A DNA stretch of 64,000 nucleotides. Origin: Candidatus Poribacteria bacterium. GTDB taxonomy: Bacteria > Poribacteria > WGA-4E > PCPOR2b. Below, in pieces: positions 1-64,000 of the stretch (positions within the stretch are counted from its first letter, which is position 1; the number at the start of each line of letters is the position of its first letter). The position numbers and the translations under genes are program-made. The notes under the pieces were generated by a model. That model was not told the origin of the DNA and did not search any database. It was given only the letters and a program-made list of their open reading frames with translations. The stretch is from positions 736,001-800,000 of the forward strand of contig OZ242351.1 in the NCBI GenBank assembly GCA_965208675.1, read 5' to 3'.

Positions 1-1
1 A

Positions 2-400
2 TTCCATTTCAGCTTCCCGATTTTTAAAAACTATATCAACCACGCCGTCGTTCCGCACAGAATACTCTTCCGAAATTGTCTGGCGCGCCTCCTTCCCAAA
101 CCTATCGTAAAGGTTGAAAATCTTCCTTCCTTTGGCCAGGTTACTGTGACAGCGGCGGAAAACCGGCGGATGGTACACCTGCTCACGTATGTGCCGGAAC
201 TGCGGGGCAAGGCGCAGATTATTGAAGAGCCGATTTTTGTGCGCGACATTAGCGTATCACTAAGAATTGATGAGATTTTTCCCAAATCGGTCTACCTTGC
301 GCCTACCGGTGAAAAGCTCGACTTCACGGTGTCGGAAGGGTATGTGCACGTTTCAGTTCCTGAAGTCTGCGGCTACGAATTGCTCGTGTTTGAGGCGTAA
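2..400 (+). CDS. 3' part of a probable glycoside hydrolase (C-terminal beta-sandwich region), 5'-truncated by the window edge
   Basis: The frame is open from base 2 (FHFSFPIFKNY...VHLLTYVPELRG...YELLVFEA*). The tail resembles those of beta-galactosidase-trimerisation-type GH proteins. Confidence 0.55.
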   Translation, partial: FHFSFPIFKNYINHAVVPHRILFRNCLARLLPKPIVKVENLPSFGQVTVTAAENRRMVHLLTYVPELRGKAQIIEEPIFVRDISVSLRIDEIFPKSVYLAPTGEKLDFTVSEGYVHVSVPEVCGYELLVFEA

Positions 401-488
401 GCGTGACGTTGTCCTACATCTTGACAAATTTCAGTCATTGACATAGTTTTAAAATTTGGTGCACCAATTTAGATATGGAGGAATTACT

Positions 489-1346
489 ATGTTCAAGAAT
501 TTAGCTCCGGGTGGCATCGGCATCCAGGCGAATATACACGAATCATTAGAGTTGGCGAAGTCCACGGGATTTGGTGGGACGGATCTCAACATCGTCGAAG
601 CAAGCACGTTAGCTGAGACGCACTCAATCCAGTATGTCAAAGACCTTTGGTCGGAGGCTGGGTTGCAGATGGGCGCATGGGGACTAGAAATCGACTGGCG
701 CGCGAGCGGCGCAGCATATTACGAAAGCCTATCGCGTTTCGCCAAATTTGCGCAACTCGCGGCTGACCTCGGCTGTTTTCGCTGCACCAGTGCTCTACCG
801 GGGTGGTCGGATGAACTCACATTTACCGAGAACTGGGATTTCCACGTTAAACGCCTTCGTCCTGCCGCGGAGATCCTAAAAGATTTCGGTCATGCGCTCG
901 GTTTAGAGTATATTGCGCCCAGTACAAGCCGCGCATCGTCTAAGTACGGGTTCGTCCATAGCATGGACGGTATGTTGGCGCTCGGCGCGGGGATAGGCAC
1001 GGGCAACGTTCGCTTACTGCTGGATGCATGGCACTGGTATGTTGCGCACGAAACTATTGCGGATTTAAAGAAACTAAACGTGGACGATATAGTGTCCGTC
1101 CACATTTGCGATGCCCCGGCGGGCGTTGATGTGGATGATCAGGTCGATGGCGTGCGCGCAATGCCAGCCGAAACGGGGGTTGTGCCGCTGGGTGAATTCA
1201 TCCGAATTGTCAGCGACCTCGGTTACGACGGTCCGGTTGCGGCTGAACCCCTGAGGAAACCGGCAGATCACATGTCGCCGATGGAAGCCGCACATGCCAC
1301 ATCCGAATCATTGGATACGGTTTGGAGGCAAGCCGGTATATCGTAA
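489..1346 (+). CDS. Sugar phosphate isomerase/epimerase (xylose isomerase-like TIM barrel)
   Basis: GGAGG RBS before ATG 489. Metal-ligand motifs LGLEY, LLLDAWH, VHICDA and YDGPVAAE. Confidence 0.85.
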   Translation: MFKNLAPGGIGIQANIHESLELAKSTGFGGTDLNIVEASTLAETHSIQYVKDLWSEAGLQMGAWGLEIDWRASGAAYYESLSRFAKFAQLAADLGCFRCTSALPGWSDELTFTENWDFHVKRLRPAAEILKDFGHALGLEYIAPSTSRASSKYGFVHSMDGMLALGAGIGTGNVRLLLDAWHWYVAHETIADLKKLNVDDIVSVHICDAPAGVDVDDQVDGVRAMPAETGVVPLGEFIRIVSDLGYDGPVAAEPLRKPADHMSPMEAAHATSESLDTVWRQAGIS

Positions 1347-1476
1347 GTATGCGCACGGCGGTTCATCGGAGTTTTCAAAATTACCTCGCACAATAGAGGC
1401 GTTGAGTGCTCTAATCACACCGTATACACGAAACGCAGAAGACTTTTCGCTTAACTATCTGAAAGGATTTGGATCA

Positions 1477-1890
1477 ATGCCGGTTTTTAAGACTGCGGCT
1501 GAACTCTACACCTGTTTTGGCGGCTTGTTGGAGCAGATGGAATCTCAGACAGAAGCAGAGAAGGGGCTTAAGTCGCTGGATTTAACTATCAGGTTTTCGT
1601 TCACAGAACCGGCAGCATCCATGTCACTGATTTTGAATCACGGCGAGAAATCCATCTTTTATGGCGAATGTGAGCAAAACCCTGATTTAGAACTTGCTAT
1701 GACAGGGGATGTAGCCCATCGGTTCTGGATGGGTGAAATCAACGTGATGGAGGCGATTACAAAGCGGCAGATTGTGTTCGTCGGCTCGTTGTCAAAGATG
1801 CTAAATCTTGCGCCCCTGATTAAGGCGGCAATCAAGGTTTACCCACGGTATTTTCAAGAATACCGCACACAGTGTTTGGCGGAGTCTTAA
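1477..1890 (+). CDS. SCP2 sterol/lipid-binding domain protein
   Basis: AAAGGA RBS before ATG 1477. The stretch PDLELAMTGDVAHRFWMGEINVMEAITKRQIVFVGS is typical of SCP2. Confidence 0.75.
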   Translation: MPVFKTAAELYTCFGGLLEQMESQTEAEKGLKSLDLTIRFSFTEPAASMSLILNHGEKSIFYGECEQNPDLELAMTGDVAHRFWMGEINVMEAITKRQIVFVGSLSKMLNLAPLIKAAIKVYPRYFQEYRTQCLAES

Positions 1891-2047
1891 GTCCAGAATG
1901 CTGCCATTGCATCAAGCACTGTGAAACCTGCGCCAAGTCTACTCGTTTCTATCCTTAGTATACTTTAACAGAGGCACGTCGGCGAAATACTCATCACATT
2001 TCTAAATTGCTATGTGACTCTGAAACCGACTCCCAGATTGGACGAAA

Positions 2048-2791
2048 ATGAAATTTGCCGCCCAAACAGACCGAGGAATCCGCCGCGCACGCAACGAGGA
2101 TTGTTACTATGTCAATCCCAAAAACAATCTGTTCGTGATTGCAGATGGGATGGGCGGCCACAGCGCAGGCGGAATTGCTAGTCAGATGGCTGTAGCAGTA
2201 TTTCAGAATTGGGTGGAAGAACTAAGTTGCGAATCTACATTCAGCCAATCCACGGCCCCATCTGAAAAAATCAGTATACTGACGGAACTTACCATGGAAT
2301 CGAACCGCCGTATTTACGCTCAATCGCAGCAACACGGTATCCCGGACGGTATGGGCACTACACTGACAAACGGTTTCCTAAATGGCGCGCACCTCTGCTA
2401 CGTTCACGTTGGTGATAGCCGGCTCTATATATTGAGGGATGGCGCGTTGACGCAGGTTACGAAAGATCATTCTCTCGTTCAAGAGATGGTAGATGCGGGC
2501 AAAATATCGCCTGAAACAGCACGTGTGCACCCACAGCGAAACATTATCCGTAACGCAGTTGGCTTGGAACCGACGCTAAAAATTGATTCCGGTTGTTATC
2601 CGCTCGAACAGGGCGATCTCGTTCTTGCATGCACCGATGGGCTGCACGACATGATTGTTGACGATGCTGAAATAGCAAGACTCATCGCCGCCGCACCAAA
2701 CCTCGATGCCGCCTGCCATAACCTAATTGACGCCTCGCTTGACTACGGCGGCGAGGATAACGTCACGCTGATTCTCGCTACGCCAGATTGA
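2048..2791 (+). CDS. PP2C-family Ser/Thr protein phosphatase (Stp1/PrpC type)
   Basis: Motifs RNED, ADGMGGH, GMGTT, HVGDSR, DHS, CTDGL and GEDNVT. Confidence 0.95.
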   Translation: MKFAAQTDRGIRRARNEDCYYVNPKNNLFVIADGMGGHSAGGIASQMAVAVFQNWVEELSCESTFSQSTAPSEKISILTELTMESNRRIYAQSQQHGIPDGMGTTLTNGFLNGAHLCYVHVGDSRLYILRDGALTQVTKDHSLVQEMVDAGKISPETARVHPQRNIIRNAVGLEPTLKIDSGCYPLEQGDLVLACTDGLHDMIVDDAEIARLIAAAPNLDAACHNLIDASLDYGGEDNVTLILATPD

Positions 2792-2915
2792 GTTCAGCGG
2801 TAGAAAGGCGAGGCTTTATAGCGACTCCGGCTTAGTAGCCCCCATTTGCATCTGGCAACGGCTGCCCGCTAAACGCCGATTTCACCGGGGTATTATTACA
2901 CCGTTTGACACACAA

Positions 2916-3335
2916 CTAGGGTGTAGCGCCGCGCCATTCATCTTCGGCACAAGTGATGTCGATTACATTTCCATCTGGATCAGCAACCTTAAAAGATCGC
3001 ACTGGCGGTGCTTCCATGTCAATTTCATCCCGAATTTTGACATCATCACGCAACAGCCGTGCGCCTGTCTCCCGAAGAGTTTTGTAAGTACACTCTAAAT
3101 CAACCACAATTAACCCAAAGTGTGCAAATTCTGTTCCCTCCTCTAGCGGCTGACGTTTTTCTCCGTCATACTGTATGATTGTCATGTTGAGTGTACCGTC
3201 GGTGAGGTCAATTCCCTTGCCGCTTGGACGATGGCCGATATATTTCAATCCGAGAATCTCATAAAACCGTCTTGACGCTTCCATATCGCCCGCTCGGATT
3301 GCAATATGCCTCAATGAAGCCATTAGCAAGTCCAC
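2916..3335 (-). CDS. VOC/glyoxalase family protein
   Basis: Motifs LRHIAIRAGDMEASRRFYE, HFGLIV and DPDGNVIDI. Confidence 0.85.
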   Translation of the reverse strand: MDLLMASLRHIAIRAGDMEASRRFYEILGLKYIGHRPSGKGIDLTDGTLNMTIIQYDGEKRQPLEEGTEFAHFGLIVVDLECTYKTLRETGARLLRDDVKIRDEIDMEAPPVRSFKVADPDGNVIDITCAEDEWRGATP

Positions 3336-3385
3336 TCACTACCTATTTTTCGAGTCGGAAGGCGGTAGGCTTTAACACCGTCAGC

Positions 3386-5107
3386 TCATATTAACGACGA
3401 CTTTAATTCTTCAAAGTAGTCAGATGCAAGCCTGTTTTCTGCGGCATGGGTCATCTCGTAGCGCTGACACAACTTGATGTACCGTTCGATGAGTTGTGTG
3501 CGCTCCGCAGGCGGGATTTCATCACCAGTGACAATCATCGCCCTATACGCACAAATGGAAGCCTTCTCCACCCGTGCCCGAACTACATCATCATCCGCCA
3601 TGGCGAGTGCCCGTTCAAAGTATTCAAATATTTCTCGTGCGAACTCGGCATCCAACCCAACCTCGTGCGGTAATGGAAAGCAACCCGGATGGAGTCCGCG
3701 GGCATCGGCATTATCGTGGAGCCGATTAATATAGTCCAAAATGGGTTGTGCTGCGCCTCCGTAGTGCAACCTAACAAATTCGCCGCAGAGCGCTTCGTCA
3801 TCAAGCTCAGGGTCCCAAATCAGGCGGGCGATGATGTAGTTCCGCAGGTCGCATAGCTCGCCGGTCGTGCTGCTGCCGTTCGCCTGCATGAACACACCTT
3901 TGGCGTTATTGCGCAAAAAGTAACGGACATTGGGACTAATAACGCGCAGGTTCGGAAAGGGCAAATCATAGGCGTGGAAATTCGTGTTGTAGTTCCAAAT
4001 CCAGATGTCATTGCAGATCTTCCCCCACTCGTCCGCATCCCGGCAGAAAGCACGATTCTTTTCGCATTTTGAATCGTCGATTGGGTGCAACGTGCAACAT
4101 TCGATGCTGCACAATTGGATTTGGACATTGTGCCTCGGGCGGATGGTTATCGGGGCTTTCCGTGTGTACCAATACGCGAGCGTCCCAATTTTCACGTCTG
4201 GATGAGCCTTCTCGACTCTTTCAGCTACAGCATTAACAAATGTAAGCTGAGCACCCATTGGTGTGTCTTCACGCCCGTTGATTTCTTCACATGCATTACA
4301 ACGGCAGTATGCGTTGGTATCAGCTTGACTAACACTGATATTTCGCGCTAAGGGTTTGTCGTTCAGCCTTTTTATCGCGGCTGCTGCCGCGGTTTCAACA
4401 ACCCCCGGATTAGTGACACACAATTGCGGCCCTCCGCCACGCGTGCGAGTATCGCGTTCACCGTCCACTAACGCATAAAATTCTGGATTGGATTTCCCGT
4501 ATTCGTTGTATGGCACCAGCAGGTGGACCGAGTGGTTGATAAGCGATTGCCCCGTGTTTCCGCCAAGCCGGTCCTCGCCTGTGACGGTGTTTACCCGAAG
4601 CTTGGCGGCAAATTCAGGATGCTCCGCGTTCTCCCGGTAGAAACTCCACCGAAACGAAAATGGAGGGGTGTAGGTACGAGTGCCGCACGGAATCTTTAGC
4701 GCAGCTACATCAGGAACGTGTGTATGATCGTATGTAAGAAAACGCACGCCCAGGTAATCTTCGAGAAATTGGTATACGCCGTAAAGCGTACCGCGCGGAC
4801 GACCGCCGGCGACTACCAGACGATTCGTTTCGATGCTAATTCGCAGTTCTTCCTCCTGCATTGCAGAGGGGTTTAGATTCGCTGCGTCTGCGCCAATAAT
4901 GACATGACACGACGTCCCTTCAGCCGCTGAACGCAGCGGCAGTTGGACTCCGGTGCTTCGACTAAACCACCGCTGAAATTCTTCCGCCGCATATTTTTCG
5001 GAAGGGATTGCCTCATCAGCGATCACAATATCCCATGTGTGCATTTGGGAGCAATCTAGGTAATCCCCGCAGTCTACAGCTTTCGAGGTTGGCATTTTTC
5101 TCGCCAT
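3386..5107 (-). CDS. DUF4838 domain protein (glycoside-hydrolase-like)
   Basis: N-terminal motif GGRPRGTLYGVYQFLEDYLGVRF, then NPEFYAL, QLCVTNP, CRCNAC, TLAY and IARLIWDP. Confidence 0.85.
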   Translation of the reverse strand: MARKMPTSKAVDCGDYLDCSQMHTWDIVIADEAIPSEKYAAEEFQRWFSRSTGVQLPLRSAAEGTSCHVIIGADAANLNPSAMQEEELRISIETNRLVVAGGRPRGTLYGVYQFLEDYLGVRFLTYDHTHVPDVAALKIPCGTRTYTPPFSFRWSFYRENAEHPEFAAKLRVNTVTGEDRLGGNTGQSLINHSVHLLVPYNEYGKSNPEFYALVDGERDTRTRGGGPQLCVTNPGVVETAAAAAIKRLNDKPLARNISVSQADTNAYCRCNACEEINGREDTPMGAQLTFVNAVAERVEKAHPDVKIGTLAYWYTRKAPITIRPRHNVQIQLCSIECCTLHPIDDSKCEKNRAFCRDADEWGKICNDIWIWNYNTNFHAYDLPFPNLRVISPNVRYFLRNNAKGVFMQANGSSTTGELCDLRNYIIARLIWDPELDDEALCGEFVRLHYGGAAQPILDYINRLHDNADARGLHPGCFPLPHEVGLDAEFAREIFEYFERALAMADDDVVRARVEKASICAYRAMIVTGDEIPPAERTQLIERYIKLCQRYEMTHAAENRLASDYFEELKSSLI

Positions 5108-5217
5108 TCTTGCAAGTGTTGCACATCGACCACCTGAAATTATCTGAGCACATACGTGCAGTGAACGTCACATCTGGTGTTACCGAGTATGGAAGTTCTC
5201 TCGATTACAACGTCACC

Positions 5218-5622
5218 TCATTCGGTGGGGCAACTGTCGGATTCACATTTTGTGCGGCCCAAACGAGAGCGGTTTTTTGAGATAATCAAGTATATGCCTT
5301 TTAGCAGCGTTCTAATTACGGGCACAAGGTAGATCCATGTGATATAGCGAAACTTGCCAATTCGCCGGTAAATCTGATATAAAGCGTCTGCTCCGCAATG
5401 AACCTTTCCGGCATGGTCAATTAACCGCATCCCCGCCTTTGACTCAATCTCGAGGAGCTGTGGATAAAGCGCATGGAGATCTTGCGTCTGCTTTGGGGTA
5501 TAGAGAAACTGATCGGCGTTATCTCTATCGCGAATACGGCGAATTCCGCTATCACAAAAATTACACTCAGCATCGTAGATAATCACAGGTCTGGCCGGTT
5601 CGGTTACATTGTTCGTATTCAT
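5218..5622 (-). CDS. DCC1-like thiol-disulfide oxidoreductase (DUF393)
   Basis: N-terminal IIYDAECNFC (DxxCxxC) and C-terminal Y..ISKNR. Confidence 0.85.
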   Translation of the reverse strand: MNTNNVTEPARPVIIYDAECNFCDSGIRRIRDRDNADQFLYTPKQTQDLHALYPQLLEIESKAGMRLIDHAGKVHCGADALYQIYRRIGKFRYITWIYLVPVIRTLLKGIYLIISKNRSRLGRTKCESDSCPTE

Positions 5623-5651
5623 GCGAAAATTCTCCTTCTATGTTTCGCTCC

Positions 5652-7418
5652 TTACATCTCCTCAAGGGCTTTAATTCCCAATAGTGCCAGTGAATTTCTG
5701 ATGACGACCGCCGAAGCGCTTACTAACGCCAGTCGGGCTGCCGCCAACGTCGCAGGTTCCGCCGCAAGCACAGGATGCCGGTGATAAAATTGATTCACGG
5801 CCTGCGCGGTGGCGAACACATGATTGCAGATGCGAGCCAGAGTGAACTCGCCCGCGGCTTCTGCTACGACGTCCGGAAACTGAATTAACCCGCGAAGGAG
5901 TTCCAACTCTTCGGTGTTTCCGAGAAGAGAGTAATCCGGTTCAATAGACGCGAGACCGCGATTTTCTGACTTTCGCAGAATGCTGGCACAGCGAGCGTAG
6001 GCGTATTGACAATAGGGGCCCGTAAATCCGTCAAAGGAGATTGATTCCTTCGGCTCAAAGTTGATATCAAGTTCAGGGCGCGTGCGTAAAAGGTAGAATT
6101 TAATAGCAGCAAGGCCAATGGCATGCGCACGCTTTTGGATTTCTTCATGAGACAGTGTGTTTTCGGTATCACGCCGCCGAATCTCATCTTCGGCGAGTTG
6201 CCGCATTTCTTCAATCAAGTCGTCGGCATCAACCACCGTGCCTTCCCGTGATTTCATCTTGCCTTCCGGAAGATTGACCATACCGTAGGATAGATGGTGG
6301 CATCCGTCCGCCCATTCAAAACGGAGCATATTGAGCATCTTGAAAAGACATTGGAAGTGGTAATTTTGCTCTTTCGCAACGACGTAGATTGAGCGGTGCG
6401 GCTGATGGTCGTCGAACTTTAGCTTCGCTGTCCCCAAGTCCTGCGTGATGTAGACGCTTGTGCCGTCGTCACGGAGCAGCGTTACGACCTTCTGGCTCCC
6501 ATCCTTCTCGCCGCCAAACTCATCAATAGGAAGTGGGGCTATGACTGCACCGTTTGCAGCTTCGTTGAACACGCCCTCGTCCAATCCTACCTGAACGAGG
6601 TCTTTGCCAAGCGTGTAGGTGTTGGATTCGTAGTAGAATACGTCGAACACGAAGCCTAGCTTTCGATAGGTCTCCTCGTAACCGAAATACACCCACTGGT
6701 TCATCATCTCCCACAGCTTAATTGTCGCGGGGTCGCCTGATTCCCATTTACGGAGCATCGCCTGCACATCTTCTTGTAGCTGTGGATTTTTTTTGGCTTC
6801 CTGATCGTATCGGACGTACCAATTACCGACGAAGTGATCACCCTTCGTATCTGCAGATTCCGGCGTGTCTCCGTTCGCCCACTTACTCCACGCCAGCATG
6901 GATTTGCAGATATGCACCCCTCTATCGTTCACAAGGTTTGCTTTAATAACCGTGTGGCCTGCGGCTTCAAGCAGGTTGGAAACGCCCATACCGAGGACAC
7001 CGTTTCGAATGTGACCTAAATGCAGCGGTTTGTTGGTGTTAGGCGACAGGTACTCGACCATTACCCGACGACCGTTTCCCAAGTTGTTGTTGCCGAAGGC
7101 TTTTTTCCTTCGGATTTCAGTACACACGTCCCCAAACAGTAGGCTGTTGTGAAGTTTAAAATTCACATACGGCCCAACGGCAGTTACCGTTTTAAGTGAC
7201 TCATTGGGTTGAATCTCCGACGCAATGGTTTTGGCAATGTTTGCAGGATTCTGCCGAAACTGCTTAGCCAAGGGGAAACACTCGACCGCAAAATCTCCGA
7301 ATTCGACTTTCGGGGGATAATTTAGATTGAGATTCTGGGGACGCTGACCAAACACGGTTTTACAAGCGGCTTCTATCGCCGATAGAATCTCTGTTTTAAT
7401 GTTGGCGATCGACATCAT
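5652..7418 (-). CDS. argS: Arginine--tRNA ligase
   Basis: SPNTNKPLHLGH (HIGH motif), GKMKSREG, and the DALR anticodon domain (GPYCQYAYAR). Confidence 0.97.
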   Translation of the reverse strand: MMSIANIKTEILSAIEAACKTVFGQRPQNLNLNYPPKVEFGDFAVECFPLAKQFRQNPANIAKTIASEIQPNESLKTVTAVGPYVNFKLHNSLLFGDVCTEIRRKKAFGNNNLGNGRRVMVEYLSPNTNKPLHLGHIRNGVLGMGVSNLLEAAGHTVIKANLVNDRGVHICKSMLAWSKWANGDTPESADTKGDHFVGNWYVRYDQEAKKNPQLQEDVQAMLRKWESGDPATIKLWEMMNQWVYFGYEETYRKLGFVFDVFYYESNTYTLGKDLVQVGLDEGVFNEAANGAVIAPLPIDEFGGEKDGSQKVVTLLRDDGTSVYITQDLGTAKLKFDDHQPHRSIYVVAKEQNYHFQCLFKMLNMLRFEWADGCHHLSYGMVNLPEGKMKSREGTVVDADDLIEEMRQLAEDEIRRRDTENTLSHEEIQKRAHAIGLAAIKFYLLRTRPELDINFEPKESISFDGFTGPYCQYAYARCASILRKSENRGLASIEPDYSLLGNTEELELLRGLIQFPDVVAEAAGEFTLARICNHVFATAQAVNQFYHRHPVLAAEPATLAAARLALVSASAVVIRNSLALLGIKALEEM

Positions 7419-7918
7419 CCCTCACTTTCGCTTGTTGAATCAGTAGAAACAAGGTTTACGTCCTCGCCAAAATCGATATCGTCGTCGCCAAACGCATCAA
7501 AATCTTCATCGAATTCATCATATTCAACTTCGACCTCTACATCGGGTACTTCAATTGTAGGGGCTTCATGCCAGAGTCGTTCAAGATTGTAATACTCACG
7601 TTTTTCATCCAAAAAGATGTGCACAATAAAATCGACATAGTCCAACAAAATCCAATCTGACTTACGTTCGCCTTCTCGATGCCAAGGGCGCGCGTCCCAA
7701 TTGTCCTTCAACTTCTCCAATACTGCTTCAGAAATTCCTTCCACTTGAATATCTGAGATGCCGCTGCATATCACGAAAAAATCTGTAAAGCCCGCCATGG
7801 CTCGCAAATCGAGAATCGAGGTGTTGTGCGCCTTTCGGCTCAACGCAGCAGCTGCGGCAGCTTTCGCCATGTCCAGTGTATTTTCTTCCACGTTGGCTCC
7901 TTTTCGAAATGTTACCAT
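7415..7918 (-). CDS. rsfS: Ribosome silencing factor with an acidic C-terminal tail
   Basis: Motifs DFFVICSG, WILLDYVDFIVHIF and REYYNLERLW. Confidence 0.93.
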   Translation of the reverse strand: MVTFRKGANVEENTLDMAKAAAAAALSRKAHNTSILDLRAMAGFTDFFVICSGISDIQVEGISEAVLEKLKDNWDARPWHREGERKSDWILLDYVDFIVHIFLDEKREYYNLERLWHEAPTIEVPDVEVEVEYDEFDEDFDAFGDDDIDFGEDVNLVSTDSTSESEG

Positions 7919-7943
7919 TAACAGTTTGCCGGATTCCTAGTTA

Positions 7944-8561
7944 TTATCCGGTGCTGCAGGTTTTTTGTAATGCGGCGTTGTAGGCGTCAATTGTGTTCGG
8001 GTGGATGGCCTTTCCTTTAGTGAGCAGCCGCTCAATTTTGTAACGGCTGACTTCCAATACCGCTCGGTTCAAATCTTGATACGCCAACTTACGGACGATA
8101 TCCGCCTCTCTATAGGTGCGCTGCGGTTCAGCAAAATCGGCGACGTACAAAATCCTGTCGATAAGCGTCATTGCGCCACTGCCGGTAGTGTGCAGGCGAA
8201 TGGCGCTGAGAATTTCAGGATGGTCGATGCCAAAACGCTTAACGGCCAGCTCGGCACCGATGCGCGCATGCAAAATGGATGGGTGGGCACGCTCAATGAC
8301 ATCAAGATGAAGTCCGAAATGGGCTGCGGATTTGAACAATTCCTCGGCACTCATCCATTTTGCGCAATCGTGCAGCAGCGCGGCAAAATTCAACTTCTGT
8401 GTATCGGCAGAATATCTTCTCGCCAAATCGACTGCCGTGTCGCGTACAGAAAGGACGTGCGCATAACGTCTTGGCTGGAGTTTCTCTTTGAGGTAACGCT
8501 GAATTTCAACTGTCTTAGGGTGTTCCAGCCAATCTCCTTCCGCACTGACATCATTATTCAT
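7944..8561 (-). CDS. yqeK: HD-domain Ap4A hydrolase YqeK
   Basis: Motifs RYAH, LLHDCAK, HTTG and ADFAEPQR, in the nadD-rsfS context. Confidence 0.9.
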   Translation of the reverse strand: MNNDVSAEGDWLEHPKTVEIQRYLKEKLQPRRYAHVLSVRDTAVDLARRYSADTQKLNFAALLHDCAKWMSAEELFKSAAHFGLHLDVIERAHPSILHARIGAELAVKRFGIDHPEILSAIRLHTTGSGAMTLIDRILYVADFAEPQRTYREADIVRKLAYQDLNRAVLEVSRYKIERLLTKGKAIHPNTIDAYNAALQKTCSTG

Positions 8562-8805
8562 CGTTACTGTTAATGTCGTCTACTCTTCCCGCCTTTGACA
8601 GGAATTGCGAGAACGCCTCCCGCTCTTCATTCGTCATAGCTTGTACACTGGGCAATGGTGTGCTAATTCTGTACTCCTCGTTGAACCATTTGCCTAAGTC
8701 AATCGATTTACAACGAGAACTACAGAATGGAAAGTGGGGCGGTAACTCTTTACCTTTATCATCAAATTCGTAGGATTCGCCACAGATACTGCATCGGAGG
8801 GTCAA
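8554..8805 (-). CDS. yacG: DNA gyrase inhibitor YacG (zinc finger)
   Basis: CSIC...PFCSSRCKSIDLGKW..EEYRI. Confidence 0.9.
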   Translation of the reverse strand: MTLRCSICGESYEFDDKGKELPPHFPFCSSRCKSIDLGKWFNEEYRISTPLPSVQAMTNEEREAFSQFLSKAGRVDDINSNDE

Positions 8806-8815
8806 TCTGCATCAC

Positions 8816-9397
8816 CTATCTGTAAAGTTCATGTTGAAAAATATAGTCTTCTACAGTATGGGGCACTAGGTATCGGATAGAACGTCTTTCCCGGACACGC
8901 TCACGAATTTCGGACGCTGAAATATTGAGACCAGTAATTGAGTAAACCTGGACGCGGTTGTGAATGTTAGGAAGCGCTTCCTCAATACAGTAGTTAGGCC
9001 GCGTGGTTGCGATGAAATGGCAGGTCTCGAGCAACTCATCAAAATCCTTCCAGATTGTGAATTCAATCAGCGAGTCCGCGCCAATAATCCACGCTAGTTG
9101 GCACGCGTCCCCGTAAAATGATTGTAACTCCTTTATGGTCTGAATTGCGTAGGATGCGCCGTTGCGATCCAATTCAATCCGTGAGACCTCAAAATCAGGA
9201 TTGTCCTTTATCGCCAACCGGGTCATCTGATAGCGATGCTCAGGATCGATGATGTCCCAAGGTTCTTTGTGAGGTGGACGCGCAGATGGGATAAAGAGAA
9301 CCTTGTCGTAACCTAATCCATCGCGCACCTGCTCTGCGCTCAGCAGGTGCGCGTTATGAATGGGGTTAAAGGTGCCTCCCAAAATAGCAATTTTCAT
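8816..9397 (-). CDS. nadD: Nicotinate-nucleotide adenylyltransferase
   Basis: Motifs GGTFNPIHNAH, PPHK, IIGADS and ISASEIR. Confidence 0.96.
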   Translation of the reverse strand: MKIAILGGTFNPIHNAHLLSAEQVRDGLGYDKVLFIPSARPPHKEPWDIIDPEHRYQMTRLAIKDNPDFEVSRIELDRNGASYAIQTIKELQSFYGDACQLAWIIGADSLIEFTIWKDFDELLETCHFIATTRPNYCIEEALPNIHNRVQVYSITGLNISASEIRERVRERRSIRYLVPHTVEDYIFQHELYR

Positions 9398-9479
9398 GAT
9401 GGCAGTTGCGATTTAATCGGGTACAGTACGGTTTACACCAATACTGAAGGTTCTTTAATAATGTCATTTTCCCAATTGA

Positions 9480-9508
9480 ATTATACTTACTGTGTGAACA
9501 CATGTCAA
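9480..9508 (-). promoter_or_regulatory. Consensus sigma70 promoter of the nadD-argS operon
   Basis: Minus strand TTGACA-17 nt-TATAAT, a perfect consensus about 80 nt upstream of nadD. Confidence 0.8.
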
Positions 9509-9604
9509 TAAGAAACCTAACCCTGCGCTGCCGCATAGCGTGATTGTAAGGGTAGCGGGTTGATTGACTGATGGCTTTTCTTACGCTGTTCCCGTGTTCC
9601 AATC

Positions 9605-10561
9605 TCACACCGGACCACGCTTCTGATTTTCCCGCCTTTTTACACTAGCTGGAAATTGATTGACAAGATAGATGCCAAGCACAACCAGAGGTGTCCCAAT
9701 GCCGAGTCCGGGGGTAAATGGCTCCTTAAGGAGTACGTAACTGAGTGCGATTCCCCAGAGTGGCGTTGTAAAAAACAGGACGGCGACCCGGCTGGGAGGG
9801 TAGTATTTCAGCACCAGTGTCCACGCAACAAGACAGAAACCCGCAACCACCGCACCCTGATACAAAACGGCGAACAATGCGGGATTAGAAAATCCATAGC
9901 CGACTTTCCCTTCAAAAATCGCACTTAATATGAAAAAAAACGGTATACCAACCGCCATCTGGGAGGTAAGTAATCGATACGGGTGAATCGACTGAACCAG
10001 CCGATTAGTCAGCGTAATTAGTAGACCAAGCTGGAGTCCGCTTAGAAGCGTTAGCAAATCGCCAGCGAGATGCCCGCTCGTGTCACCGATTAGGTTGTCA
10101 CGAAAGACAATCAGAATACCGCTAAATGCGACGATTAATCCCACGGTTTTCCATCGTCCCAACCTATCTCCCGGAACGATGAAATGTGAGACGATGGCGA
10201 CAAAGAATGGATGCGTGTTGACGAAGACCACCGACCGCCCCGCATGTGTGAGGTTCGTACCCCAGTTTAAGCAGGTTGTTTGCCCCGTAAATAGGAGTCC
10301 GAACAGGAGCAACCGCAAGAGTTCGTCCGCCTTCGGTTTCAGCGACTCTCCTTGTGAGGTTGCCCATAACGCGATAACGAACAACCCAATCGAATACCTT
10401 AATCCTGCCAGAGCGAACGGCGCGAATTGTTGAAGTCCAACCTTAATCGAAACGGAAATGCCGCCCCAAAGCAGCGCCAAAAATAGCACGAACAACACTA
10501 TCTTTATCGGAACATCGACTTCACCGGTTTTTTGATTCGATTTTGGCCGCATCCATCTCAC
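9605..10561 (-). CDS. DMT/EamA family transporter
   Basis: About 10 TM segments in two EamA repeats (LLWG...K.GL..F.PF.LAGLRY). Confidence 0.9.
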   Translation of the reverse strand: MRWMRPKSNQKTGEVDVPIKIVLFVLFLALLWGGISVSIKVGLQQFAPFALAGLRYSIGLFVIALWATSQGESLKPKADELLRLLLFGLLFTGQTTCLNWGTNLTHAGRSVVFVNTHPFFVAIVSHFIVPGDRLGRWKTVGLIVAFSGILIVFRDNLIGDTSGHLAGDLLTLLSGLQLGLLITLTNRLVQSIHPYRLLTSQMAVGIPFFFILSAIFEGKVGYGFSNPALFAVLYQGAVVAGFCLVAWTLVLKYYPPSRVAVLFFTTPLWGIALSYVLLKEPFTPGLGIGTPLVVLGIYLVNQFPASVKRRENQKRGPV

Positions 10562-10678
10562 TATTTACAATGTGCTCCTTACCTTGATTCTGTTAATTGC
10601 AAGCTCAGTCAGTGTCAGTGGATTGTCCACCTACCAAACAAATTACTTGGTTGATTCTTCTGTCTCACGCAAATTGCT

Positions 10679-11209
10679 TCACGATGAACAATCGATCTTC
10701 GATTCTTGGTCGATTTCAAAATGTATTTCTGAAAGGTTGGGAAGCAACAATATGTAGGCGTCTTCACCGTCATCCGGATAATATTTCCGGCGAAAGTCGG
10801 CAATCTCAAAGCCGAATTGACGATAAAGGTTTAGCGCCGGCAGATTGCTGGTACGCACCTCCAAGAAGACTGCTCTTCCGCCCTGTTCCCTAATGTCCTC
10901 TAGGGATCGCGCGAGTAGGTATTTGCCAACATTTTGGCGGCGGCAAGTCGGCGCCACTGCAAAGTTTGTGATATGAACGTAATCCTCAACCATTAAAAAG
11001 TTAATGAATGCAATCGGCGTGCCTTTAGCGCGAGCGACGAGAAAATGGCAGTGTGGATTCGTCCGGTTTGCGCCCTGCTTAAAGGCAATCTCTGGCCAAG
11101 GGAAAGCAAATGATTGACGTTCAATCTCTAACACAGTCGGGAGATCGCTTTGCTGCAAATGGTTAATCTGAATGTCGATTGGAGGAAGTTTTACGTTGAC
11201 AATTTTCAA
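10679..11209 (-). CDS. rimI: Ribosomal-protein-alanine N-acetyltransferase (GNAT)
   Basis: Motifs IERQSF..PW, HITNFAV, LEVRTSNLPALNLY and RRKYYPDDGEDA. Confidence 0.9.
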   Translation of the reverse strand: MKIVNVKLPPIDIQINHLQQSDLPTVLEIERQSFAFPWPEIAFKQGANRTNPHCHFLVARAKGTPIAFINFLMVEDYVHITNFAVAPTCRRQNVGKYLLARSLEDIREQGGRAVFLEVRTSNLPALNLYRQFGFEIADFRRKYYPDDGEDAYILLLPNLSEIHFEIDQESKIDCSS

Positions 11210-11271
11210 CTTGCGGTTCTAACCTATTTCAGTCTTGATTCGCCTCGCCGAACGTTCAATCTCACTGCTTC

Positions 11272-11300
11272 ATTTTAGCCTCAAGTCGTCCTTCTGTCAA
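11272..11300 (-). promoter_or_regulatory. Sigma70 promoter for rimI
   Basis: Minus strand TTGACA-17-TAAAAT. Confidence 0.65.
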
Positions 11301-11343
11301 TCCTGTTATGCAGAGTTGTTTACGCTGTAAACGATAGAAATGC

Positions 11344-11373
11344 TTGACAGACAGGCGATATAGAAACTAAAAT
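11344..11373 (+). promoter_or_regulatory. Divergent sigma70 promoter
   Basis: TTGACA-18-TAAAAT, back-to-back with the rimI promoter. Confidence 0.5.
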
Positions 11374-11590
11374 TTGGTGAATGCGAATGCGTTCAGAAAG
11401 ATAGGCTGACCCAAGCAAATTCTAGCGTTCGATTCATTATCTCCACGGCATAATGACATTCAAATTACTCAGAGAGGGATAATGGCAATTTGGGTTGTAA
11501 TTAATCGTGTATTCTCCGGGAATTCCCCCTGTACCTGGAATTGTCAACAAAGGAGCGTGGGTTTAATTTACTAACAAAAAGGTAACCAAT

Positions 11591-12334
11591 ATGATACCTA
11601 CACCTGTCCTAGTGTCTTGGTCTTCAGGTAAAGACTCCGCATGGGCGCTCTACACGCTGCGCAAGCAGCCAGAACGTTATGACGTACGCGGAATATTTAC
11701 TACGATAACTAAGACATTTGATAGGGTTTCAATTCATTCTACACCATCGTGGATTTTAGAGCAGCAAGCCCAGAGATTAGACTTGCCACTGTACGAGATT
11801 CCTATCCCCTATCCCTGCTCTGACTCACAGTATGAGTCTGCTATGAGAGCGTTCCTTAATCAAATTCAGGAACTGCCCGCGGATATCGCCGCGTCACATC
11901 TTGCATTTGGAGACCTCTTCCTTGAGGACATTCGGAAGTATCGTGAGGAAAAATTGGTCGGGACGGGCTTCACACCGATTTTCCCGGTATGGGGGCAAGA
12001 CACCACATTACTTGCTCGAAGGATGATTGGGTCGGGAATGCGGGCGATTGTTACTGCGCTTAATCCAACCATGATACCAGCAGAATTCGCCGGCAAATGG
12101 TTCGATTCCAACTTTTTAGCGGACTTACCGGAGGAAGTAGACCCGCTGGGCGAGAACGGAGAGTTTCATACGTGTGTCGTTGATGGTCCGATGTTCAGCA
12201 GCGCTATTGCAGCCAAACCCGGAAGAATTGTAGAGCGAAAAATTGCCGCCGCTTCAAATGAAGGTGATGACCTAGACAACGCCGAAAATGTCTCCCCGGC
12301 GTACGTTTACGCTGACGTAGTTCCATTGACCTGA
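11591..12334 (+). CDS. Adenine nucleotide alpha-hydrolase (Dph6/MJ0570-like PP-loop ATPase)
   Basis: PP-loop SWSSGKDS, FGDLFLEDIRKYRE and DPLGENGEFHT. Confidence 0.9.
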   Translation: MIPTPVLVSWSSGKDSAWALYTLRKQPERYDVRGIFTTITKTFDRVSIHSTPSWILEQQAQRLDLPLYEIPIPYPCSDSQYESAMRAFLNQIQELPADIAASHLAFGDLFLEDIRKYREEKLVGTGFTPIFPVWGQDTTLLARRMIGSGMRAIVTALNPTMIPAEFAGKWFDSNFLADLPEEVDPLGENGEFHTCVVDGPMFSSAIAAKPGRIVERKIAAASNEGDDLDNAENVSPAYVYADVVPLT

Positions 12335-12486
12335 GGCTTTCCTACAAACTGCCGAAACGGACAGCCTTAGCCCATCACTGATTTGTTGTTGTGTCCATCA
12401 ATTTCGAAGTATTGGCAGTTGAGCTAATAAAAACGGCTCCGTACTAGGTTGACTTGTCGTACTGGAGTTACTTTAGGTTATCTGCT

Positions 12487-13191
12487 TCACTCGAACTTGA
12501 TCTTACTTCTTTTGTAGGAACCATCACTCGCGATCTCTGTGATTATCTCTATTCCATTCTCTAAACCGCCAATTCTTGATACAACCCAGACAACGTCCTT
12601 CTCTTTAGTGTAACCCGTTTGATACTTATCAATCTTAAAAACATGGATGAAATCCTCTGCACATCCTCGTTCAGCGGGGAAAGGCACGTACTTGTGAGTC
12701 TGGTCTTTCATGTGTATGAACCCGTAACCATCTATCATTCCCTCGTCAGCCATTTTGATTACGACCCAGTTCTTCGAGAACAAGATGTGCCAACCGCTAT
12801 ACATTCCCATATCGTTGTCTATCACAAACTTTTTGTTTCCTTTCCTATCGTAAACCTCGATTTCCCTTCCATTAATCGGGGGCACATGGGCTCTGTCTGG
12901 ATAGTCCCCGTTTCTGTAAATGAGGAGATATTCAGGTTTGTACGCTCTTTGGTCATAGAACACCTCGTCCTTGATATACCCGCGTCTGTTTTCGATCGGT
13001 GTTTCGGGTCGCATATCTTCATATGGTGTTTCAGGTTTAAGCGATAGTGTTTTGACTACCTTGCCATTTTCCTTAAAAATTACTTGGTTGTCTTCTACCT
13101 CAAATGTAGATTTTTCTGTGTAACTGTGAACGCCTAGCGTAAAAATTGTGAACAATACAGCCGCTACAAGAGCCAGCGTAATTAGTCGCAT
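12487..13191 (-). CDS. Hypothetical exported protein (AT-rich, Lys-rich)
   Basis: AGGAGG RBS before ATG 13191 and an N-terminal hydrophobic signal. No family recognised. Confidence 0.7.
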   Translation of the reverse strand: MRLITLALVAAVLFTIFTLGVHSYTEKSTFEVEDNQVIFKENGKVVKTLSLKPETPYEDMRPETPIENRRGYIKDEVFYDQRAYKPEYLLIYRNGDYPDRAHVPPINGREIEVYDRKGNKKFVIDNDMGMYSGWHILFSKNWVVIKMADEGMIDGYGFIHMKDQTHKYVPFPAERGCAEDFIHVFKIDKYQTGYTKEKDVVWVVSRIGGLENGIEIITEIASDGSYKRSKIKFE

Positions 13192-13368
13192 GTGCAAACC
13201 TCTCCTCCTTCTAACCGGCAATTGGATGGTTAAAATTCTGCCTACTGGGTCGATTTTCTTTGCCTTGTCTTAACGCAATGGCGACATGCCAATTTTTGGT
13301 TGCTAAAGTTTTATTTTTTTGATTGGACTCTCGTTCACGGGACAGTGGGCAGGGAATGCTAGACAAAT

Positions 13369-15249
13369 TCAATTGCATGGGTTTATTACAGTCGACAATG
13401 TTTCAATGAGTTCATCAAGGTACACGTGCCGAAAGAACTCTGAAAGCCGCTTCTGCCTCGGTTTAATCGGGAGCAAAATAAAGTCTGCGCGGTAAACTTG
13501 GATGGATTCAAATACCATGCGGTAGGCGTGACTCGTGGCGTAGCCAACAACCAGCGCATAATTGTCGCCGTGTTTGTCGAGATAGGCGTTGAACCGATCG
13601 ACGCCCAACTGGATTTGCGAGATGTTTCTGGGGGACAACTGGAAATCGTAGCGCACGACGGGTTCTTCAGTTTCAAATTCTTCAGGTACTGGCCCGTAAA
13701 GCCCCGAAAGCGTAACCTTGTGAATCTCCTGTTGATTCTCTCCAAAAGCCGCTTTAAGCTTGGTATTGATGATAGCGTGCGTGCGGGACAGTGAATACGG
13801 CTTTTTCCCCGCACAGGGTATTGCCAATAGCACCTTCTTGTCCCTCGGCGGCACATAACTATCTGGAATGACAAAGGAATCTGGCGTGTAATCCAGCGAG
13901 AGGTTTGTCACTTCTTCTCGAGTGGCTGGGAATAGTTCCAGTTGATTCGGGTTTCTCCTACCCGCACGCCGGTTTACCGAGGCGGGGACTGCCGCAATCG
14001 TTCTTGCCATCCGGCTGGTAAATGATTCATCGTTAGCCATCAACCAGTCGATAGCCGCACGGATGCCGCGGCCAGATGAAGCATGCCGGCACAATTCTTC
14101 TAGCGCATCATCGGCTTCAATAGCTCGTTTCATGCGAGACAGCAGTTCTGCTTCCAACTCGAAATTATGTAAGGCAATTGCCGCGTAATATTCGCTCTTA
14201 TATTTTCCGGTCGAGGTCCGTTTATAGCTTGCCGCTTCCATTAAGGCGCCCTGCATCTCATCAAGCGAAACCTCGCTGCATATTCGGCAGGTACAAGTTA
14301 GCTCATCCAACTCCATTAGTTTTCGCTTTGCTCGGGTCAATGGATCCGCATAGTTGAGGCCGCGCGCCGCCTGAATATAACTAGTGCTGTCAAAGCTATC
14401 AATCCCCATGTATGCCAGGATAGGCGCGAGTTCGCCTGAGACCCCAAAAGCGTGGATGGGCGTATGTTGGCGTGCTGAATCCGGAATCGCCCTTTGAACC
14501 CCGCAGATTCGTTCTAGCACCTCCGAATCCTGCTTCCCGCGCAGCGGCACTAAGGAGCCAATCGCAAGCCCGAACGCGGGCAGCACGCCCATAAGACGGT
14601 CAAAAACCCTTTTGACATAATCTTCAATATCCGACTGCGACTGCCCATGGCAGCAAACGTATAAAAAGGGCGGTTGCGCTTTGGTTGAGAGCAAAGTTGC
14701 CACACGGCAGGCGTTCTCCAAACTGAGGCTCATCCGTTTTTCGGCTTCGGAGCGTTCTAGCCCCGGCGGTAACGGATAGTCTAAGGAAGCGAAGATTTCT
14801 CCGCCAACGTCCTCTTGGAGCGCAAGGATATCATCGGCTTCGGTTTCCTTTTCAATACCAAATTCCGTTAAGTCTAACCCCGTGCTGTAAAGCAACTTAA
14901 ATCCGCCGGAGTCAAGAAACAGCGGGGCATTGTAGGCACCGTTTACCTCTTGGTACCATTCACGAATGGTTTTGGTGCGCCACTTCGTTAAGATTTTCCC
15001 ATTGATCGGGAAGTCCAGAAAGTGGAGGACTTGTGATAACATCGGCGTGTCACGTTTCATAAAATCGCGGAGCAGATATTTCCAGAGACCTCCGCCACGT
15101 GGAGTTGAGCCGGTCATAAATGAAACCACCGGATACAAAATCGGTGTTGACAGTGGTGATAAAACTTCGCCATTCCGTCGCAATCGAAGTTCGCCAATTC
15201 TGCCGTTTTTTCTTTGAACACTCGTATGGTACGTTGGGATTGTGGTCAT
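13369..15249 (-). CDS. tRNA/DNA-guanine transglycosylase family protein fused to an ArcS-type (DUF5591-like) C-terminal domain
   Basis: TGT motifs LDSGGF, SLDYP, AIGSLVP, PIHAFG, GIDSFDS and the Zn site CTCRIC...HN. C-terminal PCAGKKPYSLSRTH and LYGPVPEEFE. Confidence 0.85.
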   Translation of the reverse strand: MTTIPTYHTSVQRKNGRIGELRLRRNGEVLSPLSTPILYPVVSFMTGSTPRGGGLWKYLLRDFMKRDTPMLSQVLHFLDFPINGKILTKWRTKTIREWYQEVNGAYNAPLFLDSGGFKLLYSTGLDLTEFGIEKETEADDILALQEDVGGEIFASLDYPLPPGLERSEAEKRMSLSLENACRVATLLSTKAQPPFLYVCCHGQSQSDIEDYVKRVFDRLMGVLPAFGLAIGSLVPLRGKQDSEVLERICGVQRAIPDSARQHTPIHAFGVSGELAPILAYMGIDSFDSTSYIQAARGLNYADPLTRAKRKLMELDELTCTCRICSEVSLDEMQGALMEAASYKRTSTGKYKSEYYAAIALHNFELEAELLSRMKRAIEADDALEELCRHASSGRGIRAAIDWLMANDESFTSRMARTIAAVPASVNRRAGRRNPNQLELFPATREEVTNLSLDYTPDSFVIPDSYVPPRDKKVLLAIPCAGKKPYSLSRTHAIINTKLKAAFGENQQEIHKVTLSGLYGPVPEEFETEEPVVRYDFQLSPRNISQIQLGVDRFNAYLDKHGDNYALVVGYATSHAYRMVFESIQVYRADFILLPIKPRQKRLSEFFRHVYLDELIETLSTVINPCN

Positions 15250-15417
15250 GGTACAACGTTTTTTCCGTCGGTACGATTATGATTTAGGTATGCAGTAATA
15301 TTGACTAGAATCCAATCCATAGTCATTTAGGTTCAAATTTACACAAGGAGGAATCGGCTGATTGATAATCGAGGCTAGGAAGCCTCTCCCACAAACTAAT
15401 GAGCAAATGTACAATTT

Positions 15418-16572
15418 TTAGTCACAATGGCTATAAATTTCGGATTTATAACTTCCCTGTGCCATTGGGTTTGTACGTTCAGACGAACGGCAAAATGAAC
15501 TTCTTGACAAATGTGGCCTTTTTGTAGAACGTCCATCAGATAGCTCACCAAGGCGTTTTCGCGCAATCCCGATATACGATTCTTCTTTCTCAATCATCAC
15601 CCATTTTCGGTTATTTTTTTCTGCGGCGACTCCGGTCGTCCCGGTACCGGAAAACGGATCTAGAATAAGGTCACTTTCATTGGTTCCCGCCAGGACAAGC
15701 CGTTCAACGATTTGAAGAGGCTTTTGTGAAGGGTGTTTTCCATATCTTCTTTCCGACGGTTTAGTTAGCGGTATTTCCCACATGTTCCGCATCTGCTTAT
15801 TATTATTCATTGATTTCATTGTATGATAGTTGAACGTCCAATTCTTCGCCTTCTTACTTTCATTGTTGACTGCCCATAAAATGAACTCTGTCGACTCCGT
15901 GAACATCCTACAGGTAATATTCGGCTGTGCATTCGGTTTATACCAGACGATTTGGGTAATAATCCGGCGGTCAAAAATATTTTGCATAATAAACCCAAGC
16001 GTGAAGATACTGTGAAACGAACCGAAAACAAAGATATTTCCATTTCGCTTGACGACTCGTAGAATTTCGGTGACCCAATCGAGCGTGAACTGAACATATT
16101 CGTCTTTTGAAAAAATGTCCCAACCCTCCTGCATGGTAACATGGGAACTAAACGCCCACCCCAACCCTTTCTTTTGCGACATGTTGAACGGCGGGTCGGC
16201 AATGCAACAATCGAAGACGCTGTCCGGCATTGAAGGCAGGATGCTCAGGCAATCGCCGTGTAAAATTTGCTTTACAGAAAGATTCTCGGGTGAGGTATCG
16301 GAAGGTAAGATTAAATCCGAATCTAATGGCGTGAATTGTAATTGATTTTCTGACAGGACTGCGGGTTCGGCGCTGTCGTCCGGATTGAGATCGAGATTCG
16401 GGCGAGTTGGATGATCCCCCGTCGCAATATACTGAATCAGTTGGGCTTTATTCAAATACGAATATCTTTTTAATCCACGTTTTTTCGCCTCCTTTCTCAA
16501 ATCTCTGTCTCGCATTCGGTCGAAATTCATTGGATAGCCCTTTCTCAATTCCATGTCAACTAGTCGCGCCAA
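15418..16572 (-). CDS. Beta-class N6/N4 DNA methyltransferase (DpnA/M2.DpnII-like) with an N-terminal Rho_N-like helical domain
   Basis: DPPF precedes LDPFSGTGTT. WYKPNAQPNITCRMFTESTEFILWA, KQMRNMW and HPSQKP resemble DpnA. The N-terminus reads DLRKEAKKRGLKRYSYLNKAQLI. Confidence 0.9.
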   Translation of the reverse strand: MARLVDMELRKGYPMNFDRMRDRDLRKEAKKRGLKRYSYLNKAQLIQYIATGDHPTRPNLDLNPDDSAEPAVLSENQLQFTPLDSDLILPSDTSPENLSVKQILHGDCLSILPSMPDSVFDCCIADPPFNMSQKKGLGWAFSSHVTMQEGWDIFSKDEYVQFTLDWVTEILRVVKRNGNIFVFGSFHSIFTLGFIMQNIFDRRIITQIVWYKPNAQPNITCRMFTESTEFILWAVNNESKKAKNWTFNYHTMKSMNNNKQMRNMWEIPLTKPSERRYGKHPSQKPLQIVERLVLAGTNESDLILDPFSGTGTTGVAAEKNNRKWVMIEKEESYIGIARKRLGELSDGRSTKRPHLSRSSFCRSSERTNPMAQGSYKSEIYSHCD

Positions 16573-16672
16573 ACGGACAAATCTGCCAAGTCAAATAACA
16601 TGTGGAAAATGTCATCTTCAGAGATGTGTGTAAAAATATGACGTACAACTGAATCATAGGAAACCTTGGTAC

Positions 16673-16791
16673 TATAGTAACTACAACTAAAAATTACACA
16701 TATTAATCCGAATAAAAGAGGTGTCAACCTCCCTAGCCCCCCTTGTCAGGGGGGTATTTAATGTGTGTAAATATAAATGTAAATGGCTATA
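16673..16791. mobile_element. MITE-like AT-rich element with TATAG...CTATA ends and an internal REP-like hairpin
   Basis: Imperfect terminal inverted repeats of about 34 bp (TATAG...TTACACATATTAA / TTAATGTGTGTAA...CTATA) enclose CCCCCCT-TGTC-AGGGGGG (16737-16754). Confidence 0.55.
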
Positions 16792-16890
16792 CTAGCTACG
16801 CGGTGTCAGCGAACTTGCGGGATGCGCACAAGTAAAGCCAACGGTCATGTTGCGGGGCGATAGGTGTCGTTAAGACGGCATGCTCGCCCT

Positions 16891-17700
16891 CTATCGTCTT
16901 ACTGACTGTGTCGGACTAAAGAACGGGGTTTTGAGCATGCCCCAGGCTGTCTGCCATTGAAATTCATCGAATTCAGATAGCCCTAGTTCAATGCTGCCCG
17001 GTTGCTCTTTCAATCGAACGGTTCTTGCGACTCGATCCCAGACTGAAAAGATGCTCGAATAGTTAGAGTCGGTTTCCGGCTGAAATCGGGAGTGATGCAC
17101 GCGGTGCATATTGGGAGAGACGATTAACGCTCGAAGGCAGCGATCGTATTTTTCAGGCAAGTTAACGTTGCTATGATGGAATTGAATCACCGGAAGCAGA
17201 ATCAGCTCGTACAGGATGACTTGCCACAAGTCTAGTCCTAACAAAGGGATTAGCCCAAGCCTCAAGATTGACGAGATAACCAGTTCGCCAGTGTGAAAAC
17301 GGGTGGCGGTCGTCACATCCATGTCGGGGTCGCTGTGATGCATACGATGGAAACGCCAAAGGAATGGAATAGCATGATTGGCGCGGTGCCACAAATACAT
17401 CCAGCCGTCAAACACTAGAATGGCAATTAACGTCTCTGCCCAGATAGGGAAATTCAAAGCGTGCAACAATCCGGCGCTGCGGTCATGGCTCCAGCCAGCA
17501 ACCGCGGCGGTCAAGCCGGCAAAGACCAGTCCGATAATCGCCGTGTTTATTATGGCAATCGACAGGTTGCGTCCAGCGTGCCGAACCCGATGTCGGCGTT
17601 CCCGGAACAGCGGCATCCAAGTTTCTACACACCAGAGAATCAGTAAAACAGCGATTCCCAATATCGTCTTGGTCCCACTAAGCGTCGCTGCGAAATCCAT
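16891..17700 (-). CDS. Sterol desaturase/fatty acid hydroxylase family protein
   Basis: His boxes HRANH, HRMHH, FHH and HRVHH, plus TDSNYS. Confidence 0.92.
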   Translation of the reverse strand: MDFAATLSGTKTILGIAVLLILWCVETWMPLFRERRHRVRHAGRNLSIAIINTAIIGLVFAGLTAAVAGWSHDRSAGLLHALNFPIWAETLIAILVFDGWMYLWHRANHAIPFLWRFHRMHHSDPDMDVTTATRFHTGELVISSILRLGLIPLLGLDLWQVILYELILLPVIQFHHSNVNLPEKYDRCLRALIVSPNMHRVHHSRFQPETDSNYSSIFSVWDRVARTVRLKEQPGSIELGLSEFDEFQWQTAWGMLKTPFFSPTQSVRR

Positions 17701-17811
17701 TTTCCTACCCTAAGGTTGAGCCCAAGCCTGTGTGTGAGTGCTCGACGTTCTATTCGGTCATGTGATTCGTACCGAAGAGTACACCGCAATGAGTTGCGCC
17801 ATAACCTATAA

Positions 17812-19038
17812 TCACTCTCCAATCACAACGCCGTATTCGCCCACGACGGCGCCTCTGTGCTTGTCTTGATAGTGCATGTGCCGCTCTCCTACGATCGACT
17901 GTGTGCTCTGGACTTCGATAGTACCGAGAACATTTCCCATGGCGTTGTCGTCAACATCCCAACAGCAGAAGGGTTTAATAGTATTGTGAAGCTGTCTGAG
18001 TACATTTCCATGCCTATCACGAATCACGATGTTGACCATGGCATCAGCCTCATCGACGTTCAAGAAGCGAAACCAGTCATGCGCCCCGGTGTAGACTTCG
18101 GGAAAAAAGAGGTGGCGTCCGACATGTCCGCCCTCAGCCGATGCACCCGGGAGATCGACAATACTTGTGCCGCTGTGCATGTGGCGTTCCGCTGCGATGG
18201 ACTGGTCGCTCCGAGCTTCGAGGGAAGATTTTATTTTGATTGCATCCATATCTGGCGTCCAGCATTCAAACGAACTAAGTGTCTGTTCCGCCGACCACAC
18301 GGGGTTACCGGTGCCATCCTCTCTTGCTATGAGTGTAACTTTTGCCTCTTCCTGACCAACATTCACAACAATTGCCCAATCGTGCCAAGCTGGTCCAACT
18401 TCAGGGAAGTACAGTGTGGTTGGACCGTCCGAAATGACCTGCCCAAATTGACCGACCGAAGTTTGCCCCCCCTGATAGTGTAGATGCCGTTCACCAACAA
18501 CGGGTTGTGTGCTCTGCACTTCGACGGTTCCGACCACATTTCCCATGGTTTCCTCCGCGAGATCCCAAGTACAAAGCGGTGGAATCTGACGATGATGCTG
18601 TCTAATGACGTCTCCATTTCTGTTGCGGATTACCAGGTTCACTAGCGCTTCTGCTTCCCCAACATTCAAAAATCGAAACCAGTCTCGTGCGCCGGACACC
18701 AGTTCGGGAAAAAAAAGTCGTTGACCGACCGTTTCATATTCTTCGGCTGCGCCCACAAAATCCATAACATTGGTGCCGCCGTGCATATGCCGCTCTGCAA
18801 CAATCGGCTGGTCAGCCGTGAATTGCATGGAGGAATTCTCTCCAATTGCTTCAACATTGGGTGTCCAGCATTCAAACGCGTCAATTTCCTTTTCCTCGGA
18901 CCATATGGGCTGGCCATTCGCTGGATTCCTTGCAATTGCCAATACTTTTGTAGGCTCATTCCCGACATTGACTACCTGCACCCAATCTTCCCACGCGGGC
19001 CCGACTTCAGGGAAATAGAGTGTCGTTGCTCCTGGCAT
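17812..19038 (-). CDS. Hypothetical protein built from four ~100-aa repeats (ABAB)
   Basis: AGGAG RBS. Each repeat reads L(Y/F)FPE...DW...NV...ERH(M/L)H. Confidence 0.85.
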   Translation of the reverse strand: MPGATTLYFPEVGPAWEDWVQVVNVGNEPTKVLAIARNPANGQPIWSEEKEIDAFECWTPNVEAIGENSSMQFTADQPIVAERHMHGGTNVMDFVGAAEEYETVGQRLFFPELVSGARDWFRFLNVGEAEALVNLVIRNRNGDVIRQHHRQIPPLCTWDLAEETMGNVVGTVEVQSTQPVVGERHLHYQGGQTSVGQFGQVISDGPTTLYFPEVGPAWHDWAIVVNVGQEEAKVTLIAREDGTGNPVWSAEQTLSSFECWTPDMDAIKIKSSLEARSDQSIAAERHMHSGTSIVDLPGASAEGGHVGRHLFFPEVYTGAHDWFRFLNVDEADAMVNIVIRDRHGNVLRQLHNTIKPFCCWDVDDNAMGNVLGTIEVQSTQSIVGERHMHYQDKHRGAVVGEYGVVIGE

Positions 19039-19113
19039 CGTTACATCTCCTAAAATTTAGATACACACTTTACCGATGTCTCGGCGTAGAACATCGTCAG
19101 CTAAACTTCACTC

Positions 19114-20076
19114 CTACCGAATGGCGATGGGGTTGCCCGGCGACCCGGTTGCACCTTTGAGCCTCAGCGGCGAAAAGACAAAAGCGAATTCGTAAACTTT
19201 GTCTCGCACCAAGTCCTCAGTAATCAGGTTTTCGAGATTGTAGATTCCGTTTTTCGGCAAGAACAGTTGGTGCACCGGAAACGACATGGATTCATCGGGA
19301 TTAGGAACCACCTCAATTGCCCAAGTATCGGCGCCCGCCATCACGATTTTCTGTTCGACCAAATATTCGCCTGCTTCCATGCCTATACCGGGTTCGGTTG
19401 TACCGTAGCGTTGGTTATCCGTCATCCAATATTTCCCCCAGCCGGTATGGAATAGAACGAAATCGCCCGGTTTGATTTCGGTGCCTTGACGTTCTAACGC
19501 GCCTTTCAAATCCGCCAGCGTGATTTCATAGCCGCCTTCCAAATGTTCGACGCCCTTGTAGCTTGCGATATCAATCAGAACACCCCGTGTGAAGAAGACG
19601 CCGACGTTTTCTACGCCGAGCTTAATCAATCCCCCGGGTTTTGCAAAGTCGTGTCGATTAAACCCGTTGTAGTAGAGATCTCCGATACCGACGTGTCCCA
19701 ATCCATCGAATTGCGTGCCAACCTGACCAATCTGGCCGCTGAAGATTTCGTCGTGTGACGTAAGCTGATTCTCGCCAGATGGGTCCGTTGTGTGCGGAAT
19801 CATGAGACTGTAGTGGCGTGTACCAACTAGCGGCATGCCAGCTTCGTAGACCCTTCCAAGCTGATAGATTTTCCCTTCATTGATTAAACTTACAGCCTCC
19901 AACACCTTTGCGGGGGTTATGCGGTTTGCCGCACCGCGCTGATCGTCAGGACCCCATTCCGATGGGTACCATTTTGATTCTTGGGTAATTGTCCATGTTG
20001 TCGTCAAAGCCATCAATAGTATCACCGTACCGGTGAGAACTACACGTTTAATTCGCTGTGTATGCCTGCTAGTCAT
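19114..20076 (-). CDS. Cyclase family (kynurenine formamidase-like) protein, exported
   Basis: Motifs WGPDDQRGAANRITP, GTQFDGLGH, HTGW, NLENL and GATGSPGNP, with an N-terminal hydrophobic segment. Confidence 0.9.
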   Translation of the reverse strand: MTSRHTQRIKRVVLTGTVILLMALTTTWTITQESKWYPSEWGPDDQRGAANRITPAKVLEAVSLINEGKIYQLGRVYEAGMPLVGTRHYSLMIPHTTDPSGENQLTSHDEIFSGQIGQVGTQFDGLGHVGIGDLYYNGFNRHDFAKPGGLIKLGVENVGVFFTRGVLIDIASYKGVEHLEGGYEITLADLKGALERQGTEIKPGDFVLFHTGWGKYWMTDNQRYGTTEPGIGMEAGEYLVEQKIVMAGADTWAIEVVPNPDESMSFPVHQLFLPKNGIYNLENLITEDLVRDKVYEFAFVFSPLRLKGATGSPGNPIAIR

Positions 20077-20261
20077 TAGTTTCTCCTTGCGATTGCCGAC
20101 GTTTATGCGCTATAGCCAAACCGCGTTAGAAGGGATATTAACAAAAGGTGACGACTTGAAAGCGCTGCTTTCCCTACTTGAAACAAAGTTTAGCAGAATC
20201 AATAAGCTAATTCAAGAGAATTCATAGACACAGTACCACCTCATGGCAGAAAATTAAAGGC

Positions 20262-20290
20262 TTGACGCCCGCTTTTTTTCTCTGTATTAT
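20262..20290 (+). promoter_or_regulatory. Sigma70 promoter for the tatD operon
   Basis: TTGACG-17-TATTAT. Confidence 0.55.
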
Positions 20291-20384
20291 CTTCCTTTGG
20301 AAGGATCGAAGTATTGCCCGGTTAGATGGTTCGGCTGCTGAAAGAATTTTCATAGCGCCTTATGGGAAGGTAAAGTATATCTGC

Positions 20385-21167
20385 ATGCTCGTTGACTCAC
20401 ACGCTCACATTCAACTCGAAGCGTTCGCCGCAGACCGAAAGGAGGTATTGGAAAACGCACAAGAAGATGGCGTGCATTCCATCCTCACGATTGGATTCGA
20501 TGTGGAGACCAGCCGCGGCGCAATCAAGCTTGCCGAACAATATGAGCAAATCTTTGCGACTGTTGGCATGCATCCGCACGATGCGAAGGCATTCAATGAC
20601 GAAACGAGCAAAATATTTCGCAGTCTCGCCGACCACCCGAAAGTAATCGCGCTTGGCGAGATGGGGCTCGACTACTACCGAGATCTCTCGCCGCGTTCGA
20701 TTCAGAAAATAGCGTTCGAGCAGCAATTAGATCTTGCCGAAGATAAAAACCTGCCCGTCGTCATTCACAATCGAGAAGCCTACCACGACATCATCCCAAT
20801 TTTGCAAGCGAGGCGCGGGCGTATCCGCGGCGTAATGCACTGCTTTTCCGGAGAAGTCGAAACCATGCGGCAGAGTCTTGATCTCGGATTTTACATCGGA
20901 ATCGGAGGTCCCGTGACGTATCGTAAATCTCACGCATTACAGGTGGTAGCACGCGAGGTACCAGCCGATCGCCTTCTTGTGGAAACAGACTGTCCGTGGC
21001 TTACGCCCCAATTTCGGCGCGGCACACGCAATGAACCAGCCTATGTTCGTGCGGTAGCAGCAAAAATTGCCGAACTTCGCGGCGTAACGTTGGAAGACAT
21101 TGGGGCAATAACGACACGCAACTTTGGGATTCTGTTTGGGAGAAGCGTACAGGCCGGCACACGATGA
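20385..21167 (+). CDS. tatD: TatD family hydrolase
   Basis: Motifs MLVDSHAH, GMHPH, GEMGLDYY, IHNREA, HCFSG, ETDCPWL and RNEP. The start is moved to ATG 20385. Confidence 0.93.
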   Translation: MLVDSHAHIQLEAFAADRKEVLENAQEDGVHSILTIGFDVETSRGAIKLAEQYEQIFATVGMHPHDAKAFNDETSKIFRSLADHPKVIALGEMGLDYYRDLSPRSIQKIAFEQQLDLAEDKNLPVVIHNREAYHDIIPILQARRGRIRGVMHCFSGEVETMRQSLDLGFYIGIGGPVTYRKSHALQVVAREVPADRLLVETDCPWLTPQFRRGTRNEPAYVRAVAAKIAELRGVTLEDIGAITTRNFGILFGRSVQAGTR

Positions 21168-22285
21168 ACAGGCTAAATTTTCGCACCTACGCAATGGTGA
21201 TTGCACTCACCTGTATTTGGGCGATTTTCACCGCAATAACCGACGGAACATTCCTCACGAACCGAAACCTCTCGAACCTTTCCCGGCAGGCGTCGGTGAC
21301 TGCTATTTTAGCTGTCGGAATGGTGTTCGTCATTGTCTCCGCAAATATCGATCTCTCAGTCGGCTATGGCTCCGGACTGCTTGGAGCAATTGCCGTGATC
21401 ATACATGTTTGGTGGGAACAAAACCCGATAGTTGCAATCCTTGCAACTATCGCACTAGGGATACTGATTGGCGCGGTGCAGGGATATTTCGTAGCGTATC
21501 AGCGGGTACCCGCCTTTATTGTCACACTTGGGGGTTTTATGGTCTGCCGCGGCCTGATGTTGGCAGCCACAAGAGGCGAAACTATCCTACTTCCAAACAA
21601 TTGGTTCAAAGCGATAGGAAATGCCTACCTGCCAAAATCGTTCGGTTGGGGCTTAGCAATTACCGCGCTGATTTCGGGCGCATATGCCTTCTGTCGCCAG
21701 CGGAAAGCCCGTGTAAGTTACGGGTTGGCGGTGCCTTCGACCACAATATTTTTTGTGAAAATTGTCGCAACATCGACGACAATTATCGGATTTGCCGCCG
21801 TCATGAACAGCCATGAAGGCATTGCGGTTCCGGTTTGTATTTTGTTCATGTTAGTCTTCTTTTTTCACTTTATTGCAAGCCACACTCGTTTTGGGCGGTA
21901 TGTTTACGCTATCGGCGGAAATTCGGAAGCCGCTTATCTCTCAGGGATCAACGTCCGAAACGTCACGCTGCGCGTCTTTGCAATCATGGGTGCTCTCACG
22001 GCGGTCGCCGGCGTTGTGCTGGCTGCACGTGTCGGCAGCGCAAGCCCTGAAGCAGGCCGCTTACTTGAGTTAGATGCAATCGCCGCTTGTGTTATCGGCG
22101 GCGCAAGTTTAATGGGCGGGCGCGGCAGCATTCCGGGCGCGGTATTAGGAGCGCTCGTGATGGAAAGCCTTAATAACGGCATGAGCATGGCAAACATGGA
22201 TGCCTCATGGCAAGATATAATCAAGGGGGTCGTATTAGTAGCAGCCGTTTGGTTTGACATTATGTCACGGCGGCGAGGCAGGTGA
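21164..22285 (+). CDS. Sugar ABC transporter permease (XylH-like)
   Basis: Motifs IDLSVG, PAFIVTLGG, GRYVYAIGGNSEAAYLSGI and ELDAIAACVIGGASL. Confidence 0.92.
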   Translation: MNRLNFRTYAMVIALTCIWAIFTAITDGTFLTNRNLSNLSRQASVTAILAVGMVFVIVSANIDLSVGYGSGLLGAIAVIIHVWWEQNPIVAILATIALGILIGAVQGYFVAYQRVPAFIVTLGGFMVCRGLMLAATRGETILLPNNWFKAIGNAYLPKSFGWGLAITALISGAYAFCRQRKARVSYGLAVPSTTIFFVKIVATSTTIIGFAAVMNSHEGIAVPVCILFMLVFFFHFIASHTRFGRYVYAIGGNSEAAYLSGINVRNVTLRVFAIMGALTAVAGVVLAARVGSASPEAGRLLELDAIAACVIGGASLMGGRGSIPGAVLGALVMESLNNGMSMANMDASWQDIIKGVVLVAAVWFDIMSRRRGR

Positions 22286-22331
22286 GGACGCAAAATTTGA
22301 CTCTTACAGAAACTGAAAAATGGAGGAAGCT

Positions 22332-22673
22332 ATGACGGTGAATTGGATGTACTTTAGAAATAGCTGAACATCTTGCCGTAAAGCGCAAGAGTTTCTTGAC
22401 GCAAATGATTTTCAAGTAGAAAGCCAAACGGATGCCCGTAAGGTAAAGATGTATCCAAAGGAAGTTTGGGAGCGAATCAGAACTGCCCAATCCATCCACG
22501 TTGCGCGGGGCAAGGAGGTTGATGTTTTCAATCCTGATGTCAGCTTGCGAGATGACATTCTCAAAGCGGTAATGGGACGAAGTGGAAACTTGCGTGCACC
22601 CACACTTCAAATCGGGGAGTCGTTTTTCGTCGGATTTAATGCGAAACTGTACGACGCTATTCTAACGCAATGA
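22332..22673 (+). CDS. ArsC/Spx-like thioredoxin-fold selenoprotein (UxxC; in-frame UGA at 22365-22367)
   Basis: GGAGG RBS, then MTVNWMYFRNS-UGA-TSCRKAQEFL in frame with the 22449 ORF (GNLRAPTL...VGFN). A hairpin lies downstream of the UGA. Confidence 0.85.
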
Positions 22674-22829
22674 GCACCGCGTGACGCGGACACACAGCAG
22701 AGATAGCTGTCGAAAACATTAAGTGGGCCTGAAACGATGTAATCATCGGTCCTCCTAGAATGCAGGAAATTTTATGATAAAAAACCCCGGTTACGGTGTC
22801 TTTAAAAGAAAAGCAGGAAAGTATCCACC

Positions 22830-24590
22830 ATGCAGATTGAGCGTTCCGATGAAATTAGCCTTATCCGACAGACGCTGAACGGCAAGACATCAGCATTTAA
22901 TCTGTTGGTCAAGATGCACTACGCCACAGTCGATGCGCTGGTTCTTCCGTATACCAAAAATCCGGTTGACGCGGAAGATCTTACCCAACAGATATTTATT
23001 CGCGCGTACGAGCGGCTAGCAACTTTGCGTGAGCTGGATCGCTTTCTACCATGGCTTCAACGGATTTCACACAACACCTGCAAGAATTGGCTACGGCAGC
23101 AGAGCGGGGGGACAATCGGTTTTGAGGCGGTGAACGATGCGGATTTCACGAAAACCGCTCCATCTCCTGAAGACATTGCGCTGAGGGCTGAAATCAAAGC
23201 TTTAGTGCGAGAAGCAATCGGTGGTCTACAAGAAACGGACCGCAAGTTGATGGAAGCCCGCTACATTGATGGAGCGAGCTATAGCGAGATGCAAGTCGAA
23301 TCCGGTTTGTCGTATGCGGCTATTGTCAATCGGCTCAAGCGTGCGAAAAAGAAGGTTCGCGGCCAAATCGAAAAATTGTTGGGCGGTATAGCGATATTGC
23401 CGAGTCGCACCATAATCTTAGGAGGTACAGAATCCGTGAAATTATCAGTGAAAGCTAAACTCGCTACGGTCGGAGTCGCCGCAGTTGTCGGTATTGGCGG
23501 GGGTAGTGTGTTGTATCACCGCTCATTTCAATTGCAGCCTGTTATTGGAAACAATCAAAAGGTTTCAGAAGTGCAAACTGCCATAGGGGATTCACCAGCT
23601 TACAGTGCGCATCCGACAGATGCCAAATCGGGCAACAACTCCCCAACGAACGCGGAATCCATATCTAAATTAGGTGAATCAGATCGTTTTGAAATTTCGA
23701 CAGATGACGGTGTTGAGATTATTGACATCAAAGAGGCGGGGGATTTAGAACTGCCAGAAGAAATAAAGGAACTCCTTCAAACCCGTGCGAAGAATGGTGC
23801 CGATGGCAAGGTTTTCGCTGCGTTTACGACCGTTTTCAGCGGAGAGTTGACGGAAGAGATGCTTGAGAATTTACCGGAGGCGATTGGTCAGGCGATAAAA
23901 AGGGTACAAATTGCCAATGCTAATATGAATACCCGTGTGTTGGTGATTAAGGACGACCAGCACAAATTGATGGCAGAAACTGAAGAACTACCGGAGGAAA
24001 TAAAGCAGAAAATCGCACGAGGGGAATTTGTTACATGGATTGGAAGTGGTCAGGAAATGCCGGATGAGATTCGCCAAGCGATTGAAGGGGCGATAGAAGG
24101 GTTAGCAAAAACGAATACCCGCGTGATCAAGACTCAGAAACCGGCGGAGGAGCCAAAGCAAAATACTTCTAACGCAGACATTCAGCATCTACCCGCCTCA
24201 GTGAACACACTACTAAAATCAACCGAATCACGACCACAGCCCACTCATTCTGGTCACCGAGTTGAATCCCAGACCGTCCCTTCTAAACCTTCGGGACACA
24301 CTGCCCCACTTTCTGATGAAGAGTGGATTGAATTTGAGAAACTGTTGAGCGAATTCTCAGATGAGGATTGGGCGGAGTTTGAAAAACTGCTAGGAATCGC
24401 CACGGAAGGAGATACACGTCATCGGGATAAGCAGGAGCCGCTTGATACTGATCAGCGACATCAGATTGAAAAATCGCTTGAAGAACCGCCCATTGACCCG
24501 TCCGAACGGCAAGAGATGCGGCGGCGACAGCGTCTCCCTCTTGAACCCAACATTGATTCGCTGTCCTCACGCCAAGAACGAAGATGGTAA
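22830..24590 (+). CDS. ECF RNA polymerase sigma factor with a TM segment and a long C-terminal extension
   Basis: Region 2 (DAEDLTQQIFIRAY...WLQRISHNTCKNW) and region 4 (SYAAIVNRLKRAK), followed by a hydrophobic segment and about 350 aa of low-complexity, repetitive tail. Confidence 0.88.
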   Translation: MQIERSDEISLIRQTLNGKTSAFNLLVKMHYATVDALVLPYTKNPVDAEDLTQQIFIRAYERLATLRELDRFLPWLQRISHNTCKNWLRQQSGGTIGFEAVNDADFTKTAPSPEDIALRAEIKALVREAIGGLQETDRKLMEARYIDGASYSEMQVESGLSYAAIVNRLKRAKKKVRGQIEKLLGGIAILPSRTIILGGTESVKLSVKAKLATVGVAAVVGIGGGSVLYHRSFQLQPVIGNNQKVSEVQTAIGDSPAYSAHPTDAKSGNNSPTNAESISKLGESDRFEISTDDGVEIIDIKEAGDLELPEEIKELLQTRAKNGADGKVFAAFTTVFSGELTEEMLENLPEAIGQAIKRVQIANANMNTRVLVIKDDQHKLMAETEELPEEIKQKIARGEFVTWIGSGQEMPDEIRQAIEGAIEGLAKTNTRVIKTQKPAEEPKQNTSNADIQHLPASVNTLLKSTESRPQPTHSGHRVESQTVPSKPSGHTAPLSDEEWIEFEKLLSEFSDEDWAEFEKLLGIATEGDTRHRDKQEPLDTDQRHQIEKSLEEPPIDPSERQEMRRRQRLPLEPNIDSLSSRQERRW

Positions 24591-24663
24591 CAGGACACGA
24601 TAATCCCATCTCACGAATCCCAATGATCGCACACTTGGACGTGCACGTACGAAGTTGAACAGA

Positions 24664-27489
24664 TTATCGCCGTTTCCAAATCGCCACAGTTCCAAGCTGA
24701 ATATCTTCGATATAATGTATTTGAAGATAAGCAGCGACTAATGGAAGCACGGCGGAAATCCTCTCTCGGTATATAACTATTTTTGGCTTCGACGCCTCCA
24801 AGTTCGCAATCACCTCTTTCTGCAGCGGCTCCGGTTTAGCATAGGCGATTTGAGGGAACCTTGTTGGATTAGGTCTGTTTGCAAGGAAATAGTTCATGCC
24901 TTGATTAGCGAAATCGAAGATCGTGTCAGAAGAATCCGTGTTTTCTTGGATATAATTGACCACCTGTTCAATCTGCGCCGCCTCGTTCACTGGCGTCAAA
25001 ACCCGCCCGGCCCGCTTTAAGCGTACCTCGGCATATCCCCCTGGGATTCTTCCATAATTCGTAAAATTAACAAGCATCTTATCAGCCTGCTTCAACGGCT
25101 TGGCGGCGAATACCCCATACAGGTCCGTTCTGACATACCAAAGCAAGCCCACCACAAAAATCAAAGAACAAATTAACAGCGGTAGATTAATTCGGGACAT
25201 TTGCACGCTGCGGACTGTAGGCGGCGACGCATCACGACATTCACCATGCTCCGCCGCCAATTTAGCATCGTTGAATGTATCGGCTCTCGCCAGTTCTTCA
25301 CTCGTTTTTAACTGGGGTGTATTCTCCGAAGATCCACGCGACCTAAACGCCAGGCACACTCCTTCAAAGAAAAAGAAGCAGATTAGCCAGATATAAGAAG
25401 AGCTAAATAAAACATGGTGCCAGTCCGAACGACCTAAAGCTGTTCTGAAATAAATGATACCCGCCAACAGAATTATCAGCAACTTCCAATCCTCCACTTT
25501 CCATTGATTGGCAACCGCGCGAAACATCAGAAAGGTTAAAGTCATCAAGTAAACGAGGATGGGGAAATACCACATAAATGTCTTGTTTAAAATAAAGTCC
25601 GAGAATGTGACGAGAGAGGTAATCTTTGATAGTTCTGCCAACAGCGGGATGAAGGGCGTTGCCCAAATTTCCGTGTGATACGTGAATTGTGTCCATGAGC
25701 TTTCAACCGCATCATCTATCGCACCGAGGACGCCAAAAAAGATAAGGAAAGGGGCAAATCCTATTATGACCCCTAACTTATACGTTAGAAGCGGCGACAG
25801 ACACTTGCCCAATGCGCCATCCCTCACCTGCTGTATTAGGTCTTTTGAAGAACTAGGATTCGCCGCGGCTGCATCATTTTTAACCGATCTGCGAAAGATG
25901 GAGGCGAAACCGAATACAAATAAGAACAAGCTAGAGGCTGCCCAAGTATACAATCCGGTGTCAAGACTGTAAAACACTGCCAATGTTGTACAAACTCCTG
26001 CCACTGCGAGAAGCGATTTTCCATGTCCGGGACCTCTTTGAGTCCATTTGCATAACAACATCAGCGTAAGAAACCCCAGTATATGCCGATCTGTCACCGG
26101 AAGGTACGCTCGCGGTGCTGCCAATCCAAACGTCAGCAAAATTAAAGCCAAAGAAACAAAGAGAGCCGTAGCTCTTCTTCGAAAACACTGCAACGCGAGA
26201 AGATAAAAACAGACATATCCCAGCGGATACACAATATGGTGCAGTTTTCTATCCGCCTCTAGCGTTTCTCCAAAAAGTTTCATGGCGAGCCAGGGTTTGT
26301 ATGCGTTTTGAATAAGGCCGTGCTGTAGGTAGACATCTCGATAGGGAATGCCCCCTCGCAGCAGTTCGTTTACTACGGCAGCACGTTCGCCTTCGTGATA
26401 AAGGTCAATACCGCCCACGGCGCTCGCACCGGAATAAGCATGGCTAAGACTGGCATTGCTATTATACATAAAGGCGTAGATGAGAGCGGACAACATGATA
26501 ATGTTTAGGATAGACACTCTCCGCTGCAAAGCCGTGCGGTAAGGCCGGATGGCGGGGATTTGCTGCTTAACAATTCTTCGGGACGAACGGAGGTTTAGCA
26601 AGGTAGAAATTTTCAAAGCGGCAATTGCTATGACAGTGACAATTGCCAAGATTGCCGCCGCATGCTTCACCCTGAAAAACACCGTGAGCAACAACAGCAG
26701 GATTGTCGGGAAATAAGTCACAGAATCATTTCGTACTATATCAGCGAAACTATACGGTGTTAATTTTCTCAGCAGTATCGAATATCCAACCCAGAATCCC
26801 CAGGTTCCCAGTATAATAACAAAGAGCATTTGCCAACACGCTATTGCTGCGACCTCTTTCGGACTTCCAATAATCAGAAGACAAACAGTCAGGCAAACGC
26901 CGCAGGCAATCGGTATTCCATGGAATGGCATTGTCTCCCTTGCCCAAAGAATTTCTCCAATTTTTGGCTCTCCTTCCAAGCGCGTCTCGTCCTCGCGTGT
27001 TTCCAGTTTTTCACGCCAACGCCTTTTCGAGATCATCAGGTGGAATGAAAAAAACAACACTTGGGCAATTATGAACAGAATCGCCGGCATCCCGAATTCT
27101 CCAGCAAATCTGCCAGGAAGGTGTACTCGCTCCAACACTAACAGGAGAAGTAGATATGTGAGCGCATTTTGCCGCAAGATGCGCTCTTTGGCGTTGTTAG
27201 TCAATGTAGCGCAAAGCGCCGAAAACGTCACCCATAACCCGCAACTCATCAGGGTATAAACCGGCACAAAGGCGAGTGCAGCTAAATAATTTACAATCTC
27301 TTGACGCTCGGCAACAGTACGTTTGCCAAGTTGATCTGACCCAAATTCAGTAAAAAAATGGAGGTGTTCCTTGAAATAAAAACCCAATGCCAGTGCGAAA
27401 ACAAAGCTGCTTCCGGAAACTATCACCGCAAAGGCTTGGTTTCTATGTTGGCGTGCGAGGTTGAAGGTTTCGCGAATAGCGTCACGCAT
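24664..27489 (-). CDS. Large polytopic membrane protein, probable GT-C fold glycosyltransferase
   Basis: Many TM segments. The loop DLYHEGE...GGIPYRDVYLQHG is like ArnT/PMT-type enzymes, and there is a C-terminal soluble domain (YFLANRPNPTRF). The start is uncertain (27489-27666). Confidence 0.65.
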   Translation of the reverse strand: MRDAIRETFNLARQHRNQAFAVIVSGSSFVFALALGFYFKEHLHFFTEFGSDQLGKRTVAERQEIVNYLAALAFVPVYTLMSCGLWVTFSALCATLTNNAKERILRQNALTYLLLLLVLERVHLPGRFAGEFGMPAILFIIAQVLFFSFHLMISKRRWREKLETREDETRLEGEPKIGEILWARETMPFHGIPIACGVCLTVCLLIIGSPKEVAAIACWQMLFVIILGTWGFWVGYSILLRKLTPYSFADIVRNDSVTYFPTILLLLLTVFFRVKHAAAILAIVTVIAIAALKISTLLNLRSSRRIVKQQIPAIRPYRTALQRRVSILNIIMLSALIYAFMYNSNASLSHAYSGASAVGGIDLYHEGERAAVVNELLRGGIPYRDVYLQHGLIQNAYKPWLAMKLFGETLEADRKLHHIVYPLGYVCFYLLALQCFRRRATALFVSLALILLTFGLAAPRAYLPVTDRHILGFLTLMLLCKWTQRGPGHGKSLLAVAGVCTTLAVFYSLDTGLYTWAASSLFLFVFGFASIFRRSVKNDAAAANPSSSKDLIQQVRDGALGKCLSPLLTYKLGVIIGFAPFLIFFGVLGAIDDAVESSWTQFTYHTEIWATPFIPLLAELSKITSLVTFSDFILNKTFMWYFPILVYLMTLTFLMFRAVANQWKVEDWKLLIILLAGIIYFRTALGRSDWHHVLFSSSYIWLICFFFFEGVCLAFRSRGSSENTPQLKTSEELARADTFNDAKLAAEHGECRDASPPTVRSVQMSRINLPLLICSLIFVVGLLWYVRTDLYGVFAAKPLKQADKMLVNFTNYGRIPGGYAEVRLKRAGRVLTPVNEAAQIEQVVNYIQENTDSSDTIFDFANQGMNYFLANRPNPTRFPQIAYAKPEPLQKEVIANLEASKPKIVIYRERISAVLPLVAAYLQIHYIEDIQLGTVAIWKRR

Positions 27490-27705
27490 AGCAAGATGCT
27501 CCAATCGAAGAAAGCCCCAGCTCGTCCTGATGGACGCCCACATATAATCTGTATGTAGAGTCATGCCTCCTGACGGTTCAGAAAGGACTATCGTGGTTTC
27601 ATTTGGCGAGTCAAAGGGAATAAGACGCGGATGCAGTGCTTTTTGATGTCGATGGCACCCGCACAAAGGCGGGGTGAAGGCTGGGTGCCAAATTCTACGA
27701 ACCGT

Positions 27706-28668
27706 TTAAGGAATCAAAGCAATATTACCGTATGCGGGCGACTGCATTACGCGGTGATGTGCGTCGGCGGCTTCAGCAAGCGGAATTTCTTTGCCAACTC
27801 TCGGACGGAGTGTACCATTACTCAAGCCAGCGACCAGATAAGCGTGAATGCTGGCAAATTCACATGCCGATGCATTTCTCAACGACATCCCTACGATACT
27901 CGCATCGCGGCTCATCGTGTCACGGGCGTTGATTTCCACAGCATCTCGGCTGCCGATTATGACAACTCGTCCGCCCATCGCAAGCGCAGGTAGATCGTTG
28001 CCAAGGTTGACGTTTGCGAGCATTTCGAGGATGACATCTACGCCCTGTCCATTGGTGATTTCAATGGCTTGGTCGAGATGATTTGGCGCGTGGTGATCCA
28101 ATACATAATTCGCACCGTGTTCGGCAACCAAAGACCGCCCGGCTTCAGAACCTACTGTGCCAATGACTGTTATTCCGCCAGCCCGGGCTAACTCGACCGC
28201 AGCAAGACCGACACCGCCGCTTGCACCATGGACCAAAACAACTTCTCCCGGTATTACCCGTGCACGTTGAAACAGAGCGCGATACGCTGTACCGTATGGC
28301 ACGCCCACGCTCGCACCTTGAGAAAACGACACAGATTCGGGGAGCGGATGAACGTCGGCTGTTTGGCAAACGGTTCGTTCTGCATAACCGCCGGTGATTG
28401 TGCCGGCACTGTACACTCGATCTCCCACCGACACATTCGCCACGCCATCCCCAACTGACTCAACGATACCAGCAGCGTCAATTCCGGGTGTGTAAGGGAG
28501 GTCGGCTGTATAACCGTGAAGCCCGGACCGAATGTATGTATCTACGGGATTGACGCCAGCGGCATATACCTGAATTACGACTTCTTCAGCACCGGGATGC
28601 GGGTCTGGTATGTCTTCTAAGATCATTACTTCCGGTGAGCCGTGCTCGTGTACTCTAATTGATTTCAT
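27706..28668 (-). CDS. NADPH:quinone reductase (zeta-crystallin/MDR family)
   Basis: Motifs AAGVNPVDTYIRSG, PYTPG and VHGASGGVG. Confidence 0.93.
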   Translation of the reverse strand: MKSIRVHEHGSPEVMILEDIPDPHPGAEEVVIQVYAAGVNPVDTYIRSGLHGYTADLPYTPGIDAAGIVESVGDGVANVSVGDRVYSAGTITGGYAERTVCQTADVHPLPESVSFSQGASVGVPYGTAYRALFQRARVIPGEVVLVHGASGGVGLAAVELARAGGITVIGTVGSEAGRSLVAEHGANYVLDHHAPNHLDQAIEITNGQGVDVILEMLANVNLGNDLPALAMGGRVVIIGSRDAVEINARDTMSRDASIVGMSLRNASACEFASIHAYLVAGLSNGTLRPRVGKEIPLAEAADAHHRVMQSPAYGNIALIP

Positions 28669-28718
28669 AATTTCTTCCTCCTATTCTTTGGGCGGTTAAA
28701 CATTCCGAAAATAATGGT

Positions 28719-30050
28719 TCATTCAACGTCTTTTGCGTTCGAGGACCGGTAATTAATTCGCAAGGGTGTCCCGTTAAAGCCGAATGCCTTGCGGATACCA
28801 TTAATCAGATATGCTTCGTAGTGGTCAGGGATTTTTTTGGAGTGTCGAGCAAAAATCAGAAATGTCGGCGGTTTCGTTTTTATCTGCGTAATGTACTTCA
28901 ATGCGGGCCGTATTTTTCCAGCCCGCGGCGGTTGATGTTCATTCTTTAATCTCATCAACAAGTCGTTTAACTCATGTGTTGGCACCTCTGTGCAATACTC
29001 GTAATTTATGTCTAGACTGAGATTGAGTAGATTCGTTACGCGTTGACCTGTAATTGCGGAAACAAAAAGTAACGGCACATAAGAGAGTTGGGATAGCTGT
29101 GAGTAAATTGACTCGACAAATTCGTTGTGGGTTGAGTTGTCTTTCTCGATTAAATCCCATTTGTTGATAACCAAAATACACGCCTTTCCCTGTCGGGCGA
29201 TGTAACTAGCGATTGTTTTATCTTGACGCGCGATTTTACGATTGGCGTCCACAACCAACCACGAGATGTCACTCTGGCGAATACTGCGAATTGCTCGTTG
29301 AACGGTCGATTGCTCCAAATCGTCGCCAATAGTAGATTTCCGCCGCATCCCGGCTGTGTCAATCAGTTCAAAGGCGACATGGTTGTGCACAAAACTGATG
29401 TTGACCGCGTCGTGTGTAGTACCGGGACGTTCATCAACAATCATCCGCTCTTCCCCTAGAATTCTGTTAATTAGCGAGGATTTACCCACATTAGGGCGGC
29501 CTACGATGGCAACTTTTATAGCCTTTGAAGAGACCGTAGTATCTACGTCAGCCACCGGAAGCGCAAATACAACTCTATCAAGGAGATGACTGAGACCGTC
29601 ATTTTGCGTACATGATACGAAGAAATGGTTGTCGAATCCCAGCTCATAAAACTCTACCGCATTGGCTCTGAGTCGTTCATTATCGACTTTGTTCACAACG
29701 ACGAAAACCGCTTTCTCCGTTTGCCTGAGCGCGTTCGCAATATCCAGGTCCTGCGGCAACATCCCCGTCATCGCATCAACCACAAACAGAATGATTTTCG
29801 CTTCATTTAAAGCGACTTCTACCTGCACCTTAACCTTATCAATTAACGAATCTTCGGGAGCAAGCTCTAATCCGCCAGTATCTGCGATCGTGAAACATTT
29901 CTCCATCCATTCGACATCCGCATAGAGTCGATCTCTAGTCACGCCCGGCCGATCATGGATAACAGCAATCATTTTTTTGGCAATCCGATTAAAAAGTGAA
30001 GATTTCCCAACGTTTGGTCTGCCGACGATTGCAACAATGGGTTTTGGCAT
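28719..30050 (-). CDS. der: Ribosome biogenesis GTPase Der
   Basis: Two GRPNVGKSSL G-domains followed by the KH-like domain (PPTF, FGFNGTP). Confidence 0.97.
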   Translation of the reverse strand: MPKPIVAIVGRPNVGKSSLFNRIAKKMIAVIHDRPGVTRDRLYADVEWMEKCFTIADTGGLELAPEDSLIDKVKVQVEVALNEAKIILFVVDAMTGMLPQDLDIANALRQTEKAVFVVVNKVDNERLRANAVEFYELGFDNHFFVSCTQNDGLSHLLDRVVFALPVADVDTTVSSKAIKVAIVGRPNVGKSSLINRILGEERMIVDERPGTTHDAVNISFVHNHVAFELIDTAGMRRKSTIGDDLEQSTVQRAIRSIRQSDISWLVVDANRKIARQDKTIASYIARQGKACILVINKWDLIEKDNSTHNEFVESIYSQLSQLSYVPLLFVSAITGQRVTNLLNLSLDINYEYCTEVPTHELNDLLMRLKNEHQPPRAGKIRPALKYITQIKTKPPTFLIFARHSKKIPDHYEAYLINGIRKAFGFNGTPLRINYRSSNAKDVE

Positions 30051-30077
30051 GATTACCGTCCCTTTTTGAATGCAAGC

Positions 30078-32297
30078 TCACTCTTGCGCCTCTGCTTGTG
30101 CGCTCAAATTCATCTTTTTTGAGACGGTCAGCATTGACTTGATTACAACTATGGCTGGAAAGGCGAGGAGCACTCCCCAAAACCCGAACACTGTTGCACC
30201 GAATATTACGGCGAACATAATCACCATCGGGTCGACATTTATGGCTCTGCTCATGACTTTGGGTGAAATTAGCGAGTTATCAATCGCTTGAATACCAAAA
30301 ATCGCGCCTAACAATACTGCAATCCGGAATAGCAATCCAACCGAATCAAAATCACCCGCGGTGAATCCCATTAGGAGCGAGAGAATGGCGACGCCGCCTC
30401 CGATAAATGGACCAAAAGTAGGAATAGCATTGCACAGACCCGCGAGTAATCCAATGACCAGTGCGAACGGCACACCGATGATTGAATACACCGCTACTGA
30501 AATGATACCGATGATAAAACTAACGGCAACCTGTCCCCGCAAGAATGACTCCATAGTACGGTTTATCTCTGACAGATATAACCTTACCGTAGTGCGATGC
30601 CTATCGGGAAACAGGTTTACCAAGTCTTGTGTATATCGGTTGAACGCTTGGCCCGCGTAAATGAAGACAATGAGCGCTAAGAACACCGTCGCTAAGAATC
30701 TGCCGAAACCGACAGCAATAGTTGAGAATCGCGTGACAAATTTCACGATTGATTCACCGACTGTGCGCGCCAAAGTAGAAAATCTTTCGGTTAACTCATC
30801 TTGCAACCAAATGGCAAAATTCTTCCCTCCTACAGTTTTGAGTAGCTGACTGTCGTTCAGATCTGCGAGGACGCCCCGTTTCGCACTCACACCTGTGAAT
30901 AGCCAATCAGCAGGAGTGGTACTGCGATAGATTCCGCGGCGATTACTTGCATACATCGTACCTTGTTGAGGCAGCGAAGCCAACAGTGGAACTGCAGACG
31001 AAGTCGACTCGAGTGACGGCTCGATTGGTTGCCACTTTGCGTGATTCTGCAAAATTCGGAGCCTAATTTTCGACATCGTCTCGTCTAAATGAGCGTTCAA
31101 GTCGAACAGCCACTCATAAATCCCGTTCAATGTCCCCGCATAAAGCCGTTCATGTGCTACAGCGAGCGCATGAATTTCCGCATCGCCTAGTCCTGCCGGT
31201 GTAATGGGCGTCCAAGTCTTACCTTCGTCGACACTTCGATACACGCCTAAATTTGAAGCAATAAATACGGATTTTGCACCCTTGGCCGAACAGGCAACAC
31301 TCAATATGGAAATTTCTCCTTGAGACACTCCGGCATATTCATCAACACGAACCTCCTCCCAAGTTGCGCCGCGATCGGTGCTAGAATAAAGTCCAGTGTC
31401 AGTTCCCACATAAAGTTGCGCGAGATTCCATGAGGGTATTGCAATCGCTTGAATAGATTTTCCAGCGAAAGCGTCTGTTCCGATCTGTACCCACGTGGTA
31501 ATGTCTGTTTCCATATTGTCCGTGGTTTTAGGTACATACAACCCCTGTGCCGTGCCTACGTGGATCTGATGGTCGCCTGTTCCTACAGCAACCGCTTGAA
31601 TGGACTGTCCAATCAAAACTCCCCCGGTTATGTCCTCAGGCCGGTTCTTACCATCCTCAAAGCGGTAGATACCGTGTGTTGTTCCGAGGTAAACGATGTT
31701 CGAACCGTCAGGTTGGCGGTGAACGGCAACGGCATGGTATTCGTTGCCAATAGCGAAGGGCAACATGTGGTTGTAGAATCTCACCAATCCGCTAACCATG
31801 TCCCTCGATTGCCTGCTGACTTGTGGAATAATGTACAGTAGTAACAGAGTGAACGCACCAAGAGTCAGGGCAGTTAGAACCACACGGGCTGTCCTCCGAG
31901 ACAGATGCAAACGCCTGCCCCGTGTCAGCGGAAGGTCCTGTATCGTATTGAGCAAAAATCGGAAGAAGTAAGCGAATCCAAAGCCTAGTATGAATGGTAA
32001 CAAGATTGTCGACAAGTTTATGAACAACCAGATACTTACCATGGCGAGGAGGACTTTGACTACGCTCTTGACCTCTACTTGCCGATAGATTGAGGACAGG
32101 AGAAATATAAGCAGCATGGGAACCACAGGATGCAATAGCAGAATCTTTTCCCCACCCGAACCTTTTCCCTCTGGACCGATTAAGTAGGCAAACGCAACCC
32201 ACCCCGCGGCAAGCACAACGGTGATAACCGCATAGACGGAACTGTTAGTCGTCCCTTCGTTTGAGTGTGACTTATCGCCAGGGGAACTGTTCGTCAT
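30078..32297 (-). CDS. AI-2E family transporter with an inserted Asp-box beta-propeller
   Basis: AI-2E motifs (FLRGQ, NAIPTFGPFIG, QAIDNSLISPKVM, GFWGVLLAFP) plus an insert with SSTDRGATW and SVDEGKTW. Confidence 0.85.
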   Translation of the reverse strand: MTNSSPGDKSHSNEGTTNSSVYAVITVVLAAGWVAFAYLIGPEGKGSGGEKILLLHPVVPMLLIFLLSSIYRQVEVKSVVKVLLAMVSIWLFINLSTILLPFILGFGFAYFFRFLLNTIQDLPLTRGRRLHLSRRTARVVLTALTLGAFTLLLLYIIPQVSRQSRDMVSGLVRFYNHMLPFAIGNEYHAVAVHRQPDGSNIVYLGTTHGIYRFEDGKNRPEDITGGVLIGQSIQAVAVGTGDHQIHVGTAQGLYVPKTTDNMETDITTWVQIGTDAFAGKSIQAIAIPSWNLAQLYVGTDTGLYSSTDRGATWEEVRVDEYAGVSQGEISILSVACSAKGAKSVFIASNLGVYRSVDEGKTWTPITPAGLGDAEIHALAVAHERLYAGTLNGIYEWLFDLNAHLDETMSKIRLRILQNHAKWQPIEPSLESTSSAVPLLASLPQQGTMYASNRRGIYRSTTPADWLFTGVSAKRGVLADLNDSQLLKTVGGKNFAIWLQDELTERFSTLARTVGESIVKFVTRFSTIAVGFGRFLATVFLALIVFIYAGQAFNRYTQDLVNLFPDRHRTTVRLYLSEINRTMESFLRGQVAVSFIIGIISVAVYSIIGVPFALVIGLLAGLCNAIPTFGPFIGGGVAILSLLMGFTAGDFDSVGLLFRIAVLLGAIFGIQAIDNSLISPKVMSRAINVDPMVIMFAVIFGATVFGFWGVLLAFPAIVVIKSMLTVSKKMNLSAQAEAQE

Positions 32298-32533
32298 ACG
32301 GGAGTTCTGAATACCTTTTTTTCAGGTGTGTTTCAAATGAGCGGAGTGGTACTATTGCATTCTGAGCCGACGTTAAGCGAACAACGCCGCAATCAAAGTC
32401 AAGCAGATTGCGGCAAAAAATGGCACAACCCTGGCCATCACCTAGAGTGTGACTAGAAGTAGCCATTATGGAATCGAAGTTCCTAACAACGCCTTTTTTA
32501 ACCGCAACAGATAGGACGAATTTAGAAACTCAT

Positions 32534-34144
32534 TTAGGCGGTAGCGGCCTCACGTTCCGAAGTACCACCGTTTTCGAGTGTCTCGACAACGCCAGCACCA
32601 ACGCTGTCGCCCCAAACATTGACCGTCGTTCGGAATCGGTCTAGCAACCAATCGATTGTCAGAATAAGCCCAATCCCTTCAATCGGCAGGTCGACGGCTC
32701 TAAGGACAATAACCATAGTGACAAGCCCAGCCTCGGGAATCCCGGCGGCGCCAATTGCCGCGAGGGTAGCTGTCAGAACAATAACTGTCTGTTCTGCTGG
32801 TCCGAGGTGAATTCCGTACACCTGCGCGATAAACATCGCGGCAACTGCTTCATAAAGGGCGGTTCCGTCCATGTTAATCGTAGCGCCGAGCGGCAGGACA
32901 AAACTTGCAGTTCGGTTTGAAACCTTATTTTCCTTTTCGACATCCCTCATGGATAACGGCAGCGTCGCAGAAGAGGAGGCCGTCGAAAAAGCGTTCAATA
33001 GCGCGGTACTCATGCCCTTTGCGTACCTTAGTGGATTCCTTCGTGCAATTATTAACAGGATAAGTGGCAATACAACAAAACCGTGTACTCCAAGTCCAAA
33101 CACGACGGTAAAACTATACTTACCGACCGCCATCAGCTCGGGCAGGAAATCCTTAAATCCGCCAGCGTGACCAATACGCCCGGCGACGAGTCCAAAGATG
33201 CCGACGGGGGCGAGAACCATAATCCAGTGCACCAATCTCATCACCGCCTCATTCAAGCCCGAAATAACGCTTATAGCGGGGCGGCCTTGTTCGCCGAGAA
33301 TTGAAAGTGCAGCGCCAATCAATAACGAGAAGAAGATTAGTGGCAAGATATCCATTCGTGCCATTGCGTTGAAGACGTTGTTAGGAATCATTCCTTCTTT
33401 TCCTGTCGATTTGTCTCCAAGCAGCACCTCTTTTAGCGTTCCACCCATATCCCGTTCTTCTTTACCCTGGACTTCTTGCGCAACGGGCAATTTTATCTCA
33501 AGTCCTCTTCCATTCTTCGATAATACAGGATCGGCGGAAACTACTTCTCCGTTCACACGGCGGAACGGCAGATGCTCGCCGCTATCTGTTGCAATATGGA
33601 ACACGCCTTCTGCCCTATTTTTCCAAGATTTCACCGTCGCGGAATTTTTAGTCATGGATTCGATTTCGCCCTCTACTAGTTGATCAGGCAGCCTCAGGAC
33701 GTATTTTTCACTATAACGTGTCCTTTTCCAATGACCGTCTATCAGATTGACGGTACGGTTACCATCACCGCCAAGGGTATACGCCAACTCTGGATTCTTT
33801 TCGCCGTGTGAGATGCCTTTACCGGGTTGAACGATGTTGACCAGAATAATGCCAATCAAGACCGAAATTGCGGTAGTCGCCATATAGTAGAGAACTGTGC
33901 GCCCACCGATGGACCCAAGGTTACGTATATCGCCCAAGCCAGTAATCCCAACAACCATTGAGAGCATGACAAGCGGAACGACAATCATCTTCAGTGCGTT
34001 TAAGAAAATCTCACCGAGAATGGAGGTTTTTGCAGCAATATTGGGCAGCCAACCACCGATTATTATTCCGACGACAATGGCGACTATGATGCCAATGAGG
34101 ATTTTGTGTCCTCCGCTATTTTCGGAATGTGCGTCTTGATTCAT
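32534..34144 (-). CDS. Dicarboxylate/amino acid:cation symporter (GltP/SLC1 family)
   Basis: Motifs FSTASSSATLP, GATINMDGT and DWLLDRFRTTVNVWGD. Confidence 0.93.
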   Translation of the reverse strand: MNQDAHSENSGGHKILIGIIVAIVVGIIIGGWLPNIAAKTSILGEIFLNALKMIVVPLVMLSMVVGITGLGDIRNLGSIGGRTVLYYMATTAISVLIGIILVNIVQPGKGISHGEKNPELAYTLGGDGNRTVNLIDGHWKRTRYSEKYVLRLPDQLVEGEIESMTKNSATVKSWKNRAEGVFHIATDSGEHLPFRRVNGEVVSADPVLSKNGRGLEIKLPVAQEVQGKEERDMGGTLKEVLLGDKSTGKEGMIPNNVFNAMARMDILPLIFFSLLIGAALSILGEQGRPAISVISGLNEAVMRLVHWIMVLAPVGIFGLVAGRIGHAGGFKDFLPELMAVGKYSFTVVFGLGVHGFVVLPLILLIIARRNPLRYAKGMSTALLNAFSTASSSATLPLSMRDVEKENKVSNRTASFVLPLGATINMDGTALYEAVAAMFIAQVYGIHLGPAEQTVIVLTATLAAIGAAGIPEAGLVTMVIVLRAVDLPIEGIGLILTIDWLLDRFRTTVNVWGDSVGAGVVETLENGGTSEREAATA

Positions 34145-34419
34145 TTGCTAATCTCCAATGTTGACCCCTGAGGGTACAGTGTGAGTTATAATTATTCGCG
34201 GCGTGACCACACTTGCATCGCCCGCTATAATTATACTATTTCCATCGCCTTCTGAAGTTAAAGTCGGACAAGATCGTAGGTTTTGTCCAACGGAAGCGAC
34301 ATTTCAACCAAAGAAACCGATTTTCGCGGAAGGCTGTAGCGGCCGACAAGGTGACTGGCACCTGTCACTCCGGTGAGCCTATGACGTATCGGAATATACT
34401 TCTTATACACCCTTACACA

Positions 34420-35076
34420 TCCTTATATACGCCTTAGAACCTGTTTGAAAAGTCCAAATCCGTCTACCGGACAAGCAATTTTGGGGTAATTGCCTTGAAA
34501 TTCCGATGATTATTGCCCTGAAATGACCAAAAAACGGCTCTGCTACATACATTTCAAACAGGTTCTAAACCACGGTTTTTTTACCTGGTAGCCATTTTAG
34601 ATTGGTTTTCCCGTTATGTGTTGTCATGGGAACTGTCACACTCACTTGATGTATTATTTTGTCTATTGGCTCTGGAACGAACCCTTACTCAATCAAATCT
34701 TTTAATCTTTAACAACGACCAAGGTAGGCAGTGTTCTTCCGAGGCGTTTACTGCTAGACTTGAGGCATCTAACATTGCCATTAGCTGGAACGGCAGAGGC
34801 AGCTATTATGACAATATCTTGATTGAACGACTCTGGCATGGTGTCAAGTATGAGGAGGTATATCTCAACGGCTATGACTCAATGAACACGGCTCAGCGTC
34901 GATTAAGAGATTATTTTAACTTTTACAACCGAGAACGGTCTCATCAATCGATCGGTTGCCGTACGCCCTTCGAGGTGTATTTTCACTAACTTCAGGCGTT
35001 GAAATTTGACCAGAATTAGTCGGACTTTATTGCTTAAATTTCGTGGAATACTGTTTAACGGACGGGGGTAATTTAT
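34420..35076 (+). pseudogene. IS3-family integrase (rve) remnant, interrupted by a MITE
   Basis: YIRL|...YLVAILDWFSRYVLSWELS, NDQGRQ, DNILIERLW..VKYEEVY and YN.ER.HQSIG..TP, followed by an IS3-like right-end sequence. OrfA is absent. Confidence 0.8.
34437..34565. mobile_element. 129-bp MITE with IS5-type terminal inverted repeats
   Basis: GAACCTGTTTGAAA ... TTTCAAACAGGTTC, flanked by TTA and TAA. The TIR differs by one base from that of the IS at 48313. Confidence 0.85.
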
Positions 35077-35156
35077 CTGTGACGCCGCTTGTTTTGCTTT
35101 TCTTTCTCAATTCGACATTCAAAACTATATCGCAACAGTGACTCCAGGGCTAAACG

Positions 35157-35918
35157 CTAATGTTGCAACGTCTGTGAGATGAAGAGTTTTGTGCGTTCGT
35201 GCTTTGGGTTATCAAAGAACTCCGCAGGGGGGGCTTCCTCTACAATCATTCCTTCGTCGAAGAATAGGATTCGATCTGCGACTTCACGTGCAAATCCCAT
35301 TTCGTGCGTAACAACAAGCATTGTCATACCGGAGTGTGCGAGTTCACGCATCACATCAAGGACTTCTGTGATCATTTCGGGGTCGAGTGCGCTTGTCGGT
35401 TCATCGAAAAGCATTATCTTTGGCTCCATCGCCAACGCTCTAGCGATTGCGACACGCTGCTGTTGTCCACCAGATATTTCTGCGGGGTACTTGGACGCTT
35501 GATCCGCAATATCCACCCGTTCTAGAAGTGATAAGGCCATTTCTTCTGCCTCACTCTTCGACATCTTTCTGACTCGGATCGGCCCTAAGGTTATATTTTG
35601 TAGGTTCGTCAGGTGCGGAAATAGGTTGAATTGTTGAAAAACCATACCGACTTCTTGACGGATAAGATTGATTTTACGGAGGTCGTCACTGAGCTCTACG
35701 CCATCAACGATAATTGTGCCGCGCTGATGTTCCTCCAATCGGTTTAACGATCTGATGAATGTCGATTTCCCTGATCCAGAGGGACCGCATATTACGGCTC
35801 TTTCGCCTTTTTGGAACGAAGTCGTAATTCCCCTGAGGACGTGGAAATCGTCAAACCATTTGTGTACATCCTCACAGGTGATGATTGGATCGTTCGATGC
35901 GTTTTCAAGATTAGCCAT
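35157..35918 (-). CDS. Amino acid ABC transporter ATP-binding protein (AapP/BztD-like)
   Basis: Motifs [16 protein letters not shown] and [12 protein letters not shown]. Confidence 0.95.
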
Positions 35919-35936
35919 CTCTTTATATTCCTTTTT

Positions 35937-36053
35937 AATAGCCGTCAGCCGTTAGCAATCAGTTGTCAGCCAGAGAGGGTTTTGGAAATTTTAAGAGTTT
36001 GTAACGGGCGCGACAATCTACTGACTACTGAATGCCGAGAATTGATGGCTATT
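35937..36053. repeat. Intergenic imperfect inverted repeat made of heptamer units
   Basis: AATAGCCGTCAGCCGTTAGCAATCAGTTGTCAG ... CTGACTACTGAATGCCGAGAATTGATGGCTATT (33-nt arms). Confidence 0.65.
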
Positions 36054-36054
36054 C

Positions 36055-37263
36055 CTAAGTTTTTCCAACACCGAGTGATGTCTCGATTTGTTGGCTCACA
36101 TAAGACATCAAATAACAGAATACAAAATAGATTACCGCGACGAATAGGTATACTTCAGCTTGAAGTCCAAGCCAGTCAGGATTGGCAATAACGATTTTCG
36201 CTATGCCCAAAAGATCCAGCAGACCGACAATTGTAACGAGAGATGTATCCTTGAAAAGTGCTATGAATTGTCCAACAATCGCGGGTATGACTGACCGAAG
36301 TGCTTGCGGTAGGACGATAAACAGTGTTGACTGCACGTAGTTGAGTCCTAATGCTTGTGCTGCCTCATGTTGCCCTTTCGGAATTGCTTGAAGTCCACCT
36401 CGCACGTTCTCCGCCATGTAAGCGGCGGAGAAAAATGTTAGTGCCAACATGGCACGTAAGACTTTGTCGAGACGAACATCCGGCATGAAAATGGGAATCA
36501 TAATTTGTGCCATGAACAGAATTGTTATTAACGGCACGCCGCGAATTATCTCAATATAGGCAATCGAGACCCATTTGACAGCCGGTAAAGTGCTCCGCCG
36601 TCCTAATGCCAGCAGGACTCCGATAGGAAAACAGAAGCAGATACCGACAGCCGCCAAAATTAGCGTCAGAAGGAGTCCACCCCAATTCGTAGTGGGAACA
36701 GCGTTCTCGCCGAAGCCCCGTAGCATTATCAGCGTCCAAGGAAAAGAGAGTATCCATCCCACGAGGACCCAATGGCGCATTTTGAGTAAAAAGTCTCGAC
36801 AACGGATCCCAACGAAAAATAGAACTGCGATCAAGGCTACGCCGCCCAGTATCCACCCTCGAGTTGTCCAACTGAAGGTTGTCATGTCAACCGGCAGAAG
36901 GGTACATACGATTCCGGCCCCTCCAATACTGACGGCAAATCTGAGTGCCAGTCCACCCCAAATGCCGCCGCTTAGCCCCGCCAAGACACATACCGTATAA
37001 AGCACAATCCAGACCCGCCATATTTCGGTTTTCGGATAAGGACCGACTAAAAAGAGTCGCAGGTTGGCAGGGATAACATCCCAATTTGCATCTGTGAATG
37101 CCCAAACCAAAATCCCCTTCAGGACAAAGTACACAATGCCCAAGGCGAAAAGGGTTAATAAGGTGTTGTACCATGTACTAAAAAGGTTTTCCTTAAGCCA
37201 CGGCAACACCGCTTTTGAGCTATGAGGTGGTTTAACTTCTTGCGTATGTTCTAACTCAGACAC
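36055..37263 (-). CDS. Amino acid ABC transporter permease (AapM-like)
   Basis: Motifs WLKENLFSTWYN, IRGVPLITILF, AENVRGGLQAIPKGQ and FKDTSL. Confidence 0.93.
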   Translation of the reverse strand: MSELEHTQEVKPPHSSKAVLPWLKENLFSTWYNTLLTLFALGIVYFVLKGILVWAFTDANWDVIPANLRLFLVGPYPKTEIWRVWIVLYTVCVLAGLSGGIWGGLALRFAVSIGGAGIVCTLLPVDMTTFSWTTRGWILGGVALIAVLFFVGIRCRDFLLKMRHWVLVGWILSFPWTLIMLRGFGENAVPTTNWGGLLLTLILAAVGICFCFPIGVLLALGRRSTLPAVKWVSIAYIEIIRGVPLITILFMAQIMIPIFMPDVRLDKVLRAMLALTFFSAAYMAENVRGGLQAIPKGQHEAAQALGLNYVQSTLFIVLPQALRSVIPAIVGQFIALFKDTSLVTIVGLLDLLGIAKIVIANPDWLGLQAEVYLFVAVIYFVFCYLMSYVSQQIETSLGVGKT

Positions 37264-37293
37264 TTTTTGGTGTTCCTTTTACCTGTTGCCCTG

Positions 37294-38448
37294 TTATCGT
37301 CCAATACGGTTAATCCAGCGGTTGTACCAATTCATGCCCGCCGATGTTGTCAAGCTCATGATTAGGTAACTCACCATAATCATAGCGAACACAGGTATAG
37401 ATTGCCCCGTTTGAAGCATCATAGTATGACCGATACTAAACATATCAGGGAACCCAATCGCAATCGCTAAACTTGAGTTTTTGGCGAGGTTCAAATACTG
37501 GCTGGTGAGCGGCGGTACGATAATCGGGACCGCTTGGGGCAGAACGACTAAGCGTAATGTTTGTCCTTCACTTAAACCTACCGCTCTAGCTGCTTCTCGT
37601 TGTCCCTTTACAACGGCTTGTATCCCGCTTCTCACGATTTCGGCGATGAATGCGCCTGTATAAACAGACAGCCCGATTAAAAGTGCAGAGAACTCGGGGG
37701 ACAGGTTCACTCCCCCGACAAAGTTGAAACCCTTCAAAACCGGAAAATCGAGCGTAAATGGCTTTTCAGGTGTTAGAAACCATCCCAAAATGGCTACGAT
37801 TAGAAAGCCGGGAAGCGCCCACTTGGCTCGAAAGCCGGGGCGTTCTAACCGTCGAAGTTGCCGCCAGCGCACGATGTAAAGAACTGCTGCCAAGATTAGA
37901 CCTGCGAGAAGGAATCCGCTCCATATTTTCAAGCTAGCAGTAGGTTCAGGTGAGGGGAAATAGAGCCCCCGTTGATTAATGAACACACCTCCGGCTAGTG
38001 ATATGCTCTCTCCGACTCTCGGGAGTTTCAGGATTACAGCACTGTACCAAAACAGTATTTGAAGGAGGAGTGGAATGTTGCGGAAACATTCAACGTAAAC
38101 GGCGGCTAAGGTTCGGATTAACCAGTTGCTGGAGAGGCGGGAGATGCCGGCAATAAACCCCAAAATCGTCGCGCAAATAATTCCTATGAAACTCACCTTT
38201 AGGGTGTTTACCACGCCCACCCAGAACGCTTTGAGGTACGTTTCTGAGGGTGAATATTCAATCCCTTCAGAGATGTCAAAACCGGCTTCATTCCCCAAAA
38301 AGTCAAGGTTGAGCGTTAACCCGAGCTTGCTCAACCCTCTTAACATGTTTGTGTAAAGAAGCCCCGCCAGCAGAACGACGCCTATAAGGAAAAGGATTTG
38401 GAGCAGCACACGCAGGACGCGGACATCTCGCCAAAAGGGAATGTTCAT
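37294..38448 (-). CDS. Amino acid ABC transporter permease (AapQ-like)
   Basis: Motifs RLSSNWL, FRNIPLLLQ, AFIAEIVRSGI and YLNLAKNSSLA. Confidence 0.93.
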   Translation of the reverse strand: MNIPFWRDVRVLRVLLQILFLIGVVLLAGLLYTNMLRGLSKLGLTLNLDFLGNEAGFDISEGIEYSPSETYLKAFWVGVVNTLKVSFIGIICATILGFIAGISRLSSNWLIRTLAAVYVECFRNIPLLLQILFWYSAVILKLPRVGESISLAGGVFINQRGLYFPSPEPTASLKIWSGFLLAGLILAAVLYIVRWRQLRRLERPGFRAKWALPGFLIVAILGWFLTPEKPFTLDFPVLKGFNFVGGVNLSPEFSALLIGLSVYTGAFIAEIVRSGIQAVVKGQREAARAVGLSEGQTLRLVVLPQAVPIIVPPLTSQYLNLAKNSSLAIAIGFPDMFSIGHTMMLQTGQSIPVFAMIMVSYLIMSLTTSAGMNWYNRWINRIGR

Positions 38449-38476
38449 AGGCTATTATAGTGGTGCCATGGTTTCT

Positions 38477-38508
38477 GATGAATACCTCAGTTGGCTGAGG
38501 TATTCATC
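38477..38508 (-). terminator. Perfect 14-bp hairpin between the binding-protein and permease genes (attenuator or mRNA stabiliser)
   Basis: GATGAATACCTCAG-TTGG-CTGAGGTATTCATC, without a strong U-tract. Confidence 0.6.
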
Positions 38509-38540
38509 CGGTTATTTTCTTCTCTATGAGCAGTTTGCCC

Positions 38541-39557
38541 TTAACGGAACGGCATGGCGTAAAGCAGCCCACCTCGTGTCCACGGTTCGTTGACCCCGCG
38601 GGGCAAGCCAAGCGGTGTGAGATTGCGTTCAAAGATTTCGCCATAGTTGCCAACAGCATTGATTACTTGATGTGCCCAATCCCGTGATACACCGAGTTGT
38701 TTGCCTGTATCGCCGGATTTACCTAAAAATCGTTTAATCTCAGGGTTCCCGGTTTCAAAAGTGTTTAAATTGGCTTGTGTGATTCCGTGTTCTTCGGCGA
38801 AGAAGGTCGCATAAACCACCCAACTTACCACATCGTTCCACTTGTTATCACCGTGAACGGTGACGGGCCCCAACGGTTCTTTTGAGATTGTCGCATCAAG
38901 GATAACGTGCGCCTCCGGGTCCTTGAGAACTTGGCGGCGTGCTACTAATTGCGACTTATCAGAGGTCACGACGTCACAGCGTCCCTGTTCATAACTGTTG
39001 TAAAGGGTATCAATTTCTTCAAAGACGACTGGATTAAAGTCGATGCCTAAGGCTCGCATCGTATCCGTCAAATTTAGTTCGGTGGTGCTACCCGCAGTTA
39101 CACCGATACTCGCGCCTGCCAATTCCTCTAATGAGGTAATATTTAGAGCTTTGGGGAGCATAAATCCCTGCCCGTCATAGAAGGTTGGCGGTGCAAAGTC
39201 TGCGCCGACTTGGGTGTCACGGGTGAGCGTCCACGTGGTGTTGCGGATTAAGACATCTATCTCGCCTGTTTGTAGCGCCGGGAAACGTTCAGGTGCTTTC
39301 AAGGGGACGAATTCAACTTTGTCCGGATTACCGAGGACAGCGGCAGCGATCGCCCTACCATAGTCTGCATCGAAACCGCTCCACTTTCCATCTTCACTTA
39401 AGAAACTGAAGCCGGATAACCCCCCGTGGACCCCGCATATCAGTTTTCCTCTCTTTTTAACTCTGTCAAGAATACTCTCCTCACCTTGAGCGAGTCCTGG
39501 AACTACCAAGGTAATCGCTAAAACCAATGTAAAAACGCGACACAAAAATTTACGCAC
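38541..39557 (-). CDS. Amino acid ABC transporter substrate-binding protein (AapJ/BztA-like)
   Basis: Signal peptide, then RNTTWTLTRD, FYDGQGF, ISKEPLGP and VGNYGEIFERN. Confidence 0.95.
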   Translation of the reverse strand: MRKFLCRVFTLVLAITLVVPGLAQGEESILDRVKKRGKLICGVHGGLSGFSFLSEDGKWSGFDADYGRAIAAAVLGNPDKVEFVPLKAPERFPALQTGEIDVLIRNTTWTLTRDTQVGADFAPPTFYDGQGFMLPKALNITSLEELAGASIGVTAGSTTELNLTDTMRALGIDFNPVVFEEIDTLYNSYEQGRCDVVTSDKSQLVARRQVLKDPEAHVILDATISKEPLGPVTVHGDNKWNDVVSWVVYATFFAEEHGITQANLNTFETGNPEIKRFLGKSGDTGKQLGVSRDWAHQVINAVGNYGEIFERNLTPLGLPRGVNEPWTRGGLLYAMPFR

Positions 39558-39922
39558 AGAAATCCCTTCCTTTTTCGGTATGCCCCCTATTGTAGAGGTC
39601 GTTTAGCTGAAATACCTTGATTTAAGGTCTATTATCATTCCTAACAACTCAAAGTTTCTCCTTTGCTCCGTTGTAAGATTGTTTGTTACGCTCTAATACA
39701 ACACAACGCCAAAGAATTCGCACACAAAGATAACGATGACGACAAGGTGCATTGCCCTTCTCAACAAGATTGTTACAGTATTCCTTTCTCGTTTTAACCT
39801 AAATCGTTCTCGGATATGGAAACAATGTACTACTATAGCATATCGATTTTTATTGTGCCATAAAAACTTCTCCCGTGACGTACGATTGCAAATAGTAGAT
39901 TAATCCGATCAAGTTTCTACAT

Positions 39923-40332
39923 CAGCCAATCCATTAAGGCAACTTAACTGGCGGCGACTCAAGGAATTAATGGTCAAAGTTATTGACGCCAATGTCCGTG
40001 ATAATCAGATAGGCATCGAGTTACTAACGGAAGTGTTTAACCGGTACGTAACCATTCTGATGGTGTGTGCCGATGCTGCCTATCGCAAAGAATCGCAAGA
40101 CTGGTTATATTTTGCTCACCAATGTCAATTGGGGATTGCATCTACACTAGGACAGCAGAGGTTTGAAGTTTTCCTGTCACGATGGATAGTTGATCGCACA
40201 TTTTTTTGGCTTGGTTGATGTTGTCGATTGACTTTGGATTATGAACGATATCCTAACACTGCTGAGACTATGGTATACATCGCTTCCATTTACTTGATGC
40301 AAAATCGAATTAAATGATGTTCAAAAAGGCTC
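39923..40332 (+). pseudogene. Degenerate 3' fragment of the IS5-family element found intact at 48313
   Basis: Closely matches about 48724-49199, with an internal deletion, a TGG>TGA stop at 40216 and a decayed right TIR (TTCAAAAAGGCTC). Confidence 0.9.
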
Positions 40333-40385
40333 TTAAAGATTCAATTTTCGATTTGTTTAGCGAGATTGTATCCTTCCGGTCGCTC

Positions 40386-42377
40386 CTATTCTGAATCGAC
40401 CATTATCGACAACTCCTCCAACTGTTCGTCAGAGACTTCGGACGGTGCTCCGGTGAGTAAGCATAATCCTTTTTGCGTTTTTGGAAACGCGATGACTTCG
40501 CGAATATTCTCCTCGCCGGTCATTAGCATAATTATGCGGTCCAGACCGGGTGCAATTCCAGCGTGCGGCGGTGTGCCGTGTTGCAGGGCTTTTATGAAAT
40601 AACCGAATCGCCTTTCAACTTCTTCGGGACTAACGCTCAAAAGATCCAACACCTTCTGTTGAATGTCCCAACGATGAATTCGGACACTGCCGCTGCAAAT
40701 CTCGATGCCGTTGATGACGAGGTCGTAGTGTTGGGACCGGGCAGCACTAGGATCGGTATCCAAAAGAGGAACACTCTCGTCAGTGGGCGCTGTGAAGAGA
40801 TGGTGGAAGGGTTCGTAACGCCGTTCGTCGTCGTTCCATTCGAACAGCGGATAATCGACAATCCAGAGGAAGTTGAAACGACTCTCATCAATGAGACCGA
40901 GCTGCTTGCCGAGAAGAAGACGAAGGTTTGATAGCGCGTCTGCAACTACCCTTGGTTGGTCAGCGACGAACATCATTATGTCTCCCGGCTTCGCTCCCAT
41001 CCGCGCCGCTACCGCAGTGAGGGTGTGTTCGCTGAAAAACTTTACGATGCCGGACTCGAATCCGTTCTCGGTTACCTTTATCCACGCCAATCCTCTCGCT
41101 TTATAGATGGCGACGAAATCGGTTAAGTTTTCAATCTCTTTCCTAGAAAACGCGGCTCCACCGCAAACGGCGATGCCTTTTACCTGTCCATTTCGTTCCA
41201 AGGCGCCCTTAAACACCTTGAAGTCACAGTCGGCGACGAGGTCGGAAACTTCGGCGAGTTCCATCCCGAAGCGGGTATCCGGTTTATCGGTGCCGAACCG
41301 CGTCATTGCGTCGTCGTAAGCGAGGCGTGTAAACGGAATTTCCACGGATATGCCCGAGGCTTCCTCAAAAATCCGCTTCATCAAGCCTTCAGTGACTTCA
41401 AGGACATCGTCAACGGTCGCAAAGGACATCTCAAAATCGAGTTGTGTGAACTCAAGCTGGCGATCAGCGCGAGTGTCTTCATCCCGGAAGCAGCGGGGAA
41501 TCTGGAAGTAGCGATCTACGCCGCTCATCATGAGAATCTGCTTGAACTGTTGCGGCGATTGTGGAAGCGCATAGAAGTTGCCCGCGTTAAGACGGCTTGG
41601 CACCAGCACATCCCGCGCACCTTCAGGTGTACTATTCATCAGGATTGGGGTTTCGATTTCAAGAAATCCCTGTTCGTCCATGTACTTCCGGGCAGCAAGC
41701 ATAGCCTTGTGCCGGATGGCTAAAGATTTCTGCATCTTGGGACGGCGGAGATCGATGTATCGGTATGTCATGCGAATCTCTTCGTCGGTGTCGATGTCGT
41801 CCTCAACCAGAAACGGCGGCGTTTTGGCAACGTTTAAAATATCCAATTTTTGTGTTGCGACCTCAATCTCGCCCGTTGGGAGGTTGAGGTTTATTGTGCC
41901 CAAGTAAACGCTGACTTCGGTTGCAGTCATCTTTATAACGTAGGTTCGTTTACCTGCCCTGTCAGTAATCAGCCACTTGTCTACTTCGCCTCGGTTCACT
42001 ATCTCAACATTCTGGGATAGTGGGTGCCCGTTTGTCTTGAAAGCACCTCGAAATTCGTCTGAAAAATGCAAAGCCGCCAAATCGGTTTCATGTTCTAATC
42101 CGAGGTTGAATAATAGGTCGCCCTCTATCCGCTCTCGAACTGTGCCGCTCACGGCCAACACAAACTCGCCGCGAATTTGGTTTGCAACTTTATGGGCTTC
42201 AGCATCAATCTTGGGATCGAATACGACTTGTGTAATTCCCGTCCGATCCCGTAAGTCTGCGAAAATCACGCCGCCGTGGTCTCGACGGCGAGCAACCCAG
42301 CCAGTTAACTGCGCCGATTTACCGGCATCGGCGAGCCGCAACTCTCCACAATAGTGCGTCCTTTTCATTTCAGGCAT
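40386..42377 (-). CDS. aspS: Aspartate--tRNA ligase (probably non-discriminating) with an insertion in the OB domain
   Basis: Motifs RTHYCG, RRDHGG, YRYIDLRR, ALPQSPQ, CFRDED and GIAPGLDR. Confidence 0.97.
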   Translation of the reverse strand: MPEMKRTHYCGELRLADAGKSAQLTGWVARRRDHGGVIFADLRDRTGITQVVFDPKIDAEAHKVANQIRGEFVLAVSGTVRERIEGDLLFNLGLEHETDLAALHFSDEFRGAFKTNGHPLSQNVEIVNRGEVDKWLITDRAGKRTYVIKMTATEVSVYLGTINLNLPTGEIEVATQKLDILNVAKTPPFLVEDDIDTDEEIRMTYRYIDLRRPKMQKSLAIRHKAMLAARKYMDEQGFLEIETPILMNSTPEGARDVLVPSRLNAGNFYALPQSPQQFKQILMMSGVDRYFQIPRCFRDEDTRADRQLEFTQLDFEMSFATVDDVLEVTEGLMKRIFEEASGISVEIPFTRLAYDDAMTRFGTDKPDTRFGMELAEVSDLVADCDFKVFKGALERNGQVKGIAVCGGAAFSRKEIENLTDFVAIYKARGLAWIKVTENGFESGIVKFFSEHTLTAVAARMGAKPGDIMMFVADQPRVVADALSNLRLLLGKQLGLIDESRFNFLWIVDYPLFEWNDDERRYEPFHHLFTAPTDESVPLLDTDPSAARSQHYDLVINGIEICSGSVRIHRWDIQQKVLDLLSVSPEEVERRFGYFIKALQHGTPPHAGIAPGLDRIIMLMTGEENIREVIAFPKTQKGLCLLTGAPSEVSDEQLEELSIMVDSE

Positions 42378-42487
42378 TGTGTATATGTTTTCTTCCTTAT
42401 ATTTGTGATATATTTATCATTGACAAACTTTGAACATCGTGAAAATTCTGTCAGTCTGACCTGTACCAAATTTTAATTAAGAGAACC

Positions 42488-43747
42488 TCACTGCGATGAT
42501 TTTTTCAGTGCCTTTCCCAACCTATCAAATTCAACCGCCCGCTGATTTCCACTTTCCATATCTCGAACCGTGGCCGCCCCATTCTTAATCTCATTTTCCC
42601 CAATAATCACGACATATTTCACTCCGAGCTTGTTTGCTGTTTTCATCTGTGCCTTCAAACTGCGTCCTTTGTATTCAAGGTCAGTTCTGATTTGGCTATC
42701 GCGGAGTTTTTCCGCCAATTGGAAGGCGATTGGCATTGCTTCTTCACCGAGTACGGCCATGTAAACGTCAATTGGCGGCTGCGGCGAAATCTCGATTTTT
42801 TGTGCTTCCAAGGCAAGCATTATGCGATCTACGCCAAGCCCAAAGCCAATCCCCGGAGTCGGTTTGTTGCCCAGTTCTTCGACCAGGTAATCGTACCGCC
42901 CACCCCCGCCGATAGCGTCTTGTGCACCGAGTCCGCCCGCCGTAAATTCAAACGTCGTGCGAGAGTAGTAATCCATTCCCCTAACTAGATTCTCATTCTC
43001 CACAAAATCAATGTTCAATAACTTGAGGTAACGTTTTACATCGTCGAAATGTTCGCGGCACGAATCGCTCAGATATTCCAGCAGTTTAGGTCCCTCAGAT
43101 AGAATTTCGCGGCACCCGATTTTGCAATCAAAAAGACGCAATGGGTTGCGATCATAGCGTCTTTGGCATTCTTGGCAAAACTGATCGAGACGTGCCTCTG
43201 TGAAAGCCTTGAGATCCGACACAAATTTTGGCCGGCAAGCTCGATCGCCAATGGTATTGAGGTGCAACGTCAAATCTTTGAAACCAAGACGCGAATAAAA
43301 TTTATGGGCTAACGCGATGACTTCCGCATCAACCGCAGGTTCAGCGGCGCCGAACACTTCCACTCCAACCTGCCAATGCTCACGATAACGTCCCGCCTGC
43401 GGTCGTTCATAGCGGTACATTCGCCCATTGTAATAAAGTTTCAAGACGCTCGCGCTTTCGAGCAGCCGATTTTGAATGACAGCGCGAACAACGGGTGCTG
43501 TCCCTTCTGGCCGCAGCGTGATGCTGCGATTGCCTTTGTCGTTGAAGGTGTACATCTCTTTTTCAACGATGTCGGTAGTATCTCCCACGCCCCGGACAAA
43601 TAGATCGGTATTTTCAAAAATTGGGGTGCGAATTTCCTGATACCCGTATGTCGAAAAAACAGACCTCGCGACGTTCTCCACCCACTGCCACGTTTGAGTC
43701 TGCGAAGGAAGGATATCTCTGGTGCCCTTGGGTGATTTAATCTGCAT
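42488..43747 (-). CDS. hisS: Histidine--tRNA ligase
   Basis: Motifs LRPEGTA, YERPQAGRYR, LVRGMDYY and GGGRYD. Confidence 0.97.
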   Translation of the reverse strand: MQIKSPKGTRDILPSQTQTWQWVENVARSVFSTYGYQEIRTPIFENTDLFVRGVGDTTDIVEKEMYTFNDKGNRSITLRPEGTAPVVRAVIQNRLLESASVLKLYYNGRMYRYERPQAGRYREHWQVGVEVFGAAEPAVDAEVIALAHKFYSRLGFKDLTLHLNTIGDRACRPKFVSDLKAFTEARLDQFCQECQRRYDRNPLRLFDCKIGCREILSEGPKLLEYLSDSCREHFDDVKRYLKLLNIDFVENENLVRGMDYYSRTTFEFTAGGLGAQDAIGGGGRYDYLVEELGNKPTPGIGFGLGVDRIMLALEAQKIEISPQPPIDVYMAVLGEEAMPIAFQLAEKLRDSQIRTDLEYKGRSLKAQMKTANKLGVKYVVIIGENEIKNGAATVRDMESGNQRAVEFDRLGKALKKSSQ

Positions 43748-43753
43748 ATCTTC

Positions 43754-44905
43754 CTAATAACTCCCTAAAACTTGTTGAATCTTCCCTAACGATTCCATTG
43801 CCGCATGCCGCAATTCCTCGTTTTCGTCATTTTCAAGCGCCTTTAAGGCGTCAACGACTTCACTGTCGGAATAGATGACCTTTCCTAATGCTTTTGCTGC
43901 CCAAATCTTATCAACTTTCTCGAGTAGGGCAAGCTGCTCACCGTATTCATTGGCGGATTGGATTTCTCCATTTTCAATTTTCTTGCGGAGCCGTTTTTCG
44001 CAAAACCCCATGTGCCCTACTGCTTCCGTCACCGAAAGCCACAAGCTGTTAACCTTCTCACTCTCCAGTTCGGCGAGCAGAAATTTTTTGTAGAGGTTTA
44101 AGAAATAGTTTTCGAAAGCTAATGTCCGTTCAGCGATATTTCTCAGTTGTTTCCTGTCATCTGTATTTTCAGGGACGCAATACTCCCATGTTCTACGGCA
44201 TTTGGCATAAACGTCTTGGATAAGGTCTGTCCATTCATCGTTGATGCGTGTTCGATATTGTTTCAGACAATCGTTTTTGTCATTGACATATATATTGGCT
44301 TTGAGCGCTATAATCGCCAATGCGGATTTGCCTACACAGTTGATTATCTCCTTGGTGCCGGGGTGCATGCCGCCATCTGCAGCGCACGCCTCACGTATGT
44401 CGTAGCCGTAGAATTCCCCTTCGGGGTCGGGATAATTCAGTGGGAACACGAGAAATTCTGGTTTCTCGCGGATTCGTGAAAAGAAACGATACGGGACATG
44501 CATCAGACTACGTTGCCACCACTCAAGAGGAATCAGCACAAGTTTATCGCGTATATCTTCCCCATGCAGCAAGATGCTAGCAAACTTGAGTTCTGGGAGT
44601 CCTATACGTAATGCTTGTCCTTCGCCATAAAGGTTCAGTTCTAACTCAATTGGACTTATCAACGAACAGTATTCGCTTGTTTGTTGAGCCTTCTCATGTT
44701 CCTCACGGCTGCGGAAACTGTCCACGAACAGGATGTCCACGTCAATGTCGCTTGCGGGAACCGCAGTGCCATCGGTGTAGCTCCCCTTGAGGTAGTATCC
44801 TCGAATTCGATTGGGGAAAACCGATTCAAATATTCCAATTACACCACGTATAATATCGTCAACTCTTCGGTTGCGGACAGAATTGAGTAGCGAAACGCTG
44901 TTCAT
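43754..44905 (-). CDS. Pol-beta-like nucleotidyltransferase domain protein with C-terminal HTH-like and HEAT-like segments
   Basis: NTase motif GSYTDGTAVPASDIDVD, then WLSVTEAVGHMG...KIENGEI and a HEAT-like tail (ALKALENDENEELRHAAMESLGKI). The start is taken at ATG 44905. Confidence 0.7.
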   Translation of the reverse strand: MNSVSLLNSVRNRRVDDIIRGVIGIFESVFPNRIRGYYLKGSYTDGTAVPASDIDVDILFVDSFRSREEHEKAQQTSEYCSLISPIELELNLYGEGQALRIGLPELKFASILLHGEDIRDKLVLIPLEWWQRSLMHVPYRFFSRIREKPEFLVFPLNYPDPEGEFYGYDIREACAADGGMHPGTKEIINCVGKSALAIIALKANIYVNDKNDCLKQYRTRINDEWTDLIQDVYAKCRRTWEYCVPENTDDRKQLRNIAERTLAFENYFLNLYKKFLLAELESEKVNSLWLSVTEAVGHMGFCEKRLRKKIENGEIQSANEYGEQLALLEKVDKIWAAKALGKVIYSDSEVVDALKALENDENEELRHAAMESLGKIQQVLGSY

Positions 44906-44912
44906 TTGAAAT

Positions 44913-47900
44913 TTACGATTTCGGTTGCATCGCCGCCTGAATTTGACGCCGTTGCTCCTGAAGTTCTGGGACACTCGGGGCAAGGCGCCGCGCATCGGAA
45001 TTGGCTTTCAATGCATCGTCATACTGCTTTTGGGTGACGTATAAATTCGCCAACTCACTGTATAGCAACGGCTCATCCGACGCAAGTTGTAATGCACGCT
45101 GGTATGAATTGATCGCCTTGCGAACTTCGTTCTCATCCGTGTGAATTTTCCCTAATATATAATGCCCGCGCCACAAATTTGGGTTGACTTCCAATGTCTT
45201 CTCTGCATATTGGCGCGCTTCCGGCACCATGTTTTTAAGACGGTAGATTGATGCCATAGCCGCGAATATTTCGGCGGGAAGATTTGAATCTAACGCTTCA
45301 AGGCGTTTGTAAGTCCGCAGCGCTTGATCATTGCGTTCTTGCCGTTCATAAATAGGTCCGAGTAGGAGGTAAAAATCTAGACGATTTGGTTCAAGTTCAA
45401 TCGCAGTCTCAATGGCTTTAGCAGCCTCGTTTAATTTCCCTTGGCCTTCGTAGATGACCGCGAGTTGAATGTAACCTTCCGTATCCCGTGGATTAGTTCG
45501 CAAAGCCTTTTTCACGACCTGTTCAAGTTGCTTGAGCTCTTTTTTCTCCTCTTCGCGCACCAATCCTGATGCAACACCTAGATGGTATCGAATCACTTCG
45601 TCACGGGGATTAATTGCCAATCCGCGGTTAAAATGTCCAAATGCTTCCTCATATTCTCCCGAAACATGGGCAAGTTGGCCTTGTATGAGATTCTGAGTGG
45701 CGTCGAAGTAAAGGTCTACCTTTTTTCTCACGTCGGTTTTCTCCGCCATCGATCTGCCATAATTTTTCAGGTACGGGTTGACTCGTTCGCGGTATTTCGC
45801 CATTGCCGAGATAATGCTCTTCTTGGCTCCTTCAGACCGGCTTGCACGGATTAACCCTAAATTCGGACGGCTATCCGAATAAACTGCGCCGTATCCGGCA
45901 TAGCTTCGGAGGGCATCGTCACCCATCATAAACGAATCTAGCAACGACATACCGTTAAGGTCATCGCTTGCGAGCGCATCGCCGATATTTGTAAATTGCG
46001 TTCTGCCCATGAAGTTTTCATAATCAATCTTGAGTCGTTCAGATGTGCCAATCAAGACGACGAAATCCGGTGTGTATTTGTACCATAGTGTTGTGTGAGG
46101 AAATACTTCAAGGAATGTCCTCAAAGCCATTTTGAAATGTGCTTCGGAGATTAAATTGAGTGGTAACCGCTGGCATAAAATACCATCTTCGTTCAAAGCT
46201 CGTTTGCAGAGCCGGTAGAATTCTGTTGTGTTGGTTTGCGAATACCATGCCGCGGGAGAGGATGTGAAGGACCTCACTGAGATGATGTCGTACTTTTCGC
46301 CCGCCACTAGCAGATAGTTCCGCTCGTCATCAATCGTCAAATTGAATTGGGGGTTGCTGAGAATATGGTGATTTACATTAGCGAAATGTGCGCGCGCTTC
46401 TTCAATGACATCTTTTGAAGATTCGACTGCATTCACATAAACGCCGTGTTGCGTCATAGAGTAGGCTGTCAAGCCCATGCCGAACCCAACTACAAGTGCA
46501 CTTTTCGGCTTAGGATGTAAGAGTACTGGGAGGTGGGCGATTAGGCGCTGTGAAGTATAGCCCCATCGGGAAGTATCAGCAATCTTACGCGCACCTACAT
46601 ACAACTTATGGGCACCCTTATCATCCGTGAACACCGACACTTCAGCATCAACGCCATGTTTATGGGAAATGATTGTGCTGCCCACGCCCCGTGTGAGGAA
46701 GCCCGAATTTCTGATGAACAGAGGGTTATCGCCTGCGTATAACACAATCAGTCCGAACCCAACGGTCAGGATTACTCCACCGGCCGCTGTGCCATTAAGG
46801 ATTTGCCTGGTGCGTACGGCGTTAGCTTGTGCTGAGAAAGTCGCGGCGCAACCCATAATCGCGCTCAAGGCCGATGTCAGGACAATGCCCTGACGAACGC
46901 TAATGAACGGCACAATGATGAACCCCGCGCACAACACTCCTGCGATTGCACCAACGATGTGCAAAGCGCTGACATTGCCAATACTGCGCCCTAATCGCGC
47001 CCCGTCGTGTGGGTAGATTCGCACTGCCAAAGGAAAACACCCGCCAATCAAAATTGCCGGAACAATCATCACGCCCGTACACCCAAAAAGTGTTGCAATC
47101 CCGCCGCCGATTGGAAGTAGTTCACCCAGAATCGGTATCGCCGCGACACCGGAAATCCCGATGGCAATCTGCATCAATCCGAACAAACTAATGCGAGATT
47201 TAACGCGGTCAGTTACTCGTGCGAATAACAAATTCCCGATAGCGATGCCGAACAGTAGGACTGCTAGGAATATTGTTGTCGCCGCAAAATCGAGCGAGTG
47301 CACCAAGGCGCGCCTCCAGAGCACTGCATACGTCATCGTGCAGAATCCGGACATAGCAAATGCCCAAAAAGCTAACCGAATCGGCGCAGGCGCCTCGGTT
47401 GTGTCTGGGCGTGATCCAGCGTGCGTTGCGGTTATATGCCCCTCGTCCTTAACACTCGAAATACCACTTACCGACTGCCGATGCAACCCAAAGGCTACGG
47501 CTGCCAAAACTAAATTAATGCCTGCGCAGATATAAAGAGACGGCTGAACCCCTAAAGTTTGCAATAGGACAAATCCCACTGCGAAGCATCCGATGGCGCC
47601 GCCAAGCATCTTGATACCGTTGAGAACGCCGACGTGGAATCCAAGACCGTCCGTACTCCGCACCAAAACCTTGCACAGGACAGGCAATGTGCCTCCCATC
47701 AGAATCGACGGGACAATCAGGTAGAGAAAGGATAGAGCAAACCGGATGAACAACAGCGAATAGAACTCCCCATTAAGACTGCGATAGACTAGAACGTAGG
47801 CGGCGTTTAGCACATTCAATAGCAATGGGGAGACAAGGGCAAATACACCGATGCCTATTTCAAGAATAGCATATAACCGTAGTGGACGATCTTCACGATC

Positions 47901-48089
47901 CGCGGCGCGGCCAAAATACAATGCCCCTACTGCCAATCCCGACATCAGTGCTATCAGGACCGTGCTAACCGGCAGCGTCGTGCCGCCAAAGATCAGTGTG
48001 AGTTGGCGTACCCAGATTACTTCGTATATCAAGCCAATGGCACCGGCAAAGAGGAAGATTAGCCGCACAACCGATTTTATATTCCGCAC
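44913..48089 (-). CDS. Fused MFS-like membrane domain / spermidine synthase-like domain / TPR protein
   Basis: Motifs YEVIWVRQL..FG.T, MGGTLP, HPKPKSALVVGFGMG and T.EFY..CKRAL..DG, followed by C-terminal TPRs. Confidence 0.88.
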   Translation of the reverse strand: MRNIKSVVRLIFLFAGAIGLIYEVIWVRQLTLIFGGTTLPVSTVLIALMSGLAVGALYFGRAADREDRPLRLYAILEIGIGVFALVSPLLLNVLNAAYVLVYRSLNGEFYSLLFIRFALSFLYLIVPSILMGGTLPVLCKVLVRSTDGLGFHVGVLNGIKMLGGAIGCFAVGFVLLQTLGVQPSLYICAGINLVLAAVAFGLHRQSVSGISSVKDEGHITATHAGSRPDTTEAPAPIRLAFWAFAMSGFCTMTYAVLWRRALVHSLDFAATTIFLAVLLFGIAIGNLLFARVTDRVKSRISLFGLMQIAIGISGVAAIPILGELLPIGGGIATLFGCTGVMIVPAILIGGCFPLAVRIYPHDGARLGRSIGNVSALHIVGAIAGVLCAGFIIVPFISVRQGIVLTSALSAIMGCAATFSAQANAVRTRQILNGTAAGGVILTVGFGLIVLYAGDNPLFIRNSGFLTRGVGSTIISHKHGVDAEVSVFTDDKGAHKLYVGARKIADTSRWGYTSQRLIAHLPVLLHPKPKSALVVGFGMGLTAYSMTQHGVYVNAVESSKDVIEEARAHFANVNHHILSNPQFNLTIDDERNYLLVAGEKYDIISVRSFTSSPAAWYSQTNTTEFYRLCKRALNEDGILCQRLPLNLISEAHFKMALRTFLEVFPHTTLWYKYTPDFVVLIGTSERLKIDYENFMGRTQFTNIGDALASDDLNGMSLLDSFMMGDDALRSYAGYGAVYSDSRPNLGLIRASRSEGAKKSIISAMAKYRERVNPYLKNYGRSMAEKTDVRKKVDLYFDATQNLIQGQLAHVSGEYEEAFGHFNRGLAINPRDEVIRYHLGVASGLVREEEKKELKQLEQVVKKALRTNPRDTEGYIQLAVIYEGQGKLNEAAKAIETAIELEPNRLDFYLLLGPIYERQERNDQALRTYKRLEALDSNLPAEIFAAMASIYRLKNMVPEARQYAEKTLEVNPNLWRGHYILGKIHTDENEVRKAINSYQRALQLASDEPLLYSELANLYVTQKQYDDALKANSDARRLAPSVPELQEQRRQIQAAMQPKS

Positions 48090-48312
48090 AGTTCTCTTAC
48101 CTAAACACCATCTTCAAATATTCGCGAGTTCGCATACCTTGGAAGAGTTCGCCGCTCCAAAACTCATTATATCACATACATCCCGGCGTTGTGTACATCA
48201 AAATGGGCATGTGTAGGGCACACGAACAATGCAACTACTCAATTGGAAATTCTCCTATCAAAATTTCACTGAAGCGGAAAATTTTTCTGGTACAAGGAGC
48301 TTTTTTCACTAA

Positions 48313-49199
48313 GAGCCTGTTTGAAAAAGAAAAAAGATGTCTGAACGGTTGATGTTTACGTTTACTCACTGGAGCAGTTGATTCCGAACCAATGAAGGGA
48401 GTAAACATGAACCGAAAACGTTATCCTAGTGATTTGACCGATGTACAATGGCAGAAACTGTCAGCGTTTCTGCCAACCCCTCAACCATTAGGTAGACCTC
48501 TAAAATGGGAGATGTACTTAATTGTCCATGCCATCTTTTATGTCGTCAAGTCCGGTTGCCAGTGGCGAATGCTACCATACGATATGCCACCGTGGCAAAC
48601 CGTCTATTACCATTTTAGGAAGTGGGAAGCCGACAATACATGGCTCTTGATTCATCAGGCACTTCACGAACAATCACGCTGTGATGGTGGCAAAGAACCA
48701 TCACCGACAGCAGCTATCATTGACAGCCAATCCATTAAGACAACTGAACTGGCGACGACTCGCGGTTTTGATGGTCACAAGAAGGTCAAAGGACGCAAAC
48801 GACATCTAGTAACGGATACGACGGGTATTCCATTGATGGTCAAAGTCACTGACGCGAATGTCAGTGATAATCAGATTGCTATCGAGTTACTAACAGAAGT
48901 GTTTAGCTGGTACATAACCATTCAGTTGGTGTGTGCCGATGCCGCCTATCGTGGAGAATTGGAAGACTGGTTATATTTTGCTCATCAATGTCAACTGGAG
49001 ATTGCATCTACGCTAGGACAGCAGAAGTTTGAAGTTATCCCGTTACGATGGATTGTTGAGCGCACATTTTCTTGGCTTGGTTGGTTTCGTCGATTGACTT
49101 TGGATTATGAACGCTATCCTAGGACTGCTGAGACTATGGTGTACATCGCTTCCATTTACTTAATGCAAAATCGAATCAAATGACTTTTCAAACAGGCTC
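48313..49199 (+). mobile_element. Intact IS5-family (IS1031-like) insertion sequence, 887 bp
   Basis: 15-bp TIRs GAGCCTGTTTGAAAA / TTTTCAAACAGGCTC and a TAA target duplication (48310-12, 49200-02). Confidence 0.95.
48392..49183 (+). CDS. IS5-family transposase
   Basis: Motifs YPSDLTD.QW, GCQWRMLP, IIDSQS, GRKRH, ADAAY and RWIVERTFSW. Confidence 0.95.
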   Translation: MKGVNMNRKRYPSDLTDVQWQKLSAFLPTPQPLGRPLKWEMYLIVHAIFYVVKSGCQWRMLPYDMPPWQTVYYHFRKWEADNTWLLIHQALHEQSRCDGGKEPSPTAAIIDSQSIKTTELATTRGFDGHKKVKGRKRHLVTDTTGIPLMVKVTDANVSDNQIAIELLTEVFSWYITIQLVCADAAYRGELEDWLYFAHQCQLEIASTLGQQKFEVIPLRWIVERTFSWLGWFRRLTLDYERYPRTAETMVYIASIYLMQNRIK

Positions 49200-49585
49200 T
49201 AAGGACTGGTCGTCAGGTTACGCGTTAATTATAGACCTGGACGTGAAATGACCAAGAAATGCAATTACATGAGAGAAGCGTGCGCAAAAACTGGCCCATA
49301 CTATCATCTTGATTTGGAAATTTAGCAGGAATAAATTGCGGCTGTGGAAATGGAGACACGTATGGGGGCTTGAAAATAAAGTTACTAGATCCGCAGTCCT
49401 TTGTCACAATCTCGCTTTGCGGTAGGAAGAAATCGCTATCAACGATTTCTGGCATGAAGAATTAAAGGTTATGCACGAACGACGAGATCTGGGACGACAA
49501 GATTACCATCTACGCTAAGCGTCGCGGCGGTTGTTCAATACCGTTCAACGTGTCGATGCAAACTACGCTTTTTTCCGAGAAGTCT

Positions 49586-49792
49586 TGGCGGGTCACGGTT
49601 GTTTTGCGCCGAGGGCGGTGTTGTGAGCCACAACGTCGTCACACAGGGAAATTAGCTAACTTCCATCAGGTAGGGTGAAGCTATAGCACTTAATCTGATC
49701 GGCATGCGTTTTGATTTGTCAGTGTAGGTCGGACGCCCTTGCACCCGTAGGTTTTCATGTCGTGTTTTCTGTGACACCGCAAATTTCCGCCA
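49586..49792 (+). ncRNA. Candidate structured RNA of unknown family
   Basis: Several consecutive stems with G-U pairs on the + strand in a non-coding gap; see findings. Confidence 0.35.
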
Positions 49793-49827
49793 TTCGCTCT
49801 TTTGGACTTGAATTATCAAATCCGCAA

Positions 49828-50592
49828 TCATCGGTTTGTTTTGGCGTTTGCCCAGGTGGTAGCCAATGAATCGCGGAGAGATACAGAAAACACGCCCGGA
49901 TTGAATTCAAACAGGCCAGCTATCTCTTTTTCATCTAGCGGGCGGCTATAAATTCGCACCTCATCAAGAACGCCCACAAAACCGGCGAGTCCACAGCAGA
50001 ACCCCAAGCGAAGCGGCGATACGCTTGGATCGAGAGTGGCATTATTGGTTGGTACTCGACCTATGAGTTTGCCATTGGCGTAGTAGGCGCCGCTCTGATT
50101 TTTCGACTCAAAGGTTCCTGCGATATGATGCCAAGTGTCCATTTCCAACTCTTGTCCCGTACGCGTCCCTTGCCATCTGCCGCCCGAAAACAGGTCAAGC
50201 CGACCGCCGCCGCGCAGTAAGTCGAGATTGTACTGATCGGTGAAGATGACTCGATTTTCCCCAGCGTAATCCAATTCAGTAGGGAAAACCCATGCAGCAG
50301 CAGTGAAATCCTTTTGCACGGTTAAAACCGGGTTAGCTGGGATACGGGCTTTGGCGTTCTTATCGGGAAAACGCAATCCTCTCCCGAATTTTCCTCTATT
50401 CTCTCGAACGGATGTTTGAATTTTTCCGTCAATTTCGCTTCCGCCAGCGTCCCTGATTGACTCATCTCTTCCCTCAAATGGATAATACGCAATAAGACCT
50501 TCGTCCAATCCAGCAGGCATCACTGGTGCAGACCATACAAAAAGAGTCAAAAGCCAAATGGCAAATTCATATGACGATTGAGTTTTCACCAA
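49828..50592 (-). CDS. Secreted LamG/concanavalin-like domain protein with the C-terminal TTW motif
   Basis: Signal peptide, GLIAYYPFE, WHHIAGTF and GVLDEVRIYSRPL; ends SVSLRDSLATTWANAKTNR. Confidence 0.9.
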   Translation of the reverse strand: MVKTQSSYEFAIWLLTLFVWSAPVMPAGLDEGLIAYYPFEGRDESIRDAGGSEIDGKIQTSVRENRGKFGRGLRFPDKNAKARIPANPVLTVQKDFTAAAWVFPTELDYAGENRVIFTDQYNLDLLRGGGRLDLFSGGRWQGTRTGQELEMDTWHHIAGTFESKNQSGAYYANGKLIGRVPTNNATLDPSVSPLRLGFCCGLAGFVGVLDEVRIYSRPLDEKEIAGLFEFNPGVFSVSLRDSLATTWANAKTNR

Positions 50593-50882
50593 ATCTTCCT
50601 TTCCAATGCGTAATGAATGCTTAACGTGAATCTATAATGTGTATTGAGTTGGATTTTGAGGATGGTGTGGACAAATCGTGGATAGCATCACGTGTCGTGG
50701 AAAACTTTGGCTTCTTCATGTAAACCTGAGGACTAGAGTGTGGTAAGTGACTGACAGTAATGACTGAATTGTTTAACTAGGTCTAAAATTGCTTAAGGGA
50801 AGGACATAGGCGGAAGTTGGATAGAAACCTGGGTATTTGGGGACCCACTAACAACTTTATCAGGCGGAAAGGTTTTGAGTCA

Positions 50883-50928
50883 TTGCATTGAGACCAAGCG
50901 AAGCCGTATCCGCTTGGTCCCAACGCAA
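50883..50928 (-). terminator. Hairpin downstream of the LamG gene (terminator or stabiliser)
   Basis: Minus strand TTGCGTTGGGACCAAGCG...CGCTTGGTCTCAATGCAA, an 18-bp stem with G-U pairs. A second hairpin lies at about 50938-50969. Confidence 0.5.
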
Positions 50929-50997
50929 TCTTATGCTCAAACAGCACTCGTCCTTAACGAGTTTCTGTTTTGATGCGCTTGGTTGAGACGAAACCGC

Positions 50998-51768
50998 TCA
51001 CTCGCGGGCGCTCTTCAGACTACCCCACGTAACCACCAGGGAACCCTCTGGCGAAACCGAAGTGGGATTTTCAAGCAACGTCATAACGTCTTCGGCGCTA
51101 AAGGCGCGGCCGTAAAAACGTACATCGTCGAGACTCCCAACCATACATTGAATACCCATATGGCCAAATCGAATTGGAGACTGCTCGACAGCAACTCCTT
51201 CTGGTTGGGCTGTGCCATCCAAATTACCGTTGACGTAGTGTGAAATCATATTTTCATCGGCGTTATAGGTGCCTACGATGAGATGCCATTCGCCTAACGC
51301 CAGCGGTTCGTCTTTCCAAGGGGTGCCTACCCACGGGGGAGCGTCCGACGTATTTTTGACTTCAAAACGGCCCCTGCCGTGGAGAACGTCGAGATTAAAC
51401 TGGTTGCTGAAAATCAGCCTATTTTCAAACTGGGGCCATTCGCCGCCCATTCCAAGCTCATCCGGCCGAATCCAAGCTGCGATGGCAAAACTCCCTGTGA
51501 AAGTGAGGCTTTCAGAACCGGGTACTGAAGCACTGCCTGTGTTATCGGTGAAACGGATAGCCTTGCCAAATCTGCCATCATCTTCCCGTACTGCAGAACC
51601 GAGATTGCCAGCGTTATCTCCAACCGAGTCTTCGAGGACGTCTCCATCTCCTTCAAACTCATAATGCGAGATGAGTCCCTCGTGCAACGCTGCAAATACC
51701 AGAGAAACCGACGCTCCCAAGAACAGTACAAGTGCTGAAAATAAACTCAAAACCAACACACGTTGCAT
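50998..51768 (-). CDS. Secreted LamG domain protein with the C-terminal TW motif
   Basis: GGAGG RBS, signal peptide, WHLIVGTY and GSLDDVRFYGRA; ends SVSPEGSLVVTWGSLKSARE. Confidence 0.9.
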   Translation of the reverse strand: MQRVLVLSLFSALVLFLGASVSLVFAALHEGLISHYEFEGDGDVLEDSVGDNAGNLGSAVREDDGRFGKAIRFTDNTGSASVPGSESLTFTGSFAIAAWIRPDELGMGGEWPQFENRLIFSNQFNLDVLHGRGRFEVKNTSDAPPWVGTPWKDEPLALGEWHLIVGTYNADENMISHYVNGNLDGTAQPEGVAVEQSPIRFGHMGIQCMVGSLDDVRFYGRAFSAEDVMTLLENPTSVSPEGSLVVTWGSLKSARE

Positions 51769-51861
51769 ATATTTTCCTCCAATTGTTTAGTTGCTCAATT
51801 TCAAATTGAATATCGGGTCAAGAAAATCAGCGCACCAGCGAATCTGTTCCCCTGCCCGTTT

Positions 51862-52656
51862 TCACCATTTACCTTTCAGGTTTGCCCACGTCGTTGCGAG
51901 CCTACCCGAAGGCGCTACTGCCACAAAAAGCCTGCCGTCCATATCGCTTCTAATCTCGTCCTGCGTAAGCACGTGGTTGTAAAGTGCGACCTCATCCACA
52001 GCGCCGCCGAAGAACTCACCCGGTGCGTGGACTGAGTGGCTGCCGACCACAAAATGAGGCGATCCCTCGAACGTGGTGTTTCCTATAATTGAACTATCGT
52101 CGTATATCAATTCACCATTCAGATATGACTTTCGTGCCGTCCCATCAAACGTCATGGCGATGTGATACCAAGTATCGGGTTGGATTTCGTTTTCGGCTTT
52201 AAATTCGCTGAATGGCGGGAACTGCCGATTCGCCCCTTCAATACTCAGCCAACTCAGGAATTGTTTCTTTTCGATGCCGATTTGGTGCCCAACCCACGGG
52301 TTGCCCCAGACACTTGTGTCTCGGTAGGGTATACCGGCTGCAAACTGAATGGGCGACGGATTACGGACGGTCACCCACGCTTCCAGCGTTATGTCCTTCG
52401 GCAATCGCAAATTGGGATGATCGTCGAATGTAATCATACCGGATTCGCCATCGAAGTCTATAGCCGAACCGAGTTGACCCTCGACCCAAACCGCGCCGTC
52501 ATTCAGTGTCCCTATGTATCCGCTCCCACTCTTGTCTTGGGTGGTATTTCCGCCGCCTTCCTCAAAAGGAAGATAGAGGAGTAGCTCCGCTATGCCAGTC
52601 CCAACAAACCCTGCTAGGAGCAACACCAGTCCACAAACTACAATATTCGACTTCAT
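51862..52656 (-). CDS. Secreted LamG domain protein with the C-terminal TTW motif
   Basis: Starts MKSNIVVCG (signal peptide), then LYLPFEEG, WYHIAMTFDG and GAVDEVALYN; ends AVAPSGRLATTWANLKGKW. Confidence 0.9.
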   Translation of the reverse strand: MKSNIVVCGLVLLLAGFVGTGIAELLLYLPFEEGGGNTTQDKSGSGYIGTLNDGAVWVEGQLGSAIDFDGESGMITFDDHPNLRLPKDITLEAWVTVRNPSPIQFAAGIPYRDTSVWGNPWVGHQIGIEKKQFLSWLSIEGANRQFPPFSEFKAENEIQPDTWYHIAMTFDGTARKSYLNGELIYDDSSIIGNTTFEGSPHFVVGSHSVHAPGEFFGGAVDEVALYNHVLTQDEIRSDMDGRLFVAVAPSGRLATTWANLKGKW

Positions 52657-52933
52657 TGTATACGTCCCATTTTGAAATCTCGATTTGTGCAAATATCCTC
52701 GCTTTAATCGTTTTCCACGTCGTGGCTGCCTTGCTCGATGCCGAAACGATGAGCGGCACATTATCAGGAGAATCTTTGGAGATTTCGCCTTGTCCATCGT
52801 CGAAATTTAATGCAAGAACAACGTCGCGCGGATTTAGCTGTGCGCCCGCGACGCCAATGCCAAACACCGTAGCTGCAAGAGTTGCCGCAACTAAGGTTTT
52901 CATAAAGACCGCCTTTGTCAACAAATGGGTCAT
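52562..52933 (-). pseudogene. Internally deleted LamG gene (signal peptide plus first strand joined to the C-terminal motif)
   Basis: ...AQLNPRDVVLALNFDDGQGEISKDS|PDNVPLIVSASSKAATTWKTIK, after which the frame runs on into the next gene. Confidence 0.7.
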
Positions 52934-53040
52934 GGTTCAAACAAACCCATTATAAAGAACTATCAAAATAAAAACAAGTACAAATCGGCTATGTGAAGAC
53001 GACTAACCGCGCCTATACTATTGTCTTGCTGTGTATTCAG

Positions 53041-54027
53041 CTAATTGTCCGATCCTTCCACCCCTCCGCCGTATGATGTATCACCTGCTGTCCTATCTTC
53101 AACCAATCCACCCGCATCTACCCAGTCTTTGATGCTCTGAATGCTATCTGTTACGGAATAAATCGGCTCATAACCCATGCACGCTTTGGCTTTGGACATA
53201 TCGAAGGCGACTTCGCCCCCCTGCGCCATACTCCACGGGAACCCAACATCTACCTCTATGTTTGGCGAAAGACGTTTGATAATCTCAACAAATTCTGAAC
53301 CCCGCGTTGGGTTGGGACCGCAGCAGTTAAAGATTTGGCCCGCGGCGGCTGAATGCTCCGCAGCGGCGATATGCATGCGGGCCACATCCCGGTAATCCAC
53401 ATAGTGGCAAAGCTCTTCAGTGGAGAAGTGCGGGATTTCAACTCGCACCCCTTCTTCTAATTGCTCCGCGAATTTTCGCCAACCGCGGCCGCCCCCTCGC
53501 CCAAACGGACCGATGACAGCAGTCAACCGCAACACAGTCGCCGGAAGATTGAATTGATGGTAGTAGGTCAGCGCTAACTCTTCCTGCATTCGCTTTGTCG
53601 TCGAATACATGTCCTGCGGACGGCAAGGATGGTTCTCATCGACAGGCATGTAATCGGGAGGGTTAAACTTTGTTGCAGGATACCATTCATACGCGGATAT
53701 GCTACTAGCCAGTACGAAGCGATTTACTTCCATCATGCGTGCATTTTCAAGGAGGTTTTGCAAGCCGTTGACATTGACATCCACCATCTGAAGCGGATCA
53801 CCAGTGTCACCCGGCAGTGAAGCGAGATGCATGATACAATCGAACGATTTATCTTTCAACGCCAGGTTCAGTCCGTCAGCATTGGTCAAGTCTGCTTGGA
53901 TAAAGGAAATATTTTCGCTCGGCTGCGAGCGCCCGAGGGCAGTGACTGACTTCCCATTTGCCAACAACTGATGTACGACTTCACGGCCGACGTATCCGGT
54001 TACACCCGTTACCAGTACATTTTGCAT
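53041..54027 (-). CDS. NAD-dependent epimerase/dehydratase
   Basis: Motifs VLVTGVTGYVG, ASSISAY and YSTTK. The start MQNVL follows a GGAGG RBS. Confidence 0.92.
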   Translation of the reverse strand: MQNVLVTGVTGYVGREVVHQLLANGKSVTALGRSQPSENISFIQADLTNADGLNLALKDKSFDCIMHLASLPGDTGDPLQMVDVNVNGLQNLLENARMMEVNRFVLASSISAYEWYPATKFNPPDYMPVDENHPCRPQDMYSTTKRMQEELALTYYHQFNLPATVLRLTAVIGPFGRGGGRGWRKFAEQLEEGVRVEIPHFSTEELCHYVDYRDVARMHIAAAEHSAAAGQIFNCCGPNPTRGSEFVEIIKRLSPNIEVDVGFPWSMAQGGEVAFDMSKAKACMGYEPIYSVTDSIQSIKDWVDAGGLVEDRTAGDTSYGGGVEGSDN

Positions 54028-54032
54028 TTTCT

Positions 54033-55208
54033 TCAAGCCTCCTTTGGCGGCGGGATGTAATACGGAGGAATTACCTCTTCCGTTAACGGCAGATCGATCC
54101 ACCCACCGGTCTCCATACTCTTCCAAATTGCGCACATCACCTCGACAGCGCGGGCACCATCCTCGCCGCTTACTAGCGGCGGTTTATCGTTGATTATGCA
54201 GTCCAAGAAATGTTCGGTCATGCGCTCATAGTTATTCGGCCGCCGGGGAGGGCAGATGGGTACCCATCGTTTGCGGACATGTTCGTCAATAATGTCCTCA
54301 ACCCAGAAGAGCTCTGGCCAACGGTAATCCTTCAAAATCTGGGGCAACGTATCGACTGTAAAGTCCTTGTTTGTAAAAACTGCCATAGGCCAACTCTGAA
54401 AAGGGTTTGTGGCATCTGTAGCGGTAAATATTGTTCCCTCCGTGCCGCATAATTCCGTCGCTTGGTTCACTGCCGGTGAAAATCGATTGCAGCTTATCGT
54501 GCCAAACGCACCATTCTCGAACTCAACCATGACTAGAGCGGTGTCATCGCACAGGGTGTAACTTTCCGGCATCGCTAACCGTTTGGCTACGCCGACCGTC
54601 CTCTTGACTTTGCTGTCGTTCAGCCATGTCAATAGATCGATGGCGTGCGCCCCCGTATCGTTCAGTGCCGCGCCTCCCGCAACCTCGCAGTCCAGGCGAA
54701 ACCCAGTTTTAGCTACGTGGTTTTGGTAGTTGTGCCAATGTTCGTGCAGCGAAGCCCGGCTCATTAACAAATTGCCAATCGCTCCGCCTTCAATCAGTTC
54801 TTTTGCCCATTGATTGTGAGTCCAAAAACGCCGGTCGCAACCAACCATGAGTTTCACGCCAGCATCATTGCATGCGTCAACGATTTCCCACGCTTCCGTA
54901 TTGGTTACGGCGAGCGGTTTTTCCACCACGACATTCACGCCGGCGTTCGCAGCGGCAACAGCGATGTTTCGGTGAACATTGTTCGGGGCAGCAATCACAA
55001 CCGCGTCAAGGTTAACCTTGTCAAACATAATCCGGTAGTCCGTGAACCACGCTTCTGCACCCCATTTGGCAGCAGATGACTGCGCCTGTTCTGCGTCTAC
55101 ATCACAGACTGCAAGTAGTCTCGCTTCTTTCCGCTGGTCGATTGATGGAAAGTGGGCAATCTCTGCAATGCTTCCGCAGCCGATAATCCCCATTTTAATG
55201 TCAGCCAT
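54033..55208 (-). CDS. Gfo/Idh/MocA oxidoreductase
   Basis: Motifs GIIGCGSIA, VVEKPLA and GGAALNDTGAHAID. Confidence 0.93.
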   Translation of the reverse strand: MADIKMGIIGCGSIAEIAHFPSIDQRKEARLLAVCDVDAEQAQSSAAKWGAEAWFTDYRIMFDKVNLDAVVIAAPNNVHRNIAVAAANAGVNVVVEKPLAVTNTEAWEIVDACNDAGVKLMVGCDRRFWTHNQWAKELIEGGAIGNLLMSRASLHEHWHNYQNHVAKTGFRLDCEVAGGAALNDTGAHAIDLLTWLNDSKVKRTVGVAKRLAMPESYTLCDDTALVMVEFENGAFGTISCNRFSPAVNQATELCGTEGTIFTATDATNPFQSWPMAVFTNKDFTVDTLPQILKDYRWPELFWVEDIIDEHVRKRWVPICPPRRPNNYERMTEHFLDCIINDKPPLVSGEDGARAVEVMCAIWKSMETGGWIDLPLTEEVIPPYYIPPPKEA

Positions 55209-55253
55209 TTAACATTTCCTTACTCAAAAATTTTCCATTCCATACTCGTAGAA

Positions 55254-56165
55254 TTAATATCCCTCATCCGCTCGTGCTTGAACCCTCGAGCGGGTTGGCA
55301 TGCGGTCTATCCGAACGCCTCCGGTTTGCTCAATCACAGAGATTGCGGTAGCGCAGCCCCATTGCGCAGCCTTCAAAGGATCGGCATTTCGTAGAAATTC
55401 GGAAAGAAATCCCGCCATAAATGTATCGCCACCGCCGGTTGTATCCATCACTTTACCGCGCAGTGGTGGAACATGCCATTGTTTACCAGCGCTATGCACT
55501 AATGCACCCTTTGCGCCCATAGTAATTACGACGACGTTCGCTCCGGAATCGAACAACCGCATCGCCGCTTCAACCGGGTTATCCCAGCCGAAAATCGTCG
55601 CTGCGTCTTCATCCGAGGCTTTGACAATGTCAAAGTGTTCAGAAACCCCGCATGCCAAGTCTGAAAGCGAAGCGACCGCATCGCGATTGCCCTTGCTCAT
55701 ATGCACGCCGCCATATCCTCCAAGGTCCACCGCGCTGGTTTGTCCTAGCTTAACGACATCGGCGATATCTTCTGGAAGTACATCGTTATCCATCGGACAA
55801 AGATAGATTAGACGGCATCCGTGGTAGGGCTCAGGTATATCCGCTGCATTAATGGGAGACGCTTTGCTCGGATAGCGGATTTCCTTGTTGCCATTTTCGT
55901 CGTAAATTAACTCGGTTGTCGTCGTTCGATCGCGGGATTGCACCCCCACAGTATCGACGCCTGCGTCAATTATGAGTTGCAGCAAATCTTGCGGCATGTC
56001 GGAACCGATTTTGGTCGATATTCCTGTTGCCGTGCCCTGGCGGCTTGCTGCGACGGAGCAATAGGCTGGCGGACTCCCCAGAAACGGTCCTTTTACGCCG
56101 TCGGGGAAGTAAATCATCTCCGAAATCACATGACCGACGCAAACTAAATCAGGAGTTGAATCCAT
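55254..56165 (-). CDS. PfkB-family carbohydrate kinase
   Basis: Motifs VVITMGAKGA and DTTGGGDTFMAGF. Confidence 0.9.
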   Translation of the reverse strand: MDSTPDLVCVGHVISEMIYFPDGVKGPFLGSPPAYCSVAASRQGTATGISTKIGSDMPQDLLQLIIDAGVDTVGVQSRDRTTTTELIYDENGNKEIRYPSKASPINAADIPEPYHGCRLIYLCPMDNDVLPEDIADVVKLGQTSAVDLGGYGGVHMSKGNRDAVASLSDLACGVSEHFDIVKASDEDAATIFGWDNPVEAAMRLFDSGANVVVITMGAKGALVHSAGKQWHVPPLRGKVMDTTGGGDTFMAGFLSEFLRNADPLKAAQWGCATAISVIEQTGGVRIDRMPTRSRVQARADEGY

Positions 56166-56301
56166 TTATCACTGCGTTATTTGAATGCACTGCCGATTGA
56201 AAAAAGAAGTCTCACTGAAAAAAACTCGGTACCGTCAAAGGTTGCCGCCAAAGTCAGAGACGTAATTTTTGGCAAAGGTTTTAGTGCGTACTCAACGGTT
56301 T

Positions 56302-58608
56302 TCACGCCTTTGCTGCACGTGCCACGCGGTCAACTAATTCACCGGAGGCGCAGAATGATTCAAGGGTGTGCCCAAGTACTGCAACCGGGAAGCTACACAG
56401 CATAGTGTTATGGTAATATTCAAGACCCCAGCGGTGAAAGCCGCTTGGAGTCAACCCGCCAGGCATATCCCAAGCCATCTGCAAATCAATTACGAGTCGA
56501 TGCCAGACGCGGTGCATTAGTTCCATGCCTTGCGCACGATTCCCTTCATAGATGGCTACCATTGACGGTACATGTGTGGAATAGGACGGGTGAAGCCCGG
56601 TTGAATAGAAGCCTTCCGTATCCTCACCGCCGTCAGGCCGAATCGCGATTCTCACACCATGCGGCGTAATATTATGGCGCCATACTGTTTCGAGGACCGA
56701 CTTTACTCGGTTTTCCGGAAAAACGCCCTCTAACCCATGAAGGTGCGTAAACCACTGTCCAATCAATTGATCTGACAACACGGATTCGGAGCGTTTTCCG
56801 GTCTCCGGTTGGTGAAATAGCAAATAGGACTCGGATGATTGGTTCCAGAGTTTCCCCTCCATACAGCGGCTTCCCTTCGAGATCCACGCGCGGCAATCCT
56901 CGGCAAATGCGTTATCGCCCCGATATGCTGCCATTCGCTCAACAATGCGCAATGTAGCCAGCCAATAACCGGATACATGAACGGCTGCACCCGCCATGGT
57001 AGGCCAGTTGTCGTAATACTGATTGCTCCCTGCTACGTCAATTAAGCCGTCGTCGTCTTGATCCACTGTCTTCATAAAGTTTAACTGCGCCTTGACCGAA
57101 TCATAATACTCGTCAAGGAAATCGTCCTCGCCAGTAACCTGCCAATAGCGATCGACCATATGAATATAAATCATCCCGTCCATCGGCAGTTGCTGGTCAT
57201 ACCAAGGTTGATCCGGCTCAGTTCCTGAACCAAGCGTGGAAGGCACTTGCCCGTTACGGCGTTGGTAATGTTTAAATTGCCGCAGCTTATTGCGTGCCAG
57301 ATCGGGAAAGAATATATTCAAAGGCCATTCCCCGAACTCGTCGTTGGCGATACAAGACTGCTGAGGACAAGAGAGAAGACTCTCATTCACGCAGAAAAGT
57401 CCGTCCTCACCCCACCAGTGATGCGGATCGAGGTTTTTCAACCAGAAACTCTCCTGTGGCAGCACGGCAAACACGTTAATCAACGCATCTTTCAACCAGA
57501 TTGGCAGCCTTTCGTCCGCGTAAATTACTTCTTGCCAAGCCAATATGCGCGCCAATAAATCGTCGTGTTGCGACGCCAAATGTTCCGCAACGTCCGGCAC
57601 ACCTTGAAAGCGTGTGGCGTACATGTGTTGGTATTCGTTGAGGGTTACTTCTTCCTTTCTGCTCATTGCGCGCCAATAAGGGGCATACCAACTCAGCACA
57701 AAGTTTACAGTCCGGCATTGACCCGGTTGCAGCGCAAAGTCGATCGCGACGCTCGCGCCCGCATCAGTTGATTCGGGCGTAGGAAGGATACCACTGAGCG
57801 CGTCCCAGCCGCTACCCTCCAGTTCACCGCCAATACGTACGTCATTTTCCCCCGCCGCGCCAAGTGCGTAACTGTAAGGCATGTCTTCCCAGTTCGTGTT
57901 CACTGTAACACCTGTGAACACTCCTTCGACGTGTTTGCGGGCGTATTCGACTTGACGGACTACGGGCTGCCTCAGGCCGTGCGCGTTAAACGCCATCTCT
58001 TCTCGCCGGGGACCATGAAAACTGAAACCAAGGCTGCCCTGCTGTAAAACGCCGCTAGTATTATTCAGGCAAACTTGAAACACCGCTCCGGGGACGTTGC
58101 AACTCACTCCATCTCTTGGGAAAAACGGCGCCCATGCCCGCAGGTTGACGCCGATAGGCGCATCGATCTCATACTCCAAGTCCGCGACAGGATAATGTCC
58201 CCAATAATGGATTTGGCTAGCCGACTCAATCCCCTTTATCTGCTTCAATGAAAGAACATATGATTTGTTTCCTACCGATAAACCAAGGAACGGGAATTTT
58301 AAACTGGGGATATCGGATCTGTGGCGAGTAAAAATAACGAGTCCGTCGGTTCCGCCTCGGGCAGACGCAAGACGGTCACGCTCAAGGAATGCGTTAAAAA
58401 TCGTACTGTAGTAGTTGAGCGTTCCATCTGTACCGAGAACAATTGCCCCAGTCCCTAAGCCGCCAAGCGGAACGCCCGGATCAACCTTACCGTCGCGGAC
58501 GATTACACCGGTGACCGGCCGGGAGTACCCTTTTGCCTCGAATTCCACCCATTCCGGTCCGGGCAAATCTGTAGGAAATAGTGACATCTGTTTGACGCTG
58601 TTCGTCAT
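56302..58608 (-). CDS. GH116 family glycoside hydrolase (non-lysosomal glucosylceramidase-like)
   Basis: Motifs GVPLGGLGTG, YWGHYPVA, NQYYDNW (acid/base Asp) and SDQLIGQW. Confidence 0.85.
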   Translation of the reverse strand: MTNSVKQMSLFPTDLPGPEWVEFEAKGYSRPVTGVIVRDGKVDPGVPLGGLGTGAIVLGTDGTLNYYSTIFNAFLERDRLASARGGTDGLVIFTRHRSDIPSLKFPFLGLSVGNKSYVLSLKQIKGIESASQIHYWGHYPVADLEYEIDAPIGVNLRAWAPFFPRDGVSCNVPGAVFQVCLNNTSGVLQQGSLGFSFHGPRREEMAFNAHGLRQPVVRQVEYARKHVEGVFTGVTVNTNWEDMPYSYALGAAGENDVRIGGELEGSGWDALSGILPTPESTDAGASVAIDFALQPGQCRTVNFVLSWYAPYWRAMSRKEEVTLNEYQHMYATRFQGVPDVAEHLASQHDDLLARILAWQEVIYADERLPIWLKDALINVFAVLPQESFWLKNLDPHHWWGEDGLFCVNESLLSCPQQSCIANDEFGEWPLNIFFPDLARNKLRQFKHYQRRNGQVPSTLGSGTEPDQPWYDQQLPMDGMIYIHMVDRYWQVTGEDDFLDEYYDSVKAQLNFMKTVDQDDDGLIDVAGSNQYYDNWPTMAGAAVHVSGYWLATLRIVERMAAYRGDNAFAEDCRAWISKGSRCMEGKLWNQSSESYLLFHQPETGKRSESVLSDQLIGQWFTHLHGLEGVFPENRVKSVLETVWRHNITPHGVRIAIRPDGGEDTEGFYSTGLHPSYSTHVPSMVAIYEGNRAQGMELMHRVWHRLVIDLQMAWDMPGGLTPSGFHRWGLEYYHNTMLCSFPVAVLGHTLESFCASGELVDRVARAAKA

Positions 58609-58644
58609 GTTTTTATGTCCTTCTAAATCTATTGGCTTTGGTCG

Positions 58645-59421
58645 TTAACGATTATGAGCCGCTGCAGCCGTGCTATAGATGTTGTTTTGGGCGGGTACCC
58701 GGCGAATGTCGGAATAGGTGACAACCTTGCAGAGTTCTCGGCCGTCATCCATAACCGGGGTCGGCTTACGCAGTATGAATTCCGCTATATCGAAGGCATT
58801 GTAGCACACAAAAGCCACAGAAAACCATTCGATTGAACACTCGGAAGAACAGGTTAAGTCCGGGAACGGAAGCGGACCTGTATCTACTTGGAACAATCCA
58901 TGATCGTGATTAATATTAATCGTCTTAATTGGGTATTCAATTATTGCCCGAATGCTCTTCACTTCGTCCCAAATCGTGGTCCGACCTATCAGCGCTTCAT
59001 TCGCTTTGGTTGATTGGATAATCTGCTCTGAATTCACGAGAGCCTGGATTACCGGGTGCGTCCGTATTGTAAGATTAAAGACCGTAAACCTATCTTCGAT
59101 GAGGAATGCGGTGCGATTTACTTTATTATCGGTAATGCCGTACCCGACATTAAGGAATTCAGATTCCGACCAAATGGCGCAGTATTCGCCGCTAGGATAC
59201 TGAAAAAGTGTGTCTGAGCGGTACATCCATTCGGTACGGCAGGGAGTAATGAGAAAGAACTCCTCCGATGTCCCGTCCTCTTCATTTAGAATTTCGCAGC
59301 GGGCGTCAAGTAGAATTCGAGCACTGTTGCGAATCTGCATGTGTCCCGGTGTTCGCTGGTCATTGGGATTGGGTTCGACAACCCAAGTCATGTAAGAATT
59401 GTTAAAATCGCAAATATCCAT
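58645..59421 (-). CDS. Hypothetical protein, first gene of the GH116 operon
   Basis: Long, protein-like ORF (MDICDFNNSYMTW...PCRTEWMY...FQVDTGPLPFPD) ending 36 nt before the GH116 start. The start is uncertain. Confidence 0.7.
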   Translation of the reverse strand: MDICDFNNSYMTWVVEPNPNDQRTPGHMQIRNSARILLDARCEILNEEDGTSEEFFLITPCRTEWMYRSDTLFQYPSGEYCAIWSESEFLNVGYGITDNKVNRTAFLIEDRFTVFNLTIRTHPVIQALVNSEQIIQSTKANEALIGRTTIWDEVKSIRAIIEYPIKTININHDHGLFQVDTGPLPFPDLTCSSECSIEWFSVAFVCYNAFDIAEFILRKPTPVMDDGRELCKVVTYSDIRRVPAQNNIYSTAAAAHNR

Positions 59422-59525
59422 GGCGAATTGCGATTCCAGAGGAGAAAGGCGGGAATTTTGATCTTGGTTCGCATCGTAAGCGAAACCGATGCTAGCATTG
59501 TATGCACCGGACAGTAATTGAGAAG

Positions 59526-59572
59526 AAAAAGGTCGGCACACGCACAGCCCTACCATGCGGGCCGACCTTTTT
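59526..59572 (-). terminator. Intrinsic terminator (possibly bidirectional)
   Basis: AAAAAGGTCGGC...GCCGACCTTTTT with an inner CGCA/TGCG stem and T-tracts on both strands. Confidence 0.7.
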
Positions 59573-59690
59573 GATTTGGTCCTAACTAAGACTTAACTCA
59601 TGGAAACGCGGCAATTTAGATGTTTCCGGATTCACTGCCGCCGCCAAAATGGTAACATTGAAAGATTCCGCGTGTTTTGAGTCGGAAGGA

Positions 59691-60551
59691 TTACTGGTTT
59701 TTGAGTCGAGCCCAGGTGGTGACGAGTTTAGACTTCGCCTCTACAGAAGTGAGTGATGCCAAGTTTGTGTTAGCAAGTTCGGCAATTTCATCAGCAGAAA
59801 GCGCACGGCCAAAAAGCGCCACATCGTCAATCATGCCATCAATGAATTTGTAATTGTCGACTTCACCGCCGTGTCCTCGTGATGTCCCTAAGTAAATTGG
59901 GGAATCAGGGAAAACGGCGTAAGGAGCTGTCAATGTAACCGGCTCCGTACCCGATCGGTGATGGAACCCCCACGTAACATCAGCCGGAGCTCCGTTAAGG
60001 AAAGCTTGAAGTGTCTGTCCATTGGCGACTTGCGCCATATGTATCCATGTCCCCAGCTCGTACGAGTTATCAACGTTCAACCACCCTTCCGCATTCTTGG
60101 CATCCGGTTCTTGCTCTCCGTCGACAGCGCCCTTAATATTGTTGGAGCCATACGAGAGACTAGTGTCGTTAGAGGTAATTAATCGGATGTGGAAATGCGG
60201 TCCCCAGCCGACTTTTTCACCCTTAAACATGATGCCGCCGTGATCGCCGGAGGCTCTAATGAACGCGCGGACGGCGTGCGTGAATGCGTTTTCCATCGCA
60301 TCCATAGAAGGATGGTGCGGTATTTCAGCGTAGGCATCGACGCCGTTGACGTCAAGGGCGCGTCCATGCATGCCGTCGGAATAACCGGCGCCGCCCACTA
60401 ATTTGCCGTTAGCGTTTCCCATCAAATCATTTACGTTGTCGCCCTCAAATGTCCACGCAGAAATTAGACCGTCTGTCAAGGCAGCCGAAGCGACGCTAGT
60501 CACAACGCAAAATAGCAAAATCACAAAGATCCGAGTATACAAACGTAACAT
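59691..60551 (-). CDS. Secreted LamG domain protein with the C-terminal TTW motif
   Basis: AGGAG RBS, signal peptide, GLISAWTFE and GMIDDVALFGRALS; ends SVEAKSKLVTTWARLKNQ. Confidence 0.9.
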   Translation of the reverse strand: MLRLYTRIFVILLFCVVTSVASAALTDGLISAWTFEGDNVNDLMGNANGKLVGGAGYSDGMHGRALDVNGVDAYAEIPHHPSMDAMENAFTHAVRAFIRASGDHGGIMFKGEKVGWGPHFHIRLITSNDTSLSYGSNNIKGAVDGEQEPDAKNAEGWLNVDNSYELGTWIHMAQVANGQTLQAFLNGAPADVTWGFHHRSGTEPVTLTAPYAVFPDSPIYLGTSRGHGGEVDNYKFIDGMIDDVALFGRALSADEIAELANTNLASLTSVEAKSKLVTTWARLKNQ

Positions 60552-60912
60552 TCTAAATCTCCTTATCTAGAAGTGTAATTACTAAACTAAAGTGAATTCT
60601 TTCAAATTCACGTGCCGTAAATCATTAATTGCGCTCGACTGTGGATTCAACACAATTTCGTGCAAACCGTTAATGATTGCACCAGTATTTATATCAACTT
60701 GGATGCTGCTTCCCTGCAGGCTCCGGTTTTGCGTTAACTGCACAAGCTTTTTCCCAGAATCCGCAAGCTGTTGTGGCGGAATGCCATTTTATCACACAAG
60801 AGACCCGTGAATCACCTCCTTATTGCGATTTGTTCAGTACACCACTCAAATTGAATTGTAGCAATTTGTCGCTAAGCCATGGTCTACCATGCAATTTTTC
60901 GTTCCCCTAGCG

Positions 60913-61941
60913 TTAATGTCTTCCGGCAAGTTTCATCTTCCCCCATATTGCGGTTAGCTTGGCAGCCGGTGAAACTGAAAACGCAATCCGCGGATCGAAC
61001 CATGCGGGATACAGGTCATTTGATTCATTATTCGTTAGGTTGGTTGGGTTACCGCCATCAGCGTCCATCACGTAAATTTCTACGTCTCCGTCACGCAGAG
61101 TGGAAAACGCTATCCGCCTACCATTTGGGGACCATGCAGGATAATCATCCCAACTAAAATCATTGGTCAGGTTCGTGGGATTCCCGCCGTCAGCGGCGTC
61201 GATAATGTATATTTCATTGTTAAAGTCCCGGGTCGCCGAAAAAGCAATCTTCTGGCCGGTTCGCGTCTGCCAGGCTGGATTCCTGTCATCATTGGGATCG
61301 TCCGTCAGACGTTTTTGATTTTCACCATTCGCATCCATCGAATAGATTTCAAAATTTCCATCCCGACTGCTAGCCCAAGCAATCTTTTTCCCGTCGGGCG
61401 ACCAAGTAGGTTCCATATCCTGATCTTTATGTTTTGTAACTCGAAAGGTGTTTTCCTGATCACCAAATTCAGCAATTTCCCAAGGAGCGAAATCACCGTC
61501 CAGCGCTCTGACAACCCAGAGGTCGAAATTCCAGCCTTCATTAACATTTGCGTGGACGAATGCTATCCACTCACCGTCAGGCGACCAAGACGGTGTCAGG
61601 TCTCGCACTCCAGCAGTCAGTTTGCGGCTCTCCTTGCCTCCGGAATCCATAATGTGAATATGCTCCCAGTGCCCTCCTCGATTTGAGGCGAACACGATTC
61701 GCGTTCCATCCGGCGACCACGAAGGCGATAGGTCCCGAGCGCTGTCCTTCGTTAATTTTTTCGGATTCTGCCCGTCGACGTCCATTATCCAAATCTCTTC
61801 GTTCTTGCTTCTGTCGGATTCGAAAACGATTACGGCTCTATCGGGCGCTTCTTGCGCAGCGCCGCGCATCGGCGAAAGAAACACCGCCATCGCGATTGTA
61901 ACATGTAGCGCGATGTACAGTAGCATGTTACGGTGGTGCAT
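60913..61941 (-). CDS. Secreted TolB-like PD40 beta-propeller protein with the C-terminal W motif
   Basis: Repeats P.WSPDG..I.F.S.RDG..EIY.MDADG; ends SVSPAAKLTAIWGKMK. Confidence 0.9.
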   Translation of the reverse strand: MHHRNMLLYIALHVTIAMAVFLSPMRGAAQEAPDRAVIVFESDRSKNEEIWIMDVDGQNPKKLTKDSARDLSPSWSPDGTRIVFASNRGGHWEHIHIMDSGGKESRKLTAGVRDLTPSWSPDGEWIAFVHANVNEGWNFDLWVVRALDGDFAPWEIAEFGDQENTFRVTKHKDQDMEPTWSPDGKKIAWASSRDGNFEIYSMDANGENQKRLTDDPNDDRNPAWQTRTGQKIAFSATRDFNNEIYIIDAADGGNPTNLTNDFSWDDYPAWSPNGRRIAFSTLRDGDVEIYVMDADGGNPTNLTNNESNDLYPAWFDPRIAFSVSPAAKLTAIWGKMKLAGRH

Positions 61942-62011
61942 ATGATCCCCCTGTTTATCTGCTCAATGTATTCGAAAGACCACTCCCGACACTACATGGG
62001 TACTTTACCGC

Positions 62012-63058
62012 CTATAGCTTGCTTGTTACCCACTTGACCTTGCCCCAAGTAGTTGTAGCTTTGTCGGCTGGAGACACCGAGAATGCAACAACTGGGTCAA
62101 ACCAAGCCGGGTTGGCGTTGAACGCCTCTTCAGTGTTAGTCAAGTTGGTCGGATTTCCGCCGTCCGCATCCATCACATAGATTTCGCCGTTGCCATCCCG
62201 CAGCGTTGCAAAGGCAATCTTACTGCCGTTCGGCGACCACTCTGGAAAATCGTCCCAATTGAAGTCATTCGTCAAATTTCTTTGGTTTCCCCCATCGACA
62301 TCCATTACGTAGATTTCATTGTTGAAGTCGCGCGTTGACGAAAAAGCAATTTTCCGACCGAATTTCGGCTGCCATGCCGGCGATTTATCGTCTCCAGGGT
62401 CGTTTGTAAGCCTTTTTCCATTCTCGCCGCTGGCGTCCATCACATAAATCTCAAAGTTGCCATTCCGATTTGTTGACCAAACAATCTTCTTGCCGTCTGG
62501 CGACCAATCAGGCTCAATGTCCGTGTCCCCGTGCTGTGTCAACTGCAATGGATCGACGCCTATATCTCCGTGCTCAACCTCCAGAAGGTAAATCTCGTAG
62601 TTCCATTCTGCTGCGCGGGGTGATCCAATTAGAATTGACGCACCATTTGGTGACCACCTCGGCCCCTTGTCCTGTGCACCATTTTCGGTCAACCTACGCA
62701 CGTCTTTACCTGCGTTGGACATTATAAACACATCTTCAAAGTGCGCCGCACGGTTGGACATGAATGCAATCCATTCTCCATCCGGAGACCACGCCGGTTC
62801 CGTGTCTTCCTTTTTGTCCTTTGTCAACCGAACAGGATTTCCTCCATCCGTATCCATAATGTAAATTTCGCTGTTGCCGTCTCGATTAGATTCAAACGCA
62901 ATTTTGGCAACATCGGGCGGCGCAGCGTAAACTTCGTCCGCAAGCACAATCATCGCAAACACTAGCACGCTGTACAAACCTAACCGCCCGACGATTTGAT
63001 GCGGTGAAATTCTTGGCGTACCATTTGTGATATGCACGCAGCGATTTTCGGCAATCAT
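62012..63058 (-). CDS. Secreted TolB-like PD40 beta-propeller protein (tandem paralog) with the C-terminal TTW motif
   Basis: Same repeats as 60913; ends SVSPADKATTTWGKVKW. The start is uncertain (the ORF is open to 63157). Confidence 0.88.
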   Translation of the reverse strand: MIAENRCVHITNGTPRISPHQIVGRLGLYSVLVFAMIVLADEVYAAPPDVAKIAFESNRDGNSEIYIMDTDGGNPVRLTKDKKEDTEPAWSPDGEWIAFMSNRAAHFEDVFIMSNAGKDVRRLTENGAQDKGPRWSPNGASILIGSPRAAEWNYEIYLLEVEHGDIGVDPLQLTQHGDTDIEPDWSPDGKKIVWSTNRNGNFEIYVMDASGENGKRLTNDPGDDKSPAWQPKFGRKIAFSSTRDFNNEIYVMDVDGGNQRNLTNDFNWDDFPEWSPNGSKIAFATLRDGNGEIYVMDADGGNPTNLTNTEEAFNANPAWFDPVVAFSVSPADKATTTWGKVKWVTSKL

Positions 63059-63278
63059 TTGGGCAATAGAATTACCGTTGCGTTCGTTAAGGAACAAAGT
63101 CACAGATTTTGGGCGGCAGCCAAAACCGTCAGAAGTCGGAGTATTGGCTAACTCCATATCCTGAAAATTCCGGCTCTTCCAAAAATTCTTGAGGTATATT
63201 CACTGTAGTCGATTGGAGTTCATAATCTACATTTCCAAATTGCCGCAAAACATGGATGCTGTCTCACACTCGTTTACT

Positions 63279-63998
63279 CTAATCTAGCCGCGACTTGACA
63301 TAGCCCCAACTCGTGGGCAACTTGCCACCGGGTTGAACACTCAATGGGATGCCGCTCATGAATTCATTGATGTCGTCCTCTGATAGTGCCGCCTTAAAAA
63401 GAGCAACTTCATCAATCAATCCGCCAAACGGCTCGCCGATAGCAATATGTGACCGTTCGCCAATCATAAAGAGCGGATCTCCAACGAACTGTATTTCTCC
63501 TTTGCGATCTTTGTGATTTGCAACTTCTTCACCGTTCACGTAGGAGATTGCCTCATCGCCGGTAAACACAAATGCGAGATGCGTCCATTCTTTCGATGCA
63601 ACCTGTCCGGAGTCGTACTCACGGTCCTTCGCCACACCGCCTTCCACCAAATTAAGCCACGTCGCCATAGCACCGCCTCGAACTCCGATTTGATGCCCGA
63701 CCCAAGGGTCGTCCCATTGTGCTTGATCGTCGTGCGGAACACCTGCGACATATTGAGTCGGTCCCGAGTCATCCGGATTTGCCCATGCCATCAGTGTCAA
63801 GTTCTGAGAAATGCGTAAATCGGCCGAGTTTGCAATCTGTACGGCATTCCCATCTTTTTTCAAAAACTTTACCGCGCCCTTGGGGCCTTCAATCGGCGCG
63901 CCGTCATTTTTTACTAGTGCGGCGACGCCTTTCATCTGGCCGTCATGCCCGTTTCCGGTTGCGTCTTTCGGATCGCCGTCAAACTTCCAGTACGCAAC
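63279..63998 (-). CDS. LamG domain protein with the C-terminal TSW motif, 5'-truncated by the window edge
   Basis: The frame is open to the window end (VAYWKFDGDPKDATGNGHDG), with GLIDEVALF; ends SVQPGGKLPTSWGYVK. Confidence 0.88.
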   Translation of the reverse strand, partial: VAYWKFDGDPKDATGNGHDGQMKGVAALVKNDGAPIEGPKGAVKFLKKDGNAVQIANSADLRISQNLTLMAWANPDDSGPTQYVAGVPHDDQAQWDDPWVGHQIGVRGGAMATWLNLVEGGVAKDREYDSGQVASKEWTHLAFVFTGDEAISYVNGEEVANHKDRKGEIQFVGDPLFMIGERSHIAIGEPFGGLIDEVALFKAALSEDDINEFMSGIPLSVQPGGKLPTSWGYVKSRLD

Positions 63999-64000
63999 GA

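Follow-up and report, generated by a model that had tools for sequence, protein, structure and literature searches.

Two neighbouring genes in a Poribacteria genome are best explained as independent DNA-modification genes, an orphan restriction-modification methylase and a solitary TGT-ArcS-type protein that would modify guanine in DNA, a reading to which we assign a probability of roughly 55%. They lie in a stretch of 64,000 nucleotides (the window; positions 736,001 to 800,000 of the forward strand of contig OZ242351.1, GenBank assembly GCA_965208675.1) from a Candidatus Poribacteria bacterium, a sponge symbiont. Both are encoded on the minus strand: a 626-aa protein with TGT and DUF5591 (ArcS C1) domains at 13369..15249, assigned from the ORF list, Pfam and NCBIfam matches and a tree, and a β-class N6_N4 DNA methyltransferase of 370 aa at 15418..16530. 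The preliminary description of this DNA had correctly reported two co-oriented genes 168 nt apart (the methylase ORF being 15418-16572), and had proposed their products as partners in a candidate compact modification or defence system.

The 626-aa protein combines two domains that each score well above the Pfam cut-offs: TGT (PF01702) at residues 106–386 (53.1 bits versus 26.3) and DUF5591 (PF17884) at residues 463–583 (51.6 bits versus 26). The transglycosylase domain as a whole, a TIM barrel with a Zn site, extends over residues 32–392 (14074..15156, minus strand), as judged from the family HMM envelope and the alignment with 1iq8, and the DUF5591 or ArcS C1 catalytic domain occupies 13501..13863 (minus strand) on the Pfam match and the ArcS stretch of NCBIfam. 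All of the transglycosylase motifs named previously could be located exactly: DSGGF (residues 113–117), SLD (155–157, with LDYP at 156–159), the H-x-F-G motif HAFG (266–269), GIDSFDS (282–288, with nucleophile D287 in FDS) and the Zn site C319/C321/C324/H361 (CTCRIC at 319–324 and ALHN at 359–362). Within the DUF5591 domain, PCAGKKPYSLSRTH (residues 478–491; 13777-13818, minus strand) fits the ArcS signature PC-X3-KPY-X2-S-X2-H exactly, as had been claimed, and SGLYGPVP lies at 13684-13707 (minus strand). Residues D113, S114, G116, D157, H266, G269, D287, C321, C324, H361, P484 and Y485 are invariant in 26/26 aligned family members, K483 and S488 of the ArcS motif are kept in at least 90% of these 26 sequences, and the arcTGT active-site and Zn residues are all aligned and kept in the family. 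The DUF5591 domain shares 26% identity over 117 aa with a canonical haloarchaeal ArcS, and the protein matches PDB 2q07 at E = 7e-5. The scan found no PUA domain or any further Pfam family at E ≤ 0.01, in agreement with the earlier statement that PUA is missing; only 43 residues follow the DUF5591 match, and PUA is present in none of 13 longer or variant relatives (0/13). Finally, where arcTGT, Tgt and DpdA have a Gln that contacts the base, the 626-aa family and its stand-alone sister have a His (H201, in the HG of residues 201–202); the inserted base may therefore be something other than preQ0.

Profile searches against named families support the preliminary description at the level of TGT and DUF5591, whereas the equivalog cut-offs for arcTGT and ArcS and the DpdA cut-off were not reached. 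The protein scored 86.1 bits with the NCBIfam TgtA model TIGR00432 (cut-off 350), 85.6 bits with the ArcS model NF040592 (cut-off 440) and 24.9 bits with the DpdA model NF041059 (cut-off 200); the PADLOC DpdA model gave 24.7 bits, and Pfam PF23859 (DpdA) gave no match at E ≤ 0.01. An HMM built on the family's TGT domain scored members at 319–464 bits, arcTGT at 82–89, the ArcS N-terminal domain at 17–31, an annotated DpdA from a Nostoc plasmid at 27 and bacterial Tgt at 25. In the tree, the family is monophyletic and separate from the arcTGT clade (SH-aLRT support 95), and DUF5591 scores within the same haloarchaeal genomes fall at ~210 bits for canonical ArcS versus 56–81 for the family. By these sequence measures, the family is distinct from arcTGT, ArcS, DpdA and bacterial Tgt.

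The 626-aa protein has 440 relatives at E ≤ 0.001, and 102 representatives of clusters at 50% identity match it at E ≤ 1e-30. The distribution of its family is patchy, with members in 47/151 Poribacteria genomes and in cyanobacteria, Chloroflexota, one Bacillota and haloarchaea, including megaplasmids. We found no relatives in 50,697 phage records and no PHROG match, and a search of IMG/VR returned only five weak matches, to the TGT part alone. Our searches found no published description of a cellular TGT-DUF5591 protein, and supplementary lists may name such proteins. On our reading, the 626-aa protein belongs, as a solitary member, to an undescribed branch within the arcTGT/ArcS lineage.

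Comparison with the archaeal enzymes of the tRNA archaeosine pathway shows both common and differing features. The TGT domain aligns residue for residue with P. horikoshii ArcTGT (1iq8) at the DS, LD-P and HxFG motifs, the FD(S) nucleophile and CxCxxC...H, the C-terminal domain bears the C1 motif PCX3KPYX2SX2H of ArcS, and the domain order, catalytic then C1, is that of both enzymes. In contrast to ArcTGT and ArcS, the 626-aa protein keeps both active sites in one polypeptide; with canonical haloarchaeal ArcS, the TGT model finds a match in its second half only. It also lacks C2 and PUA, the C-terminal tRNA-binding domains of ArcTGT, has H201 in place of the Gln and belongs to a family that occurs in bacteria and on plasmids, in defence contexts. 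RaSEA is the radical-SAM partner of ArcS that converts preQ0-Lys to G+; the only radical-SAM genes near family members are QueE-like, apart from one KamA-family gene four genes away.

The surroundings of family members outside Poribacteria favour a role in DNA. The preliminary description had made its proposal depend on linkage of homologues to methyltransferase or defence genes, and linkage of the latter kind is seen across phyla: at 23/25 non-Poribacteria loci, genes for preQ0 supply or transport, Dpd-like genes or further defence genes lie no more than four genes away. Among these neighbours are QueC, QueE, PTPS, YhhQ/Vut_1, a DpdJ-like helicase, a DpdK-like PLD protein, Pfam DpdA, DUF6884 (DpdC-like) and GmrSD_N with HEPN, and a Haladaptatus megaplasmid carries two family copies beside TGT, DUF6884, PLD and DEAD helicase genes. 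The family members of Chloroflexota, cyanobacteria and haloarchaea thus resemble the Dpd system in adjoining DpdJ-like, DpdK-like, Pfam DpdA and DUF6884 genes, with YhhQ and QueC/E genes also nearby. DUF6884 is distantly related to YaaA, PF03883 (PMC11701544), and the DpdC family is DUF328/PF03883 (PMC12839542); the second activity of the 626-aa protein differs in being of ArcS type rather than DpdC type. Most Poribacteria loci, by contrast, have ordinary metabolic neighbours and no restriction partner, and in five of them the family gene follows the end of a PTPS/QueD-like gene by 1 nt; these QueD-linked copies show no synteny with the genome studied here. In that genome, tblastn with relatives' proteins as queries found no DpdJ-like, DpdK-like, DUF6884, HATPase or TGT2 genes. 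The earlier statements that the window holds no que genes and that dpdB-K are missing beside the gene both hold among the 27/49 window ORFs scanned (those at 456-34144). QueC, QueE-like and PTPS genes are present elsewhere in the genome, but the co-occurrence of QueC is uninformative because it is found in 148/151 Poribacteria genomes.

Intact arcTGT-like and ArcS C1 domains, the missing PUA domain and the supply and defence neighbours across phyla make a role in DNA 7-deazaguanine modification plausible. We conclude that the 626-aa protein probably exchanges guanine for a 7-deazaguanine base and then modifies that base further, most likely in DNA. This retains the part of the preliminary description in which a single polypeptide may both insert and mature a DNA deazaguanine, and drops the part in which it does so with the methyltransferase as partner. 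In the proposed mechanism, D287 would act as the nucleophile that exchanges DNA guanine for preQ0, with the preQ0 coming from the cell's own QueC/D/E pathway. The ArcS-type C1 domain would then join an amine, either lysine, as for T. kodakarensis ArcS, or ammonia, to the nitrile group that the inserted base carries, so that the product would be either a dG+-like amidine or an adduct of preQ0 with lysine. Lysine transfer to preQ0 is an activity of ArcS, whose minimal substrate is a preQ0 nucleotide (PMC11298593). With no cognate restriction module attached in Poribacteria, the mark would serve there as a stand-alone protective or epigenetic modification.

A close functional precedent is Vibrio phage nt-1, in which a DUF5591-only ArcS2 together with DpdA2 yields dG+ in DNA, as assayed in E. 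coli (PMC10516641). Like the 626-aa protein, this pair joins a transglycosylase to a PUA-less DUF5591 homologue of ArcS and has the same two chemistries that we propose here, but it consists of two separate phage proteins rather than one fused cellular protein, and the TGT domain of the 626-aa protein is not of DpdA type.

A more ambitious form of the proposal, which we offer tentatively and at less than even odds, is that the family represents a single-polypeptide DNA hypermodification enzyme, an intermediate between ArcTGT and ArcS that retains both active sites and works without a DpdB-type ATPase. It would write into chromosomal DNA, converting the base in place, and so give cells, rather than phages alone, a dG+-like base or a hitherto unseen preQ0-lysine one. 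In Poribacteria this mark would work by itself, with no restriction partner, and in cyanobacteria, Chloroflexota and haloarchaea it would form the modification arm of Dpd-like systems of a new kind. The action of DpdA on DNA requires the ATPase DpdB (PMC10164549). No DpdB-type partner stands beside the family gene in Poribacteria, an observation that counts against a role in DNA. If the activity proposed above holds, the family would provide the first cellular case of base exchange and ArcS-type maturation carried out by one chain. The dG+-type DNA chemistry of phages would then reach the chromosomes and plasmids of bacteria and archaea as well, and a bulky 7-deazaguanine mark could be written into DNA with a compact tool of a single gene. 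As a living intermediate, the family would also bear on the origin of ArcS from ArcTGT. The deazaguanine question can be tested on existing data, because closed long-read Poribacteria genomes with the gene (47/151) and without it provide natural knock-outs.

We consider it unlikely that the 626-aa protein instead modifies RNA, most likely tRNA, through an extra archaeosine-type pathway of bacteria and archaea, in which a single protein both inserts and matures preQ0 and neither DNA nor defence is involved. ArcTGT and ArcS, its nearest relatives of known function, do act on tRNA, which counts against a DNA role and is reflected in the TgtA (86 bits) and ArcS (85.6 bits) scores. A tRNA fold is dispensable for ArcS (PMC11298593), and in Poribacteria the gene has mostly been passed on within conserved chromosomal surroundings, next to metabolic genes and, in five loci, the QueD-like gene. 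However, haloarchaea that hold a family member also encode canonical ArcTGT (5/5 searched) and canonical ArcS (4/5), the protein lacks both PUA and C2, and in one relative a Schlafen AlbA_2 domain replaces DUF5591. The patchiness of the family, which is found in 0/38 genomes of one Poribacteria genus, its presence on plasmids and its supply, Dpd-like or defence neighbours at nearly all non-Poribacteria loci likewise speak against a tRNA enzyme.

The neighbouring methylase belongs, as the M subunit, to a type II restriction-modification system that is autonomous and common in Poribacteria. It matches Pfam N6_N4_Mtase (E = 1e-49) and PADLOC MTase_II (251 bits), has no internal stop and contains both motif IV, DPPF (16186-16197), and motif I, FSGTGTTG (15631-15654), on the minus strand; among NCBIfam models a CcrM-like one fits best, but the score of 222 bits falls far short of the cut-off of 830. 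The TTG at 16572 is the start of the longest ORF only, and 14/14 orthologues start at the position of the ATG at 16530. As in type II systems that pair a β-class N6_N4 methylase with a Sau3AI/MutH endonuclease, DPPF precedes FxGxG in the methylase domain; the differences are that the endonuclease is absent here and that the methylase adds an N-terminal Rho_N/SAP-like motif (16426-16500, minus strand) and a 35-aa C-terminal tail, the latter shared only with the copy at one other locus (L054). Orthologues at 65–83% identity occur in 54/151 Poribacteria genomes. Of 14 methylase loci that we retrieved, 13 come from genomes lacking the transglycosylase. A full-length MutH-like endonuclease gene follows the methylase directly in 8 of the 14, 2 have an interrupted copy or a remnant, 4 have none, and no locus gave a TGT match. 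The partner endonucleases are Sau3AI/MutH-like, or DUF6996/6997 in some genomes; they match PADLOC REase_II and score 68.6 bits (E = 5e-19) with NCBIfam Sau3AI, far under the curated cut-off of 300. The preliminary description had seen no recognisable endonuclease at the locus, and this is upheld for the two families searched: tblastn detected no remnant of a MutH/Sau3AI-like or DUF6996/6997 endonuclease at 12001-18000, spacer and methylase tail included, and no copy of either family elsewhere in the genome. Because the endonuclease is gone from the window, we regard the methylase as an orphan, presumably the remnant of a classical type II system that would have lost its endonuclease cleanly and left the methylase intact. 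Its product is probably m6A. Our best guess for its site, from the partner family and oligonucleotide depletion, is GATC, which occurs at 0.48 of expectation (Markov estimate) and is the second-lowest palindromic 4-mer; GANTC stands at 1.15 by base composition.

On this evidence, it is improbable that the methylase works together with the TGT-ArcS protein in a compact system of two genes. The genes share a strand, the spacer between them contains no terminator-like site, they are adjacent in 14/15 of the genomes that hold both, and their relatives diverge from the window copies in parallel, at identities of, for example, 79% and 80%. Their wider distribution nevertheless largely refutes a shared system. 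Across 151 Poribacteria genomes, 15 hold both genes, 39 the methylase only, where its partner is its own endonuclease, 32 the transglycosylase only and 65 neither, and in genus g6 the methylase is present in 29/38 genomes and the transglycosylase in 0/38. Every non-Poribacteria locus has the transglycosylase without the methylase. The methylase is also missing from six loci whose flanks are the same, among them that of the closest transglycosylase relative (L006, 92% identity). The spacer (15250..15417), empty here, is the slot of a type II endonuclease gene in 8/14 loci with both genes and of a degraded copy in one more. We infer that the adjacency in 14/15 genomes reflects one ancestral insertion. 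The methylase is ordinary, and the case carries a warning: within a single lineage, the adjacency of the two genes hinted at a joint system, for which their wider distribution gives no support.

Least credible is that the 626-aa protein leaves self nucleic acid alone, either as a glycosylase that removes bases from foreign DNA, in keeping with the existence of base-excision restriction enzymes (PMC10273834), or as a handler of deazaguanine-tagged protein like Cap10, a TGT fold adapted to protein-linked 7-deazaguanine in type IV CBASS, encoded with a CD-NTase and the QueC-like Cap9 and described as lacking the Zn site (bioRxiv 10.1101/2025.04.06.647259). In the 626-aa family, the Zn site is retained along with every TGT residue of the nucleic-acid type. 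The 27/49 scanned window ORFs (456-34144) include no nucleotidyltransferase or QueC-like neighbour, and no CD-NTase or Cap9-like gene turned up among the neighbours scanned here and at related loci. An ArcS-type domain in the same chain and genes for preQ0 supply also suggest that a modified base is made, rather than a base only removed. The earlier alternative, that the TGT excises bases at unmethylated sites, likewise found no support.

The two genes, independent as we take them to be, could still be transcribed together. A promoter-like site upstream of the methylase (TTGACA, 16-nt spacer, TAATAT; 10/12; 16700..16727, minus strand), found by consensus scan, could drive both, and is weak evidence because the scan gave 9 such sites where 5.6 were expected; the 15250..15417 spacer contains no promoter-like or terminator-like site on the minus strand. 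No Rfam family, the preQ1 riboswitch included, matched positions 13000-17000, spacer included, at E ≤ 1. Scored at the gathering cut-offs, the window as a whole plus four related loci yielded only a tRNA and an rRNA end in one of the related loci (L057).

The window's genome is a single contig of 4.89 Mb, and the two ORFs named in the preliminary description both exist there, 168 nt apart: one for a 626-aa protein at 13369-15249 (-), and one for an N6_N4 DNA methyltransferase, called in its longest form at 15418-16572 (-). The genes around the pair are housekeeping genes (ArgRS, RsfS, NadD-like, EngA, transporters). In the 626-aa protein, a Pfam scan assigned residues 106-386 to TGT (53 bits) and residues 463-583 to DUF5591, the ArcS C1 domain (51.6 bits), and found no family beyond these two and, as had been claimed, no PUA domain. 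The nearest NCBIfam models are TgtA, at 86 bits against a cut-off of 350, and ArcS, at 85.6 bits against 440; DpdA reaches 24.9 bits (its cut-off being 200) and bacterial Tgt 20.6 bits. All of the motifs pointed out earlier are in place, including the ArcS motif PCAGKKPYSLSRTH at 13777-13818, and alignment with P. horikoshii ArcTGT (1iq8) pairs the DS, LD-P, HxFG, FDS and CxCxxC...H residues, all of them conserved without exception in the 26 relatives aligned.

We favor a model, with a probability of roughly 0.55, in which the transglycosylase domain of the 626-aa protein would put preQ0 into DNA and the protein would then convert the inserted base, where it stands, to one of amidine type. Bearing on this model are the retention, in both the TGT and DUF5591 domains, of residues that define active relatives, the absence of a tRNA-binding PUA or C2 domain, a patchy and partly plasmid-borne distribution of the family, and its recurrent proximity to genes of 7-deazaguanine supply and of DNA conflict. 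In published work, TGT enzymes exchange guanine for 7-deazaguanine via a covalent Asp intermediate (bioRxiv 10.1101/2025.04.06.647259), DpdA performs the same exchange on DNA and requires the ATPase DpdB (PMC10164549), T. kodakarensis ArcS adds lysine onto preQ0 and accepts even the preQ0 nucleotide (PMC11298593), and a phage ArcS2 consisting of DUF5591 only, when combined with DpdA2, gives rise to dG+ in the plasmid DNA of E. coli (PMC10516641).

The protein belongs to a distinct family, with 440 relatives at E<=0.001 in a 90%-identity collection and 102 cluster representatives, many of them full length, at E<=1e-30 in a 50%-identity collection. An HMM built from the family's transglycosylase domain scored 319-464 bits against family members, 228-236 bits against TGT2, a stand-alone haloarchaeal paralogue of about 415 aa, 100 bits against the TGT of a Nostoc plasmid dpd cluster, and 82-89 bits against ArcTGT. 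Scores were lower for the canonical ArcS N-domain (17-31 bits, second half only), annotated DpdA (27 bits), the genome's own Tgt (25 bits) and viral DpdA-like proteins (12-16 bits). In a maximum-likelihood tree from a quick search, with long branches and a single DpdA included, 27 family rows formed one clade (SH-aLRT 95) beside TGT2 and away from ArcTGT/ArcS. Action on tRNA or other RNA is clearly less probable than the DNA model. Public annotation calls members 'tRNA-guanine transglycosylase' or '7-cyano-7-deazaguanine tRNA-ribosyltransferase'. The family is no substitute for canonical ArcTGT/ArcS, since canonical ArcTGT occurs in addition to a family member in five of five haloarchaea searched and canonical ArcS (DUF5591 about 210 bits) in four of them. 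In the fifth, G151, the ArcTGT matches fall in two different frames, and the search yielded no ArcS.

The protein had been described as a TGT-ArcS fusion. Both domains are indeed present, but an ArcS/ArcTGT-like enzyme without C2 and PUA that has held on to its transglycosylase site is a better description than a fusion of two genes, because a review (PMC5699537) describes ArcS itself as related to ArcTGT, with a C1 domain that acquired a motif-bearing insertion. Alignment of the window protein with canonical ArcS is confined to C1 (26% identity, 117 aa) and the distal third of the barrel. DSGG and LDYP sit in a part that is gone from ArcS but kept by the 626-aa family. A Gln conserved in ArcTGT, Tgt and DpdA, which we take to be a base-contacting residue, is replaced by His (H201) in the family and in TGT2. 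We found no published description of the TGT-DUF5591 architecture in the literature searched, which excluded supplements, and DUF5591/PF17884 is mentioned there for phage ArcS2 only. Several members are broken or rearranged: in locus L070 the TGT and DUF5591 parts lie in separate ORFs, the latter of 281 aa, a second copy in genome G061 (G061:C1:1273191-1275078) is interrupted by a TAG stop, and the gene of genome G114 (G114:C1:3513611-3515502) is broken over two frames. The 600-aa protein P0192 joins a family-type TGT (39% identity, residues 19-302) to a Schlafen AlbA_2 domain in place of DUF5591.

Neighbors were surveyed in 80 loci encoding relatives, the best 80 of 102 with one genome per species; ORFs were called in 78 of these, and the neighbors were clustered and scanned. 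Among these best 80 of 102, 23 of the 25 loci outside Poribacteria carry supply, Dpd-like or other defense genes within four genes, the exceptions being L065 and L083, and a preQ0 synthesis or transport gene lies near the family gene in 8 of the 25. In eight of the nine cyanobacterial loci of that set (L057-L061, L064, L068 and L069), GmrSD_N/DUF262 and RiboL-PSP HEPN genes follow directly downstream, and the DUF262 protein matches PADLOC NsnA (205 bits) and PD-T4-2_A. The block in L057 is flanked by a tRNA gene (4196-4282) and an IS fragment, resembling an integrated island. Five loci from Chloroflexota and one cyanobacterium (best 80 of 102) encode a DpdJ-like helicase of 1285-1388 aa (NCBIfam DpdJ, 172 bits; PADLOC, 190.7 bits), accompanied by a DpdK-like PLD protein in three, a nucleoside deoxyribosyltransferase in two and YhhQ/Vut_1 in three. 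One Anaerolineae locus carries NurA and HerA, and a Symbiobacteriaceae locus has two copies of the family gene together with QueC, Vut_1 and an AAA protein.

Six of ten haloarchaeal loci (best 80 of 102) share a trio of DUF6884, TGT2 and HATPase_c_3, and a seventh lacks TGT2 but has the other two. QueC, QueE-like and PTPS genes occur in several haloarchaeal loci; one locus has a Pfam DpdA match (77.5 bits) together with a 1454-aa helicase and HNH, and one has a 1576-aa DEAD/MZB helicase. On a Haladaptatus megaplasmid (L121), two family genes lie beside TGT, DUF6884, a PLD protein and a DEAD/DEAH helicase. The DUF6884 protein matches PADLOC DpdC weakly (E=1e-4); DUF6884 is a distant relative of YaaA, PF03883 (PMC11701544), and another paper assigns DpdC to DUF328/PF03883 (PMC12839542). 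The recurring set in L076, L078, L080, L081, L084, L085 and L121 comprises TGT-DUF5591, DUF6884, the ~415-aa TGT and HATPase_c_3, often with QueC, QueE and PTPS nearby and sometimes with PLD and DEAD helicase genes. This set resembles an archaeal counterpart, so far undescribed, of Dpd systems and contains two paralogous transglycosylases.

Within Poribacteria, the family gene's neighbors are mostly metabolic (best 80 of 102). In L022, L023, L025, L026 and L032 a small PTPS/QueD-like gene, encoding 126-136 aa, stops 1 nt short of the start of the family gene, and a PLD-SNF2 helicase lies upstream in three loci. The window's genome has the same PTPS as a single copy elsewhere (C1:2898725-2899033), in a setting that shares no synteny with the QueD-linked loci. 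Judging from its gene content, this genome is predicted to make the 7-deazaguanine precursor itself: it encodes QueC, a QueE-like protein and PTPS, all unlinked to the 626-aa gene, and QueC is near-universal in the phylum (148 of 151 genomes). A gene for a 164-aa GNAT acetyltransferase directly follows the family gene in L013, L014, L015, L017, L018, L020 and L063; GNAT-TGT pairs in BREX-related systems are described in a recent paper (PMC12839542). Two genes downstream of the window's transglycosylase, and convergent with it, is a gene for a Dph6/PAB0415-like PP-loop ATP pyrophosphatase of the QueC superfamily (11591-12334, +), which also adjoins the transglycosylase in L006; it is probably flank rather than partner, because it is confined to this genus in the loci seen. 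Two further window ORFs lack Pfam matches: a 408-aa ORF (17812-19038, -), built of a ~200-aa unit duplicated in tandem (TLYFPEVGPAW...VVNVG...ERHMH repeated), and a 1000-aa ORF (24664-27666, -; none at E<=1e-5). The 408-aa ORF is conserved in L006, L007 and L054, where it also adjoins the fatty-acid hydroxylase gene.

The preliminary description had paired the transglycosylase with the methylase as a coupled two-gene system, which we now regard as improbable. The two genes are adjacent in 14 of the 15 Poribacteria genomes that hold both, but searches of 151 genomes found the methylase alone in 39, the transglycosylase alone in 32 and neither in 65. Overall, the transglycosylase is present in 47 genomes (21 of 25 in family f1, 8 of 10 in f2 and 17 of 100 in f3) and a methylase orthologue in 54; in genus g6 the counts are 0 and 29 of 38, respectively. 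Among the best 80 of 102 loci, a methylase lies upstream in 14, all from close Poribacteria relatives, and is absent from six that share the flanking genes, among them L006, which encodes a transglycosylase with 92% identity to that of the window. What lies between the two genes varies across the 14: a 203-211-aa MutH/Sau3AI-like protein in six (NCBIfam Sau3AI, 68.6 bits, E=5e-19, cut-off 300; also PADLOC REase_II), a DUF6996/6997 protein on the opposite strand in two (PADLOC REase_II, 100.6 bits), a degraded DUF6996/6997 copy in one, a short unassigned ORF in two, and no gene in three, the arrangement of the window. In 14 methylase loci, 13 of them from transglycosylase-free genomes plus that of genome G032, the MutH-like gene after the methylase is full length in eight, interrupted or a remnant in two and absent from four, and none has a TGT match. 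The methylase and Sau3AI/MutH-like endonuclease therefore constitute an autonomous type II restriction-modification system. We infer that a single insertion, confined to one lineage, placed this system upstream of the transglycosylase and that it has decayed repeatedly since; several methylase orthologues have in-frame stops. In the window the endonuclease is cleanly absent beside the methylase, and neither a MutH/Sau3AI-like nor a DUF6996/6997 endonuclease was found in the rest of the genome. The methylase is an ordinary finding, and the interest rests in the 626-aa enzyme family. Glycosylase-restriction or protein-linked chemistry for the 626-aa protein is the least probable reading and very unlikely.

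The methylase itself is a beta-class N6_N4 enzyme (E=1e-49; PADLOC MTase_II, 251 bits) with DPPF and FSGTGTTG motifs and a conserved N-terminal Rho_N/SAP-like motif. Its translation almost certainly begins at the ATG at 16530, as it does in all 14 orthologues. Across the window's genome, GGCC and GATC are strongly depleted, ranking as the lowest and second-lowest palindromic 4-mers (observed/expected 0.36 and 0.48 by Markov model), whereas GANTC is not depleted (1.15 by base composition); depletion of GATC but not GANTC would fit a methylase system specific for GATC. A tblastn search with the window methylase returned nine further N6_N4-type matches across the genome, which together with the GGCC and GATC depletion suggests a heavy restriction-modification load.
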